A stretch of DNA of 64,000 nucleotides from Parcubacteria bacterium C7867-005. Lineage in GTDB: Bacteria; Patescibacteriota; Minisyncoccia; Phycocordibacterales; Zambryskibacteraceae. The translations under genes and the position numbers were made by a program. Below the pieces are notes generated by a model, which ran no database searches, had not been told where the DNA came from, and was given only the letters and a program-made list of their open reading frames with translations. The stretch spans positions 10,987-74,986 of the forward strand of contig LFCO01000001.1 of assembly GCA_001189165.1 (NCBI GenBank). Direction: 5' to 3'. Each line of letters opens with the position of its first letter. Within the stretch, counting starts at the first letter, position 1. Below are positions 1 through 64,000 of the stretch, in pieces.

Positions 1-16
1 ATCTGTTATAAAAAAG

Positions 17-442
17 GTGAAAAGCCGCGGTGGCAATGGGGGTCGGGAGATAAGTACAAAGATAAATAATATGAGCGCACAAAATGAGAAAAATAACATA
101 ATGCGAGATTTGGGGGTTGTGGCTTTGAGTATTGTCATCGCCATCATTCTGGCAAAAACTGGGGCTTTGGCCGGAATTCTGACGAGCACGCAGGAGTGGA
201 CAATCTTGGGAAGCTTAGTTGCTGGAATATTTTTTGTATCTATTTTTACTGCCGCACCAGCTGGCGTAGTGCTCTTTGAACTAGCGGCCGCCAATCCAAT
301 ATGGGAAGTTGCATTGTTTGGCGGAATCGGCGCACTCATCGGCGATCTGCTTATCTTCCGCTTCATCAAAGACAGTATTTCGGCAGACATTCCAGAAGAG
401 GAGCGTATCGAAATCTCTCAAGTAGTATTTGTTTTGGAATGA
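17..442 (+). CDS. hypothetical membrane protein (2-3 TM helices); true start may be an internal Met
   Basis: ORF track; hydrophobic segments VVALSIVIAIILA and ILGSLVAGIFFVSIF; no recognisable motif. Confidence 0.35.
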   Translation: MKSRGGNGGREISTKINNMSAQNEKNNIMRDLGVVALSIVIAIILAKTGALAGILTSTQEWTILGSLVAGIFFVSIFTAAPAGVVLFELAAANPIWEVALFGGIGALIGDLLIFRFIKDSISADIPEEERIEISQVVFVLE

Positions 443-842
443 GCGGGGCTTGATTGCTCAAGTTGTCTATATTTTAACGGCCCTGCATTTCATAGTCAAC
501 ACAGAAACCAGTATCATTTTTATTTCCTACAACGCAACGAGTTTACATAAAAAGCAAATGGCACACGCTTTTCAAAGTGTGTCATTCATCCGCATCACGA
601 ATCCATCCTTGTGGTGCTTGGTCATTTCAAAATCGATATCTCAAAAACAGCCCTTTTGAAACACCCCCTTTCCGTGTGCTAAGTGTGCCAATTGCGAAAA
701 GAGACCCCTATGCGGGTGCATCGTTTGGGGACTTGGAAAATCTCTCAAGAAGCCTTACACTGCTTGGTATCACCCCGTCCGAGACCTATCGGGGGCACCA
801 GAAGATCGTTGAAATACCGATATATTTTGCTATAATCCTCTG

Positions 843-1088
843 ATGAGTCCTGAAGAAAAAGAGCTTTTAAGGCGTACTCTGAAGTTATCCGAAGACAACA
901 ACAGGATACTTTTGAGGTTACAAAGCTCGGCCCGCTGGCAGGCCTTCTGGAGTCTCATCAAGATTCTTTTCATTGTGTTACCGCTCGTTGTCGGGTATAT
1001 TTTGCTCCAACCTTATTTCGGTTCAGCAAAAGACACCCTTGAACAGGCCAAATCGCTCTTAGATAGTGATCTGATATTGCCGAGATAG
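843..1088 (+). CDS. small hypothetical membrane protein (1 TM)
   Basis: ORF track; TATAAT directly upstream of ATG; TM segment ILFIVLPLVVGYILL. Confidence 0.35.
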   Translation: MSPEEKELLRRTLKLSEDNNRILLRLQSSARWQAFWSLIKILFIVLPLVVGYILLQPYFGSAKDTLEQAKSLLDSDLILPR

Positions 1089-1154
1089 CTCAGTTGGTAG
1101 AGCATTCCCCTGAAGAGGGAAGGGTCCCCAGTTCGAACCTGGGTCTCGGCACCA
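1079..1154 (+). tRNA. tRNA-Phe (anticodon GAA)
   Basis: Hand-folded cloverleaf: acceptor GCCGAGA/TCTCGGC, anticodon stem TTCCC/GGGAA, loop CTGAAGA, T-arm GGGTCCCCAGTTCGAACCTGGG, 3' ACCA encoded. Confidence 0.9.
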
Positions 1155-1158
1155 ATTA

Positions 1159-1190
1159 AAAAACCGTCCTAAATTTAGGACGGTTTTTTA
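1159..1190. terminator. bidirectional rho-independent terminator (aaaaaaccgtcctaaatttaggacggtttttt)
   Basis: Perfect 9-bp stem flanked by A-run and T-run, between tRNA-Phe (+) and hsp20 (-). Confidence 0.6.
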
Positions 1191-1191
1191 A

Positions 1192-1650
1192 TTACTGGCC
1201 TTTGACTTTGAGTTTCGTTAGGCGATGTTTGTCTATCTTTGGTAAGCGGAGTATGAGTAATCCATATTTTTCTACAGCCTCTGATTCCTCGACATCTATT
1301 TCCTCAGGCAAAGGTATAACTCTGGAGAATGATCCCCAGTATAGTTCTCTATGGATATAATCATCTCCGACCAGGGTTCTGTCCTCTTCCCTTTTGCCTC
1401 TTATGGTGACTGAATCTCTGGTGATGGTCACATCGAGGTCTTCTGGTTTAACACCCGCGACCATAGTCTTGATCACGATTTCACTTGGAGTCTGATATAC
1501 ATCAACGGTGAGTTGCCCCTCCTCTTCTTCCTCAAATGCACCTAAACGTGAAGAAGTTTGGCTACTTGGTGTAGGTTCTTCTGTTATTTGTTCATCCTCT
1601 AATCTCACTGCGCCTGTTAGGCGTTCAAAAAAAGATCTTTTGTTGTGCAT
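1192..1650 (-). CDS. small heat-shock protein, Hsp20/alpha-crystallin family
   Basis: 152 aa; alpha-crystallin domain pattern (VDVYQTPSEIVIKTMVAGVKPEDLDVTI...GLLILRLPK). Confidence 0.8.
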   Translation of the reverse strand: MHNKRSFFERLTGAVRLEDEQITEEPTPSSQTSSRLGAFEEEEEGQLTVDVYQTPSEIVIKTMVAGVKPEDLDVTITRDSVTIRGKREEDRTLVGDDYIHRELYWGSFSRVIPLPEEIDVEESEAVEKYGLLILRLPKIDKHRLTKLKVKGQ

Positions 1651-1683
1651 AATGTACTTTTAGACTTTTATTATATCACGCAC

Positions 1684-2436
1684 CTAGATGGTTGTTGAAG
1701 TATTGCCGGTGGATATCGTGTCGCCACTAGCTTGGGGGGACTTGATAGTTTTTACCTTCTCAAATATAAGCAATAATATCGTTATCCCTGCCCACACTGT
1801 GCCGAAAGTGAGGAAAATCCCCACATCTTTTTGGTTGATTATAAACAGATTGAAAACCGTATGGATGATAACTGCCAAAAGGAAAGAGAAGATGCCCCAG
1901 GAGATCTTTTTAAGTTTAGTTTTGTAAAAATTTAAAGAGAGCGCTACTCCGATCGTCGCAGAAGACACTATGTGGAGCAGTGAAGCTCCAATAAATCTCA
2001 TATTGCCCGTGAGCAGGCCCTCCAGGATGTGTTCTCTGACGATCATGTCTTCCTGAAGCAGGGGGTTCATTATAAAGAGCACATTTTCAACAGCCACAAA
2101 CCCAAGTGCCACTACGATCATATACATCATTGGGTCGAGTGGCTCATTATCCTCTCTGCCTCGAATCGCCACATAATATGCTGCCAAGAATTTGAATGCT
2201 TCTTCTGAAAATGCCCAAAAGGTGAAAGCCATCACTCCCATGCCGGGAAATATTCGATCGACCAGTACTTGTACTGGTAGTACTAAAACAACTACCGCGC
2301 CACCAGCTACGAACGTTTTTATTATGAGCCCTATCGGTTCTGGGTTTTGAGCATCCTCACGTAGCCAGAACACAAGCCAAATAATTGCAGGTAGTATCCC
2401 TATAGATAGCGCCAGAAAGATAATAGAGAAATCCAT
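1684..2436 (-). CDS. PrsW-family intramembrane metalloprotease
   Basis: Polytopic membrane protein with EExxK (FSEEAFKF), VENxLF, HxxxxATIG and HTVFN motifs characteristic of PrsW/CAAX-type proteases; start overlaps valS stop (TAATG). Confidence 0.65.
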   Translation of the reverse strand: MDFSIIFLALSIGILPAIIWLVFWLREDAQNPEPIGLIIKTFVAGGAVVVLVLPVQVLVDRIFPGMGVMAFTFWAFSEEAFKFLAAYYVAIRGREDNEPLDPMMYMIVVALGFVAVENVLFIMNPLLQEDMIVREHILEGLLTGNMRFIGASLLHIVSSATIGVALSLNFYKTKLKKISWGIFSFLLAVIIHTVFNLFIINQKDVGIFLTFGTVWAGITILLLIFEKVKTIKSPQASGDTISTGNTSTTI

Positions 2437-4610
2437 TAGTTTTCAAATTTGGGCCAGGACTCAACCATCAACAAGGGCCTATCCTTGGGGTGTGGCATGT
2501 TCTGCCATATTTCTTCGGTCACAAATGGCATGAATGGATGGAGCATCTTTAGGGATGTGCTTAGTATGAAATACAACTTACGCTTCGTTTCCTCATTTGC
2601 TATGTCGCCCTTACTTTCCTCTATGATTTTATCTGCAAATGTATGCCACACATAATGGTAGATTCTCTCAGAGGCATTGTGGATTCTAAAGTTATCAAGT
2701 TCATTTGTTGCTGTAGAGAATTCTTTGTACATCTCCTGTATATCTTCATCTTGGACTTCTGGTGTTTCAAATGAACTGGGTTGATTCGAGAGCACGAATC
2801 GGGTTATGTTCCAAAGCTTGTTGGCAAAATTTTTATAGCCCCGTATCTTGTCTTTGGAGATACTACTGTCTGTGCCCGCAGCTGTCCCAGATATGAGTGC
2901 CATACGACCTGCGTCTGTGCCAAACTCTTTGGCGACATCTATGGGGTCTATGCCGTTTCCCAAGCTCTTTGACATCTTTTGACCCTTGGCATCTCTGACT
3001 GTGCCGTGTAGATAGACAGTGCTGAAGGGAATTTGGCCGAGAACATATCCAGACATGAGCACCATCCGCGCCACCCAGAAAAACAAAATTTCATAACCAG
3101 TCTCAAGCAGGTTTGTTGGGTGATAATCCAGGAGGTCCTTGGTTTTATCTGGCCAACCTAAAGTTGAGAACGTCCAAAGTGCTGAAGAGAACCATGTGTC
3201 CAGAGTATCTGGATCTTGCGTCCAACCATCTTTTTCCCAAGTCTCTGATGGGGGATTTGTATCTACATGAGTTTCTCCGTCTCTATACCATACGGGTATC
3301 CTATGGCCGTACCAGATTTGTCTTGAAATACACCAGTCTCTGAGGTTGTCTATCCAGTGAAAATAAGTTTTATCAAAGTAATCTGGGATTATTTTTATCT
3401 GACCCTGGGACACAGCTTTCTGCATTATTTCTTTTAGGGTTGTTTCGGTTCCTGACTTTATCCCATTTATTTCTGAATGGGGGAGAATGAATGGTTTGTT
3501 CACTGCTACGAACCACTGAGTCATGATCTGTGGTTCTATGATCCCCCCTGTTCTCTCTGCGGTGGCTATGTTGTGGGTATAGTCTTCTGTCTTTACCAAC
3601 AAGCCTTTGGCATCCAGTTTCTCTATGATTTTCTCCCTGGCATCTTTGATCTTCATCATGGCGAATTCACCCGCGATTGGTAGTAATTTGCCGTACTGAT
3701 CGATGATTTTCTCTCTGTCCAACTTGTGTGTTTCTGCGATATCAAAATCTATTTGTGAATGAGCAGGGGTTATGGTCATCACTCCGGTGCCGAATTCCAT
3801 ATCAATCCTCTCATCTTTGATCACCGTTGCTTCGATCGGTCCATTTATCCACTCAACCATCAGTTTTTGTCCGTGGGTATATTCCTTGAACCTACTGTCT
3901 TCTGGATGCATCACTACATACTTGTCTCCGAATTTTGTTTCTGGCCGGGCTGTCCCTATAGTGAATGGCCCATATTTGAGATAATAAAATTTGGTTTTTT
4001 CTTCTACATAGACAACCTCATCGTCTGCGATTGTTGTCTGGCCCTTGGTGTCCCAGTTGACCATCCTCTCTCCACGATAAATTAACCCATCCTCATACAT
4101 CTTCTTGAAGACCGTTTTAACTGCCAAGTTTCTTTTTTCATCTAAGGTAAAGGCTTCTCTGCCCCAGTCACAGCTTGCGCCCATCACTTTTATTTGGGAG
4201 ACGATAGTGTCGTGGCTTTGCTTTGCAAAACTGTCGATCCTTTTTAGGAGTTCTTCACGTCCGATATCGTGCCTGCTTTTCTTTTCTTCTTTTTGAATCT
4301 CTTTCTCGACTTTGGATTGGGTGGCTATGGCCGCATGATCAGTCCCTGGAAGCCACAGGGTGCGTTTGCCGAGCATTCGGTTATACCTTACGAAGATATC
4401 TTCTACGGTGAGCATTAGTGCGTGCCCCATATGTAAAACCCCAGTCACGTTTGGTGGAGGCATGATAACCGTGTAGGTTGGGGCATCCTCTCTTGTAAAC
4501 CCTGATTCTATGGCTTTATTGGGGTTGAAAAATCCACCTTCTTCCCACAGAGAATAGATCCTTGCTTCGGTTTCAGTCGGATTATATGGCTTAAGAAACC
4601 TCTCATTCAT
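2436..4610 (-). CDS. valS: valyl-tRNA synthetase (short form lacking C-terminal coiled coil)
   Basis: Class I aaRS motifs PPPNVTGVLHMGHAL (HIGH variant typical of ValRS) and KMSKSLGNGIDP. Confidence 0.8.
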   Translation of the reverse strand: MNERFLKPYNPTETEARIYSLWEEGGFFNPNKAIESGFTREDAPTYTVIMPPPNVTGVLHMGHALMLTVEDIFVRYNRMLGKRTLWLPGTDHAAIATQSKVEKEIQKEEKKSRHDIGREELLKRIDSFAKQSHDTIVSQIKVMGASCDWGREAFTLDEKRNLAVKTVFKKMYEDGLIYRGERMVNWDTKGQTTIADDEVVYVEEKTKFYYLKYGPFTIGTARPETKFGDKYVVMHPEDSRFKEYTHGQKLMVEWINGPIEATVIKDERIDMEFGTGVMTITPAHSQIDFDIAETHKLDREKIIDQYGKLLPIAGEFAMMKIKDAREKIIEKLDAKGLLVKTEDYTHNIATAERTGGIIEPQIMTQWFVAVNKPFILPHSEINGIKSGTETTLKEIMQKAVSQGQIKIIPDYFDKTYFHWIDNLRDWCISRQIWYGHRIPVWYRDGETHVDTNPPSETWEKDGWTQDPDTLDTWFSSALWTFSTLGWPDKTKDLLDYHPTNLLETGYEILFFWVARMVLMSGYVLGQIPFSTVYLHGTVRDAKGQKMSKSLGNGIDPIDVAKEFGTDAGRMALISGTAAGTDSSISKDKIRGYKNFANKLWNITRFVLSNQPSSFETPEVQDEDIQEMYKEFSTATNELDNFRIHNASERIYHYVWHTFADKIIEESKGDIANEETKRKLYFILSTSLKMLHPFMPFVTEEIWQNMPHPKDRPLLMVESWPKFEN

Positions 4611-4887
4611 GTATTTCTATATTAACACAAGATATTTGGTGATAATTTGTGTTTGTATAGGACAAAATTTACACAGCCGATGCTCTGTTTCTGAGTAAAA
4701 AACAGAACCAGCGAACAGCCCTTATTCTATAGACATTTTTATCAGAATTAAAAATCCATTTAAGAGCATCTTCACCATAAAGGACAAATATGTATTATGT
4801 GTTGATAACAAAGGGTATTATTGCAGTTCTAGATACAAGCGCAACTATTGACAATTTTCTAAAAAAACGTAGGGTAGTGATGCCTGT

Positions 4888-7116
4888 ATGATAAAAGCTT
4901 TGAGACAAAAAACTCTCGTCAAAATCACCACATTTTATATGTTGGTGGCCTTATCTTTAGGAAGTTTCCCCTTTGATGTGTTCGCCGATACCCCTACGAT
5001 CACACTCCTTGCGAATGGACAGAGTTCTCTGACCCTATCTGGTCCAACCGAATCCTTTACGATCACCCTAAGCACTGCGAATCCTGCAGATATTTGTACT
5101 CAAACATCTCCTATAAATTCAGGAATTTCTTCCTCTTCTAGTGAAAACATAGATCCAAGTCATCCATTTTATCCACCTGCTGGTGGCAGTACCACCTTTT
5201 CTGTCACCTGTGATGATGGGGCCGGACTCACTGCTTCTGCGAGTGTCACCGTCTCTCTGCCACCAGCACCGGCTCCACTACCCACAGTAGACCTGACCGT
5301 AAATGGCTCAAATGGACCTGTCACCCTTAACTCTGGAGACACCTATACATATTCTTGGAATTCAACAAACTCCACCTCCTGTGAACAGACTTCACCGGCC
5401 ACTTCCGGCATTGCTCTTTCAGGATCTAGTGCAACGATCGATTCCAGTAATCCTTTCTATCCATCAACCACCACTCCGGTAACTCTCACCATGACCTGTA
5501 CAGATGGCACTAACACAGCGAGCGACTCTGTGACAGTAAACCTCTCAAGCGGAGGAGGCTCTACGCCGACTTCTCCTACAATAGACCTGACCGTAAATGG
5601 CTCAAATGGACCCGTTGTTTTGAGCACCGGCAACACCTATACATATTCATGGAATTCATCTAACGCTACGTCCTGCCGAGAGACCTCTCCACTGTTCTCT
5701 GGAACCTCTCTATTTGGTACCAGTGCGGTTATAGATTCAAGCCACCCTTTCTATCCTTCTGTGGGTTCACCCGTCACCATCACTATCGAATGTACTGACG
5801 GAGCTGTTACTGTAAGTGACTCTGTCGTGGTTAGCCTCTCAAGCGGAGGTGGAAATCCAAATCCAACCACTCCTACTGTGGATATCAAGGCGAATGGTTC
5901 TGACGGTCCGGTCACCCTCAATTCTGGTGATACCTATACATATTCTTGGACATCGGCTAATGCTACTTCTTGTTTACAGACAGCTCCTATAAATGCGGGT
6001 GTTTCTGCTACAGGTACAAGTGCGGTTATAGACTCAAACAATACTGATCTTTATCCATTGGTAAACGCACCAGTCACCCTCACTATCACCTGTACAGATG
6101 GCACTAACACAGCGAGCGACTCTGTGACAGTAAACCTCTCAAGCGGAGGAGGGAATCCAAGTACCCCACCAGGGGATGATGACGACAATGGTGGTGGAGG
6201 AGGGGGAGGCAGACGCAGGTCAACACCCCCTGCGACAGACACACGCTCTTGCTTGTGGTTAAGGGATTATATGAGGATTGATTTTCAGAACGACCAGATA
6301 GAGGTTATGAAGCTCCAGACTTTCCTAAAGGACATGATGGGTTACAGTGGAGTCACCGTCACTGGTACCTTCGATCAGGGAACATTTGATGCTGTATCCG
6401 CTTTCCAGATGCAATATGAGGCAGATATCCTCACTCCATGGGGTCACACAGCTCCAACAGGTTATGTTTATATACTAACCCTCAAGAAGGTTAATGAGAT
6501 TTTCTGCCAGAGAGCCTTCCCTATAACAGACTCACAAGAATTAGAGATAATCGCCTTCAGAGCTCTGCTCCAGAGTCTCAGGGATAGGGGATTTGAGGTC
6601 GGAAATACGCCTGACGGCACGGTCCTCACGCCTCCAGAGGGAGCAACAACCACTCCGCCGGAGATACCGACCGTCGGTCAAGGACAAAATTTACGGAATC
6701 TGGCCTCAGCCATATTCACACTCCCAACAGATCTGGGCGACTTCATGCAGTGCCTATACGAGTGGTTACTCATAGTAATTGTCCTTTATATCTTGGGAAG
6801 TGTCCTTAAAGATGTCCTTTATAAGGATCTCCCAGAGAATAGTCGAAAGAGATTCTTTGTGAAGTGGATAACAATATTAGCTGGCCTCGTCATCTCTATC
6901 GTATTGGCTCTCATATTTGGCGAGCTATGTATTATCTTCCCACTCGCCCTGTCATTCCTAGTGGCACTTATGTGGATTCTCACCAGCAAGAATCATGACT
7001 CGATCAGAGTCTCAGTCAAATCTTGGTACATCGTCCTCATGGCAAGATCTAAGTCTTTCTTCAATAAGGCAAACAGACCAAAGGAGATAGAAGCACCAAA
7101 GATTCCTAAAAACTAA
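4888..7116 (+). CDS. large secreted/cell-surface protein: signal peptide, 4 tandem Ig-like repeats (~95 aa), Gly-rich linker, peptidoglycan-binding (PG_binding_1-like) domain, C-terminal 3-TM anchor
   Basis: Repeated motif TVNGSNGPVTLNSGDTYTYSWNS..SC..TSP x4; PGBD signature LQTFLKDMMGYSGVTVTGTFDQGTFDAVSAFQ; GGGGGGGRRR linker; hydrophobic C-terminus. Confidence 0.7.
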   Translation: MIKALRQKTLVKITTFYMLVALSLGSFPFDVFADTPTITLLANGQSSLTLSGPTESFTITLSTANPADICTQTSPINSGISSSSSENIDPSHPFYPPAGGSTTFSVTCDDGAGLTASASVTVSLPPAPAPLPTVDLTVNGSNGPVTLNSGDTYTYSWNSTNSTSCEQTSPATSGIALSGSSATIDSSNPFYPSTTTPVTLTMTCTDGTNTASDSVTVNLSSGGGSTPTSPTIDLTVNGSNGPVVLSTGNTYTYSWNSSNATSCRETSPLFSGTSLFGTSAVIDSSHPFYPSVGSPVTITIECTDGAVTVSDSVVVSLSSGGGNPNPTTPTVDIKANGSDGPVTLNSGDTYTYSWTSANATSCLQTAPINAGVSATGTSAVIDSNNTDLYPLVNAPVTLTITCTDGTNTASDSVTVNLSSGGGNPSTPPGDDDDNGGGGGGGRRRSTPPATDTRSCLWLRDYMRIDFQNDQIEVMKLQTFLKDMMGYSGVTVTGTFDQGTFDAVSAFQMQYEADILTPWGHTAPTGYVYILTLKKVNEIFCQRAFPITDSQELEIIAFRALLQSLRDRGFEVGNTPDGTVLTPPEGATTTPPEIPTVGQGQNLRNLASAIFTLPTDLGDFMQCLYEWLLIVIVLYILGSVLKDVLYKDLPENSRKRFFVKWITILAGLVISIVLALIFGELCIIFPLALSFLVALMWILTSKNHDSIRVSVKSWYIVLMARSKSFFNKANRPKEIEAPKIPKN
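5290..6170 (+). repeat. DNA-level tandem repeats (~290-bp period) inside the surface protein gene
   Basis: Near-identical stretches e.g. gtaaatggctcaaatggacc (5301, 5592) and gcgagcgactctgtgacagtaaacctctcaagcggagga (5518, 6112). Confidence 0.65.
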
Positions 7117-8272
7117 GATTTCCGTTCGCCTTTAGCCGTTCTGGATTACCTGTGGATAACTTGTTGATTACTTTACCGCCAGAAATCTGGATATAGGCTG
7201 AAATACCTATCATCACTGCATTGTCTGTTGTCAAGGATTTCTCTGGTAGAAGTAGGTCGAGCCCAGAGAATTTGTCCGCGAGCTTGTGTAGCTCTCTTTG
7301 TAGATGGATGTTTTGAGATACTCCACCAGCGACAATCAGAGTTTTAGTATCGTATTTTTCTAAGGCTTGTTCGGTTTTGCTAATAAGTACTTCTACGGCC
7401 GAGTCCTCGAATTCATGAGACATCTCTTCTCGGATGTTTTCATTCACACCAGTTTCTTTTAATTTATATAAAACAGAAGTTTTCAGTCCAGAAAAAGAAA
7501 AGTCCAGATCTTTTGAATTGATCATCGGACGGGGTAAGGAAAAGGTTGGGACGAGGTTCTTGGATCGATGAAGTTCTGCAAGGGCAGAGACCTTTGGTCC
7601 GCCTGGATAAGGGAGGTCCAGTAAGCGAGCGACCTTGTCGAAAGCTTCGCCTACTGCATCATCTCTGGTCTTGCCTACGATCTTATATTCACCAAAGTTT
7701 TTGATATATACGAGTTCGGTGTGTCCTCCGGAAACAAGCAATGCAAGGGCGGGGAATACGAGTTTTTCTTTCAGATTAAGTAATGGGGAATAGATGTGAC
7801 CCTCCATATGATTCACTGGGTATACGGGCAGATCCCACAAAACTCCGAGTGCTTCTGCAAAGACTATACCTACCCACAATGCTGGTTCGAGCCCGGGACC
7901 AGTGGTTACTGCGATAGAGTCTATGTTTGGTTTATCTATCTCTAATATTTCTTTGGAGAACAATTTATATAGATCAGGCTCTTTGGTCAGGATTTTCTCT
8001 ATTTTCTCGATCATCTCTTGTGTTGGTTTTAAGCCGTATTTGGATTCGCCAAAGGCTTGTCTGAGGGTGGTGAGAAGAATGGGGACGAGGTTCTTGGCAT
8101 GTTCCCTGCGAGCGAGATTTGGATAGACCCCACCGAATTCTTTGTGGAGGTCTATCTGAGAGACAAGGGTGTTGCCAAGCACCTTGAATTCAGGGGATTT
8201 TAGCCCTCCTTCGGCCTCAAGTATGGCTATGGCTGTCTCATCACAGCTAGTTTCTATGGCTAAAATTTTCAT
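7106..8272 (-). CDS. tsaD: tRNA N6-adenosine threonylcarbamoyltransferase TsaD (Kae1/Gcp)
   Basis: MKILAIETSCDETAIAIL N-terminus, HMEGH metal-binding motif, GGVSQN. Confidence 0.85.
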   Translation of the reverse strand: MKILAIETSCDETAIAILEAEGGLKSPEFKVLGNTLVSQIDLHKEFGGVYPNLARREHAKNLVPILLTTLRQAFGESKYGLKPTQEMIEKIEKILTKEPDLYKLFSKEILEIDKPNIDSIAVTTGPGLEPALWVGIVFAEALGVLWDLPVYPVNHMEGHIYSPLLNLKEKLVFPALALLVSGGHTELVYIKNFGEYKIVGKTRDDAVGEAFDKVARLLDLPYPGGPKVSALAELHRSKNLVPTFSLPRPMINSKDLDFSFSGLKTSVLYKLKETGVNENIREEMSHEFEDSAVEVLISKTEQALEKYDTKTLIVAGGVSQNIHLQRELHKLADKFSGLDLLLPEKSLTTDNAVMIGISAYIQISGGKVINKLSTGNPERLKANGNLSF

Positions 8273-8364
8273 TTGGCAATTATAGCTTATTTGTTGTATT
8301 AAATTTTTGAATTCATATAAAAGCGAAGCCCCCTTTCCAACCGAAGTTGAATTGGGGGCATGGT

Positions 8365-8562
8365 CTAGGTGTCGCTATTTTCTTCGAGTTCGAGCATATA
8401 GCAGACGCAGTTCTGTTCGAGCTGATCGCATTTGTCACAGACATATGCGCCTGGGTCTAGCCTGATAGCACAATTGCGACAAATTGGTTCGCTGCCGATC
8501 CAGCCGTGCTTCGTCGTGGAATTAATTTCCTTCTCGCAGATATCGCAGATCACCTTAGACAT
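8365..8562 (-). CDS. small zinc-ribbon protein (8 Cys in CxxC pairs)
   Basis: 65 aa; CDIC...CRNC...CDKC...CVC; strong RBS AAGGAGATGTAATG. Confidence 0.5.
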   Translation of the reverse strand: MSKVICDICEKEINSTTKHGWIGSEPICRNCAIRLDPGAYVCDKCDQLEQNCVCYMLELEENSDT

Positions 8563-8728
8563 TACATCTCCTTGTGGGGGTTAGCCTACAAAGAGTTCTC
8601 GCATCCGCTTGCTCCCGAAGGAGGGGTGAAGGAGGCGAAACCTTACTTGCCCTGTATCCCTGATTACCCGTAGGGGATTACAAGTCGACTTTCGTCATTC
8701 AGGTCTTCTACACGCAATATTAGCACAT

Positions 8729-9313
8729 TTAAATCCTTATGTCAAGTCTGATGGTTTTAAACCATTCGTAGGCTTCCAACTCTAATTGATTTAGAAATGC
8801 AGTCTTGGCTTCTCTGTATGCGGGATAATCATTTGGATAAAGTTCTACGTTTCTCTGCTTCAAGTCAGAGTAATCTCTGGCTTTTTCTGGATGAGTTCTT
8901 AGGTAATCCCTCATGATAATAAACTGACGAGCTTTAGCCGACTCTATTTCACAGACATGAATATTTTCTAGCTTTTCACCATCAGGACCTAATTTAAAGA
9001 AAAGAAGAGTGTTGGGTGCTATATAGTTTTCTCCCCATTCGTATCCGGCTTCAACTATAGCCTGTTTCTCTTTGTCAAAAGCTTCCACTTTCTCTACAGC
9101 CACTAAAACATCTATCAGTGGTTTTGCTTTCATCCCTTCAATCGAAGTACTCCCAACATGCTCGATTTTTGTTGCTTTATTTCCAAATATATTTGTAAGG
9201 AAGTTTTCGATAGAAGAAAATTGAGCTTTCCAATTTGGATCGTATTCTGAAAACGAATATTTTCTCTTTATATTTTTATCAAGTTCTTTCATGTGACGAA
9301 TATAATTATACAA
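8729..9313 (-). CDS. GrpB-family (UPF0157) nucleotidyltransferase-fold protein
   Basis: IEHVGSTSIEGMKAKPLIDVLVAV motif typical of GrpB. Confidence 0.7.
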   Translation of the reverse strand: MYNYIRHMKELDKNIKRKYSFSEYDPNWKAQFSSIENFLTNIFGNKATKIEHVGSTSIEGMKAKPLIDVLVAVEKVEAFDKEKQAIVEAGYEWGENYIAPNTLLFFKLGPDGEKLENIHVCEIESAKARQFIIMRDYLRTHPEKARDYSDLKQRNVELYPNDYPAYREAKTAFLNQLELEAYEWFKTIRLDIRI

Positions 9314-9407
9314 AATTAGAAGAGTGTTTGTGGGTATTTAACTTTTTTTCAAATATAAACAATGAACCCGCCTCCGACAGAGACGGGTGTCTTGTCGGGG
9401 CGGGCGG

Positions 9408-9731
9408 CTATTCATGCTTGAAGCAGATGGGGATATCGTCGTCGCGGAGGGCTCGGGCGATCGCGAGTCTTGCCCTGGGTACATTTGAGGCAAACACTCG
9501 CAGTTCTTGTACGGAGCGAGACTGACGAACCTTGAGGATTATGCCTCCTGCAAAGTCGCCAATCTTGACCTTCCGCATACCACCGGCGACGCCCTTGCCC
9601 TGCTGGATCAGACCCGGAGAGACTCCATCGACCTCAGCCAGTTTGCAGATGATGTCGGTGACATCAGCTGCAAGATCAGTGAAGGTGGTGTGAGTGCCAC
9701 GGATCTTCTTTCCATCTCGATGGTGTGGCAT
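9408..9731 (-). CDS. GC-rich ORF with weak resemblance to ribosomal protein bL27 (MPHHRDGKK..., ...GGIILKVRQ..., ...NVPRARLAIA...IPICF); alternative weak resemblance to the MazF/PemK C-terminal half
   Basis: 107 aa; ~60% GC versus ~38% for the flanks; similarity judged by eye only. Confidence 0.3.
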   Translation of the reverse strand: MPHHRDGKKIRGTHTTFTDLAADVTDIICKLAEVDGVSPGLIQQGKGVAGGMRKVKIGDFAGGIILKVRQSRSVQELRVFASNVPRARLAIARALRDDDIPICFKHE

Positions 9732-9801
9732 CGGTCACCTGGTTATGGAGTGGGGGTTCTACCTATAACAATAGCATGTTATCATAACAAAGTCAAATCT
9801 G

Positions 9802-9873
9802 TGACCCTACCGGGAGTCGAACCCGGCTTTAAAGCTTGAAAAGCTTTCGTCCTAACCGATAGACGATAGGGCC
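9802..9873 (-). tRNA. tRNA-Glu (anticodon TTC)
   Basis: Minus-strand cloverleaf: acceptor GGCCCTA/TAGGGTC (one GU), anticodon stem AAAGC/GCTTT, loop TTTTCAA, T-arm CCGGGTTCGACTCCCGG. Confidence 0.85.
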
Positions 9874-9944
9874 ATAAATGCCGAAATATAGTAACATTTT
9901 TGGCCAAAAAGGCAAAAAATGCTATAGTCCACCGAGGTTTGTAT

Positions 9945-10031
9945 GGAAGAGTGGCTGAGTGGTTGAAGGCACCGGTTTCGAAAACCGGCAGGCTCGTAAG
10001 GGTCTCGAGAGTTCAAATCTCTCCTCTTCCG
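9945..10031 (+). tRNA. tRNA-Ser (anticodon CGA), class II with long variable arm
   Basis: Acceptor GGAAGAG/CTCTTCC, anticodon stem-loop CCGGT-TTCGAAA-ACCGG, T-arm GAGAGTTCAAATCTCTC, discriminator G. Confidence 0.85.
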
Positions 10032-10033
10032 CA

Positions 10034-10160
10034 TTCAGAGAGATTTGAACTTGGAGGGGGTCGGGGAACCAAAAGGTTCTCCGTGGCGGGATCATTCAAA
10101 CCGAGGGGTTTGAAAGCGCAGGCGGAGCCGAGCAGTGAGGTTCTCTCCTCTTCCGCCAGG
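10034..10160 (+). other. tRNA-like remnant: duplicate of the tRNA-Ser 3' end (tctctcctcttccgc + CA) preceded by ~105 nt of hairpin-rich sequence; no full cloverleaf could be folded
   Basis: 15-nt identity between 10016-10030 and 10143-10157; hairpins GGAACCAAAAGGTTCC and CAAACCGAGGGGTTTG. Confidence 0.3.
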
Positions 10161-10188
10161 ATGTATTTTGTTATAAAGTAGCCGTATT

Positions 10189-10261
10189 GCGCGGTTAGCT
10201 CAGTTGGTAGAGCATCTCATTGACGTTGAGAGGGTCACAGGTTCGAATCCTGTATCGCGCA
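10189..10261 (+). tRNA. tRNA-Val (anticodon GAC)
   Basis: Acceptor GCGCGGT/ATCGCGC, anticodon stem TCTCA/TGAGA, loop TTGACGT, T-arm ACAGGTTCGAATCCTGT. Confidence 0.9.
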
Positions 10262-10302
10262 CAAATTTTGGAGGGTTTCGGTCGTCCTATATACTGTAGA
10301 TA

Positions 10303-11193
10303 ATGTTTTTTGTACGAAAGAATATTTGGTGGATTGTTTTACTTCTACTCGCATCTGGTGCGTATGTTTTGAGGCCCGAGCCTTGTACAGAACCGATCAG
10401 TTATCAGATAGGTAAGTTCGACCCGAAGTTCGGCATCAGTGAAGAAACATTTCTGAAAGTGATCGAAGAGGCGAGTCTGGTTTGGGAGAAGTCTATAAAC
10501 AAAGACTTGTTCGTGTATGACAGCGAGGGAGAAATAGTGGTGAACCTCATCTATGATGAAAGACAGGCCACGTCAGACAAGAATCAAGAGCTCGAGTCTC
10601 ATGTTGAAGAGAGTAAACAAACCGCAGAAGAAGTGAAGGCCAAATTTCTCGCTCTGGAAGACGAGTATCAAGAAGCAGATGAAGAGTATAAACAGATGCT
10701 TGAAAGTTTTCAAAAAGACCATGATCAGTACAACGCCGAAGTCGAATATTATAACCAGAGAGGCGGTGCTCCAAAGAACGAGTACGACAGATTAGTGCGT
10801 GAGAAAGCCCGCCTCGCAGTCATGAACAAAGAGATGGAGTCAAAGAGGCTCGAGGTTAATGCGCTGGCCGAGGAAGTGAATTCTTTTGTGGCTGAGTACA
10901 ACGACATCATCAGGAACGTAAATTCGAAAATCAACACCATAAATGAATCTGCAGGTAAAGAATTTAGTGAAGGGGAGTACGTGAGAGATAGGGATGGTAG
11001 GAGGATCAATATATATGAATTCGATTCGCTCGCGAAGCTCCGTAGGGTACTTGCCCATGAGTTCGGACACGCCCTCGACCTCGAACATAACCCAAACCCA
11101 GACTCGATCATGTACTACCTAAACAACAGTTTGAATATGGCCCCGACCACAGAAGAGAAAGGGGATCTGGCCAAGGTATGTAAGCTCTCCTAA
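10303..11193 (+). CDS. membrane-anchored metzincin/matrixin-like zinc metalloprotease with a ~130-aa coiled-coil insertion
   Basis: N-terminal TM; HEFGHALDLEH (HExxHxxxxxH) followed by Met-turn SIMYY; heptad-rich EESKQTAEEVKAKFLALEDEYQEADEEYKQ... segment. Confidence 0.65.
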   Translation: MFFVRKNIWWIVLLLLASGAYVLRPEPCTEPISYQIGKFDPKFGISEETFLKVIEEASLVWEKSINKDLFVYDSEGEIVVNLIYDERQATSDKNQELESHVEESKQTAEEVKAKFLALEDEYQEADEEYKQMLESFQKDHDQYNAEVEYYNQRGGAPKNEYDRLVREKARLAVMNKEMESKRLEVNALAEEVNSFVAEYNDIIRNVNSKINTINESAGKEFSEGEYVRDRDGRRINIYEFDSLAKLRRVLAHEFGHALDLEHNPNPDSIMYYLNNSLNMAPTTEEKGDLAKVCKLS

Positions 11194-11283
11194 GGTCCTT
11201 TACAGGATGGTTTTAATGTGATAGAATTTGTTCAGGCTCTTTTTTGATACACACACAACGCCACACAACGATAGGAGCTCCAC

Positions 11284-12003
11284 ATGCAGATCAGTTGGAA
11301 GTCAGTCCTCATCTACCTCGCGCTCTTCATGGGTCTCGGTGCCTCAGAGCTTGGGGCCCAGCAGATGCCCCAGAGCGCTCTCCAGCGTGGCCGGATGGCT
11401 GTGCCGAACAACGCGGAGATCGACAAGTATCCGCTCAAGGATACGGTCCTCACCCAAGCGGAGATGTCTTCGCTTGGGGTGCGCGCGGACACGCTCGAGG
11501 CCGACTGGACCGGATACAACTGGTTCAGGAACGTCAGGCGGTTCGCTTACGAGACGCTCCCCAAGGGGACCATCGTACTCGTGGACGGCGCCGGCAAGGT
11601 TCGGTACAAGGCAGACTGTGGTAACCGCCTCGTCGAGAAGGAGCAGATCCTGAACGCGATGGTGGCCACGAACACGATGCCGGATTCGTTGATCCGTCTC
11701 CTGCTCGCGAATAACTCGGCGCGGGTCACACCTGAGCTGATCAAGGAGATCATCCTTCGAGGCACAGTCACGTTGAACCACGAGTTCTCGGCGGAGTTCT
11801 TCCAGACTCTCGCTGCGGCCATCGTGGCTGCAGGGCAACCCGCACAGCCGGTACCACCGTTCCGTCCATCAGACGGTCGGAGCTACTGGTCCAAGCACAA
11901 GCCGGGGATCATCATCGGGGGCGTCCTGCTCGCTGGAGGTCTCGTCGCTCTGGCACAGAACGACTGGTGCTTGGTGTGCAACATCACGAACGTGTATCGA
12001 TAG
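11284..12003 (+). CDS. GC-rich secreted hypothetical protein (signal peptide and C-terminal TM)
   Basis: SP LIYLALFMGLGASELGAQ; C-terminal GIIIGGVLLAGGLVALA; GC-rich hairpin terminator gggcgggtgcatcactgcacccgccc downstream. Confidence 0.5.
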   Translation: MQISWKSVLIYLALFMGLGASELGAQQMPQSALQRGRMAVPNNAEIDKYPLKDTVLTQAEMSSLGVRADTLEADWTGYNWFRNVRRFAYETLPKGTIVLVDGAGKVRYKADCGNRLVEKEQILNAMVATNTMPDSLIRLLLANNSARVTPELIKEIILRGTVTLNHEFSAEFFQTLAAAIVAAGQPAQPVPPFRPSDGRSYWSKHKPGIIIGGVLLAGGLVALAQNDWCLVCNITNVYR

Positions 12004-12059
12004 TACCGATTCGTTCGGTACTCGGGCGGGTGCATCACTGCACCCGCCCTTCTTCATAT

Positions 12060-12992
12060 CTAATTTTTCTGATTGTGAACGTATAGATAAATATCTTCGA
12101 GTGCTTTGACCGCATCACCGGAAGCAATGTTGTTTTGGTGGAAGAGTCCATCAGTACAGTCTCCAGCGGCCCAAAGTCCATCAGTTTTTGTTCGTTGGTT
12201 TTTTGGATCTACTACGATTTGTTTATATGTATTCAGTTCGGTGACACCTTCGTCCACAAATCCAGTAGTAGGTACCAATCCGATTTCTACGAAGATACCA
12301 GTCGCCTTTAGTTCTTTATCTTCTCCGGTAGTTTGATCTGTATAGATGAGGGAAGTGACGAATTTATCTCCGATAACTTCTTTGGGTATAGCGTTTTTGA
12401 TAAGTTTGGCTTTTGGATTTTTTAATACACTCTCTACTGTCATCTCATCTGCTTTTAGGATATCTGATCTGTTCAAGATAGTGACCGAGTTTGCATAAGC
12501 GAGTAGCTGTGCAGCAGATTCAAACCCAGCATTGCCTCCGCCGATGACTACAACATCAGCTCCGGCGAAGAGCGGTCCATCACAAGACGCGCAGTAAGTG
12601 ATACCCTTGTTCTCGAATTCTTTGGCGCCTGGTATCTCCAATTTCCTACGTGTTGAACCAGTGGCGACGAGGACTGTCTTGGCTTCATAAGTTTCTTTTG
12701 GGGTTTCTACTACGAACAACCCATCTTTTTTTGAAAGCTTGGTTACTCTGTATCCGAGCTTTATGTCTACTGTGTTTTCTGCATACGCCCTCAGATGCTG
12801 TTCGAGGGTTTTACTCAGATCTATGCCGGATATCTTGATCGTACCAATCCAGTTTTCTACACCAGCGGATTCAGTAGATTGTCCGCCAACAGACTCGGCG
12901 ACGAGCACTGTCCTCAGTCTTTTCCTTGCAGCATAGACTCCTGCAGAAATACCTGCAGGTCCGCCACCGATAATCGCAAGGTCATAAATCAT
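12060..12992 (-). CDS. trxB: thioredoxin-disulfide reductase
   Basis: MIYDLAIIGGGPAG FAD motif, redox-active CASCDG, second GxGxxG for NADPH; the ORF-track start at 13034 is probably an upstream extension. Confidence 0.85.
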   Translation of the reverse strand: MIYDLAIIGGGPAGISAGVYAARKRLRTVLVAESVGGQSTESAGVENWIGTIKISGIDLSKTLEQHLRAYAENTVDIKLGYRVTKLSKKDGLFVVETPKETYEAKTVLVATGSTRRKLEIPGAKEFENKGITYCASCDGPLFAGADVVVIGGGNAGFESAAQLLAYANSVTILNRSDILKADEMTVESVLKNPKAKLIKNAIPKEVIGDKFVTSLIYTDQTTGEDKELKATGIFVEIGLVPTTGFVDEGVTELNTYKQIVVDPKNQRTKTDGLWAAGDCTDGLFHQNNIASGDAVKALEDIYLYVHNQKN

Positions 12993-13058
12993 GTTTGATA
13001 AGAATATCAGAAAATTTCGGAGATACAAAACCACCCGATCGCTCGGGTGGTTTATGTT

Positions 13059-14222
13059 TTATTTTAATTTTGAACGGCGGAGGAAAGCGGGTACAGCACC
13101 CCAATCATCATCAGGATCATCCAGATGTTTGTCCGGAGTTTCCTTTTTTTCTTCCGCTGGTTTCTCTACAGGTTTAGGGAAGACGGGCATGCTGTTAAAT
13201 ATTTTGTCCTTGGTTATGTCCTCTCCAGGAGTTGATTGAAATAGGGAAGTGGCCTTGCGTTGAACACTCTCAGGGAAGCTTGAGGCGATAACAGTGATCT
13301 TGACCTCGCCCTTCTTAAGCTTCTCGTCTCTGACCGTACCGAAGATGATCTTGGCATTTGGATCCACAGATTCGGTGATAACTTTGGCTGCGTCTTGGAT
13401 CTCGAACATGGTGAGGTCGTCTCCACCAGCGATAGAGAAGAGCACACCCTTGGCACCGTTGATAGAGACTTCGAGGAGTGGTGAAGAGATAGCAAGTCGT
13501 GCTGCTTCTTCTGCACGTTTTTCACCAGAAGCATGTCCGATACCCATGAGGGCCGCGCCAGCATTTTCCATCACTGCGCGAATGTCTGCGAAGTCGATGT
13601 TGATGATACCCGGGGTAGTGATGAGGTCAGAGATACCTTCTACGGCTTGTTTCAATATATTGTCGCAGGTAGCAAAGGCATTCTTGGCAGTAGTATCTTT
13701 ATCTATAGTAGCGAGCAATCTGTCGTTAGGGATGATGATGATGGCGTCTACTGCCTGTTTGAGCTCTTCTATGGCCGCTTCTGCGATCTTCATACGTTGT
13801 GTTCCTTCAAAAAAGAAAGGTTTGGTGACCACTCCGACAGTCAGACAACCGGCTTCTTTGGCTGTACGAGCGAGCACCGGGGCTGCTCCAGAACCAGTAC
13901 CACCACCCATACCACAAGCGATGAACACCATATCTGCTCCCTTGATCGCTTCTTGGATTTCTTCTTTTGTTTCTTCAACCGCACGTTTGCCGAGGTCGGG
14001 GTTCATGCCTGTACCCAAACCACGAGTGAGGTTTTTGCCTATATGAATTTTTCTTTTGGCGAGTGAGTGGTGGAGGTCTTGTGCGTCAGTGTTTACAGAA
14101 ATAAAGTCCACTCCCTTAACTTTAGAGTTGATCATATGATTCACTGCATTTTTTCCTGAACCACCAACACCGATCACTTTGATCCGGGCGAATGCTTCTA
14201 CTTCTGGTTTGATTTGTGGCAT
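13059..14222 (-). CDS. ftsZ: cell division GTPase FtsZ
   Basis: IKVIGVGGSGKNAVNHM and tubulin signature GGGTGSGAAPV. Confidence 0.95.
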   Translation of the reverse strand: MPQIKPEVEAFARIKVIGVGGSGKNAVNHMINSKVKGVDFISVNTDAQDLHHSLAKRKIHIGKNLTRGLGTGMNPDLGKRAVEETKEEIQEAIKGADMVFIACGMGGGTGSGAAPVLARTAKEAGCLTVGVVTKPFFFEGTQRMKIAEAAIEELKQAVDAIIIIPNDRLLATIDKDTTAKNAFATCDNILKQAVEGISDLITTPGIINIDFADIRAVMENAGAALMGIGHASGEKRAEEAARLAISSPLLEVSINGAKGVLFSIAGGDDLTMFEIQDAAKVITESVDPNAKIIFGTVRDEKLKKGEVKITVIASSFPESVQRKATSLFQSTPGEDITKDKIFNSMPVFPKPVEKPAEEKKETPDKHLDDPDDDWGAVPAFLRRSKLK

Positions 14223-14345
14223 GTTTTTCTGTTTTGGCCGGCCCGTCCTCTGTAGGCTAGTCTTTGACTGTTAATGATGGCCATATACTACAGAAAGCCA
14301 CTATAAAAGAAAACCCGTTGACATTTATCTTTAAAGTTTTATTAT

Positions 14346-14942
14346 TTGCGAGGATTTCTGAACAAAAACCTGAGCCATGAGGCTACCTTGAAATACTTCG
14401 CGATCGTGAGAAACGGTGTCGTGCGAGCCGGTCCGAACGGCGGACCTCCTCGCCTCATCAGTCCGGATGGAGAGGGTCAGATGAGGCGAATCGGTCGGAT
14501 TCTCCAGCCACTCCTTACGGGGATCGACCACATCGCCCTTTCACTCTGCGCTGGCTCGGAGAGCTACCTCAGCCTTTCGGCCCAGAAGCTCCGAGAGGGC
14601 ATCCATTGGCCAGACAAGGTCAGATCGGAGACGCATACGTGCCTCGACCGATCGGATGACGGTCCGACTGTGGTGGCGGAGTGTCTGCGCCTGTTCAGTC
14701 GTATGAACCGGTGGTGTGACAAGGGTACGATCATCTTCGTCACCGGGGAGAAGCTCTCGATGGCCATCCCCAATGCGTACCTTGAGCGGATCGGTGTCAG
14801 GAACGAAGGTTTCAGCATGCCGCTCGAATACGCTTCGGCCCTCGTCATCGACGCGACCAAGCTCCACCGCTTCAGGGTCTTCGACCACCAGGAGCCGGAC
14901 AACGCAGTGTCGAAGTGGCTTGCCACGCCACTGGAGAAATAA
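14346..14942 (+). CDS. GC-rich hypothetical protein, opposite strand between ftsZ and ftsA; faint histidine-phosphatase-fold resemblance (RNG in place of RHG)
   Basis: 198 aa; GC-rich with overlapping antisense ORFs (14541-14950) that I regard as compositional artefacts. Confidence 0.35.
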   Translation: MRGFLNKNLSHEATLKYFAIVRNGVVRAGPNGGPPRLISPDGEGQMRRIGRILQPLLTGIDHIALSLCAGSESYLSLSAQKLREGIHWPDKVRSETHTCLDRSDDGPTVVAECLRLFSRMNRWCDKGTIIFVTGEKLSMAIPNAYLERIGVRNEGFSMPLEYASALVIDATKLHRFRVFDHQEPDNAVSKWLATPLEK

Positions 14943-14988
14943 CCGCTCATCGAGCGGTTATCTTATTATCAAAAATTAAACACAGTTA

Positions 14989-16191
14989 CTACGGGAGGAA
15001 TTGTCCAAACCATTTACCCAGAGAGTTTAATCCAGGCTTGAGGGCACTTGATATGGCTTTCATTGGACTTGGTCCGGTGATGTTTTGTTCACCGTCTACA
15101 TTGAAACCGAAAATCGAGAGCCCATAAGCCACTGCCCAAGCCTGGTCCCTAGTCTTTGTTTTCAGTTCTTCACCGAAATGTATCTCGGCTATTTTGGACG
15201 GAAGCTTTAGAGTATTTTCGGCCAATGTTTTTATGTTTACGATACTTGACCCTCCACCGGTGATCACTATCCCAGCTGGCAACAATGCATTTCGACCGAT
15301 CCTTTTAAGATGGGTTTCAATGAGTTCGAACATGTCTGTCAATCGAGCCGTCACTATCTCTTCCAGTTTTTTCTTTGAGATATTTGAGCTGGTTACTGAT
15401 CCAAGTTTTATAGACTCGGCTTCTTCGAGTGACACCTTTAATCCGAGGGCGATGTCGTTTGTTATGTCGTTCCCGCCGATGGGGAATACTTCGAGTGATA
15501 CAGGATTCGAATTCTCGAAGACGACTATTGAAAGAGTCTCTGCGCCGATGTTTGCAAGTACGCACCCAGCCTTTTTCTGATTTTTGGAAAGGGTAGAGAA
15601 ACTCGCAGCTATGGGTGCGGCTACGACGTCGATCACTTCTATGTCTGCTGATTCAACTGCCTGGATCAGGTCTTGGATATGATGTTCTAAGCACATGATG
15701 AAGAGGACCTTGGCATCGACTTTTTGTGCCTTCAGTCCCAGTACTCGACCCCACGCTACCTTACCATCGGTCTTGTATTCGATCGGTATGGTGTTGATTA
15801 TTTTTTTATTCAAAGCAACTGCGTGGGGGATAGCAGTCTCTGCACCTTCCTGTGCTTTTTCCAAATCAAGTTTAGTGATCTCCAAATCTGCACGAGAGAC
15901 GATCGCAGAGCCGGTGGTGGTTACCCCAGATAATCCGATCCCTCCGACAGAGATGAATGCACGTTTGACATAAATCTTGGCGAACTTCTCTGCTTCCTTG
16001 ACAGCGCTCATAATACTGCGAGTCGCCTCGTGTTGATTGGTGATATAGCCGTGGTGGAGACCCTTGGATTCTGCAGAACCCATCCCTATGATCTTGTGGA
16101 CAGATTTTCCTCCTTCAAGAGTTTCTTCTGCGATAACCACCCGCACTTCCCGCGTGCCTATATCAATGCCGGTTATGATCTGGCGTGCCAT
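14989..16191 (-). CDS. ftsA: cell division protein FtsA
   Basis: MARQIITGIDIGTREVRVVIAEE actin-fold N-terminus; SHS2 insert; full length 400 aa. Confidence 0.9.
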   Translation of the reverse strand: MARQIITGIDIGTREVRVVIAEETLEGGKSVHKIIGMGSAESKGLHHGYITNQHEATRSIMSAVKEAEKFAKIYVKRAFISVGGIGLSGVTTTGSAIVSRADLEITKLDLEKAQEGAETAIPHAVALNKKIINTIPIEYKTDGKVAWGRVLGLKAQKVDAKVLFIMCLEHHIQDLIQAVESADIEVIDVVAAPIAASFSTLSKNQKKAGCVLANIGAETLSIVVFENSNPVSLEVFPIGGNDITNDIALGLKVSLEEAESIKLGSVTSSNISKKKLEEIVTARLTDMFELIETHLKRIGRNALLPAGIVITGGGSSIVNIKTLAENTLKLPSKIAEIHFGEELKTKTRDQAWAVAYGLSIFGFNVDGEQNITGPSPMKAISSALKPGLNSLGKWFGQFLP

Positions 16192-16216
16192 GAAAATTTA
16201 TAATAAAGAAAAAGTA

Positions 16217-16606
16217 CTAGATCCCGAATTTCTTGCGTAAGAAACTTTCCCTTTTCTCCATTGTATCCCCATGGTCGAATCCTTTCAAATGAAAAAGGCC
16301 GTGGATAAAGAGAAATCCTATGAAGTTGTCGAATTTCCTATCGAAATTTTTCGCTTGTTTTTTGGAGAGTCGTAGGTTGATGAAAATCTCACCGCTTGAT
16401 TTAGAAAGTGAAAACGAAAGTATATTTGTTGGTTTGTTTTTATCTCTGTACGTTCGATTCAGGTTTTGTGATTTTTTGTCACCGATGAAAACCAAAGAAA
16501 GTTCGTATTTTTTGCCGAGCACAGCATCTTTCATCTTCTGATATGGCAAAGAAGGGAATCTTCCCTTGGTGGTGTTAGATATGGATAGTTCTAGAGATTC
16601 AGACAC
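16217..16606 (-). CDS. ybeY: rRNA maturation endoribonuclease YbeY
   Basis: IHGLFHLKGFDHGDTME = HxxxHxxGxxH zinc motif of YbeY. Confidence 0.85.
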   Translation of the reverse strand: MSESLELSISNTTKGRFPSLPYQKMKDAVLGKKYELSLVFIGDKKSQNLNRTYRDKNKPTNILSFSLSKSSGEIFINLRLSKKQAKNFDRKFDNFIGFLFIHGLFHLKGFDHGDTMEKRESFLRKKFGI

Positions 16607-16654
16607 TAGAGTTTTTGGCGTTTAATCCCTTGGTTTATCGCTTGCGTCTTTTTC

Positions 16655-16906
16655 CTATCGCTTGCGCTTTGTGAACTTAGAAACTTCCTGCATTTTGCCG
16701 AGTTTGATCAATTCTGTAGTAACTTCTTTCTTTTTGAGGTAAGCAAGGGTCTTCGCGCGTTTGACGTTCTCTGACTTCACTCGTTCGTGGTATCTCTTTG
16801 AGCGAACTCGTGGTAGGAGGCCTGCACCCTGAACACGCTTCTGGAATCTGCGTAGGACAGAAAGGTTATTTTCACTAGAGCCTTTGGTGACTTCGATATT
16901 TATCAT
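16655..16906 (-). CDS. rpsU: 30S ribosomal protein S21
   Basis: LRRFQKRVQGAGLLPRVRSKRYHERVKSENVKRAK matches bS21 pattern (LRRFKR..AG...RR..YEKP...RKR). Confidence 0.8.
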   Translation of the reverse strand: MINIEVTKGSSENNLSVLRRFQKRVQGAGLLPRVRSKRYHERVKSENVKRAKTLAYLKKKEVTTELIKLGKMQEVSKFTKRKR

Positions 16907-17009
16907 GTGGGGGTTACTTTAGCACACCAACGGAGCCTCGGCAAGCATGAAGAAACCCCCGCCACCAGATACTTTGGTGTGCGGGGGGGGGTGGCTGAGG
17001 ACCGAGTCC

Positions 17010-17324
17010 TCAGCAGAGTAGGATCGGCGTGGCTCGGGTGGTGAGGGCCTGCATGACCGAGAGCCTGATCAGGGAGTTGACCCCGTTGAGGCTGGACTCG
17101 GACGATGAGAGCTCGATGGCGGAGAGGAACGCATCCTTCTCCGACCGTTCGATTCGACCCTCCTCGGCGAGCGCCATGACGAGTCCCTTCGCGACCTCGA
17201 GGGAGCCGAAGCCGTGCCTCGAGAGGTCGCTGAGCTGGACATGGCCTTCCTGGCCACAGAACTTGCAGATATGCAGACTTGCCTTGCGACGCATGCGAAT
17301 CTCCCCGGAAAGACGGTGAACCAT
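17010..17324 (-). CDS. GC-rich hypothetical protein with an incomplete CCHC knuckle (CKFCGQEGH)
   Basis: 104 aa; GC-rich; followed on the minus strand by tandem hairpins (16925-17008); frame uncertain because 17029..17319(+) overlaps. Confidence 0.25.
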   Translation of the reverse strand: MVHRLSGEIRMRRKASLHICKFCGQEGHVQLSDLSRHGFGSLEVAKGLVMALAEEGRIERSEKDAFLSAIELSSSESSLNGVNSLIRLSVMQALTTRATPILLC

Positions 17325-17376
17325 CGGTGTACATCAGACCCTACTATAGCACACGTATTATTTAAAAGTCAAGTGG

Positions 17377-18576
17377 CTACAGGGCGATGTTTTTGAGGTA
17401 GTCAGGGAGGATAGTTATCTTGATCGTGTCTTGCGCTCGGGTACTCATATTCCTGACTGTCACTGTGTGGTCTAAGGCTTCTTTCTGGCCGACTATTAAT
17501 AAGTATGGGACACGCAGTTTCTCTGCATTTTCGAGCTGTATGGTCAGCTTATCTTTACCCAGGAAGCTGTAGACAGGGATTCGGTTTACACGTAGCAGTT
17601 CGATCAAAGATAGTGACTGCATTTTGGCTTCTTGGCCGAGCTGGATCAAATAAAACTTTGGCTTAGGCAAATCTTTATAAACTTTTTTCGAGACATCTTT
17701 TTGTTCTTCGATTTCTCTGGCGAAGATAGTGGCAGAAACTGCCGGCATTTCTTTTTTGAAACCAATGCGTTTTGAGAGCCTAGAATATCTTGATCCCAAG
17801 GCCAATAGACGTTCATCTTGTTTGTTTCTGATAGCAAAGATAGTCTGTGATGAGTAGTGTTTATTGCCCACCAGTTTATGAGAAAGTCTGAACTCTACAT
17901 TTAGGTGTTCGACGCATTCGAGCATTTCTTTAAAGTGGTTTCTCGCAGGTGCAGATAGAGAAGCGATCGAAGGAGGTAGCCCCATAGATATATTTTCTGG
18001 TAGTTCAATACGAAGCAACTCAAAGATATCGTCTTTTAATCTTTTTTTATATTCAGGAGATATGTCGCAAGAGATTTTCTTGGCGTAGTGGTGCAGCTCT
18101 CTTTCATAAGAGCTTATAGAATCTTTATCTCCAATACTGTTCAGTTCTACCACAGTATTCTCAAATCCATGTTCAGAGAGTACAGAGAGTGCTGTACGGA
18201 TGAGGATAGCTTCAGCCATAGCAGAAGGGAATCCTAAAATATGCATACAATAGTCGTGGCTCTTTTTGCTTGGCTCTGGTCTCTTGTACACAACCTGGAG
18301 TGGATGAGAAAGGTTATTAAGCTCTTGTTCCAGATAGTGTCTTAGAAAAGAAGCTTTTTCTGCGGCGTCGTGTATTGCTCTCAGGCTCTTCTTGTCATTT
18401 GGATCTTCGAAGACCCTATATTCCTCTGTTAGCTTTAAATCCTTGTCGTTTATTTTTGGGCACTCTATCGGGGTAAATCCAAAATGTGTTGCGAGGTATA
18501 TTGGTTTATCGAACTCGCGGAGCAGATATGATGGGCGGTTGCTAATTTGTTTTGACATTGTCGGTAACTTCATCAT
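17377..18576 (-). CDS. hisS: class II aminoacyl-tRNA synthetase, HisRS-like (catalytic core and HGTP anticodon-binding domain)
   Basis: C-terminal VPYLLIVGQKEALDHTVTVRNM anticodon-binding pattern; N-terminal HFGFTPIECP (motif-1-like); canonical HisRS motif 2 not obvious. Confidence 0.55.
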   Translation of the reverse strand: MMKLPTMSKQISNRPSYLLREFDKPIYLATHFGFTPIECPKINDKDLKLTEEYRVFEDPNDKKSLRAIHDAAEKASFLRHYLEQELNNLSHPLQVVYKRPEPSKKSHDYCMHILGFPSAMAEAILIRTALSVLSEHGFENTVVELNSIGDKDSISSYERELHHYAKKISCDISPEYKKRLKDDIFELLRIELPENISMGLPPSIASLSAPARNHFKEMLECVEHLNVEFRLSHKLVGNKHYSSQTIFAIRNKQDERLLALGSRYSRLSKRIGFKKEMPAVSATIFAREIEEQKDVSKKVYKDLPKPKFYLIQLGQEAKMQSLSLIELLRVNRIPVYSFLGKDKLTIQLENAEKLRVPYLLIVGQKEALDHTVTVRNMSTRAQDTIKITILPDYLKNIAL

Positions 18577-19159
18577 TTAAGAAAGTTTCCTTGCCGGGCC
18601 AGAGGGTTGGTGGCCAGAACCTCACTATTGGTCGTCCGATGATGTTTGCTTCTGGTACCGGTCCCCAGATACGTGAGTCAGCACTGCCGAGTCTGTTGTC
18701 GCCCATGACAAAGTATTCTCCGGCGCCGAGTGTATAGCTCATGTTGTCAGATTTTTCGAACTGTATGTATGGCTCGTCCAAGACGAAACCCTCTTTATCT
18801 TTAGGGCTAGTGATTGTAACCTCTCCATTCTTGATCGACACTGTTTCCAAAGGTAGTCCGATCACTCTTTTTATAAAGTATTTAGAAGGGTTTTTGGGGT
18901 ATTTGAATATCATGACAGAGCCCCGGAGAGGCGTAGTGAACTTATAAGAGAGTTCATCTACGATCAGATACTGTCCTGTATAAAAAGTTGGGTCCATGGA
19001 CGCTCCATCCACTATGAACGGTTGAGCAACAAACATCCTGAAGGGGATTACTACAAATACTGCGATCAAAAGCAGCTTGCCGAGTTCGAACCAGAAGGTG
19101 AACTTGCTCTCTTCTCTTTCCGGTGTGATGTTTGGTGGCAAAATGTTCATGATTTTCAA
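18542..19159 (-). CDS. lepB: signal peptidase I
   Basis: Catalytic GASMDPT (Ser), KRVIGLP (Lys), GDNRLGSADSR box. Confidence 0.85.
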   Translation of the reverse strand: MKIMNILPPNITPEREESKFTFWFELGKLLLIAVFVVIPFRMFVAQPFIVDGASMDPTFYTGQYLIVDELSYKFTTPLRGSVMIFKYPKNPSKYFIKRVIGLPLETVSIKNGEVTITSPKDKEGFVLDEPYIQFEKSDNMSYTLGAGEYFVMGDNRLGSADSRIWGPVPEANIIGRPIVRFWPPTLWPGKETFLNDEVTDNVKTN

Positions 19160-19198
19160 TGCATTGTATTATCTAAGTTCGTTTGACACAATAGTCAT

Positions 19199-19729
19199 AT
19201 GTATATTGTTGTAGGTTTAGGAAACCCAGGAGAAGAATACAAAGAGACACGTCACAATACAGGACGTATGGTGATGGATTTTCTTACAAAAAAAGACATT
19301 TTGAACACGAAATTTGTTCATCTGGATACTTTTATGAACAAGTCCGGAGCCGGAGTAGCCAAAGTAGTCAAATCCAAAAAATCTGCAGAAAAACTGGTGG
19401 TTGTTTATGACGATTTGGATTTACCTATCGGTACCATGAAAGTTTCTTATGATCGGAGTTCGGGTGGTCACCGCGGAGTAGAGTCCATCATAAGGGCTCT
19501 AAAGACACAAGCCTTCATCCGCATCAGGGTTGGTATTTCTCCAAGTACCCCATCAGGTAAGCTTAAAAAACCACAGGGTGAAAAAGATGTTGAGAAGTTT
19601 ATCATGGGCAAGTTTGGCCCCAAAGAAAAAGAAATGCTAAAAAAGGTTTTTAAGCACATACCAGAGACACTAGAGGCGCTCGCCACAGACGGTCTACAGA
19701 GGGCGATGACAGTCGGTAATACCAAATAA
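19199..19729 (+). CDS. pth: peptidyl-tRNA hydrolase
   Basis: MYIVVGLGNPGEEYKETRHNTG and DDLDLPIGTMKV signatures. Confidence 0.9.
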   Translation: MYIVVGLGNPGEEYKETRHNTGRMVMDFLTKKDILNTKFVHLDTFMNKSGAGVAKVVKSKKSAEKLVVVYDDLDLPIGTMKVSYDRSSGGHRGVESIIRALKTQAFIRIRVGISPSTPSGKLKKPQGEKDVEKFIMGKFGPKEKEMLKKVFKHIPETLEALATDGLQRAMTVGNTK

Positions 19730-19765
19730 CAAAAACCCCGAGGGTCGCTCGGGGTTTTTGTTATT

Positions 19766-21013
19766 TTATTTCTTTTCTTTGTCGATGAACGAGAGTGCCA
19801 TCTTCTGTTCTTTTGGATCGAAGAGACTTATCTTGAAGCTATAGGTTTTGCCCATCTCCAACTTTTCGCGGAGCTTGTCTTCACCACCGAATTCACTAAC
19901 ATGGACGAGTCCAGCGACTCCTTCTTCTATAGAAGCCAATGCACCGTGTTTATTGAATTTGATGATCACTCCTTCGACTACATCATCTTTCTTATATTTC
20001 TTCTCTGCTTCTTTCCAAGGATTTTCCTTGAGTGCTTTGATAGAGAGTGAGATCTTGTCATCCTTTATCTCTATGATCTTGACCTTGACCTTTTCGCCGA
20101 TTTTGAACATCGCTTTTGGATTTTCTACTAGACCCCAGTCTATTTCAGAAATATGTACCAGTCCTTCGAGTCCTTCTTCGAGCTTCACGAAGACACCAAA
20201 GTCTACGAGGCCAGTGACTTCACCCTTGAGCTCGTCTCCGAGAGTGTAGTGAGCGATGATGGATTCTTTGTTTTTATTTTCTGGAGATTTCTCAGAGAAG
20301 ATGAGTTTACCTTCTTTTGGATTCGCACCGATGATAGTGACAGAAAGTTTTGTGCCGATAAGCTTCTTCAGTTCTTCGAGGATTTTATCTTTATCTCCAT
20401 CAGATACGCGTGGATAGTGTTCAGGTTTGAGTTGTGATGCGGGGAGGAACCCAGAGAGACCTTGCCAGTTTATGATAAGCCCACCCTTGTTTGCTTCTGT
20501 GATAGGGAGTTCATAAACACGCTTCTCGTTGATAGCTGTTTCTGCTTCGCTCCATATAAGCGCTTGTCTAGCTTCTTTGAGAGAGATTTCTATATAACCT
20601 TCTTTACCTCCGATACCCACAACCTTACCAGCAACAGTGTCGCCGATGTTGATCTTCTTTATGATATCGCGGGCATTTATAAACTCGCGTCCGTAGATGA
20701 TACCAGTACCGAATGGGTGGAGGTCTATATATACAGCACCTTTGTCTATGTTGATCACCGGACCTTCTATGACGTCATCTATAGAAGGGGGAGTAGCAGT
20801 CGCCGAGACGATCTGACCCATGAGCGAAGTGTCTTCGACCACAGGAACTTTCTCTTTCTTTATTTTTTCTTTTTTCAAATTATTGTGGCCAACCGCGGTC
20901 CTTGGCTCTCTCGAGTGTTTGCCTAGAGACAAGGGGATAACGAAGTTGGGGACTAATAAACTACCTCTGTAGTTGGACATCAAAATAGCAGAAAAACCAA
21001 ATTTTGTAAACAA
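19766..21013 (-). CDS. rpsA: 30S ribosomal protein S1 (short, 4 S1 domains)
   Basis: Repeated S1 OB-fold motifs (GDTVAGKVVGI, GEVTGLVDFGVFVKL, GVIIKFNKHGALASI); real start possibly internal. Confidence 0.8.
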   Translation of the reverse strand: MFTKFGFSAILMSNYRGSLLVPNFVIPLSLGKHSREPRTAVGHNNLKKEKIKKEKVPVVEDTSLMGQIVSATATPPSIDDVIEGPVINIDKGAVYIDLHPFGTGIIYGREFINARDIIKKINIGDTVAGKVVGIGGKEGYIEISLKEARQALIWSEAETAINEKRVYELPITEANKGGLIINWQGLSGFLPASQLKPEHYPRVSDGDKDKILEELKKLIGTKLSVTIIGANPKEGKLIFSEKSPENKNKESIIAHYTLGDELKGEVTGLVDFGVFVKLEEGLEGLVHISEIDWGLVENPKAMFKIGEKVKVKIIEIKDDKISLSIKALKENPWKEAEKKYKKDDVVEGVIIKFNKHGALASIEEGVAGLVHVSEFGGEDKLREKLEMGKTYSFKISLFDPKEQKMALSFIDKEKK

Positions 21014-21473
21014 AAAGGCAGTCCGAGTTGGACTGCATCGCTTTGGTAAGTGCTATTGCTTGAGGGTAACCGGCAGTCCCGACTGGCGTAGTCGTCCGGG
21101 ACTGCCGGCCCCATTTGGTGGCATCTCGAGAAGTGTCTTAGCCCAGTTTTCGACCGGGACATTAACACTTACGCGTGCGAGAAGGTGGCTTTGGTTACCA
21201 CGACCCCACCTATGCTTTACCTTCGGAGCATTCGTCGTCCTCCATGACGGTGGCTGGGCCTGGGCAACGATGCCGGTGGAGACCCATGTTCATGATGCGC
21301 GATTCGTTCGCGCGGGATCGGCCGCGGGCTTCGGACCGCGGCGACGTATAGCGGACTTGATACTCAGCAACAGCTTGTATATGTACTGCAAGGAGGGAAA
21401 ACTCACTCCCGAATATTCTGTCTTAATCATATCATACCCAAATCTTTTGTCAAGCGGTTTGGGTTTACCGCTT

Positions 21474-21508
21474 CCCCCCGTGTCAACCTGCCAGGTTGAC
21501 ACGGGGGG
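21474..21508. repeat. 35-bp perfect palindrome ccccccgtgtcaacctg-c-caggttgacacgggggg (copy 1)
   Basis: Arms exactly reverse-complementary; core gtgtcaacctgScaggttgacac shared with the copy at 42911-42947. Confidence 0.75.
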
Positions 21509-21543
21509 ATGAAGACAGCCCCCAAAGCGCGGGGCTTTGGGGG

Positions 21544-21819
21544 CTAGGGGTGGATCTCGACGCTGTCCTGGAGGAACTCGGGGTCGCTCTTGCAGAAGGG
21601 ATGATCCTTCGGTAGAGGGCACCCGAGTTGGACATCTTGCGGGGCGATGGGGGATATCAGACCCAATTCCTCGATCTCCTCTGGGGTCATGCTGCGGTAT
21701 CCTCTGGTCTCATCTGGCCATAGGCTTGGCATCTGTATAGCATCTGCAACCGCTGATGCTAGGACGAGAGCAACCAACACCATGAAAGCTTTCAGCGCCT
21801 TGCGTACTGAGATGGGCAC
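21544..21819 (-). CDS. GC-rich small secreted protein (signal peptide MVLVALVLASAVADA)
   Basis: 91 aa; GC-rich; GC hairpin cccccaaagcgcggggctttggggg immediately downstream. Confidence 0.4.
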   Translation of the reverse strand: MPISVRKALKAFMVLVALVLASAVADAIQMPSLWPDETRGYRSMTPEEIEELGLISPIAPQDVQLGCPLPKDHPFCKSDPEFLQDSVEIHP

Positions 21820-21927
21820 GAGTCATTCCCCGGAGATTGGATCGTGATACAGCGTGAACTTCTAGAGATGATTATACTGGTTATAGAGCTTTTGTCAATA
21901 TATGGCTATGGCAAGCGTGTGTCGAAT

Positions 21928-22578
21928 ATGGTAAAATACCCACATATGGTTATCAGCTACCAAGGCATCGAGTCATTCAAAGTCACACAAGGTGACCTCA
22001 CTATCGCTCTTAACCCTGTTTCTAAGAGCTCTAAACACAAATCTATAAATTTCGGATCGGATATCACTATCATCAGCGCCAACCATCCAGATCTGAATGG
22101 CCAAGACAACACCTCGCGCGGCGAGAAGGAATCTTTTGTTATATCTGGCCCAGGTGAATACGAAGTCAAAGACGTTGTTATCAAAGGTTTCCTCTCAGAA
22201 AGTGAATACGGTGGTAAAAAGTTCAATACCGTCTATCAGCTGTCTCTTGAAGGTATGAACCTTTGTTTCCTTGGGGCATTATCGAATCCAGTTTTATCTC
22301 CAGAAACATTAGAATCTTTGGAGGACATAGACATTCTATTCGTTCCCATCGGTGGAGATGGAGTTCTCGATCCAGCATCTGCATATAAACTTGCGGTGTC
22401 ACTTGAACCAGGGATCATTATCCCCATGCATTTTGGCGAAGTTGGAGAAAAGAAAGCCTTAGAGGTTTTCCTCAAAGAAGGAGGTGAAGACAAATCAGAG
22501 TCCATAGATAAATTGGTGATCAAGAAAAAGGACTTAGAAGGCAAAGAAGGAGAAATTGTCGTACTAAAAGAAGAATAA
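21928..22578 (+). CDS. MBL-fold metal-dependent hydrolase (UPF0173-like)
   Basis: IISANHPDLNG...DILFVPIGGDGVLD...IIPMHF pattern; likely start MVKYPH at 21928 (the ORF track begins at 21844). Confidence 0.6.
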   Translation: MVKYPHMVISYQGIESFKVTQGDLTIALNPVSKSSKHKSINFGSDITIISANHPDLNGQDNTSRGEKESFVISGPGEYEVKDVVIKGFLSESEYGGKKFNTVYQLSLEGMNLCFLGALSNPVLSPETLESLEDIDILFVPIGGDGVLDPASAYKLAVSLEPGIIIPMHFGEVGEKKALEVFLKEGGEDKSESIDKLVIKKKDLEGKEGEIVVLKEE

Positions 22579-22579
22579 T

Positions 22580-22945
22580 ATGAGGCAATACTTGAAAACT
22601 ATTCATACGAGGTCAACAGAACACAAAAGACGCTTTGCTTTTGTCGTCTCTGCGTCACTCACTCTACTTATATTCGGAGTCTGGTCTTTTGTGACATTCC
22701 CAACATTTAAGGACTCCGGCATTGTGGTGAATCAAAACAAGATTATCTTGAATGCGGATGATAGCATTGCGTCAAAGCAAAATGTTGCTCCTTTCGATAA
22801 CCTCAAATCCGGTCTCGCTTCTTCTTTTCAAGCATTGAAAGGTCAATTCGTTAATTTAAAAGAAGGTGTTGAGAAAATTGAAGAAACAAATGAATATGAG
22901 AAGATAAAGGACCAAGCCCTCTTTACCGACACCAATGGCCAATAA
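22580..22945 (+). CDS. hypothetical membrane-anchored protein
   Basis: N-terminal [22 protein letters not shown]; overlaps gyrA start by 11 nt. Confidence 0.35.
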
Positions 22946-25403
22946 AGACGACCAGAATAAAATTGTAGAAAATAACGTCCGCGAAAGTGCGGTCGTTTCT
23001 CGCTCCATAGTCACAGAGATGAAAGAGTCATTCATCGACTATGCGATGTCGGTGATCACTGACCGTGCCCTACCAGATGTCAGAGACGGATTGAAGCCAG
23101 TACACAGACGCATTCTGTTCTCTATGAACGAGAAGGGTCTGACCGCTAGTGCCAAGAGTCGTAAATCCGCGACAGTAGTCGGAGATGTGCTCGGATCGTA
23201 TCACCCACATGGCGACGCGTCTGTTTATGATGCGATGGTCAAACTCGCTCAAGATTTCTCTACCAGGTACCCACTCATTATCGGACAAGGTAACTTCGGT
23301 TCTATAGACGGAGACGGTGCTGCTGCTTATAGATATACAGAGGCCAAGATGAGTCGTGTTGCTTCGGAGCTACTGAATGACATAGACAAAAACACCGTAG
23401 ATTTTAAGGCGAACTATGACGGTACCAAGAAAGAGCCAGTAGTCCTCCCCGCCGGTCTGCCAAACTTGTTGTTGAATGGAACACTCGGTATCGCAGTGGG
23501 TATGGCAACCAACATCCCTCCGCACAACCTGACCGAAGTAGCAGATGCGGTGATCAAGCTCATAGACAATCCAGAATCAACAACTGAGGACCTGCTCGAA
23601 TCAGTCAAGGGTCCAGACTTTCCAACTGGAGGAATAATTTTTAATCAAAAAGAAATACACCACGCTTATGCCACTGGACGTGGAGGCATCGTCGCTCGTG
23701 GAGTGGCTGACATCGTGGAGAATAAAGCGGGGAATTTCCAAATCATCATCACCGAGATACCTTATCGTGTAAACAAGTCAGCTCTGATAGAAAAAATAGC
23801 AGATCTAGTCAGAGAAAAGAAATTAGAAGGTATAAAAGGTTTGAGAGACGAATCTACAAAAGACATCCGTATCGCTATAGACCTCAAGGCTGGTTCTCAG
23901 CCACAGAAAATACTTAACTCACTCTACAAACACACTCAACTCGAGGATACTTTCCATGTGAACATGGTCGCACTCGTAGACGGAGTACCACAGACGCTCT
24001 CTCTCAAGTCGATGCTCCAGGAGTTTATTAAACACAGACAGATTGTCGTTAAACGTAGAGCAGAATTCGATCTAGACAAGGCGCTTGCTCGTGAACATAT
24101 CCTACTCGGTTTATCCAAAGCCCTCGACCACATCGAAGCGATTATCAAAACTATCCGAGCATCAAAGACAGTAGAGGAAGCCAAGGTCAACCTGATGAAA
24201 GAATTCAAATTCTCTGATCTACAAGCCTCTGCGATCCTCGAGATGCGTCTGCAGAAACTCGCAGGATTAGAGAGAAAGAAGATAGAAGAAGAGTTGAAGG
24301 AAGTTCAGAGCCTCATCAAATTCCTCAAAGACTTGCTTTCATCTGCAAAGAAAATGCTCGCTGTGGTCAAGGACGAACTTATCGCTGCGCGAGACAAGTA
24401 TGGAGACGATCGCCGCACTAAAGTGATCAAGGGTGGTGCCAAGATTCTGTCTGTCGAAGACATGATAGCTGAAGAAGAAAATGCGCTCGTCCTCACTTCT
24501 GGTGGATATATCAAGCGCACCAATCCAGACGAATACAAAAAACAGAAACGAGGAGGAGTTGGTGTGGTTGACCTTGATACCAAAGAAGAAGACTTTGTCA
24601 CCCATTTCCTCACTGCTTCTACTCACTCAGATCTACTTTTCTTTACGGATAAAGGCAAGGCCTATCAGATCAAGATGTATGACATCCCAGAAGGTAAGCG
24701 GGCGACAAGAGGCAAGTCAATTATGAATTTCATCTCTCTTTCAGATGATGAAAAGATCACATCCATACTCCCTATGTCCAAGGAATCCAAGAACATCAAG
24801 GGGGCACTCCTTATGGTCACTGAAGATGGTACTGCGAAGACAGTTGATGCCAAATCATTCTTCGATGTTCGTTCATCAGGCATTATTGCTATCAAACTTG
24901 CACCTGGCGACAGACTAGTATCTGTATCACTGGTTTACGAGGATGATGATGCGACTATCGTCACCAAAGAGGGTCAGTCAATCAGATTTAAGGCCAAGGA
25001 TATAAGAGAGATGGGTCGAGGAGCCGCTGGCGTAAGGGGTATTAAATTGGCTAAGGGAGATAAAGTAATCGGTGCCCATGAGATCAAAAAATCTTGGAAA
25101 TCTGCCCATCTTTTGGTTATCTCTGCGAATGGTTATGGCAAGAGAACAGATCTATCCGAATACAAATGCCAAGGTCGCGGTGGATCAGGCATCCTCACAT
25201 CCAAGGTCACAGATAAAACCGGTAAAGTCATGGCTTCGCAGATTGTGACCGAAGAAAGCGAAGAGGTGGTGGCTATATCAAAGAAAAGTCAGGTAGTCCG
25301 TGTAGACATAAAAGAAATTCCTGTACTCGGCAGACAAACTCAAGGCGTCCGTATCATGAAGCTCCGAGACGGTGACTCCCTCGCATCTCTCATCTGTTTG
25401 TAG
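22935..25403 (+). CDS. gyrA: DNA gyrase subunit A
   Basis: [17 protein letters not shown], active-site Tyr region [11 protein letters not shown]-terminal beta-pinwheel repeats; ends with TAG. Confidence 0.95.
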
Positions 25404-25472
25404 AATATTTTAAATATAAAAAGATAGGCCCCGGCAGTACTACTGCTAGGGCCTGAGTCGGCGCCTCGCCGA

Positions 25473-25916
25473 CTACCGGCGCGTGATGACCATGTTCTGC
25501 GTGACGAGCTCGTCCCTCCCGCCGTTGCAGGAGATGACGATCCTCGTCTGCTTGCTCGCGGCCGAGGGGTACCACCGATGCGACGGACCGATCTCGATCG
25601 GCTTCATGTCGGTCGGGACCTTGAAGGTGTCGCCGCCGGCGTTGATCCAGCATTCGTACGCGTACTCGGTCACGAGACCGATCACGAAGGTCTTGCCCTC
25701 CGCGACCTTGTAGAACTTCTCCTCGTTGCCCATCTCGTCCCGGACCGCGTTCGGCGCGATCGGATTCGCATCGGTGTCGATGGTGAGACCCTCGGAGGTC
25801 ACGGTCATCTTGAGGATGGTGACGCTCTCCGTCTGCGCGGCGACCGTGTTCATGATCGGCGCGAAGAGGAAGGTCGCGAGGAGGACGAGGAACTGTCCGA
25901 ACCGGCGGGTGTGCAT
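25473..25916 (-). CDS. GC-rich secreted hypothetical protein (signal peptide)
   Basis: MHTRRFGQFLVLLATFLFAPIMNTVAAQ SP; balanced composition, unlike the overlapping Arg/Asp-rich ORFs in other frames. Confidence 0.5.
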   Translation of the reverse strand: MHTRRFGQFLVLLATFLFAPIMNTVAAQTESVTILKMTVTSEGLTIDTDANPIAPNAVRDEMGNEEKFYKVAEGKTFVIGLVTEYAYECWINAGGDTFKVPTDMKPIEIGPSHRWYPSAASKQTRIVISCNGGRDELVTQNMVITRR

Positions 25917-26050
25917 GGAGCCTCCGTTCTGGTGGGTGGGAGCAGGAGTCTGCCGAGGAGTTCAGCAAACTTCTGGTAAGTAAATTACAAAAATATTAAA
26001 GATTTGTCAAACACCATAATTCGTTGTCTTTATTTTGCTATACTTAGTAC

Positions 26051-26584
26051 ATGATAAGTTCTCCAGAGAAGAATGTTTCTGAGTTTGGTTTTATGCCCGG
26101 TCAGAAAGTTGCTGATTTTGGTTCGGGTGCCGGCCACTATGTCTTTGTATTATCCAAAGTACTTGGGCCAACTGGCAGGGTCTATGCAGTAGATTTAAAC
26201 GAAGATTTATTAGTTCGCCTGGTCAAGGAAGCAGACAGTATGAGCGCAGACAATGTCCGGGTTATAGAAGGGGATGTTGAAACTGTGCGTGGCACTGAAT
26301 TGAAAGATGAGATACTAGATGGGGTTCTGTTCTCGAATATGCTCTCGAGCCTCTCATCTATAGATGCTGCGCTCACGGAGGCAGTGAGGATACTAAAGAA
26401 AGGGGGGAGGGTGTGTGTGGTGGATTGGAAAGACTCGGGTTTGTTTGAGGCCGAACAGTCCAAAACTAAACGCAAGATGGTCACAGAGTCAGATGCCAGA
26501 AACCTCTTAGCCAAAGCCGGTCTTATGTTTGTAAAATCTTTTGATACTGGGGATCACCACTACGGTCTTATTTTTAAAAAATAG
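26051..26584 (+). CDS. class I SAM-dependent methyltransferase
   Basis: VADFGSGAGHY glycine-rich SAM motif I; YAVDLNEDLL motif II. Confidence 0.75.
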   Translation: MISSPEKNVSEFGFMPGQKVADFGSGAGHYVFVLSKVLGPTGRVYAVDLNEDLLVRLVKEADSMSADNVRVIEGDVETVRGTELKDEILDGVLFSNMLSSLSSIDAALTEAVRILKKGGRVCVVDWKDSGLFEAEQSKTKRKMVTESDARNLLAKAGLMFVKSFDTGDHHYGLIFKK

Positions 26585-26598
26585 TATACTTTATACAA

Positions 26599-27882
26599 AT
26601 GTCTAAATTCCAAATCATCCTGCTCTCCGTTTTCGGAATTTTTATAGTAGCCGCGGTACTTCTGTTTTCTCTATCCAGAGGTTCTGACCAAACAAATGCC
26701 AAAATAGTTGTTTGGGGCAGTATCCCCACATACGATTTTGATAATTTCTTGAATACGTCAGGGATCACAGAGAACAAAACAATCTCCATAGATTATGTAG
26801 AGAAGTCCAAGGATTCTTTTGATACACAACTTACAGAGGCGCTTGCGGTCGGCGGCGGTCCGGATCTAGTCATCTTGCCTGTATCCAAAATTTGGAAAAA
26901 CAGAAATAAACTAATCCTCATACCTAAAGAGAGTGTCAGCCCACAAGTATTCACTCAGACATTTATAGAAGAAGGGGAATTGTTGATGACCGATGCGGGT
27001 GCCTATGCTCTCCCCATCCTGGTCGACCCACTTGTTTTGTATTGGAACAGAGATATTTTTTCTGGAGAAGCTTTGGTTGCTCCGCCAGTGTATTGGGATG
27101 AGATCTACTCCTATGCAGAGAGGTTTTTGAAAAAAGATAATGCAGGGAATATCCAGCAAAGCGCGATTGCTTTAGGAGAAACCAAAAATATCCCTAATGC
27201 CAAAAGTATTTTGTCTCTGCTGTTGCTCCAGGCAGGTACAGATATAACTGGATTTGTCGGCGGAGAACTGCGTTCAGTGCTCGGGCAAGGGTTTAATCTA
27301 CCCCTCGTACCCTCACATGCAGCTTTGGACTTCTATACTCAGTTCTCTAATCCCGCCAAACCATTCTATTCATGGAATCAATCTTTGCTTTCTGCACAGA
27401 CAACCTTCACCTCTGGGGATAGTGCGATGTACCTCGGTTTCGCAAGCGAACTCCCATTGATAAAAGCTAAAAGTCCAACTCTAAATCTGGGTATCTCTAA
27501 AGTTTTGCAGTCCAGGGTATCTGGTAAGACGATCACTTTTGGTGACATGTATGCGGTTGCTATAGTTAGAAATACTAGAAATCCACAAGCGTCGCTCGCA
27601 GGCGCCTTCTCTCTTATATCCAAAGAAAATGCCTTAGAGCTCTCAAAGATCATGGGCCTTGCCCCCGCTCGAAGAGATCTGCTCGCAGAGAAACCAACAG
27701 ACGAAAGTTTATCTGTGTTTTATGACGCAGCGATACAATCGAGAGGGTGGGTCGATCCAGATGACAGGCGTTCTAGTGAGATTTTTATTGATATGATAGA
27801 AGCAGTAACTTCTGGTAGGGCGAGGACGCAAGAGGCAGTAAATAAGGCAAACGACGAACTCGAGGCTCTAATAAATCAATGA
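26599..27882 (+). CDS. membrane-anchored extracellular solute-binding-protein-like protein
   Basis: N-terminal TM then a ~400-aa periplasmic-type domain with a GGGPDLV-type motif; resemblance to ABC SBP family 1 judged by eye. Confidence 0.45.
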   Translation: MSKFQIILLSVFGIFIVAAVLLFSLSRGSDQTNAKIVVWGSIPTYDFDNFLNTSGITENKTISIDYVEKSKDSFDTQLTEALAVGGGPDLVILPVSKIWKNRNKLILIPKESVSPQVFTQTFIEEGELLMTDAGAYALPILVDPLVLYWNRDIFSGEALVAPPVYWDEIYSYAERFLKKDNAGNIQQSAIALGETKNIPNAKSILSLLLLQAGTDITGFVGGELRSVLGQGFNLPLVPSHAALDFYTQFSNPAKPFYSWNQSLLSAQTTFTSGDSAMYLGFASELPLIKAKSPTLNLGISKVLQSRVSGKTITFGDMYAVAIVRNTRNPQASLAGAFSLISKENALELSKIMGLAPARRDLLAEKPTDESLSVFYDAAIQSRGWVDPDDRRSSEIFIDMIEAVTSGRARTQEAVNKANDELEALINQ

Positions 27883-28271
27883 AAAAACTCAGTACGCACA
27901 TACTAGCTTTGTTTTTGATCCTCAGTGTTTTTGCTATCCCCGCTGTCTCATTCGCACAGAATGACTTGGTCCCATGTGGGAATCCAGGACAGGCTGAATG
28001 TGGATTCAATGATCTGATCAAGTTGGTGATAAATATTATCAACACATTGATCACTTACTCTACTTATATTGCTGTAGCTGTCTTCTGTTATGCGGGGATT
28101 ATGCTCATGACCGCTGGAGGAGACAAGGGCGCCTTGGACAAGGCCAAGAAGATACTGGGCAGTGTGGTCAAGGGGTATGTGTGGATACTCATCGCTTGGG
28201 TAGTGGTTTATACTATTATGAACACCCTCATAGACGGTGAAGGGTTCTCCCTACTTGGGGATCCTCAATAA
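27879..28271 (+). CDS. TrbC/VirB2-like 'pilin' family protein (SP + 2 TM), paralog 1
   Basis: SP with AQ cleavage site, two hydrophobic helices flanking GGDKGALDKAKK; architecture shared with the five downstream genes. Confidence 0.55.
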   Translation: MKKLSTHILALFLILSVFAIPAVSFAQNDLVPCGNPGQAECGFNDLIKLVINIINTLITYSTYIAVAVFCYAGIMLMTAGGDKGALDKAKKILGSVVKGYVWILIAWVVVYTIMNTLIDGEGFSLLGDPQ

Positions 28272-28272
28272 A

Positions 28273-28749
28273 ATGAAAAAAATATTCACAAACTCTCTTT
28301 CTATAGTATTTCTTGCAGTAATCGTTTTTGCACCAACTTATTTAGCCTTAGCCCAAGCCACGGCACCAACCAACACCACGACTGCCCCTGCACCCACAAA
28401 CACAACAACAGCACCAAGACCAACCAACACTACCACCGTGCCACCACGACCTACTAGCGCTACCGGGGGAGAGATTAATATACCCAACCCATTTGGCAGA
28501 AGTGGGGGATCACTCACTGAACTTTTTGAAACTATAGTTAACAGCATTATCTTACCTATCGGTGGGGTGCTCGCTGTGCTGGCTTTCGTTTATTCTGGTT
28601 TTCTGTATGTCACCGCCCAAGGTAATCCGGGCAAGATTGAGGAAGCAAACAGAGCCCTACTCTATTCGGCCATAGGTACCGCAGTGCTCCTGGGCTCGTG
28701 GGTGATAGCCAATGTGATCGGAGGCACGATCGATCAGCTGAAATCCTAA
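28273..28749 (+). CDS. TrbC/VirB2-like pilin family protein, paralog 2, with Thr-rich APTNTTTAP x3 spacer
   Basis: Same SP + 2-TM architecture; low-complexity T/P repeat; start MKKIF at 28273. Confidence 0.55.
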   Translation: MKKIFTNSLSIVFLAVIVFAPTYLALAQATAPTNTTTAPAPTNTTTAPRPTNTTTVPPRPTSATGGEINIPNPFGRSGGSLTELFETIVNSIILPIGGVLAVLAFVYSGFLYVTAQGNPGKIEEANRALLYSAIGTAVLLGSWVIANVIGGTIDQLKS

Positions 28750-28758
28750 AACAAACCA

Positions 28759-29040
28759 ATGCCAGAAAATTTTGCAGAACTTGTAGCCATTTTCATAAAT
28801 CTAATTCTGACTGCCATACCAGTACTCATCGCTCTGGCATTCATGGTGTTTCTTTATGGTCTGGTTCAGTTTATTTCGAAGGCCGGTGATGAAAAAAGTC
28901 ATGGTGAGGGTAAAAATATCATGAAACTCGGGCTGATAGGGTTATTCGTGATGATGTCTTTCTTCGGGATAGTTGAATTCTTTGTAAGGGATTTCGGTGC
29001 CACGAGTTTTGGTATTCCATTGTTACCACCAGAAAGATAG
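28759..29040 (+). CDS. TrbC/VirB2-like pilin family protein, paralog 3
   Basis: 2 TM; motif FISKAGDEKSHGEGKNIMKLGLIGLFVMMSF shared with paralog 4. Confidence 0.55.
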   Translation: MPENFAELVAIFINLILTAIPVLIALAFMVFLYGLVQFISKAGDEKSHGEGKNIMKLGLIGLFVMMSFFGIVEFFVRDFGATSFGIPLLPPER

Positions 29041-29058
29041 GATAAAATAAATATAAAT

Positions 29059-29460
29059 ATGAAAAAATATAAACAATTCGTACTCATTTCCCTTATCCTC
29101 CTATCACCATCAATCGCCCTTGCTCAGTTTGACGGAGTGAATGGTTTGATCAGGGGTGTCGGAGGGATCATAGAGAGCCTCACCCTCTTGGCTTCGGGCC
29201 TCGCTCTACTCTATTTCTTCTTTGGTCTGGCCAAATTTATCTCCAAGTCGGGTGATGAAAAGAGTCATAGTGAGGGCAAAAATATCATGCAATGGGGTCT
29301 ACTTGCTCTGTTTGTGATGATGTCTGTATGGGGTATCATCGCTTTCTTTCAAAGAGATCTAGGACTACCAGTAACGGTTCCCAATAATACCGCAAATCAA
29401 GAGCCAATCGTTATTACTCCAGAAATGATGAACGCTTTTAGAGATCCGGCTTTCAGATAA
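29059..29460 (+). CDS. TrbC/VirB2-like pilin family protein, paralog 4
   Basis: SP ...SIALAQ; FISKSGDEKSHSEGKNIMQWGLLALFVMMSVWG. Confidence 0.55.
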   Translation: MKKYKQFVLISLILLSPSIALAQFDGVNGLIRGVGGIIESLTLLASGLALLYFFFGLAKFISKSGDEKSHSEGKNIMQWGLLALFVMMSVWGIIAFFQRDLGLPVTVPNNTANQEPIVITPEMMNAFRDPAFR

Positions 29461-29565
29461 GCACAAGATTCAACAACCCCTATACACTATTGTTTTCCTC
29501 TGTGGTCGGGTATTATTAATATGTACCAACCATAGGTATATTAAAATTAACGCTTACAAAGTTAA

Positions 29566-29913
29566 ATGAAAAAGTTAATACTTTTAGCAGTCGCTTTTGT
29601 TCCTTCTTTTGCATTCGCACAGTCTCTAGGTAACGTAGAGACATTTATCCGTTCGATCGGTAGATTGGTTAACCTAGCATTGCCTATCGTCGTGGCACTT
29701 GCTCTCCTCGGTTTCTTCTACGGTTTGATGAAGTTCATATTCGCAGCTGACGATGAAGATGCTCGCAAATCTGCCAAGGACATCATGATCTACGGCGTCA
29801 TCGCTCTATTCGTGATGGTGTCTGTTTGGGGTTTGGTAGGATTCGTCGGGAACGCACTCGGTATCCAGCAAGGCCAGAACAGTGGAAACATCCCTCGGGT
29901 TCAGGGCCTATAA
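29566..29913 (+). CDS. TrbC/VirB2-like pilin family protein, paralog 5
   Basis: SP ...AFAQS; FIFAADDEDARKSAKDIMIYGVIALFVMVSVWG. Confidence 0.55.
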   Translation: MKKLILLAVAFVPSFAFAQSLGNVETFIRSIGRLVNLALPIVVALALLGFFYGLMKFIFAADDEDARKSAKDIMIYGVIALFVMVSVWGLVGFVGNALGIQQGQNSGNIPRVQGL

Positions 29914-29930
29914 TCTCGGTCTAGTCTCTG

Positions 29931-30197
29931 ATGATTACCGAATTTCTCGACAAGATAAATCAGTTCGTACTTAACCCGATCATCACACTTCTGTTCGCTG
30001 TTGCTTTCATCGTCTTTCTGTTCGGAGTGTTTCAGTTCGTCAAGGATGCCAAAGATGGTGATACAAAGGGTGAGGGCAAAAAAAAGATTATGTACGGATT
30101 ATTTGGTATGTTCATCATGTTCAGTGCCTATGGTCTCATTAGAATTGTCTTAGATACTTTTGGGATAGATAACCCACAAGATTACATCTCTCTCTAG
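29931..30197 (+). CDS. TrbC/VirB2-like pilin family protein, paralog 6
   Basis: 2 TM; FVKDAKDGDTKGEGKKKIMYGLFGMFIMFSAYG. Confidence 0.5.
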   Translation: MITEFLDKINQFVLNPIITLLFAVAFIVFLFGVFQFVKDAKDGDTKGEGKKKIMYGLFGMFIMFSAYGLIRIVLDTFGIDNPQDYISL

Positions 30198-30290
30198 ATA
30201 AAAAGAAAATCACTCCGAGCAAATGCGAGGGGTGACTTTTTTGTACAAGAAAGGGCGAGAGGGGATACCTCTCGCCCTGTCCACCAAAGC

Positions 30291-31214
30291 TCACTTCACC
30301 TCGAAGAGGTGGAGCTTGAGTGGAGCACTTTCCACACCTTCTCTGGTCTTGAACGACAGGAGCTTGCCCCGGTGATTCTCCACCGAGTCGATCGTGACCT
30401 TTGCGGTGTCGAACCACTGTTCGAGAGAGTACCCGTGTGGAACCTGCACCACCTTCGGACTGCCTGTCCTTAGGGTGCCGGTGCTGGTGAATTCCTCCAC
30501 GACCGGTTCGCGGTGAGCAACGACGGACGCGGTGGTACTTACACCAAAACCCCCGATGAGCTTCACCCACGGTCTCCAGAGGAAGGAGAAGAAGAAGAGT
30601 ACGAAGGTGAGCCACATCAGGTTTCTCGCCTTCTTGAACGACGGGCTCAGGTTGCTGTTCACGACCACCGTGAAGGCGATGAGCACGTGCCCGACCCAGA
30701 ACAGGGTGTTGCCCCGGAGCCACTTGTAGGCTTCCGGACTGCCCCAGCTCGCGATCCAGTGGAACGCAATCACGAATCCGAGGACGATCAGGTACACGGT
30801 CCATTGGGGCTTCCAGGTGAGTCCACCCGTGCCCCTCTTGTCCCATACCTTCTTGATTCCCCAGGTGATGAGTGCCAACCCAGCGAGTCCTGCAAGAACT
30901 GAGAGGCTGATCCAGAGCCACTTGAATGAGCCGAGGCTGATGCCCTCGCCGATCGCAGAGCTCATCATCCATGCGATGATGATCACTGCGAGTACGAGCA
31001 AGGCCAGGAAGACCCTGACCCTGCCCTTGGTCCAGCGAACCTTCTTCGGGGAAGCGCTCGTTGTCGGAGCACTGCCTGCGGCAGCGCGATTCCTGAATTT
31101 GTTCACAGTCCATTCGACCATGAGCTTCACTTCTGCATACCTGTTCCCGAACCACTGTCCGACCTTCGTCGAACCGGTGTTTCTGTTGGTGTACCACTGT
31201 CCGATCTTTCCCAT
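30291..31214 (-). CDS. GC-rich hypothetical polytopic membrane protein (4-5 TM)
   Basis: 307 aa; GC-rich; Trp-rich TM helices; no motif recognised. Confidence 0.4.
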   Translation of the reverse strand: MGKIGQWYTNRNTGSTKVGQWFGNRYAEVKLMVEWTVNKFRNRAAAGSAPTTSASPKKVRWTKGRVRVFLALLVLAVIIIAWMMSSAIGEGISLGSFKWLWISLSVLAGLAGLALITWGIKKVWDKRGTGGLTWKPQWTVYLIVLGFVIAFHWIASWGSPEAYKWLRGNTLFWVGHVLIAFTVVVNSNLSPSFKKARNLMWLTFVLFFFSFLWRPWVKLIGGFGVSTTASVVAHREPVVEEFTSTGTLRTGSPKVVQVPHGYSLEQWFDTAKVTIDSVENHRGKLLSFKTREGVESAPLKLHLFEVK

Positions 31215-31343
31215 GGGTATAACCTCGGTGGTGTGTGTTCAAATCAATGTGCAGGTTTGTCTTATTATATCATATAAATATCACTTTTGTCAAGTATAAA
31301 AATAGGGCCAAGCGACTTGTCGTTTGGCCCTTCCCACAATGCA

Positions 31344-32387
31344 TTACTTCGTACCACCGACCACCGGGAGCGCACCACTGCCGTAGACGACGGTGGTTGC
31401 CACTCCGTTCTTCTCGTGTGCGGTTGCCCACCTGTTGGCAGGCTCGTTCGCGAGCTTCATGGTTGGCTCAGTCACACGAGTGTACAGATCAGCCGCTGCG
31501 TCGTTCAGGAGCATCTTCTCCTTCTTCTCAGCTTCAGCGTTGGTGATTCTGACCCTCGCCTGCGCCTCGGCTTGCACCTGCAGTTCGAGGATCGCTTCTT
31601 GCTTCGGATCCATCGTTGGTGACAGCATGCTCATCGACTTGATCTTGAGACCCAGCTGTTCAAGGGCCTCTGCGTGGAAAGCATCATTCTTCATGATTGC
31701 ATCCACAAGGTCCTGCTTGAGCTTGCCAGAGTTGGCACCACCACGATAGTCTGCGGCGTTGTTCCCACCGACGATGTTACTCACGATGCTCTCGATCATC
31801 CCCTCGAGGTACGCGAGTGGGTTTGACACCCGCAACACAGATCGAATGGGGAAGACCCGCTCGAAGATCAAGTTGAACCTGAATCCGAGCTTGAGCTGGT
31901 CCTTGGTCTCGAGGCCTTCAAGATTGGCGACGAGATCCCCGGAGTAGTAGATGAACTTCGGGAGTTGGTCGCTGTTCTCGACAACCCGGTTCCCGTCCGC
32001 ATCCCTTTTGTTGCTGAAGCGGAGGTGAACGTCCGAGTTAGTCCGCACGCTGGGGAACAAACTGATCCACTCGACGCCGAGCAGTTTATACAGAAGCTTG
32101 TCGTGTCTAGGATCGACCTCCATCCCATCGGGCAGATCCTTAACCTCCCAGTTCATCGGATCTGGGTCAGTCTTGTCGATGAACTTGCCGGGGATGGCAT
32201 GTCGGAGGTCGACAATGGCACCACCACCCTGGGTGGTCTTGCCGTCCTCCTTGTCGTCACTGACGATCAGAGCCAAGGCGTTGGCCGAGGTGATCAGCCA
32301 GAGACGGCCGATCCTGCCGAACGACCTGATACCCACGGCAATGCCGAGGATGATCAGGAAGAGGATGAAAATGATGGCGCCGAACAT
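31344..32387 (-). CDS. SPFH/band-7 (prohibitin/flotillin-like) membrane protein
   Basis: N-terminal TM and SPFH core; C-terminal Ala/Glu-rich coiled coil ILELQVQAEAQARVRITNAEAEKKEK; start at MFGAIIF (32387) supported by RBS AAGGAG 7 nt upstream. Confidence 0.65.
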   Translation of the reverse strand: MFGAIIFILFLIILGIAVGIRSFGRIGRLWLITSANALALIVSDDKEDGKTTQGGGAIVDLRHAIPGKFIDKTDPDPMNWEVKDLPDGMEVDPRHDKLLYKLLGVEWISLFPSVRTNSDVHLRFSNKRDADGNRVVENSDQLPKFIYYSGDLVANLEGLETKDQLKLGFRFNLIFERVFPIRSVLRVSNPLAYLEGMIESIVSNIVGGNNAADYRGGANSGKLKQDLVDAIMKNDAFHAEALEQLGLKIKSMSMLSPTMDPKQEAILELQVQAEAQARVRITNAEAEKKEKMLLNDAAADLYTRVTEPTMKLANEPANRWATAHEKNGVATTVVYGSGALPVVGGTK

Positions 32388-32503
32388 CCGATGTCTCCTT
32401 GTGGCAAAGCCACGAGAGTAGTAATGCAATCAACGAGCATCTAGTTCTGGCGGAATTTTATCACAAAACGACACAGAAGTCAAGTTGGAATTGAGCTTAG
32501 TTT

Positions 32504-32587
32504 TGGTGCCGGGGAGAGGACTTGAACCTCCATGAGTTGCCTCGCTAGTTCCTAAAACTAGTGCGTCTACCATTTCGCCACCCCGGC
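32504..32587 (-). tRNA. tRNA-Leu (anticodon TAG), class II
   Basis: Minus-strand fold: acceptor GCCGGGG/CCCCGGC, anticodon stem-loop CTAGT-TTTAGGA-ACTAG, long variable arm, T-arm GGAGGTTCAAGTCCTCT, ACCA encoded. Confidence 0.85.
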
Positions 32588-32615
32588 ATATATTTATTAT
32601 AACCTCGCAAACCTG

Positions 32616-32688
32616 TGCGCCCAGTAGGAGTCGAACCTACGACCATCTCCTTAAGAGGGAGCTGCTCTACCAGCTGAGCTATGGGCGC
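32616..32688 (-). tRNA. tRNA-Lys (anticodon CTT)
   Basis: Acceptor GCGCCCA/TGGGCGC, anticodon loop CTCTTAA, T-arm GTAGGTTCGACTCCTAC. Confidence 0.8.
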
Positions 32689-32813
32689 GTGTTCCTCTAT
32701 TGTTTAATGCGGAGGAGGACGCAAGGTACAGTATTCCAAAGAAAAGCTTCTTTTTCAATCTTTTAGAGTGGCGTATACTTAAATAAGCACTTTTTAAACA
32801 TTCAAAACTTTTT

Positions 32814-34409
32814 ATGAGAAAAAAGCTTTTCATGAAAGTCGTGGTTCTTTCGGTCGTTTATTTTTCTACTGCTTGGGCAGGACTTCAGCTTGGGGCTGTG
32901 AGTGGTTTTGCTACATTCGTTTGGCCACCTACGGGGATCGCTCTTGCTGCTCTTTTGATCTTTGGCTATCGTCTATGGCCGGGCATTTTCCTTGCCGCCT
33001 TTCTTGTGAACCTGGTGACAGGTGCTCCGGTATTTGTCGCTCTAGCTATCGGTGCGGGTAACACGCTAGAGGCAGTTTTTGGAAAATTCATATTGCACAA
33101 GGTTGGTTTTGATGTCAGCCTCGAACACCGAAGAGATGTTCTTGCTTATATCATCTACGGTGCACTGCTGAGTACTATCGTAAGCGCTTCGATCGGCAGC
33201 GGTGTACTTTGGTCGAGTAGCATTGTCTCATCAGTGGATCTACTCCCAACATGGATTGCTTGGTGGGTGGGGGATATTCTGGGTGCACTGATTATAGGGA
33301 GCTTCATCCTCTCTTTTAGGAAGATGTTTGTCTCCAGGCAGATAATATTTCCAAGCAGAAGGAGGGTCATCGAAGCGGTTCTCCTTTGTGTTGCTCTGAT
33401 CATCTTTAACTCTTTTGTGTTTTTCAATGACGGAACCTTTTCTCAATCAAATGCGTCTCTTGTCTATCTTATATTTCCACTACTCATTTGGGCGGCTTTG
33501 AGGTTCGAGGTCGCTGGTGCCACTATCGCTGTTTTTATCACTTCGGCTCTGGCCATCTGGGGGACGGTGTCGGGCACTGGTCCGTTTGTGACCGATTCGA
33601 TCAGCAGCAGCCTTTTCTCTTTACAGGTATTCATGGGTTCGGTGAGTGTGACTATCCTGGTGTTGTCAGCGATTGTGGAAGAGAGTGCCAGAGCTTACAG
33701 AGCTCTGGAGAAAGCAGATAAATCCAAATCAGAGTTTGTCTCCATTGCATCACACCAGCTCCGTACGCCACTCTCTACCGTGAAGTGGTATGTCCGAACC
33801 TTGCTTGATAGTAAGTTGGGCAAGGTTTCTGATAAACAAAATGAGTATCTTTCTGAACTTAATAATGCTAACGAACGCATGATCAAGCTAGTGAACACTC
33901 TTTTGGATGTTTCCAAAATAGAGCTGGGTATGTTCAAGGTCAAACCAATGTTTTCTGTCGTAGTTAGGAAAATAGTGGATGAAGTTGTCGATGAATTTCA
34001 ACCACAAATCACCAAGAAAAAACTACGGCTGGAAAAAGCATACCCCCCAGAAACCTTTTTTGTTAATGCAGATCCATCATTGGTAAAAATTATCTTTCAG
34101 AACTTATTTTCAAACGCCGTAAAGTACTCTTATAAAGGTGGAACCATAAAAGTAACTTTGAAAAACAATACCAAGGAGTGGTTCCTAGAGGTCTCTGACC
34201 AGGGTTGTGGTGTGCCGCAGAGTGATCAGGACAAGATTTTTAATAAATTATTTAGAGGGGAAAATGCTCGCAGTATGGATCCCGAAGGCGGCGGCCTGGG
34301 GTTGTATTTGGTCAGATCGATCACCAAGCAGGTTAACGGGAGGATTTGGTTTGAGTCTGAACTAAACAAAGGTAGCACCTTCCATGTGGCCTTTCATATA
34401 CGCGGGTAG
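32814..34409 (+). CDS. sensor histidine kinase with N-terminal MASE1-like membrane sensor domain
   Basis: ~8 TM N-terminus; HisKA H-box SIASHQLRTPLSTV; HATPase N/G boxes (NLFSNAVKYS, DQGCGVP, GGGLGLYLV). Confidence 0.8.
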   Translation: MRKKLFMKVVVLSVVYFSTAWAGLQLGAVSGFATFVWPPTGIALAALLIFGYRLWPGIFLAAFLVNLVTGAPVFVALAIGAGNTLEAVFGKFILHKVGFDVSLEHRRDVLAYIIYGALLSTIVSASIGSGVLWSSSIVSSVDLLPTWIAWWVGDILGALIIGSFILSFRKMFVSRQIIFPSRRRVIEAVLLCVALIIFNSFVFFNDGTFSQSNASLVYLIFPLLIWAALRFEVAGATIAVFITSALAIWGTVSGTGPFVTDSISSSLFSLQVFMGSVSVTILVLSAIVEESARAYRALEKADKSKSEFVSIASHQLRTPLSTVKWYVRTLLDSKLGKVSDKQNEYLSELNNANERMIKLVNTLLDVSKIELGMFKVKPMFSVVVRKIVDEVVDEFQPQITKKKLRLEKAYPPETFFVNADPSLVKIIFQNLFSNAVKYSYKGGTIKVTLKNNTKEWFLEVSDQGCGVPQSDQDKIFNKLFRGENARSMDPEGGGLGLYLVRSITKQVNGRIWFESELNKGSTFHVAFHIRG

Positions 34410-34428
34410 TATAATTTATATTAATTAC

Positions 34429-34833
34429 ATGCAAGAACCAAAAAAGAAAATTTTGATTATTGAAGACGAGGCGCCCATGCTCCGTGCTCTAGAAGAAGGT
34501 TTTCGCAGAGATGGTTTTGAGACGATATCAGCAGATGAGGGTGGGGCGGGGTTCTCTCTTGCCATAGAAAACAAGCCAGATTTAATTATTTTAGATATTC
34601 TACTTCCGGGCATAGATGGTTTGGCGATGATCAAGAAACTAAGGAGGGACGGAGGTTCTTATGGCAGAGGAGTGCCTGTTATTATCCTGACGAACCTAAG
34701 TCCAGACAGTGAAGAGGTGAATCAGACTATTGCAGCCACTTCTCCCACTTTTTATTTAGTAAAGGCCGATTGGACCGTCGAGGATGTTATCGAAAAGGTA
34801 AAAGCCAGACTCAATCAACCCGCCATACTTTAG
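34429..34833 (+). CDS. single-domain response regulator (CheY-like receiver)
   Basis: KKILIIEDE...DLIILDILLPGIDG (phospho-acceptor Asp)...K; start MQEPKKK at 34429. Confidence 0.75.
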   Translation: MQEPKKKILIIEDEAPMLRALEEGFRRDGFETISADEGGAGFSLAIENKPDLIILDILLPGIDGLAMIKKLRRDGGSYGRGVPVIILTNLSPDSEEVNQTIAATSPTFYLVKADWTVEDVIEKVKARLNQPAIL

Positions 34834-34904
34834 TTATAGATGATAATTTCTATTATGCCGTAGATGCGTTTTTGGCTTCGGGTATGATAAGGTAGACACT
34901 GTTC

Positions 34905-34975
34905 GGCCTAGTAGCCAAGTGGTAAGGCGCGGCTCTGCAAAAGCTTCATCGGCGGTTCGATTCCGCCCTAGGCCT
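34905..34975 (+). tRNA. tRNA-Cys (anticodon GCA); weak anticodon stem
   Basis: Acceptor GGCCTAG/CTAGGCC, loop CTGCAAA, T-arm GGCGGTTCGATTCCGCC, discriminator U (typical of Cys). Confidence 0.7.
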
Positions 34976-35013
34976 CACTAAAAGTTTTTTGTAATATAAT
35001 TTCTTTTAGTTAT

Positions 35014-35099
35014 GCCCGGGTGGTGGAATGGTATACACGGAGGACTTAAAATCCTCTGGTCGCAAGACCTTGTGGGTTCGAGTCCCACCCCGGGCACCA
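35014..35099 (+). tRNA. tRNA-Leu (anticodon TAA), class II
   Basis: Acceptor GCCCGGG/CCCGGGC, anticodon stem-loop GAGGA-CTTAAAA-TCCTC, long variable arm, ACCA encoded. Confidence 0.85.
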
Positions 35100-35132
35100 A
35101 GTCCTCCTTTGCCAATGCTTCGGATGGACGAA

Positions 35133-35203
35133 GCGAGATTAGTTTAGTGGTAGAACTGGTGCTTCCCAAGCATCGGGCGCCGGTTCGATTCCGGCATCTC
35201 GCA
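35133..35203 (+). tRNA. tRNA-Gly (anticodon CCC)
   Basis: Acceptor GCGAGAT/ATCTCGC, anticodon loop TTCCCAA, T-arm GCCGGTTCGATTCCGGC. Confidence 0.85.
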
Positions 35204-35210
35204 CACTGAG

Positions 35211-35549
35211 CTACTTAGACTCTTCCATTTCTTGAGTGATCTCATCAAGTCTCTGTCGGTTTCTCTCTCCGTAGTCGATTCTCCATGTGAGGTGTGGGAC
35301 AATGCCGATTTTGGATTTCTTTTTTACAAAATCATTTAGTTCTCCACCTTTACGCATCAGAAACTTGAGTGCAGTGTCTTCCTGGTTCTCTGGCAGGGTA
35401 GTGAAGAAAAGCTGTGCAGCTTTTCCGGTCTCAGATAATTCCACTCGAGTGACAGTGATGAGTGATGCAGGCGTTGCCTCTCTTAGTACAAAATCAGCGG
35501 TTAGTTTGCGGAGTATTTCTTCTGTCTTTTCTTTTTTTAATGCTTGCAT
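35211..35549 (-). CDS. rbfA: ribosome-binding factor A
   Basis: KH-like RbfA pattern (VTRVELSETGKAAQLFFT ... IGIVPHLTWRIDYG). Confidence 0.8.
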   Translation of the reverse strand: MQALKKEKTEEILRKLTADFVLREATPASLITVTRVELSETGKAAQLFFTTLPENQEDTALKFLMRKGGELNDFVKKKSKIGIVPHLTWRIDYGERNRQRLDEITQEMEESK

Positions 35550-35550
35550 G

Positions 35551-37056
35551 TTATTTGGTTACTCTGGTTACTGCTTCGAAAATATCTCCAGGCGCTATCT
35601 CCACTTTGGATTCGATCATCGCACCAAACTCTCCACCTTCATTTACTTTATCGGCAGCGATTTTATTTTGTTGAAGTTCTTTTATCTTACCCTTACCGAT
35701 TTCCGCTTCTCTGCGGAGGATTCTTACTTGTGACCCAACTTCGATAATCCCAGAGATTGCTCGTGCTCCTAATACTTGTTTATCTTTGGTGGCACCAAAC
35801 ACTCGAAGAACCTTGGCTTGTCCCGTCACTTCATCAACCTCTACTTTTGGTTCTCTTTCTTTTAGGATCTCCATCACTCTTTCAGTCAGTTTGTATATGA
35901 CATCGAAGCTTTCTATTGTTATCCCTGATCTTTCGGCTAAGGGTCCGGCCTGGGGATCTATTTTTGTATTGAAAGAAAAGATCAGAGTTCCAGGTGTCGC
36001 AAGGGATGATTTGACGTCATTCTCACTAACCGTCCCTATACCAGAGAGAACAACTTTTATTTGTATTCTTTCTCTTGGAAGTTTGTTTAATTCATACACT
36101 ATAGCCTCGAGGCTCCCAGTGGTATCTGCTTTGATGATGATCGGCAAGGCCAGGACATTCTCGTTGATGACACTCTCGCTTTTTTTCTTTTTATTTTTTA
36201 CCGCTTCGCTTTCTGCATAGAATTCCGCCGCTTTCTTATCATCAAAAAGTTCGAACACATCACCAACAGGGGGCATATCATCCCAACCTACGAGCTGTAT
36301 GGGGCTCGAGAAGGAAAGCTTGTCTATCTGCTTACCATCCATGTCGAGGATATAGCGTAGTGGCGCCGTTGTTCCAGTAGATGCGACGGTCATACCCTTT
36401 TTCACCGTACCATCTTTGATGATACCCACAGCAGTAATGCCAACCTTCGCGTCGAGTCTGGATTCGATGATGATGCCGGTGCCCCACTTGGATTTGTCTC
36501 CAGTAAAGTTCTCGAGTTCTGCCATGAGGAAGATCATATCTAAGAGTTCCTTCACACCCTCACCAGTTTTAGAGGAGATAGGCACTACGGGTACACTACC
36601 GCCATAGCCCTCTACATATACATCACTCTCTGCGAGGCTTTGCTTTGCACGGTCTATGTTTGCGCTGGGCTTATCTATCTTAGTGATGGCGACGATGAAG
36701 GGAAGTTTGCATTCTTTTATACGTGCATAAGCTTCGAGGGTCTGTGGCTTCACTCCATCTTCAGCAGAAACCACGAGTATTCCTATGTCAGCACACGTAG
36801 CTCCTCTCGCACGAATACCAGCGAAGGCTTCGTGGCCGGGGGTGTCTAGGAAAGTTATTTTGCCCATCTCTCCATTTTCTTTTTGATGAGTGACCTCATA
36901 GGCACTGACATGTTGGGTGATACCTCCAGCCTCTTTATCTGTGGTGTTTGACTTTCTGATGTAGTCCAAAAGAGTCGACTTGCCGTGGTCTATATGGCCC
37001 ATGACCGCCACCACTGGTGGACGCTTGACTCTTGTTTGTGTTTCTAGTATTCCCAT
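35551..37056 (-). CDS. infB: translation initiation factor IF-2 (short form, G domain to C-terminus)
   Basis: [18 protein letters not shown]-loop, [13 protein letters not shown]; probable start MGILETQ at 37056 with GAGG RBS (the ORF track extends to 37224). Confidence 0.9.
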
Positions 37057-37116
37057 AATGAGCCTCAGATTAGCATATTGTTGTCCTAAAAACACGGTCC
37101 ATACTACAATATCTCT

Positions 37117-38289
37117 ATGAAGATATTTGGGCCCAAAAGAATATATTTGGATTATGCGTCCACTACTCCAGTATTGCCTGCTGTGAAAAAGGAGATGGAT
37201 CGATTTTTTATTGATAGTTTTCATAATCCATCTTCGATTTATAAAGAGGGAGTAGAGGCCAAAAAATTTTTAGAGAACTTTCGTACAAAGGTCGCACGGA
37301 TTATCGGTGTGAGTCAAAGAGACATAGTTTTCACCGCGAGTGGCACTGAGTCGATCAACCTCGCGCTACTCGGTATATTCGAGGAATCAAAAAAAACGAT
37401 AAACAAACCACACATCATCATCTCTGCCATAGAACATCCCGCGGTCAAAGAGTCAGCCAAAGAAGCTGTCCGAAGAGGAGCAGAAGTTAGTATCGTCCCA
37501 GTTGATGCGAGTGGTCTGGTCTCCATAGATGAGATAAGCAAAATTATCAGACCAGAGACCGTCCTCGTCTCGGTCATGCTTGCGAATAACGAGATAGGGG
37601 TTATCGAACCTGTCTCCAGGATTTCTCGTATGGTTCATGAATACAGAAAGAAAAATAATTCCAAATTTCCTTATATTCACACAGATGCGAGTCAGGCAGG
37701 TAATTATATAAAGATTAATCTACCTGCACTCGGCGTTGACCTTTTAACCTTGGATGGATCCAAGATTTATGGACCAAAGGGAGTGGGAGTACTTGTAGTC
37801 AGACCAGATGTTTCTTTGTCACCCATTGTTTTTGGTGGTGGCCAAGAAAGAGGATTAAGATCAGGCACAGAGAACCTAGCTGTTATCGCTGGTTTTACCA
37901 AAGCCTTTGAACTTGCTGATCTAGACAGAGGTAAAGAAGTAGAGAGGTTGAATAAAATTAAGCTTTATTTCATTGATCGTATAAAATCGAGTCTGCCGAA
38001 AGCAACCGTCAACACACCAGAAGAAAATAGTTTGCCAAACATAGTCAGTGTTTCTATGGTGGGCATGCTCGCAGAATTTGTGGCTATCAAACTCGATCTT
38101 ATGGGGATTATGGTCTCAACCGGGAGTTCTTGCGGTAACGTCAAGGGCTCTGGGGGCACAGAGACCGTGGTGGCCCTAGGTCAAGGTGAGCTAAGAGACT
38201 CCACTATTCGTTTTTCTTTTGGAAGAAGTACCACTAAAGCTCTTGTTGAAAAAGCCTTAACTAGCTTCATAAAAATAGTAGAGAAATAA
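37117..38289 (+). CDS. cysteine desulfurase (IscS/NifS-like class V aminotransferase)
   Basis: LDYASTTP, SAIEHPAV, PLP-Lys region TLDGSKIYGPKGVGVL, active-site loop SSGSSCG. Confidence 0.85.
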   Translation: MKIFGPKRIYLDYASTTPVLPAVKKEMDRFFIDSFHNPSSIYKEGVEAKKFLENFRTKVARIIGVSQRDIVFTASGTESINLALLGIFEESKKTINKPHIIISAIEHPAVKESAKEAVRRGAEVSIVPVDASGLVSIDEISKIIRPETVLVSVMLANNEIGVIEPVSRISRMVHEYRKKNNSKFPYIHTDASQAGNYIKINLPALGVDLLTLDGSKIYGPKGVGVLVVRPDVSLSPIVFGGGQERGLRSGTENLAVIAGFTKAFELADLDRGKEVERLNKIKLYFIDRIKSSLPKATVNTPEENSLPNIVSVSMVGMLAEFVAIKLDLMGIMVSTGSSCGNVKGSGGTETVVALGQGELRDSTIRFSFGRSTTKALVEKALTSFIKIVEK

Positions 38290-38313
38290 TATTTTTGTGT
38301 TATAATACCCTCC

Positions 38314-39132
38314 ATGGCGAACATGGAAGACCTCACAAAAACGCAGATGGTCCTTCTCACGCTTCTCGTGAGTTTTGTTACCTCTATTGCGACGGGGATA
38401 ATCACCGTGTCACTTCTGGCCGAGGCACCCGCGAGTGTTACTCAGACCATTAATCGTGTTGTAGAGAGGACTATAGAAAAGGTTACTCCAACTAATCCAA
38501 CCAGTTCAGGGGTTAAGGAGGTAACCATAGTCAAAGAAGAAGACGCGATAATCAGCGCCATAGACAAATCAGTCAGAGCGATAGTTCGCATCAAGACACC
38601 AGTTGATCCATACGGTACTCAGAACTTTTATGCCCTGGGCGTTGTGGTGTCCAAAGATGGTCTGGTCCTCTCAGACAAAAGAACACTGGTCTTAAATGGC
38701 ATTTACGATATCGTCTTGGCGGATGGCACGGTTTTGCAAGCAAACATCGTTCGTATGAGCGAAGAAGATAACCTCGCGCTCTTTAGGATAACTCCAGATA
38801 TTGCTCATACGAATAATTTTGACTTCATTTCTGTTTCAGATAGCGAACTCAAGTTAGGTCAAACAGCGATCGCTATACAGGGTATGGAAAAGAATACAAT
38901 CGGCATCGGACGCATTATGTCTGTCAACTATAGAAACGAAGCGGACACAAAAACTCTCTACAGTGTCGATACGGATATCAGTTCTATAAATGAAATCCAG
39001 GGCAGTCCATTGTTTAATCTCTCTGGTGAACTGGTAGGCATCAAGACATCCTACGATGATCTCAGTGTGCCTAGGGGTGCATACACCACATCAGTACCGA
39101 TGTCGGCGATAGTGGAGTTAGCACAACAGTAG
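38314..39132 (+). CDS. membrane-anchored trypsin-like (S1C/HtrA-like) peptidase-domain protein with degenerate GSPL in place of the GNSGGPL catalytic motif
   Basis: N-terminal TM; IQGSPLFNLSGELVGI aligns with the HtrA catalytic Ser region. Confidence 0.45.
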   Translation: MANMEDLTKTQMVLLTLLVSFVTSIATGIITVSLLAEAPASVTQTINRVVERTIEKVTPTNPTSSGVKEVTIVKEEDAIISAIDKSVRAIVRIKTPVDPYGTQNFYALGVVVSKDGLVLSDKRTLVLNGIYDIVLADGTVLQANIVRMSEEDNLALFRITPDIAHTNNFDFISVSDSELKLGQTAIAIQGMEKNTIGIGRIMSVNYRNEADTKTLYSVDTDISSINEIQGSPLFNLSGELVGIKTSYDDLSVPRGAYTTSVPMSAIVELAQQ

Positions 39133-39164
39133 GGGAGGTTTAGAAATTTGTTTTAAGAAATACC

Positions 39165-41840
39165 ATGCCACCAAATCATTTCACTACTAAAGCCAAAGAA
39201 GCGATACGTAAAGCTCACGAGCTGGCAATTGAGCGTGGACAAAATCACGTTAACCCGATGCATCTTTTGACATCACTGGTGGTTCAAGAAGAGAGCATTG
39301 TCATCTCAATCCTGGAGAAAATGGAGATCGACACACTTTTACTAACTGATTCTGTTTTAGAAGCCATAGAGAATGTCGAAACTTCACAAACACTTGCGCC
39401 TTCGTATCAGATATACCTAACTCCGGAGCTTGCTCATACAATAGAATCTAGCACCAAGGTCGCACAGTCACTCGGAGACGAATTTGTTTCTACAGAACAC
39501 TTATTCCTATCCATCCTAGATGTTCCTGGGGAAGCTAGGGATTTATTACAAAAATTCAAAATCGATCGCAATACTGTTGTGAAGGTTATCGAAGAGTTAA
39601 AAAAATCTAGCGCAGTTGAGCCCAAGACAGAAAAGAAATTTAAATCATTGTCCAAGTACACACGCTCGCTTACAAAGCTCGCTAAACTGAATAAACTTGA
39701 CCCAGTCATAGGGAGGGATGAAGAGATCTCTCGCATGGTTCAGATTCTCTCTAGGCGTACCAAGAACAATCCGATTCTTATTGGTGAAGCCGGAGTAGGC
39801 AAGACAGCGATTGCAGAGGGTTTGGCTATCAAGATGGCGAACGGTAACGTACCAGAATCATTGAAGGACAAAGAACTCGTCTCACTTGACCTCGGTTTGC
39901 TTATCGCAGGGACAAAGTACAGAGGGGAATTCGAAGAACGTCTAAAAAACATAATCAAAGAGATAGAAAAATCCGAAGGCAAAATAATCTTGTTTATAGA
40001 CGAGATCCACACTATCGTCGGTGCTGGTGCTGCAGAGGGTTCTATGGATGCATCTAATATGCTCAAGCCACCACTTGCCAGGGGGGAACTCCGAGCCATA
40101 GGTGCTACGACACTCAGAGAATATCAAAAGCACATCGAAAAAGATCCTGCCCTGACACGCAGGTTTCAGCCGGTCTATGTTAATGAACCGTCGGTCGAAG
40201 ATGCCATCACTATATTGCGTGGTCTCAAGGAGCGCTACGAGCTTTACCACGGTGTTCATATAACAGATGATGCTATTCGTTCTGCTGTCACCCTCTCATC
40301 TCGTTACATCACCGACAGATTCCTCCCAGATAAAGCAGTCGACCTCATCGACGAGGCCAGTTCTTATCTGAAAATCTCACTCGAAAATATGCCTCCAATT
40401 TTGGAAGAAACTCATTCTAAGATCATGAAGCTTGAGATAGAAAAAGAAGCATTAAAAAAAGAAACCAAGAATACGAAGGCCAAGGCCCGTATCAAGGTTA
40501 TAGAAAGAGAGATCGCTGATTTCAGAGAGAAAACTTCTGAGATTGAACTCAAATGGAAGAATGAGAAGGAGACCGTCCAGGGGATAAAAGAAATAAAGAA
40601 AAATTTGGAGATATTCCGTCTGGAGGCAGAAGCCGCAGAGGCTCGTGCAGATCTTTCTCGTGCAGCAGAATTACGCTACGGTAAAATACCAACCCTTGAA
40701 AAAGATCTTGATGCCAAGGCCAAGAGACTAAAAAAACTACAAAGTTCGAGGAGGATATTGAAAGAAGAAATAACCGAGGCAGACATCGCAGAGATAGTTA
40801 GCCGTTGGACATCTATCCCTGTTTCCAGAATGCTTGAAGAAGAAGTAGAAAAACTTACTCGAATGGAAGAGTTTTTGAAGAAGCGAATTGTTGGACAGGA
40901 TGAGGCGGTCAAGAAAATATCTGACACCGTGAAGAGGTCTCGTGCGGGTATATCCGATCCGAATAGACCGATCGGGTCCTTCATGTTCCTTGGCCCAACC
41001 GGCGTTGGTAAAACCGAGCTCACTAAGGCACTCGCTGAATTTATGTTTGATGATGAGAAGGCTCTGATCAGAGTTGATATGTCCGAGTACATGGAAAAGC
41101 ATTCAGTCTCTAAACTCATCGGAGCACCTCCGGGTTATGTTGGGTATGACGAAGGTTCACAGTTTACAGAGACAGTCAGACACAGACCATATTCAGTCAT
41201 ATTGTTTGATGAAATAGAAAAGGCTCACCCAGAAGTTTTCAACATCTTACTGCAGGTTCTTGATAACGGTCGACTGACAGATACCAAGGGACGAGTAGTG
41301 AATTTCAAGAACACCATTATCATCCTCACTTCAAATGTCGGCGCAGAACACATAGATAAAATGCAGTCTATCGGTTTTTCTAAGGGCGGCGAAAAAGAAA
41401 ATTATGAGAGTATCAAAGAGAAACTTCTGGACACTTTGAAAAATCACTTCAGGCCAGAATTCTTGAACAGACTCGATGACATTGTGGTCTTCGACGTCCT
41501 CACTAGGGAGACAATAAAATCGATCGTCTCTATCCAGATTGATGAGATAAAGAAGCGTCTCCAAGAGAAAGAAATCGAACTGGTAGTGGCAGATGATGTT
41601 TTCGAGCTACTGGCCGAAGAGGGGTACAACCCACAATACGGTGCGAGACCTCTGAAGCGTCTAATCCAAACCAAGATTTTGAACACGGTTGCTACCATGA
41701 TGATAGGGAACAAGGTTTTGACCGGAGGCACAGTGATGGTCGGAAGATCAGGCGACGAACTGACTTTTGAAGTGGTCAAAGGTAAAAGGTCGGGGAGTGT
41801 CAGCACCCTTACATCCAAGCCGGTGAAGTCTTCAAAGTGA
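39165..41840 (+). CDS. clpB: ATP-dependent chaperone ClpB
   Basis: Two AAA+ modules ([15 protein letters not shown]; [15 protein letters not shown]), long coiled-coil middle domain, 891 aa; ends TGA. Confidence 0.9.
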
Positions 41841-41879
41841 ATTGACGAATAAGGGAAAACCGATACAATACCATCTATC

Positions 41880-41965
41880 GCGTCGGTGGCGGAGTGGTCA
41901 ATCGCACTAGACTGTAAATCTGGCGCCTTCGGGCTTCGAAGGTTCGAATCCTTCCCGGCGCACCA
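41880..41965 (+). tRNA. tRNA-Tyr (anticodon GTA), long variable arm
   Basis: Acceptor GCGTCGG/CCGGCGC (one GU), anticodon stem-loop CTAGA-CTGTAAA-TCTGG, T-arm GAAGGTTCGAATCCTTC, ACCA encoded. Confidence 0.85.
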
Positions 41966-41970
41966 AATAT

Positions 41971-42267
41971 ATGAAACATGAGCAAACTCCTGGTCTAAGT
42001 GGAGGAGAAAGATTCTTGGCCTACAAAGATAAATTCACTTCGGTAGTTTTGAGTGATACTGTAGACCACGATAAACTCGAGCAATTAATGAAGGATATTC
42101 AGACTAGGGTGAGTCGTCTGCGAGTAAAATATGGTGACCTTATCTATGAAAACGCTTGGTACCATATGATTGTAGGAAGTTCGCCTATTCCTGGAAGAGC
42201 TTTAACTTATGAAGATTTTCCTGAAGAAGACTCCATAGCAGGTTTTATAGACAGCTTGCAAGTTTAG
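41971..42267 (+). CDS. hypothetical protein
   Basis: 98-aa ORF starting 6 nt after tRNA-Tyr; no motif recognised. Confidence 0.35.
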   Translation: MKHEQTPGLSGGERFLAYKDKFTSVVLSDTVDHDKLEQLMKDIQTRVSRLRVKYGDLIYENAWYHMIVGSSPIPGRALTYEDFPEEDSIAGFIDSLQV

Positions 42268-42292
42268 GGGTTTTTCGGTAATCTAATAACCT

Positions 42293-42466
42293 ATGTCACA
42301 GGATCATCTTATAAAACTTGTCTCCGTCGGAGATGAAAAGGGGGTAGGCAAGGGCCACACCTATTATTCGACCAAGAACAAGAAGTCAGTCGAGCGCAAA
42401 ATCGAGGTCAAGAAATACAATCCATTAGCCAAAAAGCATACGGTTTATAAGGAAAAGAAAGCCTAA
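42293..42466 (+). CDS. rpmG: 50S ribosomal protein L33 (57 aa; below the ORF-track length cutoff)
   Basis: Manual translation MSQDHLIKLVSVGDEKGVGKGHTYYSTKNKKSVERKIEVKKYNPLAKKHTVYKEKKA matches bL33 (KLVSSAGTGHFYTTTKNKR...KFDP...H..YKE). Confidence 0.8.
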   Translation: MSQDHLIKLVSVGDEKGVGKGHTYYSTKNKKSVERKIEVKKYNPLAKKHTVYKEKKA

Positions 42467-42470
42467 CAAA

Positions 42471-42498
42471 AACTCCGCCTCTGGCGGAGTTTTCATTT
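42471..42498. terminator. bidirectional rho-independent terminator (aaaactccgcctctggcggagttttcattt)
   Basis: 8-bp stem ctccgcc/ggcggag flanked by A4 and T4; lies between rpmG (+) and tRNA-Trp (-). Confidence 0.65.
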
Positions 42499-42500
42499 GG

Positions 42501-42571
42501 CGGGCCCACGAGGATTCGAACCTCGGTCAATCGTTTTGGAGACGATTATTCTACCACTGAACTATAGGCCC
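42501..42571 (-). tRNA. tRNA-Trp (anticodon CCA)
   Basis: Acceptor GGGCCTA/TGGGCCC, anticodon stem-loop ATCGT-CTCCAAA-ACGAT, T-arm CGAGGTTCGAATCCTCG. Confidence 0.85.
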
Positions 42572-43459
42572 TTAGAGGGCTATCCTAACATATTTCTCTA
42601 TTTCTTTGGATGCCCCAGATTCAAACCATTTTATGGACTTGTTCCTTTTAAACCAAGTCATTTGGCGTTTTGAATACTGTTTTATTTCTGTATAGAGTCT
42701 CTCTCTCATCTCCTGTCTGTCGATCTTATCCTGGAGAAACATAGCGATATATTTATATTCTAGTCCTAGGCTCTGCATACGCTTCCAAGTAAGTCCACGA
42801 TCATGCAACCTCTTACCCTCCTTAATCATCGGTTCCATGCGTTTGAGCAATCGTCTGTATATTTTTTCTTCAAGGTCTTTTTGCTCGGGTCTGATACCGA
42901 TGAATACGGTCTCCCACTGTGTCAACCTGGCAGGTTGACACAGTGGGACATGACCCAAGGCAGATACTATTTCAAGTGCTCGGATTAGGCGAACCTTGTT
43001 TTTAGAATCTATAGATTTCGCTCGAACAGGATCTTTCTTTTGAAGCATCATATACAACTCGTGAGCATCTTTTCTCTCCAGTCTTTCCCTCAGCACTTTA
43101 TTTGGTGGGACTTCAGGTAGATTAGTTTCTCCTATGAGGATGTCTATGTAAAACCCCGTACCACCGACGATAATCGGTGTTTTATTCCTTTCGAGGATAT
43201 CTATCAATATTTTTTCTCCGAGCACCTTGTAGTCAGAAGCAGAGAATGATTTCTTTGGATCTGCCACATCAAGCATGTGGTGAGGTATGTTGAGCATCTC
43301 TTTCTTGGTGATTTTTCCTGCACCTATGTTCAAACCTTTATAGACCTGTCTAGAATCAGCAGAAATAATCTCGCCATTAAATTTCTTGGCGAGGGAAACC
43401 GCAAGGGAACTTTTGCCCGATGCTGTTGGGCCGACTATGATTAAAACCTTGGGCTTCAT
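42572..43459 (-). CDS. miaA: tRNA dimethylallyltransferase
   Basis: VLIIVGPTASGKSSLAVSLA P-loop, ISADSRQVYKGLNIGAGK. Confidence 0.9.
   Translation of the reverse strand: MKPKVLIIVGPTASGKSSLAVSLAKKFNGEIISADSRQVYKGLNIGAGKITKKEMLNIPHHMLDVADPKKSFSASDYKVLGEKILIDILERNKTPIIVGGTGFYIDILIGETNLPEVPPNKVLRERLERKDAHELYMMLQKKDPVRAKSIDSKNKVRLIRALEIVSALGHVPLCQPARLTQWETVFIGIRPEQKDLEEKIYRRLLKRMEPMIKEGKRLHDRGLTWKRMQSLGLEYKYIAMFLQDKIDRQEMRERLYTEIKQYSKRQMTWFKRNKSIKWFESGASKEIEKYVRIAL
42911..42947. repeat. 37-bp perfect palindrome tcccactgtgtcaacctg-g-caggttgacacagtggga inside miaA (copy 2, encodes ...PLCQPARLTQWE...)
   Basis: Exact inverted arms; 23-bp core identical to the 21474-21508 copy except for the complementary centre base (the same element in the opposite orientation). 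Confidence 0.75.
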
Positions 43460-43463
43460 TTTG

Positions 43464-43544
43464 TGCCGGAGAAAGGACTCGAACCTTCACCCCTTGCGAG
43501 ACACGATTTTGAGTCGTGCGCGTCTACCATTCCGCCACTCCGGC
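43464..43544 (-). tRNA. tRNA-Leu (anticodon CAA), class II
   Basis: Acceptor GCCGGAG/TCTCCGGC, anticodon stem-loop CACGA-CTCAAAA-TCGTG, long variable arm, T-arm AAGGTTCGAGTCCTT. Confidence 0.85.
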
Positions 43545-43588
43545 ATTAACCCATACAACTTACAATAAACTCATGCTAAAATCTACTT

Positions 43589-44602
43589 ATGTCACAGTTT
43601 TATAACGACTCCATTTTCTGGATAGAGGTAGAGAAGATTCACCCAAACCCATATCAACCAAGAAAAGAATTTGATCAGGCGCATCTACAGAGTTTAGCCG
43701 ATTCTATGCGCCAGTATGGGGTTTTGCAGGCTTTGGTGGTTACTAGGACTGAAGTAGAGAAGCCGGATGGAGGCCTCGCTGTCGAATACGAACTCATCGC
43801 CGGAGAGCGTCGTTTACGTGCTGCTAAGCTTGCTGGCCTTACGCAAGTGCCAGTGCTTATTCGTACTGGAGCAGAAAACGATTTGACCAAACTTGAATTA
43901 GCGATTATCGAAAATATTCAGCGTGAGGATTTGAATCCAGTCGATAGGGCCAAAGCATTTGACCGACTCGCCAAAGAGTTTGGATTCAAGCATGCAGAAA
44001 TTGCCAAGAAAGTCGGCAAGAGTAGAGAGTACGTTTCTAATACCATGAGGTTGCTGATGCTCCCAGATCACATCCTTCAAGCACTTGCAGAAGGCAAAAT
44101 CACCGAAGGTCACACTCGTCCACTGATGATGCTCACAGATCGTAAAGAAGAGCAGGAAACGTTGTTTAAAGAAATTGTTTACAAAAAACTGAACGTACGT
44201 GAAGCAGAAGGCATTGCCAGGAGGATTGCCTTTGAGCGAGCAAGAAAATTAGTAGACCCAGAGTTGATAGATATAGAGGAAAAGCTCAAAGAATCATTAG
44301 GCACGAGGGTGCGTATAGAAAAGAAAGAGGAGGGAGGCAAGATCACTATAGACTTCTTTTCAAACGAAGATTTGCGTACGCTCTTTGACATACTGACCGC
44401 CCAAAAAGGGAATAAAGACGGGGATGCGATGCTCAAGAGATATATCGCCACCAAAGAAGCCGAAGGCTTGTCCGTAGAAAAAGCAGAACCACTGACTGTA
44501 GAAGAAAAACTAGAGCTCGATGACGAAGGCGATAAAGTGATGGAAAAACCCTTGGATGATGACGAAGAAGATCTCTATTCGATAAAAGATTTTACTGTTT
44601 AG
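43589..44602 (+). CDS. parB: ParB/Spo0J-family partition protein with a C-terminal acidic extension
   Basis: ParB box ELIAGERRLRAAKLAGLTQVPVLIR, HTH region, KITIDFFSNEDLRTL dimerisation-like C-terminus. Confidence 0.8.
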   Translation: MSQFYNDSIFWIEVEKIHPNPYQPRKEFDQAHLQSLADSMRQYGVLQALVVTRTEVEKPDGGLAVEYELIAGERRLRAAKLAGLTQVPVLIRTGAENDLTKLELAIIENIQREDLNPVDRAKAFDRLAKEFGFKHAEIAKKVGKSREYVSNTMRLLMLPDHILQALAEGKITEGHTRPLMMLTDRKEEQETLFKEIVYKKLNVREAEGIARRIAFERARKLVDPELIDIEEKLKESLGTRVRIEKKEEGGKITIDFFSNEDLRTLFDILTAQKGNKDGDAMLKRYIATKEAEGLSVEKAEPLTVEEKLELDDEGDKVMEKPLDDDEEDLYSIKDFTV

Positions 44603-46106
44603 TTTTTTGTCTCTTGGATAGTTCAATACGGATATGTCTTTTGGCTGTTGATGTTTTGCACATGTCTATCCACTTTTGATTAGCCTTGGCAGACGGACGG
44701 GTCATGATATCCACGATATCCCCGTTCTGTAGTTTTGTATCAAGGGAAGCGAGTTTGCCGTTCACCTTGGCCCCTAACATATGATTCCCTATGTCTGAGT
44801 GAATCGTATAAGCAAAATCAATCGGAGTTGAATCTATAGGGAGATCAACCACATCACCCTTTGGTGAGAAGGCGAATATTCTCTTACTAAAGAAGTCATT
44901 CTTTAGATGATCATCAAAGCTTGTCGCTTCACTCGAGTTTTCTTGGTACGTTACTAACTCCTGGATGAAACTAGGAATATCTTTGGAAGCGTTTAGAGTT
45001 GTGCGTATACCCTCTGTGTTTTTATTTTTAGGTAGTAGAGATCTGATCCAGCCTATAGTCTCTTCATCCTTACCAACCTTATCTTTTTTATAAGATATAT
45101 GGGATGCCACTCCATATTCTGAGTATGTGTGCATCTCATTGGTTTTAATTTGAACCTCTACAATATTGCCGTCTCCTGTAAAGATAGTCGTGTGTATTCC
45201 TTGGTAGCCATTTAATTTGGGGAAGGCTATGTAGTCCTTGATTCGTCCTGGTAAGGGCCTCCAGGTTGCATGAACAACACCCAGGGCCCTGTAGCAATCC
45301 TGAGTTGTTTCTACTATCATCCTGACCGCATTGATGTCATAGATCTTCTCTATATCTTTTTTCTGTAGAAGTTTTTTGTATAAGCTGTAGAGACCCTTAA
45401 CCCGATAATCAGTTTTTACTTTTATCAGACCTTCTTTGGCCAGAGCTTTTTTCACAGATTGGATAAATTTCTCCAGAGAATCATGTCTTTCTCTTTGCCC
45501 TTCTTTCATCAAATTTTTTAAATCCTCGTATTCCTTAGGATAAACATAAGGGAAGGCGAGATCTTCTAATTCTCTGTTGAGTTTTCTTATGCCCAACCTA
45601 TATGCGATAGGAGCGTAAATCTCCAGTGTCTCTGTTGCTATGCGTAGTTGTTTTTCTTTGGGCACATACGAAAGAGTTCTCATATTGTGTAAACGATCAG
45701 ACAGCTTGATCATAAGTACCCTGATATCTTCAGACATGGCCACAAAGAGTTTGCGCAAACTTTCATTATGCCTATCAGCACCACGGTACTTTACATTACC
45801 CAGTTTGGTTACTCCGTCTACCAGGAAAGCTATTTCTTTGCCAAACTCTTTTTCAATAGTCTCCAGACTCACACCACAATCTTCTACTACATCGTGCAAG
45901 AGTCCTGCAGAAACTGTGACAGCCCCCATACCCAGCTCTGCGAGAATTTTGGCCGTCTCAAAAACGTGTAGAAAATATTTTTCACCAGAGTGTCTTTTTT
46001 GCCCCTCGTGGGATTTTTCTGCGAACAAATAGGATTTATTGATGAGCGCCACTTCATCATTCGTTACTCCATCTATGAGCCGTATGATGTCTTGTGGATT
46101 GGTCAT
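44592..46106 (-). CDS. rel: RelA/SpoT-family (p)ppGpp synthetase/hydrolase (short: HD + synthetase + TGS)
   Basis: HD motif GLLHDVVED, synthetase region RIKDYIAFPKLNGYQGIHTT, C-terminal TGS IFAFSPKGDVVDLP. Confidence 0.85.
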   Translation of the reverse strand: MTNPQDIIRLIDGVTNDEVALINKSYLFAEKSHEGQKRHSGEKYFLHVFETAKILAELGMGAVTVSAGLLHDVVEDCGVSLETIEKEFGKEIAFLVDGVTKLGNVKYRGADRHNESLRKLFVAMSEDIRVLMIKLSDRLHNMRTLSYVPKEKQLRIATETLEIYAPIAYRLGIRKLNRELEDLAFPYVYPKEYEDLKNLMKEGQRERHDSLEKFIQSVKKALAKEGLIKVKTDYRVKGLYSLYKKLLQKKDIEKIYDINAVRMIVETTQDCYRALGVVHATWRPLPGRIKDYIAFPKLNGYQGIHTTIFTGDGNIVEVQIKTNEMHTYSEYGVASHISYKKDKVGKDEETIGWIRSLLPKNKNTEGIRTTLNASKDIPSFIQELVTYQENSSEATSFDDHLKNDFFSKRIFAFSPKGDVVDLPIDSTPIDFAYTIHSDIGNHMLGAKVNGKLASLDTKLQNGDIVDIMTRPSAKANQKWIDMCKTSTAKRHIRIELSKRQKTKQ

Positions 46107-46108
46107 GT

Positions 46109-48280
46109 TTATTCTGGTTTATTGAGTTTGTGGGGGTTGTGGTTTGGGCAAGCTTTGTCTGAACATCTTTCTGGTATGGTCTTTGTACCTTCCATCATAA
46201 GGGATCCACACATTTTGCAAATATTACCTGTTGGTTTGGCTTTGATCGCATATTTGCAGTCAGGGTAATTTTGGCACGAATAGAAAACTCCGAATCGGCC
46301 ACGACGTTCTGCCATGTATCCTGTTTTGCAGACTGGGCACTGTATACCTGTAGAATTGGCCTTTTCTTGCTCTGGGTCTTTCTCTATATACTTACATTTT
46401 GGAAATCTGGCACAGGCAGTGAACATCCCAAACTTACCCTCACGGGTTACCAGATTACCCTTGTTACACTTTGGGCATGGTCTGCCTGTATCTTTGGGCC
46501 CCTCCAGTGCTTTACCTTCTATAGTTCGAGCACCGTTACAGTCGGGGAACTTGGCACAAGAAAGGAATTTACCCCCTTTGCCTAATTTGATGATCATCTC
46601 ACCGTTGCATATTGGGCAGAGTACACCATCCGGTCCTTTGCCTAGGTTGGTGATTTTCTCTATTTTGTCTTTGGCTTTCACATCTTTCTGAAACGGTCCG
46701 TAGAAGTCAGTGAGAACTTTTTTATATGTATGCTTGCCACCAGCGATGTCATCCAATTTGTTTTCCATATCTGCGGTGAATGAGTCACTGATGTAGTTCT
46801 CGAAATTGCCTTCTAGGAAAGTAGATACTACTTCTCCTGTATCTGTGGGGTGAAGGGCTTTTTGGATTTTTTCTACATAGCCACGCTCGTCGAGTGTTTT
46901 GATGATGGATGCATATGTGGATGGTCTGCCTATACCTCTTTTTTCGAGCTCTTTGATAAGACCGGCTTCAGAGTATCTGGCTGGTGGTTCTGTTTGTTTT
47001 TCTTCTGAACCCATGGCTAGTAGTTTAAGATCATCGCCAACTTTTATTTGCGGGAGGATGACATCTTCACCCTGTGCTGCTGGATCTGCTTTGGTCCAAC
47101 CATCAAAAAGTATTCGAGAACCGTTGAGCCAGAAATCAGGCACTGAAGGTCCAGAGATATTCGATACTACTTTAGTACGCATGACTTTGGCATCTCTCAT
47201 TTGGCTGGCTATTGTCCTCTGCCAGATCAGTCTGTAAAGTTTTTTCTGTTCATCATTACCACCTGCAATCTCTGTATCCATATGTGTCGGTCTGATTGCT
47301 TCGTGAGCCTCTTGAGCATTTTTGGATTTTTTGGCAAAGGAATGGGCCTCAAAATAAGTTGCTCCATAATTTTTTTCTATCACTCTTTTTATTTCAGCCT
47401 TGGCTTGTACTCCTAGGTTAGTAGAGTCAGTACGCATATAAGTGATGTGTCCGGCTTCGTATAATCTCTGTGCGACCTGCATAGTACGAGAGGGGGCAAA
47501 GCCGAGCCTCGATGATGCGGTTTGTTGGAGTGTAGAGGTGATGAATGGGGCCTTTGGTGCTCTTGAGACTTCGGTTTCTTTTATGTCTGTTACCTTCCAA
47601 GAACCTTTTTTACCTTCGGCTAGTATCCTGTCTACTTCTTTTTTGTCTGTAGGTTCTTCTGAGCAAGCAAAATTTAATTCGTTCTTTTTGTTGTCTTGTA
47701 GCAGTGCATTGATGGTCCAGAAGGTTACCGGGTTAAAGGCACGTATCTCTCGCTCTCTTTCCATGATTATCCTCAGTGCGGGGGATTGGACTCTGCCTGC
47801 AGAGAGGCCATATCTGACTTTTTTCCAAATCAAACCAGATAGATCGTAACCAACCAAGCGGTCCAGGACTCTACGGGCCTCCTGCGCCTCCTTAAGGTCT
47901 TCATCGATTTTTCTTGGATGTTTGATGGCTTCTTCGACTGCTTCTTTGGTGATTTCGTGAAAGACAATACGTTTTGGATTTTTTAAACCGACAGCCTCCT
48001 TGATGTGCCAAGCGATAGCTTCTCCCTCACGGTCGGGGTCTGTGGCCAACAACACTTCGTCCGCCTTCTTAGCGAGTTTTTTGATATCGGCAATTATATT
48101 TTCTTTACCCTTCACAACTTCGTAGTGCGGTATAAAGCCACCAGCTACATCTATGGCTACCTTGTTGGATTTTGGTAAATCTCTAATATGGCCCACACTT
48201 GCGACCACACGATAATCTTTACCGAGATATTTCTCGATTGTTTTTGCTTTGGACGGGGACTCGACGATTAGTAGTCTCAT
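46109..48280 (-). CDS. topA: DNA topoisomerase I
   Basis: TOPRIM MRLLIVESPSKAKTIEKYLG; active-site Tyr region; C-terminal multiple C4 zinc ribbons. Confidence 0.95.
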   Translation of the reverse strand: MRLLIVESPSKAKTIEKYLGKDYRVVASVGHIRDLPKSNKVAIDVAGGFIPHYEVVKGKENIIADIKKLAKKADEVLLATDPDREGEAIAWHIKEAVGLKNPKRIVFHEITKEAVEEAIKHPRKIDEDLKEAQEARRVLDRLVGYDLSGLIWKKVRYGLSAGRVQSPALRIIMEREREIRAFNPVTFWTINALLQDNKKNELNFACSEEPTDKKEVDRILAEGKKGSWKVTDIKETEVSRAPKAPFITSTLQQTASSRLGFAPSRTMQVAQRLYEAGHITYMRTDSTNLGVQAKAEIKRVIEKNYGATYFEAHSFAKKSKNAQEAHEAIRPTHMDTEIAGGNDEQKKLYRLIWQRTIASQMRDAKVMRTKVVSNISGPSVPDFWLNGSRILFDGWTKADPAAQGEDVILPQIKVGDDLKLLAMGSEEKQTEPPARYSEAGLIKELEKRGIGRPSTYASIIKTLDERGYVEKIQKALHPTDTGEVVSTFLEGNFENYISDSFTADMENKLDDIAGGKHTYKKVLTDFYGPFQKDVKAKDKIEKITNLGKGPDGVLCPICNGEMIIKLGKGGKFLSCAKFPDCNGARTIEGKALEGPKDTGRPCPKCNKGNLVTREGKFGMFTACARFPKCKYIEKDPEQEKANSTGIQCPVCKTGYMAERRGRFGVFYSCQNYPDCKYAIKAKPTGNICKMCGSLMMEGTKTIPERCSDKACPNHNPHKLNKPE

Positions 48281-48327
48281 GGCCTAACAAATACTATAGA
48301 TACGTTTTTTGTGCAAATTATGTCTCG

Positions 48328-49188
48328 TCAGAAAGCTTTCCTTACTTCACCAAGCTCTTCAAAGATTAATCCCTTTATTTCAAGTAATGAGAGTACTGCA
48401 TTCGCTTTACCGATATCCAGTTTTGATTTTCTGATGAGTTCATCTCTACCTCTGGGGATATCGAGTAGTTCTATAAAAAGTTTTTCCTCAGTACCCAAAT
48501 CATTCATATCAAAAAGTGTTTGACCTTCGTCTTTTCGTTTTATACCGAGTAGCTCGAGCACATCGTTCGCATCTCTGATGAGGGCAGACCCTAACCTGAT
48601 GAGCATGTGGGGACCATCTGAAGTGGGCGAGGTAGTTGGACCAGGGACTGCCCCTACTTCGCGGTTGTATTCTGTGGCCAGGCGAGAAGTTATGAGAGTA
48701 CCAGATTTTTTCTCTGCTTCTATGACAAGGGTCGCATGACACATCCCTGCCATGATTCTGTTTCTTTGGGGGAATGTATAGTATTGGGCTTTCATATCAT
48801 CATCAAACTCAGACAATAATCCACCGCCGGATTCTATGATCTCATTTGCTAGGCCTACATGTGCTTGCGGATGCAGAATTTTTCTGGACAATCCAGAGCC
48901 GGGGACAGCGATAGTTTGTAACCCAGCGTTGATAGCAGCGCGATGCGCGATCGAATCTATGCCCAGTGCGAGTCCGGAGACAATGGTGATCGGATAACCA
49001 GAGAGTCCAGCGATGATCGACTCACAAATTTCTCTACCATAGGCTGAGTACTTCCTCGAACCAACAACTGCTAGGAGCTTGTTGTTTTCTCTGGGCAACT
49101 CTCCCTCATACCTCAGGTTTTTGGCTTTGTCGTTGATCTCCTTTAATAGAATGGGGAATTCCCCAGGTAGGAGATCTCTAATGGTCAT
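48328..49188 (-). CDS. dprA: DNA-processing protein DprA/Smf
   Basis: Rossmann-like core LLAVVGSRKYSAYGREI...TIVSGLALGIDSIAHRAAINAGLQTIAV. Confidence 0.8.
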   Translation of the reverse strand: MTIRDLLPGEFPILLKEINDKAKNLRYEGELPRENNKLLAVVGSRKYSAYGREICESIIAGLSGYPITIVSGLALGIDSIAHRAAINAGLQTIAVPGSGLSRKILHPQAHVGLANEIIESGGGLLSEFDDDMKAQYYTFPQRNRIMAGMCHATLVIEAEKKSGTLITSRLATEYNREVGAVPGPTTSPTSDGPHMLIRLGSALIRDANDVLELLGIKRKDEGQTLFDMNDLGTEEKLFIELLDIPRGRDELIRKSKLDIGKANAVLSLLEIKGLIFEELGEVRKAF

Positions 49189-49224
49189 TTTATCTATAGT
49201 AGCACTTCTGCTATCATGTTTTAT

Positions 49225-50490
49225 ATGCTTGATATCAAATTTATAAGAGAAAATAAGGATTTAGTGGCCAAGGCTGCAGAGATCAAACGTATAAAATTTG
49301 ATGTAAACGCCCTCCTTGAGGTAGATGATCAGCGAAGAGTTTTACAGGCACAGATTGAAGAAAAGCGCTCCGAACAAAACAAAGCTTCTATAGAGATAGT
49401 CAAAGTGCTCGGTCCAGAGAAGGCAAACATCCTGGAAAAGATGAAGTTTCTCAAAGAAGAGTTGGGTGGCTTCGAAGAAAAACAAAAGGAAGTGATGCAT
49501 ACATGGCAGAAGCTGATGCTTGAAGTGCCGAATATTCCTGATATCTCTGTCCCTCAGGGTGAAAGTGATCAGGATAATAAAGAAGTAAAGAAATGGGGCG
49601 AGATGCCAAAGTTTGATTTCCAACCAAAAACTCATATAGAGATAATGGAAAATTTAGGAATGCTCGATTTGGAACGAGGAACCAAGGTTTCTGGTTTTCG
49701 TGGATATTTCTTGAAAGGTGGTGGTGCGAGACTTTCTTTCGCTATCTGGAATTATGCGATGGATTTTTTTACCAAGAAAGATTTTGTGCCCTACATCGTT
49801 CCCTCGCTCGTTCGCAAAGAATCACTCATAGGCACAGGGATGCTCCCACAAAGTGAAGAAGATTTGTACAAGACTCAGGACGGGGATTACCTCGCCGGTA
49901 CAGCAGAAGTGGCTACCATGGGGTATCATCAGGATGAAGTTCTGACCAAAGAAGAATTACCAAAAAAGTTTCTTTCTTTTTCTCCATGTTTTAGAAGAGA
50001 GGCAGGTAGCCACTCCAAGGATATAAAAGGCCTGATTCGAGTTCATGAATTTTATAAAGTTGAACAGGTTGTCTTATGTGAGGCTTCGCACGAAGAATCT
50101 GTCAGACAGCATGAGGCCATAAACAGGAATACAGAAGAATTCATAGAGTCGATGAATATTCCTTACCATACAGTGTTGAACTGCGGTGCTGACCTCGGAC
50201 TCGGTCAGGTAAAGAAATACGATATAGAACTCTGGGTACCGCTCGAAGACACATATAGAGAGATCAGCTCCGCATCATACTTCCACGACTTCCAAACTCG
50301 CAGATTGAATATCAAATATAAGGATACAGACGGTAAAACCAAATACGTGCACTCACTCAACTCTACAGCGATTCCTACACCACGTATCCTTGTGTCATTA
50401 GTAGAGAATTTTCAACAGGCTGATGGTTCGATCAGAATCCCAGACGTGCTCGTGCCATATATGGGCGGTAAAACCGTTATAGCCAAATAA
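49225..50490 (+). CDS. serS: seryl-tRNA synthetase
   Basis: MLDIKFIREN N-terminal coiled-coil arm; class II motifs (FRRE..GS.SKDIKGLIRVHEF; GLGQ). Confidence 0.9.
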   Translation: MLDIKFIRENKDLVAKAAEIKRIKFDVNALLEVDDQRRVLQAQIEEKRSEQNKASIEIVKVLGPEKANILEKMKFLKEELGGFEEKQKEVMHTWQKLMLEVPNIPDISVPQGESDQDNKEVKKWGEMPKFDFQPKTHIEIMENLGMLDLERGTKVSGFRGYFLKGGGARLSFAIWNYAMDFFTKKDFVPYIVPSLVRKESLIGTGMLPQSEEDLYKTQDGDYLAGTAEVATMGYHQDEVLTKEELPKKFLSFSPCFRREAGSHSKDIKGLIRVHEFYKVEQVVLCEASHEESVRQHEAINRNTEEFIESMNIPYHTVLNCGADLGLGQVKKYDIELWVPLEDTYREISSASYFHDFQTRRLNIKYKDTDGKTKYVHSLNSTAIPTPRILVSLVENFQQADGSIRIPDVLVPYMGGKTVIAK

Positions 50491-50494
50491 ACCC

Positions 50495-51331
50495 ATGCTC
50501 ATAGGCAAGGATAGGGGAATACGTACTCCAGAATTCCACAAGAAAAAAGAGCGAGAGAAATGGATTCGTACTGCTTGGTATATCATCTTGTCCGTTATTA
50601 TCATCGGCTCACCTATATATATATTTAGGCACGAGTACATCCAAGTAGAGGACATCTTGGTATCTGGAAATTCGATTACCACGAATAAAGAAGTAGAGGA
50701 AATAGTGTCTCGTCATCTATCTGGTAAGTATCTTTGGGTTATACCAAAATCAAATGCATTGTTTTATCCAAATGATTCTATAGAAGAGGATTTGCTTCTG
50801 GCTGTACCTCGACTGAGTTTGGTCAAAGCCGAATTAACAGACTCGAGGACACTACAAGTTTCTATTGTGGAAAGAGAGCCTTCTGCTCTGTACTGCACCG
50901 ATACATCAACCGTTTCTTCACCAAAAAATTGTTATTTTATGGACGAGGACGGATATATTTATTCTGAAGCACCTACATTCTCTGGTGGTGTTTATGTGGT
51001 CTACTCTTCGTTACCTGTGTTGAGTGAACCACTGCGGAAGGTGTTTTTGGACAAGAATCTTTTTTCATTGACGATGGCGTTTGTAAAGAGCTTGGAGAGT
51101 TTTGGTTTTGAACCAAAAGTTTTTATCAAAAAAGATGAGGAGTACCAAGTCATTTTGGAAAATGGTGGTTCTATCATGTGGAAAGTCGATGCAGATCTAG
51201 ACAGGGTTGCTTCTAGTGTAGAATCTCTGGTTTCTGATTCAGTTTTCAAAAAAGAAAAGAACGTGTTTGGGAGGATACTATACATCGACCTACGTTTTGG
51301 AAACAAAATTTTCTATAAATTTCAAGATTAA
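50495..51331 (+). CDS. ftsQ: cell division protein FtsQ/DivIB (TM and POTRA)
   Basis: Single TM then POTRA-like IEDILVSGNSITTNKEVEEI...LQVSIVEREPSALY. Confidence 0.6.
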   Translation: MLIGKDRGIRTPEFHKKKEREKWIRTAWYIILSVIIIGSPIYIFRHEYIQVEDILVSGNSITTNKEVEEIVSRHLSGKYLWVIPKSNALFYPNDSIEEDLLLAVPRLSLVKAELTDSRTLQVSIVEREPSALYCTDTSTVSSPKNCYFMDEDGYIYSEAPTFSGGVYVVYSSLPVLSEPLRKVFLDKNLFSLTMAFVKSLESFGFEPKVFIKKDEEYQVILENGGSIMWKVDADLDRVASSVESLVSDSVFKKEKNVFGRILYIDLRFGNKIFYKFQD

Positions 51332-51664
51332 ACAGGAATTGCACAAGACTTGACTTATTCTTCTGAGGGTGTATAGTGTGTGCAGATTCAGTACAAAGGC
51401 TGATCAGAGTGACTTACAGGAAGATTCGTAAGGGCAACTCTGGTGGCAGGGGAATACACCAGCGTAAGAGCAGGTGCACCGAACGCGTAGTATCCCACGT
51501 TCCGCGTCGCGCCGGTTGGCTGTATTCTTGGGAGACACTCTGCACCACTTGGAGTCTATACCCCTTCACCTGCTGTGGATTTACAAATCCCCAGCCCCGC
51601 CCTACGCGCCCCCACACTTCTGTGTGCGGGCGCGGTTTCATTTAGATTTTTATACAATACTCTT

Positions 51665-52621
51665 ATGAGTCAAGGTTTCTGGAACAAATTAAAAAAACCA
51701 ATCATGGTTCTCGCGCCGATGGCAGATGTCACTGATCCGGCCTTTCGACGTATTATCGCTCGGCATGGTAAACCAGACGTCACTTGGACCGAGTTCGTTT
51801 CTGCTGATGGTCTTGTCCTCGCACCAGAAGAGGGTAGGAAGAAACTCTTGAAAGATTTGGAATACTCTGAATCCGAGCGTCCAATCGTCGCTCAATTCTT
51901 CACCTCATCTCCAGAAAATATGGAGAAGGCAGCTAGACTCGCACGTGAGCTTGGGTTTGATGGCATAGATATAAATATGGGTTGTCCAGACAAGAGCATA
52001 GAGAAGCAGTGTGCTGGTGCTGCGCTCATCAAGAATCCAAAGCTCGCTCGGGAGTTAATTCGTTCTGCTAAACTCGGTGCGGGGGATCTGCCTGTATCTG
52101 TGAAAACCCGTGTTGGGTACAACAAAGAAGAACTCGATATATGGATAAAAGAGATACTCAGTGAATCCCCAGCCGTGCTCACGGTCCATGCGCGTACGAG
52201 GAAGGAGATGTCCAAAGTCCCCGCACGTTGGGAGCTAGTGAAGAGAGTGGTAGAGATGAGGGATGAGCTCGGTGTAGACACTTTGATACTGGGGAATGGT
52301 GATGTAGTAGATATTGATGATGGCAGGAGGAAATGCGAAGAGACTGGCGCAGATGGGGTGATGCTCGGCAGGGCGATATTTGGTAACCCGTGGTTATTTG
52401 CAGAACATATACCCACCACTAGAGAGAAATTATTAGTGATGGTAGAGCATACAAAACTATTTGAAAAATTACTCGGCGAATACAAAAATTTCGCCATTAT
52501 GAAGAAACACTATAAGGCGTATGTGAACGGGTTTGAAGGAGCAGGGGAGCTTCGTGGTCAACTGATGCTGGCTGTAGATGCAAGGGGGGTCGAAGAAGTA
52601 GTCCACAACTATCTGAAATAG
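51665..52621 (+). CDS. dus: tRNA-dihydrouridine synthase
   Basis: MVLAPMADVTDPAFRRI, DGIDINMGCP (catalytic Cys), TVHART; start MSQGF at 51665 (the ORF track extends to 51575 into a GC-rich leader). Confidence 0.85.
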   Translation: MSQGFWNKLKKPIMVLAPMADVTDPAFRRIIARHGKPDVTWTEFVSADGLVLAPEEGRKKLLKDLEYSESERPIVAQFFTSSPENMEKAARLARELGFDGIDINMGCPDKSIEKQCAGAALIKNPKLARELIRSAKLGAGDLPVSVKTRVGYNKEELDIWIKEILSESPAVLTVHARTRKEMSKVPARWELVKRVVEMRDELGVDTLILGNGDVVDIDDGRRKCEETGADGVMLGRAIFGNPWLFAEHIPTTREKLLVMVEHTKLFEKLLGEYKNFAIMKKHYKAYVNGFEGAGELRGQLMLAVDARGVEEVVHNYLK

Positions 52622-53157
52622 TGTTTTGACAGTCATCTTGCATATAGTATATTTAGATTTCTGGTGCTAAGCGGTAGCGGACAGACGTGTCTCTACGGAG
52701 CCCAGATCCTGCACCCTCAGTTCCATTCACCCCAGGAGGTTCACGGTGCCCCGACGTAACGCCCCGTCGTTCCACCTGAAGATCGCCCAGACCGCGTACC
52801 AGCAGGCGAAGGCCGGGATCCTCACCGGCAAGAGCGCGACCGATCCGCAGTACACCGACGGCGATTCCGCCGCGGCCATCCGCGCCTAGCACAAGGCGAA
52901 GAGCGCAACGCGCGGACACGAGGTACACCGACGCAAGACACACATCAGCGCCGGTGCGACCCAGATCGTCTTCCTGAAGTGAACACAACCGTCCGCAAGG
53001 ACACCTACCCGCACCGATTTCCATCGGTGCGAATCTTTTTATATAGGCTATTGACTTTATTTTGTATATATGCTAGGGTTAACTTGTTGAGGTCGAGCGA
53101 CAGGGAATCACCCTGTGAGGCCACAACAAGCACACTCCACTCGTTCGGAGGATCCAC

Positions 53158-53313
53158 ATGATCAGCCGCTCCCTCGCTCCGCCGTCCGTCGCGCTCCTCT
53201 CGGCCACCCACACGGGGGCCCGTATGAACACCATGGTCCATCGCGGCGCGAACATCGTCGGCATCGGCATCCACGGCTCGGGCGCGTCGCCCGCCGCCGG
53301 CTCCCGCGACTAG
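53158..53313 (+). CDS. candidate GC-rich mini-ORF (51 aa, MISRSLAPPSVALLSATHTGARMNTMVHRGANIVGIGIHGSGASPAAGSRD) with RBS GGAGG; coding status uncertain
   Basis: AT-rich promoter-like block (TTGACT..TATATA) at 53045-53075, GGAGG 6 nt before ATG, two downstream hairpins; ends at TAG. Confidence 0.25.
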   Translation: MISRSLAPPSVALLSATHTGARMNTMVHRGANIVGIGIHGSGASPAAGSRD

Positions 53314-53613
53314 CACGGCCGCGGCGCCGATCACTGTCATTCGACAGAAGGCATCAGCCCTTCGGTTGAACTGACGGCAACCTCTCGTGCTTCTCTGTAC
53401 GAGTAGGACTTCGTTCGAGTACGACTCGGGAGTGCCGACGGGGTGGATCGTTTGAATCCATCGCCGTCGGCACGACCCGACCCCCCGCGCACCCTAACCC
53501 GGTGCGTTTAACTTTTATAAAATTTCCCTGTGCGTGTATAATAAGATTCTGGTTGGGGATGCAGTTTGCAAACTCTAACCAGATGTTCTCACATCCTTCC
53601 ACGGAGTCCTGCC

Positions 53614-53736
53614 ATGAAAGACCGGCACTCGAGCACCAGACACCCGCGTATGGGAGTCACTCTCGAGACCAAGGGCCAGATGCGAAGCAAGACCGGCGGA
53701 TCCATCCGCTACATGTGGCCAACCCCAGGAGGCTGA
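53614..53736 (+). CDS. candidate GC-rich mini-ORF (40 aa) in the second promoter-terminator unit; may instead be an sRNA
   Basis: Extended -10-like gtgTATAAT at ~53540, GGAG 7 nt before ATG, hairpin gagcgactcatgtgagtcgctc + T-rich at 53766-53795. Confidence 0.2.
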   Translation: MKDRHSSTRHPRMGVTLETKGQMRSKTGGSIRYMWPTPGG

Positions 53737-53799
53737 TCCATGGAATACGGTGCGTGAACACCCCCGAGCGACTCATGTGAGTCGCTCTCTTTAATACAG

Positions 53800-53828
53800 T
53801 TGACAAAAATACGTATTGGGTTTATAAT
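53800..53828 (+). promoter_or_regulatory. consensus sigma70-type promoter TTGACA-17-TATAAT driving a ~150-nt GC-rich transcript that ends at hairpin 53979-54000
   Basis: Exact TTGACA (53800-53805), 17-nt spacer, exact TATAAT (53823-53828); downstream hairpin cggaccc-ttcg-gggtcc + tttgtg. Confidence 0.5.
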
Positions 53829-54136
53829 GGTCGTTAGAGAAGTGAACAGTATGGCAGAGAATAGATGGAAGCCGGGGCGCGATCCGTGGTGAGTCGTCGG
53901 GGCCCGGAATCCCCGCCGTTCCACTCGGGTCCGCCTCGGCCCCGTCTGCCCATCCTTCGTTTACTCGTTCCATTTACACGGACCCTTCGGGGTCCTTTGT
54001 GCTATATAAATTTTCAAAACAAACACCCCTTTACAAACCAAATTTTTTATGATAAGAAGATGTAAGAGGAAAGTGGTACCAAACTACTTTCGACTCAATC
54101 CGCCCTTTCAGTCTTCACGTTTCTCTAGGAGATCCC

Positions 54137-55009
54137 ATGCATCGCGCTCGGCTGTATCTCTTGCTTGCGGTGGGGATATTCCTCACCGCCTGCAGGAATG
54201 AGACCAACGTCTTCGGCCCCGGCAACGGTCCGAACGGACCGAATAACGGACCAGACGGTGGACGATCGGCGTTCGCATCGGCAGGCTTCAGGCCCGCTGA
54301 CACGACCATCGTGGTGAGCACCCGCTACCACGCTCTGGGCCAGATCTTCGTCGAGCAGGGTCGGTCACCGAACCTGCTCATCCGTACGAGGCAGTGCGTC
54401 CAGTACGTGGGCTCACCGCTCATCACCTGGACCGGCCAGTCTGGCTGGTACAACGTGGACGTCACCCTCCAGGGTGTGGCTACGTGCAGGGATTCGATCG
54501 TGTTCAAGTTCGCGCACGATACGACCATCACCACGTTCATCCGTGCGACGGTCGTCTCCGCTCCTGGTGGCCCCGGCATCCCCACGATGACGGTGACACC
54601 TCCGGGCGGTAGTGGTCCGGTCGGTACTGGTTCGCAGTCGAATTGCATCATCACTGGTGTCACTGACACGCGGTGCTGGGCATACTCGACGGATCCTTCA
54701 CGGATCGCTGTGGTTCAGAAGGATACAACCTTCGCAACCGCGACGAACCCGTGGACGGCCGGATCACATCTGTCCGGTGAGATCCGATTCATGTTCGCAG
54801 GTTCGGCGAATATCTGCAGGTACTGGGTCGTTGACCCACGAGTGGCACAGTGCCATCAGTGGAATGCGACGGTCCCGAGCCTGCAGTCGTCCGACATGAT
54901 GTCGGCGAGCTACGGACTTCGTGATGCGAAGCTGTCCGAAGAGGGCGGCCGTCTTTACGAGGTCGTCCTCGATCGGATGAAGCAGAACGGGGAGAAAATC
55001 CACCGGTAG
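54137..55009 (+). CDS. GC-rich lipoprotein (lipobox LTAC), hypothetical
   Basis: MHRARLYLLLAVGIFLTAC signal and lipobox; RBS TAGGAGATCCCATG; GC-rich. Confidence 0.5.
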   Translation: MHRARLYLLLAVGIFLTACRNETNVFGPGNGPNGPNNGPDGGRSAFASAGFRPADTTIVVSTRYHALGQIFVEQGRSPNLLIRTRQCVQYVGSPLITWTGQSGWYNVDVTLQGVATCRDSIVFKFAHDTTITTFIRATVVSAPGGPGIPTMTVTPPGGSGPVGTGSQSNCIITGVTDTRCWAYSTDPSRIAVVQKDTTFATATNPWTAGSHLSGEIRFMFAGSANICRYWVVDPRVAQCHQWNATVPSLQSSDMMSASYGLRDAKLSEEGGRLYEVVLDRMKQNGEKIHR

Positions 55010-55096
55010 CAAAAGACCCCAAAGGGGCGCCCAGCGATTAAGTTCGCTGGGCTTCTTATTTATATGAGTCTACAAATCGTTTGCTATACTAGACCC

Positions 55097-56140
55097 ATGA
55101 AAAAAGTAGAGAAACAGGAACAAGTTTTTTACAGAAAATATCGTCCACAGATTTTCAAAGAGGTGATCGGCGAAGATCATATAGTCAAAGTATTGGAGGG
55201 AGCGATCAAGCTTGGTAACATTTCTCATGCATATCTTTTCTCTGGTGCGCGAGGTACAGGTAAAACTTCTGTGGCGAGGATCCTCTCGCGTGAGTTGGGT
55301 ACGAATGCTTCAGATCTATACGAGATGGACGCCGCCTCTAACAGGGGGATAGATGATATCCGCAGTATCCGAGAATCTGTCTCCACACTTCCTTTTGAAT
55401 CCAAGTTCAAAGTTTATATCATCGACGAAGTTCACATGCTCACCAAAGATGCGTGGAATGCATTTTTGAAAACCCTTGAGGAACCACCAGCACACGTTGT
55501 CTTTATACTTGCGACTACAGAGATAGAGAAAGTTCCGGAGACGGTCGTCTCTCGTTGTCAGACATTTGTATTCAGAGCTCCGAATCAAAAAGTGTTGAAA
55601 GAATTTGTAGTTAATATCGCCAAGAAAGAAGGGTTCGTCCTGGCACCAGATGCTGTAGAACTCGTCGCCATACTCGGGGATGGGTCGTTCAGAGATACTC
55701 ATGGGATACTCGAGAAGGTTCTATCTTCGACAACAGATAAAAAGATCACTAGAGAAGAAGTAGAAGCGGTCACCGGTGCACCAAAGTCCAAACTTGTGAA
55801 GGATATCTTGGAGTCGGTGGTACTGCAAGATTTGCCCAAGGGTCTCTCTGCGGTGGGGCAGGCGAGTACATCGAATGCAGATATGAAGCTCTTTACCAAA
55901 CTTATCCTCGAGCGTTTGCGGTTTCTTTTTCTTCTGCGTCTGAAGACAGGTATGGATGAACATATCAAAGAAGAAGTGTCTGAGGATGATTTTGAATTCC
56001 TCACAGACCTCGCAAGTAAAGCTGGTCAGAGTATGACTGGTTCGGTGCTCCTCCGTTTTATTCAAGCATACGAAGATACAGGTCGAACAACTATCCCCGA
56101 ACTTGCCCTCGAGCTCGCACTAACTGATGTCATTAAATAA
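55097..56140 (+). CDS. dnaX: DNA polymerase III subunit gamma/tau (short form)
   Basis: AAA+ clamp-loader motifs LFSGARGTGKTSVARIL, DEVHMLT, SRC motif VSRCQTF; start MKKVEK at 55097. Confidence 0.85.
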   Translation: MKKVEKQEQVFYRKYRPQIFKEVIGEDHIVKVLEGAIKLGNISHAYLFSGARGTGKTSVARILSRELGTNASDLYEMDAASNRGIDDIRSIRESVSTLPFESKFKVYIIDEVHMLTKDAWNAFLKTLEEPPAHVVFILATTEIEKVPETVVSRCQTFVFRAPNQKVLKEFVVNIAKKEGFVLAPDAVELVAILGDGSFRDTHGILEKVLSSTTDKKITREEVEAVTGAPKSKLVKDILESVVLQDLPKGLSAVGQASTSNADMKLFTKLILERLRFLFLLRLKTGMDEHIKEEVSEDDFEFLTDLASKAGQSMTGSVLLRFIQAYEDTGRTTIPELALELALTDVIK

Positions 56141-56155
56141 TTAAAGAAGCCACCT

Positions 56156-56662
56156 CTACGAGGTGGCCTGCTTGGTGGGGGATCCAGTCCACCAAGAACG
56201 GATCTGTTCCACGAACCCGATGAAGTAGCCGATGATACAGAAGATGATCATCACGGCGACGGCCACTGGTCCGAGGATGAAGGACACAGTTTCCATAATC
56301 CAGAAATGGAAGTGCCCTCTGTTCATCTCGAAGTACACTTCTTCGTGGAGACCCTTCTCTCGGATCTCTTTGAAGGAGTAGTTCCGCTTGCTTCCGCCGA
56401 AGAACCCATCATCCCACACGGCCATCATGATCTCGATGTCGTTGAAACGATGTACCTTGCCACCCGGGAGGTGGCAGAGCATGTCATCGGTAAAGCACTT
56501 CAGGATGTCTGTCCAGGAATCGACCTCTCCGCCGTTCACGACGAAGGAGAGGAAGCTCAGGATGTACCATCCGAAGAGCGAGACGCCGAGCCAGCCGAGC
56601 ACGAAGAGGATCTGGAGCCAGAGCGACCAGCTGACGAAGGTGTCGAGCATGTTCGAGAGCAC
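56156..56662 (-). CDS. GC-rich hypothetical membrane protein (3 TM)
   Basis: 168 aa; N-terminal and C-terminal hydrophobic helices. Confidence 0.4.
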   Translation of the reverse strand: MLSNMLDTFVSWSLWLQILFVLGWLGVSLFGWYILSFLSFVVNGGEVDSWTDILKCFTDDMLCHLPGGKVHRFNDIEIMMAVWDDGFFGGSKRNYSFKEIREKGLHEEVYFEMNRGHFHFWIMETVSFILGPVAVAVMIIFCIIGYFIGFVEQIRSWWTGSPTKQATS

Positions 56663-56794
56663 GGGGTCTCCGTTTGTGGAGGGAGGGGGAACTCAAGTCC
56701 TATCTGAAATTACCTTATATATAACAAGTGGTCAATATTAAATAACTTAGTCAAGTTTATTGACTATTCAAGACGGAGGAGTAATATACTCGAC

Positions 56795-57142
56795 TAGGCA
56801 GTACGTTTGGGGTAACTGGTCATACTTGCCGCTAAGAGAGAGGCTGGAGCTAAGCTTAACGAGGGCACTTCCCAGTTAACCCTAGTTGAGCTAACTCGAT
56901 TCCCAGAAGGGGGAAATTCCGGAGAATGCTCCTACGGACCCCGACGCAAGTTAAGGTGGTTGTGAACTGAGGCTTTACCACCGAAGACGACGCGAGCGAT
57001 GTTCTATCGCTCAGGGACAAGTCACCAAAAGCTGGATGACGCCATCGCAAGTGGCAAACATCAATGAGGGGTAGCGCCCTTACCAGCATAGACTAAAAGC
57101 GACCAGACCCACCTGGGGCACACCGAAACATTGGTGTGCCCC
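56795..57142 (+). ncRNA. candidate structured ncRNA (~350 nt), class unknown; partial resemblance to the RNase P RNA P4/P5 region (GGGGAAATTCCGGAGAATGCTCCTACGG vs GGAAAGUCCauGCUCgcACGG)
   Basis: No ORF >77 aa; promoter TTGACT-17-AATATA (56760-56788) overlapped by inverted repeat tagtcaa-gttta-ttgacta; several internal hairpins; strong terminator ggggcacacc-gaaacat-tggtgtgcccc + T-rich (57105-57142). Confidence 0.35.
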
Positions 57143-57229
57143 TTGAACTTTTATATAAGTCCATCTTTTGTTGTTTTTGGAATAATACGTGATTGAATTG
57201 AGGCCAGAATTAAAGTATTCTGGCTACAT

Positions 57230-57300
57230 TGGGGGATCGTCTAATGGTAGGACAGAAGCCTTTGAAGCTTCTAATCTTGGTTCGATTCCAAGTCCCCCAG
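57230..57300 (+). tRNA. tRNA-Gln (anticodon TTG)
   Basis: U1-A72 acceptor TGGGGGA/TCCCCCA typical of bacterial tRNA-Gln, anticodon stem-loop GAAGC-CTTTGAA-GCTTC, T-arm CTTGGTTCGATTCCAAG. Confidence 0.85.
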
Positions 57301-57347
57301 CCAGTTTGAGGTAGGTTCAGAGTTCGAGGAGCATATAAATAACTAAT

Positions 57348-58064
57348 ATGAAAGAGATCCAAGAAGATATAAATAAATTTAAAGAATTTGAATCAAAGGA
57401 AGTTAATGCTGCCATTAAGGAATTAGAAGGCATTACAACTGAATCAAACAGGAAACATTTGCAAAGACTTGTTTATGTTAACTTGGTTAACCGCTTCGAT
57501 GCTCTTGTTGATAATTTGTTGCTTAAGTTTTCAATACTTGACGGCCTATTTAAAGTAAAGGTCTTGCAAGAGACAAAGGGTGAAGAAGTATTTCTCAAGG
57601 ATATTTATGAAATTTTGCTATCTGAAAATCCAAAAAATGCCGTACAACAACGAGTAGAAAATGTAGCTAGAGGTAAATTTTTAAGCCAAAGACACTCTTT
57701 AAAACTAAGAACCCTTTTATTTTTTTGCTTTTCTTGGCCAGAGACTGATCTTGATAGGCCGAGAGTTTTCACTAATAATGGATCAATCTTTGTCGACAAT
57801 AAAAGATTAAAACCTTATCAAATACCAGACACTGTAATTGGGTATGCTGATTGGTTGTATGCTAGACGTAACGCACTTGTGCATGGCGATGGAAAAAAAC
57901 TAGCTTCAAAAGATCTGGGATTTATGCAACAAAAGTTTGGTGCGAAACCCGCCTCTACGATAAGTTTGAAAATATCTTCAATTAAATCTGCTGTTCGGTT
58001 TTATAATGATCTATGCGAAGCTCTTTCAGTGCCCCAAGACTTAGTCCGAGGTGCATTAGAATGA
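57348..58064 (+). CDS. hypothetical protein with HEPN-like Rx4H motif (LYARRNALVHGDG); possible HEPN-family RNase / Abi-like protein
   Basis: 238 aa; AT-rich; all-alpha-like composition; RNxxxH motif near the C-terminus; 48 nt downstream of tRNA-Gln. Confidence 0.4.
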   Translation: MKEIQEDINKFKEFESKEVNAAIKELEGITTESNRKHLQRLVYVNLVNRFDALVDNLLLKFSILDGLFKVKVLQETKGEEVFLKDIYEILLSENPKNAVQQRVENVARGKFLSQRHSLKLRTLLFFCFSWPETDLDRPRVFTNNGSIFVDNKRLKPYQIPDTVIGYADWLYARRNALVHGDGKKLASKDLGFMQQKFGAKPASTISLKISSIKSAVRFYNDLCEALSVPQDLVRGALE

Positions 58065-58156
58065 TTAAATATTTAATTGATAAAAGCCTTATAGGGTCTC
58101 ATTGGAAAATTAACGAACCCGAGGAGGCAGCCAAGTTTTGATCTATAATTGATTCT

Positions 58157-58696
58157 ATGAACTTTTATGTGGCAATTGAGATTATTGGTTCTCTTGTTTA
58201 CTTAACACAAAAGATTCTTCTAAGTTTTAGTAAGAGAGTTGGCTGGGTATTGGGGATCATGGGTTCTGCTGCTTTTGCGACTGTAACTTTCCATAAAGGT
58301 TCTTATGCATACGGAATACTTGAAGTTACAAGTGGTATAATTTTTTTCTTTGGATTGATTTTATGGGGTAAGTCTGGCGCGAAAGAAAAATGGATGACGT
58401 TTGCAATGAGTACTGTAGCCATACTCGGTATTATTTTGGTGTCAGTTCTCAATCTTGGATCTCCAAATTGGATACTTGAGACTTTAGTGGTGATACTTTT
58501 TGCAATTGGGGCGATTTTTCTTGTTCTCAAAAAACCAATAGGTTGGTTCCTATATGGACTAGGACATCTAGTACTAACCATATACGCTTACCAACTTGGG
58601 ACTTACTACATTATGATCTTGCAGGTAGTGTCTTTACCCTTTGCTTTTATCGGTTATAGGAGGTTTGGGTTGGTTAATCTGGTCCGATATTATTAG
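58157..58696 (+). CDS. PnuC-like nicotinamide riboside transporter family membrane protein (6-7 TM)
   Basis: 179 aa polytopic protein; N-terminal IEIIGSLVYLTQKILLSFSKRVGWVLGI resembles the PnuC helix-1/2 pattern (IEAVGTIAGLL..WLAS.EKISNYFFGLI); by-eye only. Confidence 0.4.
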   Translation: MNFYVAIEIIGSLVYLTQKILLSFSKRVGWVLGIMGSAAFATVTFHKGSYAYGILEVTSGIIFFFGLILWGKSGAKEKWMTFAMSTVAILGIILVSVLNLGSPNWILETLVVILFAIGAIFLVLKKPIGWFLYGLGHLVLTIYAYQLGTYYIMILQVVSLPFAFIGYRRFGLVNLVRYY

Positions 58697-58711
58697 TGTT
58701 AATATGACGAC

Positions 58712-58951
58712 ATGAGCGATATTGAAATTTGTCCAATTTGTAGGAAGTCGTACTCTTCCAGAAACCCAAGAGTTCAGTATCATCTCCAATACAAACCAAC
58801 CGGAGAATGGATTTATGCATGTAGGCTATGTAATTATGCTGAGCATCTTTCTAGACCGAGAAATTGGAAAGGGTGGTATAAACCATGGATCTGGTCTCGT
58901 ATAAAATTGACTAGAGAGTTCGCTAAAGCCAGTCCACATTTAACTTATTAG
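58712..58951 (+). CDS. small zinc-ribbon protein (CPIC...CRLC)
   Basis: 79 aa; two CxxC pairs; Trp/Lys-rich C-terminus. Confidence 0.35.
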   Translation: MSDIEICPICRKSYSSRNPRVQYHLQYKPTGEWIYACRLCNYAEHLSRPRNWKGWYKPWIWSRIKLTREFAKASPHLTY

Positions 58952-59086
58952 ATAGACGCATTAGATATGTGGCTTAAGGTGCTGAAATTTAGCTAGTCCC
59001 GTCAAGTGGGGCTTGGTCCACTGGGGGTTCTAGCTCGAGACGGCTAGCAAATACTTGAAGTTTTAACTTTTGGTATAGTTAGTCAC

Positions 59087-59557
59087 ATGGCAAAAGTATG
59101 TGACCATACAAGTGTTGGAATGCTCGTTTGGAAAGAGGGGAAACTCCTTCTCATCGAAAGGAGGAAGTTTCCCTTTGGTTTTGCTATACCTGCAGGCCAC
59201 GTTGATGAAGACACAAGCTTTGAAAATGCAGCGATACGAGAGCTCAAAGAAGAAGTTGGGCTTGATGCAATAGATCTAGAACTAGTCATAGAAGGCAGAA
59301 AAGAAAATTTATGCAGGCGAGAAGACGGCTCTTGGCATTTCTGGAAAATATATAAAGTTGATAACAAAGGAGAACTAGAGCCAAGTTCTGAGGAGACAAA
59401 AAGAACGGGTTGGTACTCAAGTGAAGAGATCCAGAAATTAGGAGAGCGTACAGAAAAGTATCTGGCCGGGGAGATTTCTGATGAAGAGTGGGAGGGTGAT
59501 CCAGGGCTCGAACCAGTGATGTATAATTGGTTTAAAGAACTAAACATAATACGATGA
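59087..59557 (+). CDS. Nudix hydrolase
   Basis: Nudix box AGHVDEDTSFENAAIRELKEEVGL (REUxEExGU). Confidence 0.8.
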   Translation: MAKVCDHTSVGMLVWKEGKLLLIERRKFPFGFAIPAGHVDEDTSFENAAIRELKEEVGLDAIDLELVIEGRKENLCRREDGSWHFWKIYKVDNKGELEPSSEETKRTGWYSSEEIQKLGERTEKYLAGEISDEEWEGDPGLEPVMYNWFKELNIIR

Positions 59558-59964
59558 TGAAAATAACAATTTGTGGATCCATGAAATTTAATGACAAGTT
59601 CCTTGAACTAAAGAGCGAGCTGGAAGCTGTTGGCCACGAAGTCCTCATGCCGGTGGCCGTGAGCGGTCTAGATTATTGGGAGGATGATGGTACGAAACGT
59701 ATTGAGGCGAAGAAGGGTCTCGGACTCGTCGGGAAACATTTAGACAAAATTACCGAATCTGAAGCTATTCTGGTGGCAAATTATACTAAGGGAGACATTG
59801 AAAACTATATTGGGGCCAATACTTTTCTTGAGATGGGTTATGCAAAATATAAAGATAAAAAGATCTTTACTATCAATCCTTTACCTAACCAAAAATATAT
59901 TGATGATGAGTTGTTATCTTTTGAACCTGTTGTTTTGAATGGAGATATTTCTAAGATTGTATAA
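59554..59964 (+). CDS. nucleoside 2-deoxyribosyltransferase-like (Rcl/NDT family) protein
   Basis: MKITICGSMKF Rossmann-like start and GANTFLEMGYAKYKDKKIF matching the NDT catalytic-Glu region (G.AFE.GYA...KP); 4-nt overlap with the Nudix gene. Confidence 0.55.
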   Translation: MMKITICGSMKFNDKFLELKSELEAVGHEVLMPVAVSGLDYWEDDGTKRIEAKKGLGLVGKHLDKITESEAILVANYTKGDIENYIGANTFLEMGYAKYKDKKIFTINPLPNQKYIDDELLSFEPVVLNGDISKIV

Positions 59965-60058
59965 CCTAAATTAGCATGTCATCAATTGGGGGCTATCTGA
60001 CTGGCTAAATAAGTTAATTTAAAAAATCCAACTTCTGCATTGACTAATTATTTTATAA

Positions 60059-60622
60059 TTGTATAGTCGGAGGTGTAGCGAGCTCATCCTGAGAGAGCTA
60101 CAAAACCTTAAGGAGGGTGACCCTATGGGGAGCCTTGTCAGTGAGACACCTTTCTCTGAAGTTTCCGCGACCATGGAGCTCCTTGCCAAGCATGGAGTCG
60201 AGAGGGAGGATCTGGTGTTCTTTCGTAGGTACCACAATGGGTTCGCGCCCAGCGTGGCGAATATGATCAAGAGCGGTCGAATGCTGTTCGCCCAGGCCAT
60301 GGGTCCTAACGAAGAAGCGGGGCTGTCTGCTGTCGCTCAAATAGTGGATCGTCGAATTCTCTACGACATCGCGATGTATCCCGACAGTCTCACTTCTGTA
60401 AGGATCGCTGCTGTGGGCAAACTTCCGCAGTCCGAGCTCTACGACGTGGCCCGGATCACCTGGGAAGCAGAAGTTGCAGAAGCGGCAATGCTCCACCTCG
60501 ATGCCGGATACCTCAGTATGTTGTGGGGGTGCGACTCGATCGGAGCTGGGCTCAATCGAGGTGTGATCCACAGGCGATGGGAGGAGCTAGAAAATCAGCG
60601 TCTTCAGAAAGGTCGTCGCTGA
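60059..60622 (+). CDS. GC-rich hypothetical protein
   Basis: 187 aa; no motif; followed by terminator agtccggatc...gatccggact + tttt (60641-60700). Confidence 0.35.
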   Translation: MYSRRCSELILRELQNLKEGDPMGSLVSETPFSEVSATMELLAKHGVEREDLVFFRRYHNGFAPSVANMIKSGRMLFAQAMGPNEEAGLSAVAQIVDRRILYDIAMYPDSLTSVRIAAVGKLPQSELYDVARITWEAEVAEAAMLHLDAGYLSMLWGCDSIGAGLNRGVIHRRWEELENQRLQKGRR

Positions 60623-60815
60623 GTAGGTTCCATGTAGTCGGTTGTTATCTCAGTCCGGATCCCACATAACACTTGTGGTGATCCGGACTTTTTGTATAAA
60701 CATATAAGCCTATATCACAGTAGGGCGGGCAACTTGACTTTTACAATTCGACGAGACATAATAAAAAAGTTCCTTTCAATTCATTATTCACATTCATTAT
60801 TTAATTTAGTTCACA

Positions 60816-61130
60816 ATGCCACACAAATCTAGCGATAAAATAATCGGTATTTGGAAATTTTCCCACAAAGTCAGCCCAGAGACTCTGGCTGAAGTAGCAG
60901 AAAAATGGGCAACAGAGGATTCTAGGTACGAACACCTGTATGTCAGACAGGTATCCAAGGATCAGCACGGTATAGGTTTCGAATATCGAGCATACGAAGG
61001 GATAGATTCTGAGAATCACAAACAGAGTTACGACGAGTACTTCGAAAAAACAACAGACAAACTTAAGAGAGAATTCGGTAATGATTTGGCTGGTTGGGAC
61101 ATCTCTTCCAGCTCATACGTTATCAAGTAG
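60816..61130 (+). CDS. hypothetical protein
   Basis: 104 aa; promoter TTGACT-17-CATAAT upstream (~60745-60775); terminator aaataccccgcaaggggtatttt downstream. Confidence 0.4.
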   Translation: MPHKSSDKIIGIWKFSHKVSPETLAEVAEKWATEDSRYEHLYVRQVSKDQHGIGFEYRAYEGIDSENHKQSYDEYFEKTTDKLKREFGNDLAGWDISSSSYVIK

Positions 61131-61249
61131 TAGTTTAAATAATTGAAAGGAATCAAAATACCCCGCAAGGGGTATTTTGTTTTGGTTGTTTTATTTGCTA
61201 CAGCATTCATTTCCTAGCAATAAAATAAATTTGACTCAGTGGCATATTC

Positions 61250-61588
61250 GTGATTTTATTGCGAAAGAAGTATAAACCCACCGCGACGAGGTGTCGGATG
61301 CCGGACAGTAAGCAGGACATCAAGACGTTCGTGAATCATAGCGGGACGTGGTCGCACGACGGTCCCTTCTCGGTGGAGCTCACCCCAGATGCAAACAAGC
61401 TCATCGCTCCACCCGGAGCACGGATCGAGGGAGACACCCTCCACTTCCGTAGTGGGCGAGTGAGTCAGTCCGTTGGTGGTATCCAATTCTTCTCAAGCGG
61501 GAAGCACTTCTACTGGGGGTACAAGTTCCTCAAGGTCATCCGGGACGGGGCCGGCAACCTCCTTTGGGTGAACGATAATTACCGGTGA
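61250..61588 (+). CDS. GC-rich hypothetical protein
   Basis: 112 aa; likely start MPDSKQ at 61298; followed by repeat-terminator copy 1. Confidence 0.3.
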   Translation: MILLRKKYKPTATRCRMPDSKQDIKTFVNHSGTWSHDGPFSVELTPDANKLIAPPGARIEGDTLHFRSGRVSQSVGGIQFFSSGKHFYWGYKFLKVIRDGAGNLLWVNDNYR

Positions 61589-61605
61589 CCTCGATTCGAA
61601 GTGTC

Positions 61606-61638
61606 TAAGCCGATCCTAACAGATCGGCTTTCTTGTAT
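61606..61638 (+). repeat. terminator-hairpin repeat, copy 1 (taagccgatcctaacagatcggctttcttgtat)
   Basis: 31/33 identical to the 62510-62541 copy; 9-bp stem aagccgatc/gatcggctt + T-rich. Confidence 0.7.
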
Positions 61639-61755
61639 ATAAATCCAACGGATATTCATGAGATGTGAGTAATTGACAATGTATCTTAAGCATGTTATTT
61701 TTTTGAATAGACGTAGTTATCTTGATACAACACCACTTCACCCGAGGACCGCTCC

Positions 61756-62508
61756 ATGCTTTCCGTATTGGTCGTTCTCCTGTTTGGTTGGCTCGTCTCT
61801 GCGGTGGCCGTCAAGCAGGCCAGCTACATCCTCATCCACGGTTCGATCTTCGAATCGCTGAGGAACTGGATCGAAGATGGCATGCACAGAGAGTGGTTCG
61901 GGTTCGAAAAGCTCAGAGAGCTTTTCACCTGCCAACTCTGCATGACCACGCAGGTGAGCATCTGGTTGGTGGCGATACCGCTCCTACTCTCGGGGAGGGT
62001 CCCAGCTGTCGGATTCGTCGAGACTGTCGCCGGTTTCGCCGTGACGGTTTTCGCGGTCTCTGGACTTGCGATCTGGTTCTGGAATCTGTCCGAGTCCGGG
62101 CCCAAGAGGCTCGAGGCTGATCGTAAACGCTACGACCAGATCATCATCTCGCTACGTAAGGAGATCTCCTCTGGCGCCCCGCCCGAGCAGACATCGGCCC
62201 CGTCGAGTTACATGGATCGAGAGATGTTCGGTCGTTTGCTCGACCACATCGAATCAGCATGCAAGGGGCATGGGTGTGGCTATAGCCGAAGGGATTGCCG
62301 ACGCGAAGAAGCACGCCAATTCACTGTCAACCAGATGCGCTTGGGCATGCTCGCTCAACGCTTCGGAGTTGAAGTGCTTCTCGGCGCCCTCGACGAGACG
62401 CTCCCGGAGTACTTCAGGTTGAGGTGGCGCAACAAGAGCAGTTCGTCCCACCTGAATTCATTCAGGGATAAGGTCTTCGCCAGACTCACCGCGATCACCA
62501 CCCCATAA
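61756..62508 (+). CDS. GC-rich membrane protein with N-terminal DUF1360-like domain (FTCQLCMTTQVSIW) and Cys-rich cytoplasmic tail
   Basis: 3 TM; CxxC between TM helices resembling DUF1360 SCPFCxGxW; bracketed by near-identical terminator hairpins. Confidence 0.45.
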   Translation: MLSVLVVLLFGWLVSAVAVKQASYILIHGSIFESLRNWIEDGMHREWFGFEKLRELFTCQLCMTTQVSIWLVAIPLLLSGRVPAVGFVETVAGFAVTVFAVSGLAIWFWNLSESGPKRLEADRKRYDQIIISLRKEISSGAPPEQTSAPSSYMDREMFGRLLDHIESACKGHGCGYSRRDCRREEARQFTVNQMRLGMLAQRFGVEVLLGALDETLPEYFRLRWRNKSSSSHLNSFRDKVFARLTAITTP

Positions 62509-62509
62509 C

Positions 62510-62541
62510 AAGCCGATCCTAACCGATCGGCTTTCTTGTAT
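62510..62541 (+). repeat. terminator-hairpin repeat, copy 2 (aagccgatcctaaccgatcggctttcttgtat)
   Basis: See copy 1. Confidence 0.7.
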
Positions 62542-62575
62542 GGAAATTTAAACACGCTAGTGCTAGTGTGTTTAT

Positions 62576-63520
62576 GTGAAATTTGACCCCAACCTATTCA
62601 TTAAGACGACCTGCACTAGCCTACAGGAGTTCAAGGGGGGAACAGTTTTGGTGACTGTTTCTGGTGGTGTGGACTCTTCCACTTCAGCAGCCCTAATTCA
62701 AGAGGCGGGGATAGATAGTAAATTAGTTTTTATCGATACAGGATTTTTAAGAACTAATGAAGCTGAATCAGTAAAAAGATATTTTGGAAGCAAGTTAATC
62801 GTCCTTAATAAAAGTAAGCTCTTCTATAAGGCACTTAAAAATTGTCATAATTCTGAAGAAAAAAGAGAAGTATTCAGACATCTATATTTTAAGATCATTA
62901 AGGAGTACGTGTTGAAAAATAATATTCCTGCGATTGTTCAGGGCACACAATTTCATAAAACAAGCACCAAGCGCTATCACAACTCGCCAACGAAAGATTT
63001 TTTAACTCTTCCAATAAAAGTTATAGAACCAGTGAGGGGATTATCCAAACCTCAGATAAGGCTCTTAGCAAAGAAGTTAGGACTGCCTGATGAAGTAGTG
63101 AACAGACGCCCCTTCCCGGGTCCGGGTTTACTTATAAGGTTCGGTGGTAATTACACTCCTAGAAAATTAGACTTAATTAGAAAAGCTACGGGTATTATCG
63201 ATAAGTTGATAGAAAAAGATAAAAATAAATACAAAAGATGCTACCAGATATTTCCTTATATTTGTGAGGAGCTGGCCCCATATGTAAACAAAGAATCCAG
63301 AGGGGCAAAAGGACACATCGTATTGATTAGAGCCTTAGAAGCAAAAGATTTAGATGGGGAAATTATTTACACACCTTTTATACTACCTGGGTCTACACAA
63401 GAGGAAATTGTAGGTTTACTGATGAAGATAGATGGTATAAGTAGGGTGTGTTTCGACATGACGCCTAAACTTGGTTCAGGTAAAAAAGTAAAACCCGGTG
63501 GTACCATTGAATATGCATAG
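62576..63520 (+). CDS. PP-loop ATP pyrophosphatase, GMP-synthase-C-terminal-domain-like (GuaA subunit-B-type)
   Basis: SGGVDSS PP-loop; C-terminus ...KPGGTIEYA resembles the GMP synthase dimerisation tail (...PGTIEWE); AT-rich. Confidence 0.55.
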   Translation: MKFDPNLFIKTTCTSLQEFKGGTVLVTVSGGVDSSTSAALIQEAGIDSKLVFIDTGFLRTNEAESVKRYFGSKLIVLNKSKLFYKALKNCHNSEEKREVFRHLYFKIIKEYVLKNNIPAIVQGTQFHKTSTKRYHNSPTKDFLTLPIKVIEPVRGLSKPQIRLLAKKLGLPDEVVNRRPFPGPGLLIRFGGNYTPRKLDLIRKATGIIDKLIEKDKNKYKRCYQIFPYICEELAPYVNKESRGAKGHIVLIRALEAKDLDGEIIYTPFILPGSTQEEIVGLLMKIDGISRVCFDMTPKLGSGKKVKPGGTIEYA

Positions 63521-63536
63521 CTCTTCAAACGTTTTA

Positions 63537-64000
63537 TGGTTATTTCAAGTGATATACAAGAAAAGTTTATACAATGGGCCAAAACAACTCTTGGGAGTGA
63601 AATTGTTGTGTTGAAAGAACCCCACGGCTATGAGGGTGTTGTTTATGAATTAAAGACAAATACCGAAAATTATTTTTTAAAAATGGGTTCAGGTTTTGCA
63701 AGAGAACGAGCTCGTCTTGGCTGGTTTCAAGATAAGGTACCTGTTCCTAAGGTTGTTGATTTTTTAATTGAAGGAGACAAGGAGGCCATGATTCTCACCG
63801 CTGTTAAAGGAAAGAATCTAAAGGTTTATAGTCAAGAGTGGTCAGTAGAAAAAATGACAGATAAATTAGCTGACGTTCTTCACCAGTTTCATTCAGTCAG
63901 CACGATTGGTTGGCCGTTCGATGCGCCTGATGCGGGTAAGGTACTTGTCCATGGAGATGCTTGCCTGCCCAACTTTATTTTTTCAGAGGACTCATTCTCT
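63537..64000 (+). CDS. aminoglycoside phosphotransferase (APH)-family kinase, partial (runs off window)
   Basis: Manual translation MVISSDIQEKF...VLVHGDACLPNFIF: the HGDxxxxN catalytic loop typical of APH/streptomycin phosphotransferases; no stop before the window end. Confidence 0.55.

Follow-up and report, generated by a model that had tools for sequence, protein, structure and literature searches.

Across the window (the whole stretch of DNA analysed here, 64 kb of the 564-kb genome of Parcubacteria bacterium C7867-005), 91% of the sequence is coding or tRNA, which makes a 567-nt gap at 56663-57229 without a credible open reading frame unusual. The gap runs from the start of a minus-strand gene for a 168-aa membrane protein (56156-56662) to the plus-strand gene for tRNA-Gln(UUG) (57230-57303), the conserved anchor of the locus. 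Between these two neighbours, divergent from the membrane-protein gene, lies a plus-strand segment of about 355 nt (56790-57145; GC 0.54), the body of a candidate structured RNA that a sequence-only reading had proposed to be about 350 nt long, with its own promoter and terminator. The same sequence is present in two independent assemblies, so that an assembly artefact is ruled out. The paper describing the genome gives no ncRNA details (PMC4508563), and no paralogue of the candidate was found within the ~85 kb of the genome that was searched.

The region between dnaX and tRNA-Gln is hypervariable: across about 55 relatives this slot measures from 50 to 2900 nt and holds unrelated contents. 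The 168-aa protein has a single homologue (50% identity, 92% coverage), and its gene is syntenic with dnaX in the relative L083, the sole syntenic relative that carries it. The divergent promoter of this gene (TTGACC-17 nt-TAATTT, minus strand, 56707-56735) is conserved in L083, and the two sequences are near-identical over CTGAAATTACCTTATATA...GTCAA before similarity stops near 56738-56739; in L083, the only syntenic relative, the candidate is absent and an unrelated small open reading frame takes its place. Because the flanking non-coding DNA is conserved and the similarity ends at about 56739, the candidate is a lineage-specific insertion in the slot. Hallmarks of a mobile element were sought at the unit: there are no terminal inverted repeats, and the flanks show only AT-rich TATATAA strings.

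The variability of this slot also bears on the main rival explanation, in which the segment would be non-functional accessory DNA, a decaying, GC-richer remnant of horizontal acquisition whose fold, promoter hexamers and hairpin would have arisen by chance or would survive from the terminator of a gene once present. We consider this possible, though doubtful. It agrees with the unrelated contents of the slot and with the alien composition of the adjacent 168-aa gene, whose GC at third codon positions is 0.82, as against 0.43 for dnaX and 0.26 for a gene encoding a 238-aa protein on the far side of tRNA-Gln; junk, however, is rare in a 564-kb genome that is 91% coding.

A sigma-70-like promoter, TTGACT-16 nt-TAATAT (plus strand, 56760-56787; 9 of 12 positions matched in a motif scan), sits 7 nt ahead of the structured body, and would place the start of transcription at about 56794-56796. 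The existence of a promoter-like site had thus been correctly noticed, but TAATAT at a spacing of 16 nt makes a better -10 element than the AATATA at 17 nt originally chosen. The site is similar to tRNA promoters of the same genome, which are of the TTGAC type and lie 7-16 nt upstream of tRNA-Tyr, tRNA-Phe, tRNA-Glu and tRNA-Ser. Only one such site was found where shuffled sequences would yield 0.9 (per 900 nt), so the count equals the chance expectation, as the accessory-DNA explanation would have it. The 7-nt inverted repeat TAGTCAA-5 nt-TTGACTA (56748-56754 and 56760-56766), which overlaps the -35 box, is likewise present as described; its interpretation as an operator is not confirmed, as 7-nt inverted repeats in an AT-rich stretch are at chance level, by estimate rather than by a computed control. 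The arrangement (56748-56766) probably reflects the back-to-back TTGAC -35 boxes of two divergent promoters.

At its 3' end (57115-57152) the segment carries a terminator-like element, a perfect GC-rich hairpin of 10-12 bp (GGGGCACACC/GGTGTGCCCC, 57115-57142; pair probability 0.97) followed by UUGAACUUUU with an imperfect U-tract. What had been called a strong intrinsic terminator beginning at 57105 is therefore a real and perfect hairpin that begins at 57115, but its strength was overstated: the tail is interrupted (TTGAACTTTT) and fails the U-tract rule of the terminator scan. In the same genome tRNA-Phe and tRNA-Trp have canonical terminators (A-tract, hairpin and TTTTT); by comparison the poor U-tract here, like the chance-level promoter count, is a point against an RNA gene. 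The interrupted tract means that termination may be leaky, and the segment lies on the same strand as tRNA-Gln and 85 nt upstream of it, both of which suit a second alternative: the segment would be a structured 5' precursor co-transcribed with the tRNA by read-through from 56795, RNase P cleavage at the 5' end of the tRNA then freeing an upstream by-product or processed RNA. Such an arrangement seems to us unlikely, because the tRNA-Gln gene has a promoter-like site of its own 8 nt upstream (and a leader hairpin at 57203-57224), and because in relatives the tRNA works with spacers down to 51-67 nt, so that the segment is not needed for its expression.

That the gap lacks a credible open reading frame was borne out, and over a longer interval than the 410 bp first described. 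In the candidate body GC is flat over codon positions in every frame (0.51/0.54/0.56, compared with 0.55/0.35/0.43 for dnaX), and alternative genetic codes open no convincing frame in the segment. A small protein-coding gene was rejected on these grounds: there is no codon periodicity and no conserved open reading frame, and a 77-aa frame on the minus strand has no homologue among 5.8 billion proteins. A pseudogene of the genes that occupy the slot in relatives was rejected as well, as tblastn with 290 spacer open reading frames gave no similarity. That neither protein similarity nor remains of an earlier coding frame were found also argues against a decaying remnant. The plus strand of the candidate is purine-rich, with positive GC and AT skew.

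The description of the segment as GC-rich and hairpin-dense is upheld by its predicted fold, with a minimum free energy of -131.4 kcal/mol and a z-score of -3.8 for the plus strand, as against -3.2 for the minus strand; on the plus strand z is -3.4 on re-test and -3.2 when the terminal hairpin is left out. Among 31 random 356-nt windows of the genome z averages -0.62 (sd 1.37), so that the candidate lies about 2 sd beyond the background, a difference that is suggestive and not overwhelming, and which can also be counted in favour of accessory DNA. One of the 31 random windows lies at or below -3 and thus folds as well, and the minus strand folds almost equally; both are points against an RNA gene.

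In the predicted structure the ends of the RNA are brought together by long-range closing helices (mean pair probabilities 0.80-0.99, with 0.89-0.99 in one long-range closing stem; the closing stems join 56816-56821 to 57101-57106 and 56826-56833 to 57050-57057), whose 5' strands GGGU, CUGGUC, UUGCCGCU, GA and GGC (56810-56844) pair with GCC, UC, AGUGGCAA ... GACCAG and ACCC (57041-57110), the latter interval also containing an inserted hairpin (57065-57082) and an 18-nt unpaired, purine-rich junction (57083-57100). Within this frame lie a 5' hairpin domain (56847-56897; GAG/CUC, AGCUUAAC/GUUGAGCU and AGGG/CCCU, pair probabilities 0.96-0.98) and a central multi-branch domain (56901-57017) with three hairpins at 56918-56938, 56946-56993 and 56994-57012. 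The candidate contains no tandem repeats, only short two-copy repeats; a CRISPR or TIGR guide-RNA array was rejected, since there is no tandem or interspaced direct-repeat array, and so was an internal duplication of a ~100-nt module (repeats D2 and D3), as 825 of 2000 shuffles were as good.

No homologue of the candidate was found at any scale of search. Neither nhmmer (including --max) nor blastn detected one at 80 GTDB dnaX loci, and the nearest relatives by dnaX (78-81% identical) have nothing like it; the same was true of 1.36 Mb of related loci searched by nhmmer, blastn and a covariance model, R1, which was built from the central domain (56901-57017) and found no match there. BLAST against phage and plasmid collections returned no homologue, four exact 18-19-mers from the candidate found none in IMG/VR, and one exact 18-mer gave nine chance matches and no homologue in JGI metagenomes. 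No conserved homologous locus was thus found in the related loci, the phage and plasmid sets or the exact k-mer scans of IMG/VR and JGI. Absence from L083 and from 1.36 Mb of related DNA fits non-functional accessory DNA equally well. That the candidate is a single sequence is a further point against an RNA gene.

Known RNA families were examined by cmscan against Rfam, at the gathering score and also permissively, with E <= 10 for a stretch of 751 nt and for the isolated 366 nt and with E <= 5 for the whole window. Only tRNAs and one chance snoRNA match of 17 bits came back; even at E <= 10 no family matches the candidate. The earlier judgement that a tmRNA was unlikely stands, as ARAGORN finds none at thresholds of 100-80% and Rfam gives no tmRNA match. 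We rejected tmRNA, permuted forms included: at 70% ARAGORN reports only artefacts that borrow the T-arm of tRNA-Gln, and the tmRNA T-arm and 5' motifs would need 4-5 substitutions in the candidate. SRP RNA was rejected because the helix 8 motif AGGUCCGGAAGGAAGCAGC is unmatched within 5 substitutions and there is no Rfam SRP match. A tRNA containing a group I intron was rejected too, ARAGORN -i (default and 90%) finding only tRNA-Gln and no Intron_gpI match being obtained. Group I intron tRNA genes of Patescibacteria are often missed by standard tools, some being too diverged for RF00028 (PMC13011429); they share with the candidate the phylum and the character of tRNA-associated structured elements of a few hundred nt, but the candidate has no flanking exon halves, carries a separate promoter and is not situated within a gene.

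Two other groups of RNAs invite comparison. GOLLD and ROOL are large structured RNAs of accessory or prophage DNA, where they often neighbour tRNA genes, and are several hundred nt longer than the candidate. Like them, the candidate is large, GC-enriched, highly structured and non-coding and adjoins a tRNA gene in a variable region with accessory genes on its flanks; unlike them it is shorter, occurs once and does not match these Rfam families. With orphan bacterial ncRNAs that have a sigma-70 promoter and a 3' hairpin it shares that architecture, a stand-alone, accessory intergenic position, the lack of a family and a narrow distribution, but with ~355 nt and a closed multi-domain fold it exceeds typical base-pairing sRNAs (50-250 nt), and no Hfq-type or seed-type features were identified in it.

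RNase P RNA deserves separate treatment, as a resemblance to its P4/P5 region had been remarked upon. The 13-mer GGGGAAATTCCGG (GGGGAAAUUCCGG, 56910-56922, plus strand) matches the RNase P CR-I sequence GAGGAAAGUCCGG (J3/4 and the P4 5' strand) at 11 of 13 positions, which 59 of 5000 shuffles equal (p ~0.012); three comparable matches occur elsewhere in the window, inside protein genes. There are broader similarities to type A RNase P RNA (RF00010): a length of ~320-355 nt against 377 nt, ends closed by long-range helices, a CR-I-like 13-mer that comes after a purine-rich stretch following a large 5' hairpin, and the proximity of a tRNA gene, in a phylum in which RNase P RNAs often go undetected. 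In a further alternative the candidate would be an RNase P RNA so drastically reduced that it lacks the S-domain: GGGGAAAUUCCGG would be CR-I and the P4 5' strand, CUGGAU (57032-57037) the P4 3' strand with the conserved bulged U, and UUGCCGCU...GGC / GCC...AGUGGCAA the P1 helix, its inner end lying 3 nt after the P4 3' strand as in E. coli. By eye, CUGGAU could form 6 bp plus the bulged U with AU(U)CCGG at 56916-56922, and the two departures from consensus, U in place of G in CR-I and A in place of C in the CR-V-like string, would re-form a pair.

This reconstruction fares poorly in detail, as judged against reference features verified on the annotated E. coli rnpB. As in the original reading, which could not locate the P4 3' strand, no such strand with statistical support was found, the possible CUGGAU pairing being at noise level: the string around it (ACCAAAAGCUGGAUGA, 57024-57039, plus strand) has 3-4 mismatches to CR-V (ACAGAAnnnGGCUUA), and since 67 chance pairs of CR-I and CR-V occur in 2.8 Mb at no more than 3 mismatches, such a match is itself noise. 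Paired with the RNA downstream, the CR-I segment attains at most -11.5 kcal/mol, which is no better than in shuffles (mean -13.3). Matches to CR-II and CR-IV need at least 4 substitutions, and the only CR-IV-like string (57057-57066) is out of order, after the putative P4 3' strand. The putative P4 strands lie 109 nt apart; in the annotated rnpB of E. coli the distance is 279 nt. The shorter interval cannot accommodate an S-domain together with P15 and P18. A P2 helix with canonical connectivity was not found; when P4 is masked, the 5' hairpin and CR-I are all that GGAGC/GCUCC encloses. The candidate thus differs from type A RNase P RNA in having no S-domain, no canonical P2 and no supported P4 3' strand or CR-V, with CR-IV absent or misplaced, and in not being conserved in relatives. 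Of these features the CR-I resemblance alone exceeds what shuffles usually give, with comparable matches inside protein genes of the window; the identity with RNase P RNA is unsupported, as no consistent threading of P2, P4, CR-IV and the S-domain exists.

CPR bacteria have divergent RNase P RNAs that frequently go undetected at Rfam thresholds (Lui et al. 2021, PMC8172020), which favours the reduced form, as does the lack of any other RNase P RNA detectable at E <= 5 in the 64-kb window. The diverged CPR forms are, however, still found with RF00010 and retain P7-P11 (PMC8172020), whereas the bacterial A and B, archaeal and type T models give no match at E <= 10 on the isolated 366 nt. An essential RNA should also persist in relatives, and nothing similar was found in 1.36 Mb of their DNA, the element being a lineage-specific insertion. 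We therefore regard a reduced RNase P RNA as very improbable; as the window is 11% of the genome, the real rnpB probably lies elsewhere. CPR RNase P RNAs and some tRNA genes, as a side observation, escape standard annotation.

The neighbouring 238-aa protein suggests a further alternative, by analogy with HEPN toxins that have structured antitoxin RNAs: the candidate might be the RNA partner (antitoxin or guide) of this HEPN-like protein, whose family has an invariant R174-N-x-x-V-H179 (Rx4H) motif and whose homologues stand in mobile-element-like contexts. The idea is barely plausible, and is largely refuted by the lack of co-occurrence of a similar RNA with the homologues: six homologue loci (47-59% identity) have none, their upstream 75-630 nt being ordinary AT-rich DNA. 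Furthermore, tRNA-Gln separates the candidate from the 238-aa gene, and PADLOC and Pfam assign the protein to no family.

Tentatively, and with rather less than even confidence, we favour the reading that the candidate is an orphan structured ncRNA, an independent and lineage-specific transcription unit that belongs to no described family. Non-coding character, fold and signals make a structured RNA of some 350 nt, equipped with a promoter of its own and a terminal hairpin, the best-supported reading, although as a single sequence it is still a candidate; that promoter, structured body and hairpin follow one another in gene-like order and spacing also speaks against accessory DNA, in whose favour stands the lack of a homologue in all searches. 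Of the classes originally left open, a known or conserved one is refuted by the criterion set beforehand, as neither an Rfam family nor a homologous locus was found in the collections searched, while "lineage-specific sRNA or other" survives. We infer that the segment is transcribed, on the plus strand and between the ends given here, and that it may have a function.

If so, the RNA would have been gained with its own promoter, by insertion or replacement in the dnaX-tRNA-Gln slot of one Parcubacteria lineage. Transcription would be started by TTGACT-16-TAATAT at about 56795, and the hairpin at 57115-57142 would stop it, perhaps with some leakage, yielding a compact product of ~350 nt in which three or four hairpin domains are enclosed by long-range helices that join the ends. 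Being of this size and folded into several domains within a closed frame, such an RNA would, we suppose, act in trans: it would bind proteins, serve as a scaffold or be catalytic, and would not work as short sRNAs do by base-pairing.

There is a small chance that the candidate is the first example seen of a new class of structured RNAs, large and compact, that is carried on CPR accessory DNA. Its relatives could have gone unseen, given the very sparse sampling of the lineage (81% identity to the nearest dnaX) and the use of exact 18-mers in the global DNA searches. In a narrower version it may be an S-domain-less, rearranged RNase P-like ribozyme, which to our knowledge would be unprecedented in Bacteria. 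CPR/Patescibacteria have tiny, host-dependent genomes whose ncRNA content is, as far as we know, almost unexplored. The main practical value of the analysis is negative: the locus should carry no rnpB, ssrA or ffs annotation. Known as a single instance, the candidate offers a concrete target for metatranscriptomics of Hanford groundwater samples and, if real, a 355-nt structured RNA that so small a genome (564 kb) retains might well serve some RNA function not yet described, perhaps one tied to accessory or defence DNA.

The candidate (56790-57145, plus strand) spans about 355 nt of non-coding sequence that folds well, with a plausible promoter ahead of it and a hairpin at its end; it is unique to its host lineage and falls outside every described RNA family. 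We infer that it may be transcribed and functional; as an orphan structured ncRNA gene it is proposed here tentatively, at somewhat less than even confidence. The host genome, Parcubacteria bacterium C7867-005 (564 kb, 42% GC; the window belongs to contig DGYO01000004.1, assembly GCA_002396705.1), was binned from Hanford groundwater (Nelson and Stegen 2015, PMC4508563). In the window are bacterial housekeeping genes whose products are shortened (dnaX 358 aa, IF-2 557 aa, ValRS 724 aa) and 13 tRNA genes; 91% of the window is coding or tRNA, and the candidate's gap is among its largest and most stably folded. Locally, dnaX (55064-56140, plus strand) is followed by a 168-aa membrane-protein ORF (56156-56662, minus strand), the candidate, tRNA-Gln(UUG) (57230-57303, plus strand), a 238-aa ORF (57348-58064, plus strand), and, beyond it, genes for a PnuC-like and a NUDIX protein. 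The candidate's sequence is not an assembly artefact, since a second, independent assembly (Logan, SRR2043728) agrees with it at 100% identity across the 1300 nt around it.

The sequence-only reading that this gap holds no credible ORF was correct, and the gap is wider than first described (56663-57229, 567 nt). The ORFs that overlap the candidate are all short, the longest being an R/L/S-rich 77-aa frame on the minus strand that lacks a Shine-Dalgarno sequence, belongs to no Pfam family and finds no homologue among 5.8 billion proteins. GC by codon position is flat in all frames of the candidate (0.51/0.54/0.56), as compared with 0.55/0.35/0.43 in dnaX, 0.49/0.36/0.82 in the 168-aa gene and 0.48/0.31/0.26 in the 238-aa gene, and reassignment of any stop codon opens no convincing frame. 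A pseudogene was rejected, with zero residual similarity to the 290 ORFs occupying the dnaX-tRNA-Gln spacer in relatives. On the 5' side, the recorded gene call is a 133-aa ORF (56306-56707, plus strand) overlapping the 168-aa ORF; the latter is probably the real gene and the former a strand mis-annotation, because the 168-aa ORF has two hydrophobic segments, a syntenic homologue, strong codon periodicity (GC3 = 0.82) and a promoter (TTGACC-17-TAATTT, 56707-56735, minus strand) conserved in a relative. Its GC3, far off that of its neighbours, suggests a foreign origin.

Rfam 15 (4227 families) assigns the candidate to no family at gathering score, RNase P, tmRNA, 6S and SRP included. At E <= 10, searches of 751 nt or of the isolated 366 nt return only a chance 17-bit snoRNA match, and at E <= 5 no sub-threshold RNase P, tmRNA, SRP or 6S match occurs across the whole window. 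That tmRNA was unlikely is borne out by ARAGORN, which reports none down to 80% thresholds; its 70% calls misuse the tRNA-Gln T-arm. Because group I introns conceal tRNA genes in Patescibacteria (PMC13011429), ARAGORN was also run in intron mode, where the exon halves of an intron-containing tRNA were absent. A guide-RNA array was rejected, as neither tandem nor interspaced repeats were found in the candidate, and what looks like a 100-nt duplication is no more than chance would give.

RNase P RNA was examined in depth because it goes undetected at Rfam thresholds in 10 of 35 complete CPR genomes (Lui et al., PMC8172020). The reference was annotated E. coli rnpB (conserved regions CR-I, 61-73, CR-IV, 328-337, and CR-V/P4 3', 347-361; helices P1, 1-10/364-373, and P2, 12-18/336-342). 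The suspected likeness to the P4/P5 strand comes down to GGGGAAAUUCCGG, which matches CR-I at 11 of 13 positions, a level reached by 1.2% of shuffles; the P4 3' partner is at noise. Judged by eye, CUGGAU could form a helix with AU(U)CCGG around a bulged U, in which the two deviations from consensus would compensate each other; the CR-V-like string itself, ACCAAAAGCUGGAUGA at 57024-57039, has 4 mismatches. This pairing fails the controls because the string's mismatches are at noise (CR-I/CR-V pairs at <=3 mismatches occur 67 times by chance in 2.8 Mb) and the best duplex that the CR-I segment forms with RNA downstream is less stable than the mean for shuffles. The putative P4 strands lie 109 nt apart, versus 279 nt in E. 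coli, and thus leave no room for a specificity domain; the GGAGC/GCUCC helix that the fold with P4 masked offers is no canonical P2, since the 5' hairpin and CR-I are all that it encloses; and the sole CR-IV-like string (57057-57066) is downstream of the putative P4 3' strand. Diverged CPR RNase P RNAs keep P7-P11 and are found by RF00010 (Lui et al., PMC8172020), whereas the candidate gives no RNase P match. On these grounds we do not class the candidate as RNase P RNA, and consider even a minimal RNase P-like RNA very unlikely.

The plus strand of the candidate folds at -131.4 kcal/mol (z = -3.8), the minus strand nearly equally well (z = -3.2), and the plus-strand fold without the terminal hairpin has z = -3.2. 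The predicted ensemble is well defined by pair probabilities: a long-range closing stem (CUGGUC/GACCAG, P = 0.99; UUGCCGCU/AGUGGCAA, 0.89; GGC/GCC, 0.93) encloses a 5' hairpin domain (56847-56897), a central domain of three hairpins (56901-57017) and a small hairpin (57021-57040), and a hairpin at 57065-57082 precedes an 18-nt unpaired junction and the terminal hairpin. Random 356-nt windows drawn from the host genome as background (n = 31) have a mean z of -0.62 (sd 1.37), and one of them reaches z <= -3; the candidate, at z = -3.4 in this comparison, is about 2 sd from that mean, which is suggestive rather than decisive of folding beyond the genome background. Background window 42733-43088, within a 295-aa minus-strand ORF (42572-43459) beside tRNA-Trp and tRNA-Leu, folds more strongly (z = -4.65). 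Elsewhere in the window, a gap some 800 nt long (53341-54136), upstream of a GC-rich (63%) 290-aa lipoprotein-like ORF, has neither a recorded gene call nor an Rfam family. It includes 161 nt (GC 0.61) with z = -4.3, and 270 nt of it (53797-54068) are also conserved in L083, the syntenic relative (3015-3258, E = 4e-7); it could be a conserved leader, a small ORF or an ncRNA. The gap at 9314-9506 (193 nt, GC 0.51), beside tRNA-Glu, has a minus-strand z of -5.0, no Rfam family and no homologue in related loci.

Upstream of the candidate, the proposed promoter is recovered by our scan as TTGACT-16-TAATAT (56760-56787), but such matches occur once per 900 nt, the level of shuffled sequence. The site lies 7 nt 5' of the structured part and resembles those preceding tRNA-Tyr, tRNA-Phe, tRNA-Glu and tRNA-Ser in the same genome. 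The inverted repeat TAGTCAA/TTGACTA is present, but its simplest reading is a pair of TTGAC boxes set back to back, not an operator. The claim of a strong terminator was overstated: the hairpin exists (GGGGCACACC/GGTGTGCCCC, 57115-57124/57133-57142), but its tail UUGAACUUUU fails the U-tract rule, in contrast to the textbook terminators of tRNA-Phe and tRNA-Trp in the window. That the candidate would be a segment of the tRNA-Gln precursor is rather improbable. Separately, a perfect 8-bp hairpin (GCCAGAAT/ATTCTGGC, 57203-57224) sits 5 nt upstream of the mature tRNA-Gln 5' end, within the putative leader and overlapping the tRNA's promoter-like site.

Some HEPN toxins pair with structured antitoxin RNAs. 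The 238-aa protein, which neither Pfam nor PADLOC assigns, belongs to a small family (82 cluster representatives) that carries an invariant R174-N-x-x-V-H179, the HEPN signature (Rx4H), along with invariant D51, D55, H116 and K119. Its gene, AT-rich (GC3 0.26), may encode a HEPN nuclease or defence protein yet to be characterised. Given such RNA partners, six loci encoding homologues of the protein were fetched: their contexts are unrelated and partly mobile-element- or prophage-like (serine recombinase, Bro-N, LexA/methylase), and their upstream DNA is ordinary and AT-rich, with nothing like the candidate. A HEPN link is thus not supported, and a partner RNA is the slimmest of prospects.

The order dnaX then tRNA-Gln(UUG), a conserved anchor pair across Paceibacteria/Parcubacteria (related loci L001-L080), is kept in about 55 of the 80 GTDB relatives, but the spacer is hypervariable (51-2908 nt), and the ORFs and other content that it holds are unrelated from one genome to the next. 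No conserved homologous locus emerged: nhmmer and blastn found none in 1.24 Mb of 80 related loci (three weak nhmmer matches fell within long ORFs), the contigs of the closest dnaX relatives (78-81% identity, among 5.8 billion proteins) carry none, a covariance model of the central domain scores 158 bits on itself and 10 bits on its next match, and phage and plasmid collections give no match. Exact-word searches returned zero matches in IMG/VR for four 18-19-mers and nine in JGI metagenomes to an 18-nt junction, none extending past the 18-mer. The single homologue of the 168-aa gene (50% identity) is on a contig syntenic with dnaX, where the divergent promoter region aligns almost perfectly until about 56738, past which an unrelated small ORF and a canonical terminator take the candidate's place. 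Run in the same way, nhmmer passes a positive control: between the two genomes it recovers the promoter region (E = 0.009) and the non-coding gap 53797-54068 (E = 4e-7). The end of the alignment, the other ORF in the relative and the working control together indicate that an insertion or replacement specific to this lineage brought in the candidate and its own promoter; terminal repeats are absent from its ends. An insert of this kind, even one that folds well, might be non-functional accessory DNA, which we consider a real if somewhat unlikely alternative to an ncRNA gene. GC differs sharply between genes here (63% in the lipoprotein-like ORF, 54137-55009, versus 33% in the 238-aa ORF). The spacer has the look of a hot spot for insertions 5' of tRNA-Gln, and the gene-to-gene differences in base composition suggest that acquired genes form a mosaic around dnaX and tRNA-Gln.
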